Shown piece after piece: positions 1-30,208 of a stretch of 30,208 nt of DNA (within the stretch, counting starts at the first letter, position 1; the number at the start of each line of letters is the position of its first letter). The notes under the pieces are model-generated. The model was not told the DNA's origin and did no database searches. It saw only the letters and a program-made list of their open reading frames with translations. This DNA is from Clostridia bacterium (GTDB lineage Bacteria; Bacillota; Clostridia; TANB77; CAG-508): positions 1 through 30,208 of the forward strand of contig JAAWKD010000027.1 in the NCBI GenBank assembly GCA_022797215.1, given 5' to 3'. Both the position numbers and the translations under genes were made by a program.

Positions 1-10939: not shown

Positions 10940-11637
10940 AGCCAGATAGAGAATTAAAAGAATTAGTAACATCACAAGAACAAAAGAATTTTTTAGATAC
11001 TAGCTTAGGAAAAGTTGTAAATACAGCAGTGGATTTAGGGCTACGATGGGTCCTACCAGACTTTGTAGAAAGTCAAGTAATTGATGTCAAAAATAGTCTA
11101 ATTAGGGGAGGATTAAAAGAAGGAATCGACAAAGCAATAGATAGCGCTATTGAGTTGGGTAAAAGTATAACAGGAATTTTTACAGGGAAATTTGAAAATG
11201 TTTCTCAAGCACAAAATGCAATCAAGAATGGAGGAATTATTGATGGAATTTCAAATGCACTAGACTCTGCTCTTTCTTTTACATCAAAACAAGGGTGGAT
11301 TCCAAAAGAAGTAACTAGTATTATTAAACAAGGTAAAAATGTAATTTTAGATAACGTGAGTAACAATATAGAAACAGAGTTTGTTAGCCAATTAAATAGT
11401 ATTGAGAAATTAGGAAAATATGAAAATAATTGGAGAAAGTATTATCAATTGCAAAATTTTGAAGGAATGGAAAGAGAATACCAAAAAATAAAGGATAAGC
11501 TAAAAGAAGTATTACCAATAGAACAAACTTTGAAACAAGCACGAGAAATAGAAAATCTACATCTGCTAATTAAAAATAATGGAAAAGAGTTTAACTTAAC
11601 ACAAGAACAATTAGCATTAGCAGGTATACTAACATAG
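10903..11637 (+). CDS. hypothetical soluble protein (244 aa)
   Basis: AAGGAGG RBS 5 nt before ATG 10903. 37-nt overlap with the upstream gene. No TM segment and no motif I recognise. Confidence 0.55.
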   Translation: MEEILGEKNNTLEPDRELKELVTSQEQKNFLDTSLGKVVNTAVDLGLRWVLPDFVESQVIDVKNSLIRGGLKEGIDKAIDSAIELGKSITGIFTGKFENVSQAQNAIKNGGIIDGISNALDSALSFTSKQGWIPKEVTSIIKQGKNVILDNVSNNIETEFVSQLNSIEKLGKYENNWRKYYQLQNFEGMEREYQKIKDKLKEVLPIEQTLKQAREIENLHLLIKNNGKEFNLTQEQLALAGILT

Positions 11638-11697
11638 TAAGGTAAGTCTTTATTAATGTGTATTTAAATTATTATAATTTAAATAGATTTCAATTCT

Positions 11698-11724
11698 AAA
11701 TGAAAGATTCTATTTCATTTTTTT
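11698..11724 (+). terminator. rho-independent terminator
   Basis: AAATGAAA (11698-11705) pairs with TTTCATTT (11713-11720), followed by TTTT. Confidence 0.6.
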
Positions 11725-11869
11725 AATACTTATCAGTCCTATTTTTTTATGTTTTCGTAAATAATCTCATTAATGTAGAACATAAAAAACAGCTAAAATA
11801 AATTTTAAATTCAAAATAAAAAAGTAGGGAAAATACTTGATTTTTCTTGCTTTTTTTCTTGTTTTTTGC

Positions 11870-11898
11870 TTGCATATTTTTGACTGTTTTAGTATAAT
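11870..11898 (+). promoter_or_regulatory. candidate gyrA promoter
   Basis: TTGCAT 11870-11875, 17-nt spacer, TATAAT 11893-11898, about 48 nt upstream of the gyrA ATG. Confidence 0.5.
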
Positions 11899-11945
11899 AC
11901 AAATGGAATAAAAATAGGAATTTCCTAAAAGAAAGGACAAGAACA

Positions 11946-14411
11946 ATGGACGAAAATAACGAAAAAAGAAACGACGGAAAAATTATAGAGCGTGACATTG
12001 AAAAAGAAATGCGCACAGCCTATATTGATTATGCTATGAGCGTTATTGTGGCAAGAGCGCTTCCAGATGTAAGAGATGGTTTAAAACCTGTACATAGAAG
12101 AATTTTATATGCTATGTATGAAGACGGAATTACTTCTGACAAGCCATATAGAAAATGTGCTAATACAGTAGGTTCTGTTTTAGGTAGATACCATCCACAT
12201 GGTGATGCCTCTGTATATGATGCTATGGTTAGATTAGCTCAAGATTTTACACAAAGGTATCCTTTAATTGATGGACACGGTAACTTTGGTTCCATCGACG
12301 GTGACCCAGCAGCAGCTATGAGGTACACAGAAGCAAGAATGGCAAAAATTGCAGAAACTATGCTTACTGATATAGAAAAAAATACCGTAGATTTTATGCC
12401 AAACTACGATGACCGTTTACAGGAGCCAACGGTACTTCCATCTAAAATACCTACATTATTAATTAATGGTTCATCAGGAATTGCAGTAGGAATGGCAACT
12501 AACATTCCACCACATAACTTAACAGAGATTATTAATGGAATCATTAAAATCATCGATGAAGATGATGTAACAGATGAACAATTAATGGAAGTAGTAAAAG
12601 GACCTGACTTTCCAACAGAAGGTATTATTTTAGGTATAGAAGGTATTAAACAAGCATATACAACAGGAAGAGGAAAAATTACTGTTCGTGGTGAATGTGA
12701 AATTGAAGAAATGAGCAATAACAAACAAAGAATTATTGTAAATTCTCTTCCATATCAAGTAAACAAGGCGAAATTGATAGAAAATATGGCTAACTTAGTA
12801 AAAGAGAAACGCATAGAAGGTATTTCTGAAATTAGAGATGAATCAGATAGAGAATCAAGAGTAAGAATTGTGATTGAATTAAAAAGAGATGCCAATGCAC
12901 AAGTTATCCTAAATCAATTATATAAGCATACCCAATTACAAGATACGTTTGGAATCATTACCCTTGCATTAGTAAATGGGGAACCAAAAATCTTAACACT
13001 AAGACAGTGTCTAGATTACTATATTGATCATAGAAAAACTGTTATTCTTCGTAGAACACAGTTTGAACTAGATAAAGCATTAGCGAGAGCTCACATTTTA
13101 GAGGGATTAAAAATTGCATTAGATAACATTGATGAAGTAATTGAAATTATTCGTAATTCTTACGATGATGCAAAAGAAAGATTAATGGAAAGATTTAAGC
13201 TTTCAGAAATTCAAGCGCAATCTATTCTAGATATGAGATTAAAGACATTATCAGGATTGCAAAGAGAAAAAATTGATGAAGAGTACAACGAATTAATGAA
13301 ATTAATTGCACATTTAAGAGAAATTTTATCTAGTGAAAAACTACTTTTTGATGTTATTAAAGAAGAACTATTAGAAATCAAGCAAAAATATGGAAATGAA
13401 AGATTAACTAAAATTGTTGCAGCAGAAGGCGAAATTGATATTGAAGATTTAGTAAAGGAAGAGCAAACTGTTATTACGCTAACACATTTTGGATATGTAA
13501 AAAGAATGCCAGTAGATACATACAAGAGCCAGAATCGTGGAGGAAAAGGAATTACAGGCTTAGCAACAAGAGAAAATGACTTTGTAAAACAAATCTTTAC
13601 TGCATCTACTCATGATACACTATTATTCTTTAGCAACAAAGGAAAACTATATCGTTTAAGAGGATATGAAATTCCAGAAGCAGGAAGAACTGCAAAAGGT
13701 ACTGCAATTGTTAATTTATTGAGATTAGATCCAGGCGAGAAGATTTCAGCAGTTATTCCAATTTCTAATTTTGCAGATGGAAAATATTTATTAATGGGAA
13801 CTAAACAAGGATTTATTAAAAAGACTCCATTAAATGAATATGATTCAAGTAGGAAAACAGGACTTTTATCTATTACTTTAAGAGAAGATGATGAACTAAT
13901 TGACGTTCGTTTAACAGATGGACAAGATAATGTTGTATTAGTTACAAGCCAAGGAATTTGTATTACTTTTAGCGAAAAAGATGTAAGGCCAATGGGAAGA
14001 ACTGCTCAAGGTGTTATAGGAATACGTTTAAATGATGATGATTTTGTCATTGGAATGGAGTCTATTATTGAAGGAAATACAAATGCAACATTATTGGCTA
14101 TTACTGAAAATGGATTCGGCAAAAGGACAGAATTAGAGGAATATAGAGTACAAACTAGAGGTGGAAAAGGTGTAATGACATATAAAATTACACCAAAAAC
14201 AGGTAATATAGTTGGTATTCGTGTAGCAACAGATAATGAGGATGTTATGCTAATTACAGAAAATGGAACCATTATTAGACTTCGTGTAAAAGATATTAGC
14301 ATTTTAGGAAGAGCAACACAAGGAGTTACTTTAATGAGAACAAACGAAGGAAGAGTAGTTAGTATTGAAACGATTAATCCTGAAGATGACGAACCAATAG
14401 AACAAGAGTAG
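11946..14411 (+). CDS. gyrA: DNA gyrase subunit A
   Basis: 821 aa. YAMSVIVARALPDVRDGLKPVHRRILYAM, RYHPHGDASVYDAMVRLAQDF, active-site AAAMRYTEARM, C-terminal beta-pinwheel repeats. Confidence 0.97.
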   Translation: MDENNEKRNDGKIIERDIEKEMRTAYIDYAMSVIVARALPDVRDGLKPVHRRILYAMYEDGITSDKPYRKCANTVGSVLGRYHPHGDASVYDAMVRLAQDFTQRYPLIDGHGNFGSIDGDPAAAMRYTEARMAKIAETMLTDIEKNTVDFMPNYDDRLQEPTVLPSKIPTLLINGSSGIAVGMATNIPPHNLTEIINGIIKIIDEDDVTDEQLMEVVKGPDFPTEGIILGIEGIKQAYTTGRGKITVRGECEIEEMSNNKQRIIVNSLPYQVNKAKLIENMANLVKEKRIEGISEIRDESDRESRVRIVIELKRDANAQVILNQLYKHTQLQDTFGIITLALVNGEPKILTLRQCLDYYIDHRKTVILRRTQFELDKALARAHILEGLKIALDNIDEVIEIIRNSYDDAKERLMERFKLSEIQAQSILDMRLKTLSGLQREKIDEEYNELMKLIAHLREILSSEKLLFDVIKEELLEIKQKYGNERLTKIVAAEGEIDIEDLVKEEQTVITLTHFGYVKRMPVDTYKSQNRGGKGITGLATRENDFVKQIFTASTHDTLLFFSNKGKLYRLRGYEIPEAGRTAKGTAIVNLLRLDPGEKISAVIPISNFADGKYLLMGTKQGFIKKTPLNEYDSSRKTGLLSITLREDDELIDVRLTDGQDNVVLVTSQGICITFSEKDVRPMGRTAQGVIGIRLNDDDFVIGMESIIEGNTNATLLAITENGFGKRTELEEYRVQTRGGKGVMTYKITPKTGNIVGIRVATDNEDVMLITENGTIIRLRVKDISILGRATQGVTLMRTNEGRVVSIETINPEDDEPIEQE

Positions 14412-14428
14412 AATATGGTTTTAAAATG

Positions 14429-14458
14429 AAAATTCCAGCAAGAAATTGCTGGAATTTT
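14429..14458. terminator. bidirectional terminator between convergent gyrA and the dnaC-like gene
   Basis: Perfect 12-bp stem: AAAATTCCAGCA (14429-14440) pairs with TGCTGGAATTTT (14447-14458). Confidence 0.7.
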
Positions 14459-14474
14459 TATATATTCTAGAGAA

Positions 14475-15467
14475 TTACATAAATCGTATGTCTTCCCCAA
14501 AGAAATAACAAATATTATAATTACCTACTAATCTTGAAACAATTCTTTCATCATAGCTTTCAAATAAAGCCTGTAGACTTAAGTTAGTAGAGATAATTGT
14601 TTTTGTAACTTTTTTTGAATTTAATAATCTAGAATTAATAACATTAAATAATTCTACTAATTTCATTTGATTAGTACCCTCTGTTCCTAAATCATCAATA
14701 ATTAATAAATCTACATTTAATAAATGGTCATAAATATCTTTAGAACTATTTACTTTTCCAAAGCGATAATCAATAATCGTATCTAGCATAACAGATGCAG
14801 TTTGGTACAAAATGGTTTTTCCTTGTTTTAATAATTCATTTGCAATACAGCTAGAAAGAAAGGTTTTTCCTAATCCTGTTTTTCCAGTAAATAATAAATT
14901 CTTTTCTTCTATTTTATCAAATTCTTTTACGAAGGTTTGACAGATATTTAAAATCAGCTTCATATTTTCTTGAGGAGAAATATCGGATTGATATTTCTCT
15001 AAATTGGGCTCTGTAGAATAAAGCTGCATGTTAAAATTCTTAAAGTTTTGTTTTTCTAAAGAATTCATATTAGATTTATTGTATTCTATATCATAGATTT
15101 TTTGCTTTAAACAATTACACATTTGAGTCTTTCCATCTTGGGTAATATAGCCAGTATCTTCGCAATTAGAACATTCATAATGAGGAAGAATAAAAGTAGC
15201 CTTTTCTCCTATAGAATTTAAGAGCTGATCCTTTTGGCTTTTTAGTAATGCCATTTGTTTATGAAATTCTTCTAATAATTGTTTGTCACTATTTAAAGCA
15301 ATTTCTTTCATAGAGGATAAGGCTAGAGAATTTATTTTTTCATCTATATTAGCTAGAACAGGAAATTCTTGATATAGACTTTTCTTATAGTTCTCAGCAA
15401 TTTCTTGAGCATGTCTTCTTTTTTTATCATATTCGATTAATACAGATTTTAAAGTAGTACGATCCAA
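14475..15467 (-). CDS. DnaC/DnaI-like helicase-loader AAA+ ATPase
   Basis: 330 aa. Zn-ribbon-like CSNCEDTGYI...CNC, Walker A FTGKTGLGKTFL, Walker B LLIIDDLG. TTG start 7 nt after GGAGG. Confidence 0.8.
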   Translation of the reverse strand: MDRTTLKSVLIEYDKKRRHAQEIAENYKKSLYQEFPVLANIDEKINSLALSSMKEIALNSDKQLLEEFHKQMALLKSQKDQLLNSIGEKATFILPHYECSNCEDTGYITQDGKTQMCNCLKQKIYDIEYNKSNMNSLEKQNFKNFNMQLYSTEPNLEKYQSDISPQENMKLILNICQTFVKEFDKIEEKNLLFTGKTGLGKTFLSSCIANELLKQGKTILYQTASVMLDTIIDYRFGKVNSSKDIYDHLLNVDLLIIDDLGTEGTNQMKLVELFNVINSRLLNSKKVTKTIISTNLSLQALFESYDERIVSRLVGNYNICYFFGEDIRFM

Positions 15468-15483
15468 AATAACCTCCTAATTA

Positions 15484-16455
15484 TTAATCCACTTTTTTAT
15501 TGGCATATAAGGCATTCAAATTATCATAAGATCTTTGTTCATATTTTTGGAAACTAGTCTTCTTTTCTAATTGTTTAATATCTTTGGTCTTTTGCTTCAT
15601 ATCAGCTAAGAACTTATTAATTTGTTGGGCAGAAGTAAATCCTCTATCATGCCAATCAGATAATAATTTGTCAATATAATCGAAACTAGGGTTTACTTTA
15701 GAAGTAGTTCTTTTTAAAGCAATTTCAATAATATCAAATGAGTAACCAAAATCAACAAACCATTTTTCTAGATATGCATATTCATATTGTGATAACTGTC
15801 TTGATAATCCTAGCTTTCTAGAAACAAGACTAGCTAGTTTTGTTAGCTTTTCTTGCTTTTCATAATATTGGTCAACATCGTTAAAAGTTTGAATATGATT
15901 TTTAGCCCAAGCATCAGCAACTGCTTGCACATAGTTCTTATGAAGAGCAGATTTGTTAAAACAATAATCAAACAAGGCAATCATAACTGCATCCTCAAAT
16001 TTATATTTTTGAAACCAAAGTTCAATATCTGGATACCAAGTAGTTGGCATAAGACCAGAAAAGTAACGATTATTAATGTATTCAATAGTTTGGGCCCTTT
16101 TTTGACTTTCAGCAGATTTTTGAATTTGTTCAGCTGATAAAGCAACATTTGGTTTATATAATTGATGCAATTCCTTTTCCTGTAGATTAGTAATAAGGTA
16201 TCCTGTATTTTTTCTAGTTAGAACGCCTTGCTCTTCCCAATATTTCATACCATCTTGAATAACTTTTAGAGGCAGACCTAATTTTTTGCATAAATCATTT
16301 ACTTTTATATCTTTATCGTATTTAGACAAAAATAAGATATATAAATAAATTTTGATATAATCCCCGTTTGCTTCTGGTAAATATTCTGTAAAAAAAATAT
16401 CTGGTAAAGTAGTAGTAGAAAAAAGGGGTAAGATTTCATTTTGTTCTAGTTTCAT
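15484..16455 (-). CDS. DnaD/DnaB-type replication initiation and primosome protein (two DnaB_2-like repeats)
   Basis: 323 aa. GDYIKIYLYILFL wHTH-like N-terminus, then repeats with WFQKYKF...ALFDYCF and LEKWFVDFGYSFDIIEIALKRT...YIDKLLSDWHDRG. GGAGG RBS. Confidence 0.75.
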   Translation of the reverse strand: MKLEQNEILPLFSTTTLPDIFFTEYLPEANGDYIKIYLYILFLSKYDKDIKVNDLCKKLGLPLKVIQDGMKYWEEQGVLTRKNTGYLITNLQEKELHQLYKPNVALSAEQIQKSAESQKRAQTIEYINNRYFSGLMPTTWYPDIELWFQKYKFEDAVMIALFDYCFNKSALHKNYVQAVADAWAKNHIQTFNDVDQYYEKQEKLTKLASLVSRKLGLSRQLSQYEYAYLEKWFVDFGYSFDIIEIALKRTTSKVNPSFDYIDKLLSDWHDRGFTSAQQINKFLADMKQKTKDIKQLEKKTSFQKYEQRSYDNLNALYANKKVD

Positions 16456-16486
16456 AGGAATTCCTCCAATTAGTATCTTTTGTCAG

Positions 16487-16515
16487 ATTATATCATTTTT
16501 TTATAGTTTTTACAA
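16487..16515 (-). promoter_or_regulatory. candidate promoter of the dnaD-like operon
   Basis: Minus strand reads TTGTAA (16515-16510), 17-nt spacer, TATAAT (16492-16487). Confidence 0.45.
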
Positions 16516-18747
16516 TAAACCAAGAAAGAAAACTAAGAATAAATAAAATAGGAAAAAATAAAATATAATCAATATGAATAAAAACAAAAAATAGAAAAAT
16601 AAAAAATAATAAAAAGAGGAAAAAAATAATACAAAATAATTCAAATTAAAAAGTGACATAAAGACAAAAAACAATATAAAATAAAAAGATAATGAAAAAA
16701 TATAAAGTGGAAAAGATAAAAGTAGGAACATAGAAAAAAAATTATGAAAAAAATAAAATGGAAAAATAGATAAAAATAAAATAAAGTTGAAAAAATAATA
16801 AGGTTAAAATTGCTAAAAAGTGGTTTAGGTAAAAAAATAAAAATATTATTCTAGAAAATAAAAAATAAAAAACAAAATAATAAAGCAAATAAAAAATAGA
16901 ATAAGAAAGGTAGGAGAGAATTAAGAAGAAAGAAAAAAGAAATACAAAAAAGATACCAAGAAGATAAAATAGAAAAAGAGACAAGGAGAAAAAATTAGTA
17001 AGTAAAGTAAGAAAAAATGAAAAGAAAAAGAGAAGAAAACGAGGCAAAAGTGATATAGATAAAATTGTCAAAAAGTAGAGAGTGGAAAGAGGAAAAATAA
17101 AAGTAGAAAGAAGGATAAATAAAGATGGGAAAAGAAAAAAGAGAGATTTCAGGAATACGACGTGAGAAAAATGAGCTTAGTCATTTAAAAGAATAGCTTC
17201 GGAATAAAGGGAAAAGAGAGATTTTATAGCTAAAAGTGGAACAAATAAAATAGTTAACATAAATATATAAACTAAAGCTAAGAGGGAAAGGGAATTGTAA
17301 GACAAAAAGTCTAAAAGAAGAGAAGAGAGATTGGATGGCTGTGAAGAATTACAAAAAGACAATATGAGAGGCGACGCATAGAGAAAAGAGAATAAAAACA
17401 AAAGTTCTCCGAAAAAGTAAGAGTCGGAAGTATAAAAAATTAAAAGAGGTGAAGACTTTTAGAAAAGAAAGTAATGAAATAATAATGTAATATATGGGAC
17501 GAAAAAGAGAAAGAAAAAAGCAAAATTAAAATAGAAAATAAAAATGAAAAGGAGAGAGAAAATTAAAAAGTATAAAGAATAATCAAAAAATAAATAATAA
17601 ATTTAAAAATAGTAATTAATAAATAGAAGAAAATAAAAAATAGTTTTAAATAAAAAGTAGAATAGAAATATTTTGAAAATAAAAAACTAAAGAACGAATG
17701 AAAATAAAATTAATATAATGGAAAATAGAATATAAAAATAAAAATACATACTAGTCTTTTTGACAAAATATAAAAAGACAAAAAATAAGAAATGCAAAAA
17801 TAAAAAGCATGAATAAAAAAGGAAGAAAATGGAAATGCAAAACTGACCCAAAATAAAAATTAAAAAAATATAAAAATAAAATTTTACAATGAATAAAAAA
17901 TAAATCTAAATAATTGAAAATAAAAAGACAATAAAATAATTTATGAAATTAAAAATACAAAATAAGAAAAAGGAAAAAAATGAAAAAGAAATATAATAAA
18001 ATAAAAAGTAAAAAATAGTAAAACAAAATAAAAAATTTAATCTTTTTTATAATAAAGAAAAAATTAAATTGAAACAATGAAAATAAATAATAAAATAAAA
18101 AGTAAAAATAAAAGAAAAATTTATTATTTTTTGAACAGAAAACGAAGAGTAAAAAAGAAATATAAAAAAAGAGGAAAAAAAGCAAATAAAAATTCTAAAT
18201 TATTAATTTAAACTAAATAAAGAAGGAAAAAAGGCAAAGGGAAAACAAAGAAGATGTTGGTAAGCAGACAAAAGAAAATGAACAATAAGAGGGGCAAAGA
18301 ACATAGGAAAAATGGCAAAACAAAAATTGTCAAAAAGGATACTGTGCTGAATGAAGAAAAGGAAGTAAAAAAGAACAGAGAGAAAAAGTAATAAGAGGGT
18401 GAAGGGATAAAAATGAAAGTTTAGGCAGTAAAAGATGGCATAAAGTGTTAAAGGAAATTAGATAAAATACTTCGGAATAAAAGAGAAGGCGGATTCAAAA
18501 CAAGAAAATAGAGAAACGATGAATAGTATACATAATACAAATGAAAGAGGAGGTATGAAGGACGTGGAGTGAAATGCAAAGAGCAAAATAGAAAGCCCAA
18601 GAAGTAAAAACGAAACAATGTATACAAAAAGACAAACATATGACAAGAAAAATTTTTAGAAGAGTACTGTTAGTAAAAAGGAAGATTTTGGTTATTTTAA
18701 AGTAGCAAAATAGGAAAAGAGGAAAGAGAATTCGAAGACGGAAAAAA
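16516..18747 (+). repeat. about 2.2-kb polypurine (+) / polypyrimidine (-) non-coding tract made of two diverged units of about 1.27 kb
   Basis: The + strand is almost only A and G, with A dominant. No + strand ORF >=60 aa is listed. Minus ORFs are F/L/S/Y low complexity. Motifs recur at about 1262-1273 nt spacing. Confidence 0.85.
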
Positions 18748-19035
18748 TTATGATTTTTTATCATAAAAATATAATTTATTACTGCTTATGTATTTTATAA
18801 GATAAATGAAAATATATAAAATATTTTCATGATTAAAACCGACTATACAAAATAATAATATTGGCAAACAAAAAATAATGAAAATAAATATTTTTACAGT
18901 TATATTTTGAAAAAATAAATTAATAAATGCAAAAACAAATAAATCCCAAATTATATTTAATAATAAAGTAGAATAATCGATAATACCCAAAAATTTATTT
19001 TTAAAATTATAATTTTGTGGAAAAATAAATTTCAT
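18748..19035 (-). CDS. small 2-TM protein, VirB3/PrgI-like
   Basis: 95 aa. N-terminal FPQNYNFKNKFLGIIDYSTLLLNIIW followed by two TM helices. GGAGGAG RBS. Position after the VirB6-like gene. Confidence 0.45.
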   Translation of the reverse strand: MKFIFPQNYNFKNKFLGIIDYSTLLLNIIWDLFVFAFINLFFQNITVKIFIFIIFCLPILLFCIVGFNHENILYIFIYLIKYISSNKLYFYDKKS

Positions 19036-19076
19036 ATTTTTCTCCTCCTCAAATAAAATAATTATTTATATGTGTT

Positions 19077-19961
19077 TTATAGATTTTTTAAGAAATTAGT
19101 TCCAAGATTAATATGGTTAGAAACATCAGTTGAAATTCCTCCAATTAAACTTCTCATATAAGAATTTGCACGAATTAAGGCATACATTCCACCAATGCAT
19201 AATAATTTAGAGAGAATATCAGTAGAAGATAAATTAACAGAAAAAAGCAATAATAAGATAAGAGAAATAAGAGACTGTTGCAAAAGTAAAGACAAGAGGG
19301 TTCGAAACCAAGTTTTAAAAAACCAGGAAGTAGACTGATTGACTAAACTTAAAATGGCAAAGGGTGTTAGTAAAATGAATAATTTTACTAACACATATCT
19401 TAAAGAATAAGAGAAAATTAAATTGAATAAGCTAATGGAAATGAATCCTTTTAATAACCCATCAAATGAGAATATATTGAATTTAGCATCTTCTAATGAA
19501 ACAGCTTTATTTAGTTGGGTAATTAATTCTGAAAAAGAAACTTCATGATGAAATAAATTCATACCAAGACTTTGAATAGATTCTGAGATGAGACTATTTA
19601 ATTCTAGAAATTGTCGACAAATAGAAAAAGAGCAATTCATTACAATTCCAAAAATTAATAGCTTAAATATAAATTGATAAGGTCTTTCAATTTGTAAATT
19701 CATATAATAAGAGTAAAGAAGACGAATTGCATAATATAAAGAAAATCCAATTAATAAAGAGTTAGCAATTACCAATAAGCCATTTGAGGTATTTGTCCCA
19801 AAGATTTTCTCAAAGATAGAGCTACTTAAAATATCATTATCAATAAAGACTAAGTCGTCTAGTACTTTATAGATATTATTATCAATAGAAGAAAATAAAG
19901 TTTGAAAGATAGAATTAATGGTTTGAATAATAGAGTTTGTTAAAGAAGATGTTTCCTCCAT
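19077..19961 (-). CDS. polytopic membrane protein, VirB6/TrbL-like
   Basis: 294 aa with about 6 hydrophobic segments. GGAGG RBS. Lies within the T4SS-like operon. Assigned from topology and context only. Confidence 0.4.
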   Translation of the reverse strand: MEETSSLTNSIIQTINSIFQTLFSSIDNNIYKVLDDLVFIDNDILSSSIFEKIFGTNTSNGLLVIANSLLIGFSLYYAIRLLYSYYMNLQIERPYQFIFKLLIFGIVMNCSFSICRQFLELNSLISESIQSLGMNLFHHEVSFSELITQLNKAVSLEDAKFNIFSFDGLLKGFISISLFNLIFSYSLRYVLVKLFILLTPFAILSLVNQSTSWFFKTWFRTLLSLLLQQSLISLILLLLFSVNLSSTDILSKLLCIGGMYALIRANSYMRSLIGGISTDVSNHINLGTNFLKNL

Positions 19962-19973
19962 ATAGATGACCTC

Positions 19974-20336
19974 CTAAGTTAATAAGCTTTTAATCGCAGA
20001 CAGAGTTAAATTAAGAACTAATATAAAACCATAGGAAAATAGACTTCCGCGAATGATCTTTTTGGCAGTTCGAATTCTTTCTTCATCTCCAAAACTAAAC
20101 TTTTTCATAAAAACGCCAACTGCTACAGCAACTGCGGCGGCAGGAGTTGCTAGTTTTAATAACCAGTCTTCTATTTTTTCAAAGGCAGAGTTTAATTTAT
20201 CAACAAGTGCCGGAGTGCCATCAAACAAGCCCGCTTGAACACTAGATGGGGTATTACAAACAAATAGAAAAATTAATAAAAAGAGAAAGAAATATTTTGA
20301 AAAAGAATGATTCTTTTTGATTTTAGAAAAAAACAT
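19974..20336 (-). CDS. secreted/2-TM small protein, VirB2/TrbC pilin-like topology
   Basis: 120 aa. Signal peptide ending SSVQA, then PAAAVAVAVGVFM and SLFSYGFILVLNLTL hydrophobic segments. GGAGG RBS. Confidence 0.4.
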   Translation of the reverse strand: MFFSKIKKNHSFSKYFFLFLLIFLFVCNTPSSVQAGLFDGTPALVDKLNSAFEKIEDWLLKLATPAAAVAVAVGVFMKKFSFGDEERIRTAKKIIRGSLFSYGFILVLNLTLSAIKSLLT

Positions 20337-20374
20337 AGAAAAGGACCTCCTTGAAAATAAAATTTAAAACAGAG

Positions 20375-30208: not shown

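Follow-up and report, generated by a model that had tools for sequence, protein, structure and literature searches.

An A-rich, ORF-free spacer of 2.29 kb upstream of dnaD in a gut clostridial lineage: probably decayed repeat DNA with a possible role as a one-way transcription barrier

Introduction

Why would a bacterial genome hold more than two kilobases of A-dominated, gene-free DNA between a T4SS-like operon and a replication gene? The question arises from a stretch of 30,208 nt (hereafter the window) of the ~28% GC genome of an uncultured gut Clostridia bacterium. A preliminary description of the window had noted the gap, called it a strand-pure polypurine/polypyrimidine tract, found no class of bacterial feature to account for it, and proposed roles ranging from triplex or bent DNA, an origin-like region and a protein-binding RNA sponge to a read-through tail of the neighbouring operon. 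Here, we analyse what the tract is made of, where it may have come from, and which of these roles it could have.

Results and Discussion

The tract is real DNA between a T4SS-like operon and dnaD

The whole ORF-free A-rich tract spans positions 16456-18747 (2292 nt; A 0.59, G 0.165, T 0.19 and C 0.054 on the plus strand). To its right ends a minus-strand T4SS-like operon (18748-21658) that encodes a 95-aa membrane protein (18748-19035), a 294-aa membrane protein, a TrbC/VirB2-like pilin and a VirD4-like coupling protein. The operon has weak Pfam matches to TrbC and TrwB_AAD_bind, and its synteny is kept in about 25 species. To the left, which is downstream in the sense of the minus strand, lies a dnaD/DnaB_2-like replication gene (15484-16455, minus strand), followed by a dnaI-like gene (14475-15467); the two are supported by Pfam DnaB_2 (1.3e-27), an IstB/DnaA ATPase domain and a PHROG match to a DnaC-like loader. 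The bounds first given for the tract, 16516-18747, had to be corrected: its first ~80 nt (16456-16538, minus strand) are the conserved promoter and 5'UTR of the dnaD-like gene, in which a promoter scan identified a -35 box TTGTAA (16515-16510), a 17-nt spacer, an extended -10 box TGATATAAT (ending at 16487) and the Shine-Dalgarno sequence GGAGGA. This promoter is kept in 10 species, whether the tract is present or absent, and no long island other than its region is conserved among the window and the tract-bearing relatives L002 and L003.

The purine content of 16516-18747 is 76.3% (A 0.596, G 0.167, T 0.185 and C 0.052 on the plus strand), against 57.6% over the full window. The sliding purine analysis proposed at the outset showed that the skew is sustained, with 71-80% purine in each 200-nt bin from 16601 to 18600; the other non-coding stretches of the window reach no comparable level in such bins. 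The only other bin that purine-rich, at 26001-26200 (81%), lies within a VanW/G5 ORF. Our recount of 16561-16620 (43 A, 5 G, 10 T, 2 C) matched the earlier one exactly, and composition and the ORF list agree with an A-dominated, C-poor and ORF-free gap. The term 'strand-pure' is nevertheless overstated, because 24% of the plus strand is pyrimidine; purines run unbroken for 21 nt at most, and shuffled sequences give 23.8 +/- 4.3.

The composition is also uneven. Two very A-rich low-complexity segments, 16539-17000 (plus strand; GC ~0.16, with degenerate tandem repeats of short units such as AAAATAA) and 17501-18200 (plus strand; GC 0.14-0.17), alternate with two G-richer segments, 17001-17500 (plus strand; GC ~0.29) and 18201-18747 (plus strand; GC ~0.23-0.30). 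The low-complexity A-rich repeats have periods of 7-24 nt, and a search of the tract for clean tandem or inverted repeats returned degenerate low-complexity matches only. Runs of five to eight A are somewhat enriched (85 versus 66 expected), and runs of nine or more are absent, against 6-8 expected per tract. Since two independent assemblies reproduce the tract, we regard it as real DNA and not as an assembly artefact, which settles a concern raised in the preliminary description: Logan assembly L038 spans it entirely and matches window positions 13167-22778 with 0 mismatches in 9612 nt, and ENA assembly L037 shows 4 mismatches to the window over 12173 nt.

The tract is non-coding and lacks the marks of structured RNA or unusual DNA

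Coding on either strand was rejected. The plus strand of the tract contains only two ORFs of at least 30 aa (44-45 aa), consistent with the earlier remark that none reaches 60 aa, and each plus-strand frame has ~70-80 stops. The minus-strand ORFs are F/L/S/Y strings that match no Pfam family, and the tract has no 3-base periodicity. A motif conserved among relatives (see below) falls in a different frame in each minus-strand ORF, and the view of these ORFs as chance products in non-coding DNA holds. An alternative genetic code was rejected as well, gyrA, gyrB and the other genes being intact under table 11.

Neither strand is predicted to fold. The mean minimum free energy per 150 nt is -6.4 kcal/mol (plus strand) and -4.9 kcal/mol (minus strand), about a quarter of that of the flanks (-21.9 and -20.6 kcal/mol). 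Rfam 15 gave no match at the gathering score, its single match being at chance level (E = 3.1), and RNAalifold predicted 0 pairs and no consensus structure for the region of the conserved motif. These results bear on the idea that the plus strand yields a long unstructured A/G-rich RNA, which would either serve as a protein sponge or enter the T4SS-like operon as an antisense or interference transcript. Such an RNA would conform to the purine rule of transcribed strands and is predicted to escape Rho. Furthermore, in sister genera that carry related arrays the downstream gene p241 is encoded in the sense of the A-rich strand, and the last unit of the array is the p241 leader. However, there is no conserved plus-strand promoter: the sole good match, at the left edge, coincides with the opposite face of the dnaD promoter, and this match is not retained in L002 or L003. 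The proposal of an Hfq- or CsrA-type sponge rich in GGA and ARN motifs does not survive counting, as GGA (z = 0.5) and ANGGA (z = -1.1) are not in excess in the tract and four consecutive ARN triplets are depleted (z = -2.6). With neither an Rfam family nor a predicted structure, we consider a functional plus-strand RNA highly unlikely.

An AT-rich, strand-skewed region that is enriched in A5-A8 runs and adjoins dnaD/dnaI could also adopt a non-B form (triplex/H-DNA or intrinsic bending) or serve as an origin-like site of unwinding for the loader genes, as had been suggested. The tract shares a purine-rich strand with the bacterial triplex-forming polypurine.polypyrimidine repeats (PMC4666352), but, where such repeats call for a homopurine run of ~15-20 nt or more that exceeds chance, its longest run is at chance level, and it lacks mirror symmetry, with no purine-only mirror repeat of arms of at least 10 nt and a spacer of at most 6 nt. 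Nor did we find significant phasing of A-tracts at ~10.5 bp, or other significant periodicity at 10-11 bp. As for an origin, the tract has no DnaA box (TTATCCACA, allowing one mismatch), and the cumulative GC skew climbs steadily across the window without a turn. The locus is near the replication origin. Because dnaA sits directly upstream of dnaN in L093, a contig of the L003 species, oriC probably lies past the left end of the window. Most relatives with the same loader genes also lack the tract. We thus disfavour structural and origin-like roles, which we find scarcely credible.

The tract is lineage-specific and diverges at a nearly neutral rate

In 22 related species, the 95-aa gene and dnaD are separated by only 60-200 bp. 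Tracts like that of the window occur at this junction in three other species, with lengths of 2260 nt (L002), 2240 nt (L003) and at least 1543 nt (L004), and similar compositions (A 0.57-0.61, G 0.14-0.16, T 0.20-0.23, C 0.04-0.06). Contigs of the P0002 strain stop at gyrA or lie upstream, and the only close-strain contig that spans a tract, L093, is the L003 contig. The tract is a non-coding spacer of low complexity, 2.29 kb long and specific to this lineage, that was inserted or grew between the operon stop and the promoter of the dnaD-like and dnaI genes. Other relatives carry different material at the same place: unrelated insertions in L011, L020 and L035, and in L009 a tract (A 0.54, T 0.31, G 0.08, C 0.06) with only a degenerate match to the conserved motif. 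Relative L015 shows a plain (A5-6T)n expansion.

Between species, the tracts are 0.53-0.60 identical, compared with 0.47-0.56 in block-shuffled controls and with 0.53-0.63 at the 4-fold degenerate sites of dnaD. The comparison of sequences thus shows a tract that, outside the motif, diverges at an approximately neutral rate while its length and composition persist. For the arrays of other genera, those of L032 and L033 are 84% identical, and 4-fold sites are 88.5% identical. On the plus strand, 4-fold sites have A 0.50-0.56, T 0.33-0.34, G 0.06-0.11 and C 0.044-0.056 in genes of both orientations. Hence, the neutral leading-strand sites of this genome appear to be already 50-56% A and 5% C, and the tract seems to go further, with half the T and twice the G.

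These data can be read as the trace of a pure relic, that is, non-functional DNA tolerated in this lineage, in which duplicated fragments decayed and grew by slippage, with a composition set by mutation bias alone and any effect on transcription incidental. Near-neutral divergence, the lack of the tract in most relatives, the unrelated insertions, the simple expansion in L015 and the L009 tract, whose composition is that of 4-fold sites, all point this way. Yet T (0.19-0.23) and G (0.14-0.17) remain off the 4-fold equilibrium (T 0.33, G 0.06-0.11) in four species at nearly saturated divergence, the length is steady at 2240-2292 nt, long A runs are avoided, and a motif is kept in exact register in 7/7 units although the 44 nt inside it have diverged. 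A pure relic therefore seems to us somewhat unlikely; if the tract is debris only, it is a curiosity of a single clade.

Known cases of genome decay provide a useful comparison. Pseudogene remnants and decayed tandem duplications occur in reduced genomes such as those of Rickettsia and Mycobacterium leprae. Like them, the tract is ORF-free, lineage-specific, evolving at the neutral rate and weakly traceable to a neighbouring gene family; it differs by its extreme strand skew, its motif in register, and its stable length and composition. A-rich simple-sequence or poly(A) expansion is found in very AT-rich genomes, for example those of insect endosymbionts. The A-rich repeats of 7-24-nt period and the (A5-6T)n run of L015 recall this process, except that the tract avoids long homopolymers. 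Context-specific indels have been described (PMC3268670). The tract shows the reach of strand-biased mutation, tandem duplication and slippage on the non-coding DNA of low-GC gut bacteria.

A bipartite motif points to arrays derived from a ParA-like gene

The tract consists of two degenerate direct units ~1.27 kb apart, each with a very A-rich, simple-sequence first part and a G-richer second part. The units fail to align with each other outside a bipartite motif located in the G-richer part. Copy 1 (17197-17262, plus strand) is made of CTTCGGAATAAA (17197-17208), 44 nt, and GTTAACATAA (17253-17262); copy 2 (18470-18535, plus strand) of CTTCGGAATAAA (18470-18481), 44 nt, and GTATACATAA (18526-18535). 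The general form is CTTCGGAATA.A-N44-G..WACATAA. The motif is identical or near-identical in all 7 units of the four species, and its 56-nt register is exact in the window, L002, L003 and L004. We do not assign it to any of the classes that it resembles (sigma-70 promoter, XerD/dif arm, Ter site, TcdR-type -35 box), since spacing and partner half-sites do not fit. A scan of viral contigs for the motif gave no match.

Related genera have arrays of 0.45-0.8-kb units with the same type of motif, in 2-6 copies per array, always on the same A-rich strand and always beside T4SS-like or ParA-like genes. Their consensus is TAGGYATAAAAG ... GTTTACATA on the A-rich strand, with a spacing of 52-55 or 64-66 nt. 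The window copies have a spacing of 54 and 3 (copy 2) and 4 mismatches out of 21 to it; two such matches in the tract are improbable by chance (P = 0.002 in dinucleotide shuffles, the consensus being derived solely from other genera). Where copies are best preserved, the reading frame of the motif is that of LGIK...SLHII, which belongs to the C-terminal half of a ParA-like ATPase, and the units repeat in tandem the 3' half of the ParA-like gene together with an AT-rich spacer. An intact ParA-like ORF (L034) also contains the motif in frame, as do partial ORFs of metagenome contigs L084, L081, L080, L077 and L051. The metagenome scan that provided the latter returned mostly unrelated or chance matches, together with nine useful low-GC contigs (L044, L046, L051, L075-L077, L080, L081, L084). 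Gene orders tell a similar story: L081 has VirB4, the ParA N-terminus and two ParA C-terminal copies, whereas L044 and L077 have the ParA C-terminus and then p241. The arrays occupy the place of the missing ParA-like gene, directly upstream of p241. In terms of the window, they occupy and derive from the locus at 9674-11637, where a ParA-like ATPase gene (9674-10939, plus strand) overlaps a 244-aa gene to which no family is assigned (10903-11637, plus strand).

Because these arrays share with the tract the type of motif and the strand, and have a ParA-like source, the tract most likely stems from a ParA-derived array, a piece of which was transposed and decayed, and it probably grew further by slippage of its A-rich repeats. 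Thus, the statement that no feature class fits must be amended: the tract joins a family of A-rich, ORF-free repeat arrays of several related species. The proposed link hinges on 21 nt and their spacing. With nhmmer, profiles of better-preserved units match the motif itself and nothing else, and a profile built without the lineage of the window misses the window copies. Tblastn found no remnant of the 244-aa protein, the ParA-like protein or other local proteins in the tract. The ParA-like gene of the window itself has no motif, and the tract lies 4.8 kb from the p244 gene, between the 95-aa gene and dnaD, unlike the arrays directly upstream of p241.

The motifs might be candidate cis sites for a partner of the ParA-like protein or a T4SS adaptor (akin to a centromere or an 'overdrive'), or for a regulator, with the A-rich DNA as spacer. 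Partition centromeres (parS, parC, sopC) and the 'overdrive' site of VirC1-VirC2 are known systems of this kind, and a parS site lies inside spo0J. The likeness consists in a short repeated motif near the ParA-like ATPase gene of a T4SS-like locus, one copy of which lies within the ParA-like ORF in some genomes. That sequence and register are kept without coding or pairing potential, and that the motif recurs in arrays of several genera, argues for binding. Within ParA-like ORFs the motif uses GGC and CTA, codons rarely chosen in these genomes, suggesting that the gene overlaps a signal at the nucleotide level. On the other hand, these putative sites are 0.45-1.3 kb apart, unlike known centromeres; the motif windows of L032 and L033 are no better conserved than the remaining array; and the ParA-like gene of the window lacks the motif. 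We found no known centromere-binding protein or other candidate binder, the 244-aa neighbour having no family or PDB match and a low-confidence predicted structure (pLDDT 44). A binding-site array of this kind is, in our judgement, distinctly unlikely.

The tract may act as a one-way transcription barrier

The reading that we prefer, at about even chances, is that of decayed repeat DNA acting as a one-way barrier to transcription, a function that we infer from composition and a termination model. Transcribed with the same polarity as the two flanking operons, the tract would give an unstructured, untranslated RNA of 60% U, 17% C and 5% G, a profile of the kind terminated by the Rho factor of Bacillota. 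No terminator hairpin is predicted in the tract or past 18748, after the T4SS-like operon. Since its minus-strand RNA matches the Rho target profile, the tract would halt read-through from this operon ahead of dnaD/dnaI, a pair with a promoter of its own. Rho would not terminate RNA of the opposite polarity.

We scored the tract in 20 windows of 300 nt with the model of Dierksheide et al. 2026 (PMC13323073). The mean log10 score of the minus-strand RNA is +2.41 (range 1.10-3.33), with 20/20 windows predicted above the termination boundary, a value that extrapolates a model trained on B. subtilis (43% GC) to a ~28% GC host. The peak (3.33) exceeds the top score of the gene windows of the window (2.12). 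For the plus-strand RNA the score is -0.84 and no window reaches the boundary, and the same polarity was found in 13/13 A-rich tracts or arrays of other species. The minus strand thus combines at least 150 nt of C > G, high %T and a score past the boundary with a lack of structure and translation. The early suggestion that the T4SS-like operon has a U/C-rich read-through tail fits this anatomy, and the Rho score supplies it with a predicted mechanism.

The tract resembles the rut regions mapped in Bacillota (Dierksheide et al. 2026, PMC13323073; Delaleau et al. 2025, PMC12350095) in the excess of C over G, the very high U content and the unstructured, untranslated state of its minus-strand RNA. 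It differs in its length (2.2 kb, for mapped sites of ~150-300 nt), its source in decayed repeats and not in the antisense face of a gene, and in that Rho action here is a prediction. Purine bias shields Bacillota transcripts from Rho (PMC13323073); soluble lagging-strand genes, at 53-58% purine, give no more than a weak hint that Rho is present. Insulation by the tract is not essential, because tract-less relatives manage with a junction of 60-200 bp, and the barrier model leaves the exact register of the motif and the absence of A runs of nine or more unexplained. A broader hypothesis makes the arrays a functional element of the clade, combining putative protein-binding motifs in register for the ParA-like/T4SS-like machinery with a spacer composition selected for one-way passage of RNA polymerase, a kilobase-scale 'Rho diode'; we deem it unlikely.

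If the barrier reading is true, the tract would be a natural, kilobase-scale case of base composition alone setting the direction of transcription, it would extend protection from Rho by purine bias (PMC13323073) from genes to intergenic DNA, and it would offer a ready-made test sequence for the Rho model. The tract is also a warning to annotators and assemblers, as five of the contigs that we fetched (L001, L005, L006, L040 and L041) stop inside it or within ~90 bp of its dnaD-side edge.

Composition and setting of the A-rich tract

The window is chromosomal DNA from an uncultured gut bacterium of the Clostridia with about 28% GC and lies near the replication origin. Its + strand opens within dnaN (dnaA is just upstream of it in one related species); recF, gyrB, a T4SS-like gene set, a ParA-like ATPase, a 244-aa gene, and gyrA come next. 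On the minus strand are the dnaI-like and dnaD/DnaB_2-like genes, the tract (16456–18747), and a second T4SS-like operon that encodes 95-aa and 294-aa membrane proteins, a TrbC/VirB2-like pilin, and a VirD4-like protein.

The part of the tract first flagged as strand-pure polypurine (16516–18747) exists. Two independent assemblies reproduce it, one spanning the whole tract with 0 mismatches over 9,612 nt, and the base count offered as an example was exact. Its + strand has A 0.596, G 0.167, T 0.185, and C 0.052, with a purine share of 76% versus 58% in the whole window. The observation was thus largely right, but the label was too strong: pyrimidines make up one quarter of the tract, and its longest purine run, 21 nt, does not exceed that of shuffled sequence. 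Runs of at least nine A are missing from the tract, against 7.6 expected from composition, and nearly all related tracts lack them or are strongly depleted in them (5–11 expected per tract). This deficit could result from selection or from the instability of long homopolymers. Runs of 5–8 A are slightly enriched in the window tract. The very A-rich parts look like slippage products. In one fetched contig (L015, 11962–13326), a stretch of (A5-6T)n simple sequence about 400 nt long comes straight after dnaI, and T makes up 0.81 of it on the strand of the gene. It is followed by another run, and the contig terminates in 50 A.

The tract is not coding, because it lacks the 3-base periodicity that is strong in gyrA and has 70–78 stops per + frame. 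The minus-strand ORFs, previously attributed to chance, matched no family. No Rfam family matched the tract and its folding energy on either strand is about one quarter of that of the flanks, which rules out a known or structured RNA. A non-coding RNA expressed from the + strand is a further rival, but it would have no conserved promoter. The preliminary description listed four possible roles. The tract has neither DnaA boxes nor a turn in GC skew (origin or unwinding region), it has no purine mirror repeats (triplex/H-DNA), its A-tracts lack significant helical phasing (bent DNA), and its GGA, ANGGA, and ARN repeats do not exceed composition expectation (Hfq/CsrA-type sponge RNA). Three of the roles are therefore removed; a read-through tail of the T4SS-like operon remains, by anatomy and by the Rho score described below.

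Distribution in related species

We fetched the locus from 36 species representatives using the dnaD-like protein as a query. In 22 species, only 60–200 bp separate the 95-aa gene (18748–19035, minus strand, in the window) from dnaD (15484–16455, minus strand). The dnaD promoter, TTGTAA - 17 nt - TGATATAAT, followed by GGAGGA, is kept in species with and without the tract. Hence, the tract, flanked by a stop codon on one side and a self-sufficient promoter on the other, is not a 5'UTR. The carriers are the closest species only: L002 and L003 (dnaD protein 90–91% identical), L004 (91%), and probably L001, whose contig ends partway through the tract. The tracts with both ends known are 2,292, 2,260, and 2,240 nt long, with nearly identical composition. 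Five fetched contigs (L001, L005, L006, L040, L041) stop inside the tract or at most about 90 bp from its dnaD-side edge.

The interval from the 95-aa gene to dnaD is a hot spot for insertions, and L011, L020, and L035 have unrelated ones. In L011 (1–5004), the insert is 4.6 kb long and has two opposite-strand genes, whose proteins have pilin-like N-termini and Ig-like repeats; the other two are about 1.2 kb each.

Neutral drift and a conserved motif

Tract identity among the window, L002, and L003 is 0.53–0.60 in global alignments, versus 0.47–0.56 in block-shuffled controls, and identity at the 4-fold sites of the adjacent dnaD gene is 0.53–0.63. In the closer pair L032/L033, the equivalent array is 84% identical, versus 88.5% at 4-fold sites. 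The proximity of these values to those of 4-fold sites shows that the bulk sequence drifts at an approximately neutral rate. Read on the + strand, 4-fold sites have A 0.50–0.56, T 0.33–0.34, G 0.06–0.11, and C about 0.05, whichever way the gene is oriented; the leading strand of this genome is thus strongly biased towards A. Relative to these neutral sites, the tract has about half the T and twice the G, and its composition does not drift towards them. The more distant L009 has a tract at the same position with exactly neutral composition and a degenerate motif match.

This motif, CTTCGGAATA.A-N44-G..WACATAA, is bipartite and occurs on the A-rich + strand at 17197–17262 and 18470–18535. Its 56-nt register is exact in all seven units analysed, from four species, although the 44-nt stretch separating the halves has diverged. 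It is not an ORF, because the reading frames differ and contain stops, and it has no pairing potential. The serious alternative for the whole tract is debris that is tolerated without having a function. The neutral rate, the lack of a tract in most relatives, and the composition in L009 all fit it, but it leaves unexplained the motif register, the stable off-equilibrium composition, and the missing long A runs. If the tract were an array of sites bound by the ParA-like/T4SS machinery, the motif would be accounted for, but no binder is known. The neighbouring 244-aa protein (10903–11637, after the ParA-like gene) is all-helical and has 2,731 homologues; it has no match in Pfam, NCBIfam, PHROG, or PDB, and its AlphaFold model is poor (pLDDT 44).

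Related arrays and probable origin

A scan of all fetched loci revealed further tracts without ORFs, 1 to more than 4 kb long, in which the A-rich strand is always equivalent to the + strand of the window. In eight species (L016, L017, L018, L022, L028, L031, L032, L033), they are directly upstream of the 244-aa-gene homologue. Most are visible arrays of 0.45–0.8-kb units that carry, on the A-rich strand, CTAGGCATAAAAGG and GTTTACATATAG separated by 40–55 nt, the last unit being the leader of the homologue. In the intact ParA-like gene of L034 and in better-preserved low-GC metagenome units, the motif halves are in frame as LGIK and SLHII within the C-terminal half of the ParA-like ATPase, and there are two classes of spacing, 12 nt (four codons) apart. 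The order in contig L081 is VirB4, ParA N-terminus, and two ParA C-terminal copies with AT-rich DNA between them; in L044 and L077, the ParA C-terminus is followed by the 241-aa gene, homologous to the 244-aa one. Arrays are found where the intact ParA-like gene is missing. Together, the in-frame motif, these gene orders, and the missing gene indicate that the arrays are tandem duplications of the 3' half of the ParA-like gene that then decayed.

Compared with a consensus from other genera only, the window motifs have 3 and 4 mismatches out of 21 with the right spacing, and two such matches are rarely expected (P = 0.002, dinucleotide shuffles). Leave-out profile and protein searches gave no further link of the tract to the arrays or to the ParA-like gene. 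From these sequence comparisons, a derivation of the window tract from ParA-derived array DNA is probable, even if the link is thin beyond the motif.

The motif scan also caught a conserved element of about 100 nt, ...TAGGTATAAAAGCCTATTTATCTGACATAACATATATAGTGCGTCCCAAA...GTTTACATA, in sediment-type metagenome contigs of about 40–50% GC (L043, L047, L048, L054, L058, L060, L062, L065, L067, L069, L070, L073, L083). It has no relation to the tract.

A putative one-way transcription barrier

A strand asymmetry of such size points to a single-stranded or polar process. The flanking operons are both on the minus strand, where the tract RNA would be 60% U, 17% C, and 5% G, untranslated, and unstructured; no terminator hairpin is predicted after the 95-aa gene. 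In B. subtilis, Rho terminates sequences of just this kind, extended T-rich stretches in which C exceeds G, and purine-rich RNA escapes (Dierksheide et al. 2026, PMC13323073). Rut sites are likewise reported to be unstructured and U/C-rich (Delaleau et al. 2025, PMC12350095). Using the published coefficients of Dierksheide et al., from a species of 43% GC versus about 28% in the host, the minus-strand tract RNA has a mean log10 score of +2.41 (range 1.10–3.33), with all windows above the boundary and a peak exceeding the gene-region maximum of the window (2.12). The plus-strand RNA scores -0.84, with all windows below the boundary. The polarity is identical in 13 out of 13 A-rich tracts or arrays of other species. 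These opposite scores make a one-way transcription barrier, relying on a putative host Rho, the best-supported functional reading of the tract. Read-through from the T4SS-like operon would end in the tract before dnaD/dnaI, for which transcription would begin anew at a promoter of their own. Sister genera have the A-rich strand as the sense strand of the downstream gene, and there the same composition would let transcription cross the untranslated spacer.

The tract combines known things: a probable tandem duplication followed by decay, slippage, and a predicted signal for Rho-type termination. Its interest lies chiefly in providing a natural test case for composition-based transcription control, together with a conserved motif.

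Other features of the window

The VirB4-like ATPase (7128–9593) is split into ORFs of 190, 257, and 359 aa, the latter two overlapping at 8514–8554. In close strains and sister species, the 190-aa ORF is accompanied by a single one of 588–600 aa, and one other assembly (L090) has the identical split, which is either a strain-level frameshift or pseudogene or a sequencing error common to the assemblies. After gyrB, an ORF-free stretch of 616 nt (5674–6289) is richer in C than in G on the + strand (A 0.40, C 0.17, G 0.10, T 0.33); here, small DUF4160 and DUF2442 genes are present in close strains. An integrated element probably has its edge in 28185–30208, where tRNA-Lys(CUU) is followed on the minus strand by a tyrosine integrase of 507 aa and an HTH_17 protein. 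At 22745–22946, downstream of the T4SS-like operon, tRNA-Lys(UUU) adjoins tRNA-Glu(UUC), and the three tRNAs of the window all read purine-rich codons (AAA, GAA, AAG). The gene of a VanW/G5/PG_binding_4 protein (25868–27874) has a coding stretch with 81% purines (26001–26200), so purine-rich low complexity is not confined to non-coding DNA in this genome but also occurs within ORFs. A long K/N-rich insert of this type is present in the ParA-like protein of L034.
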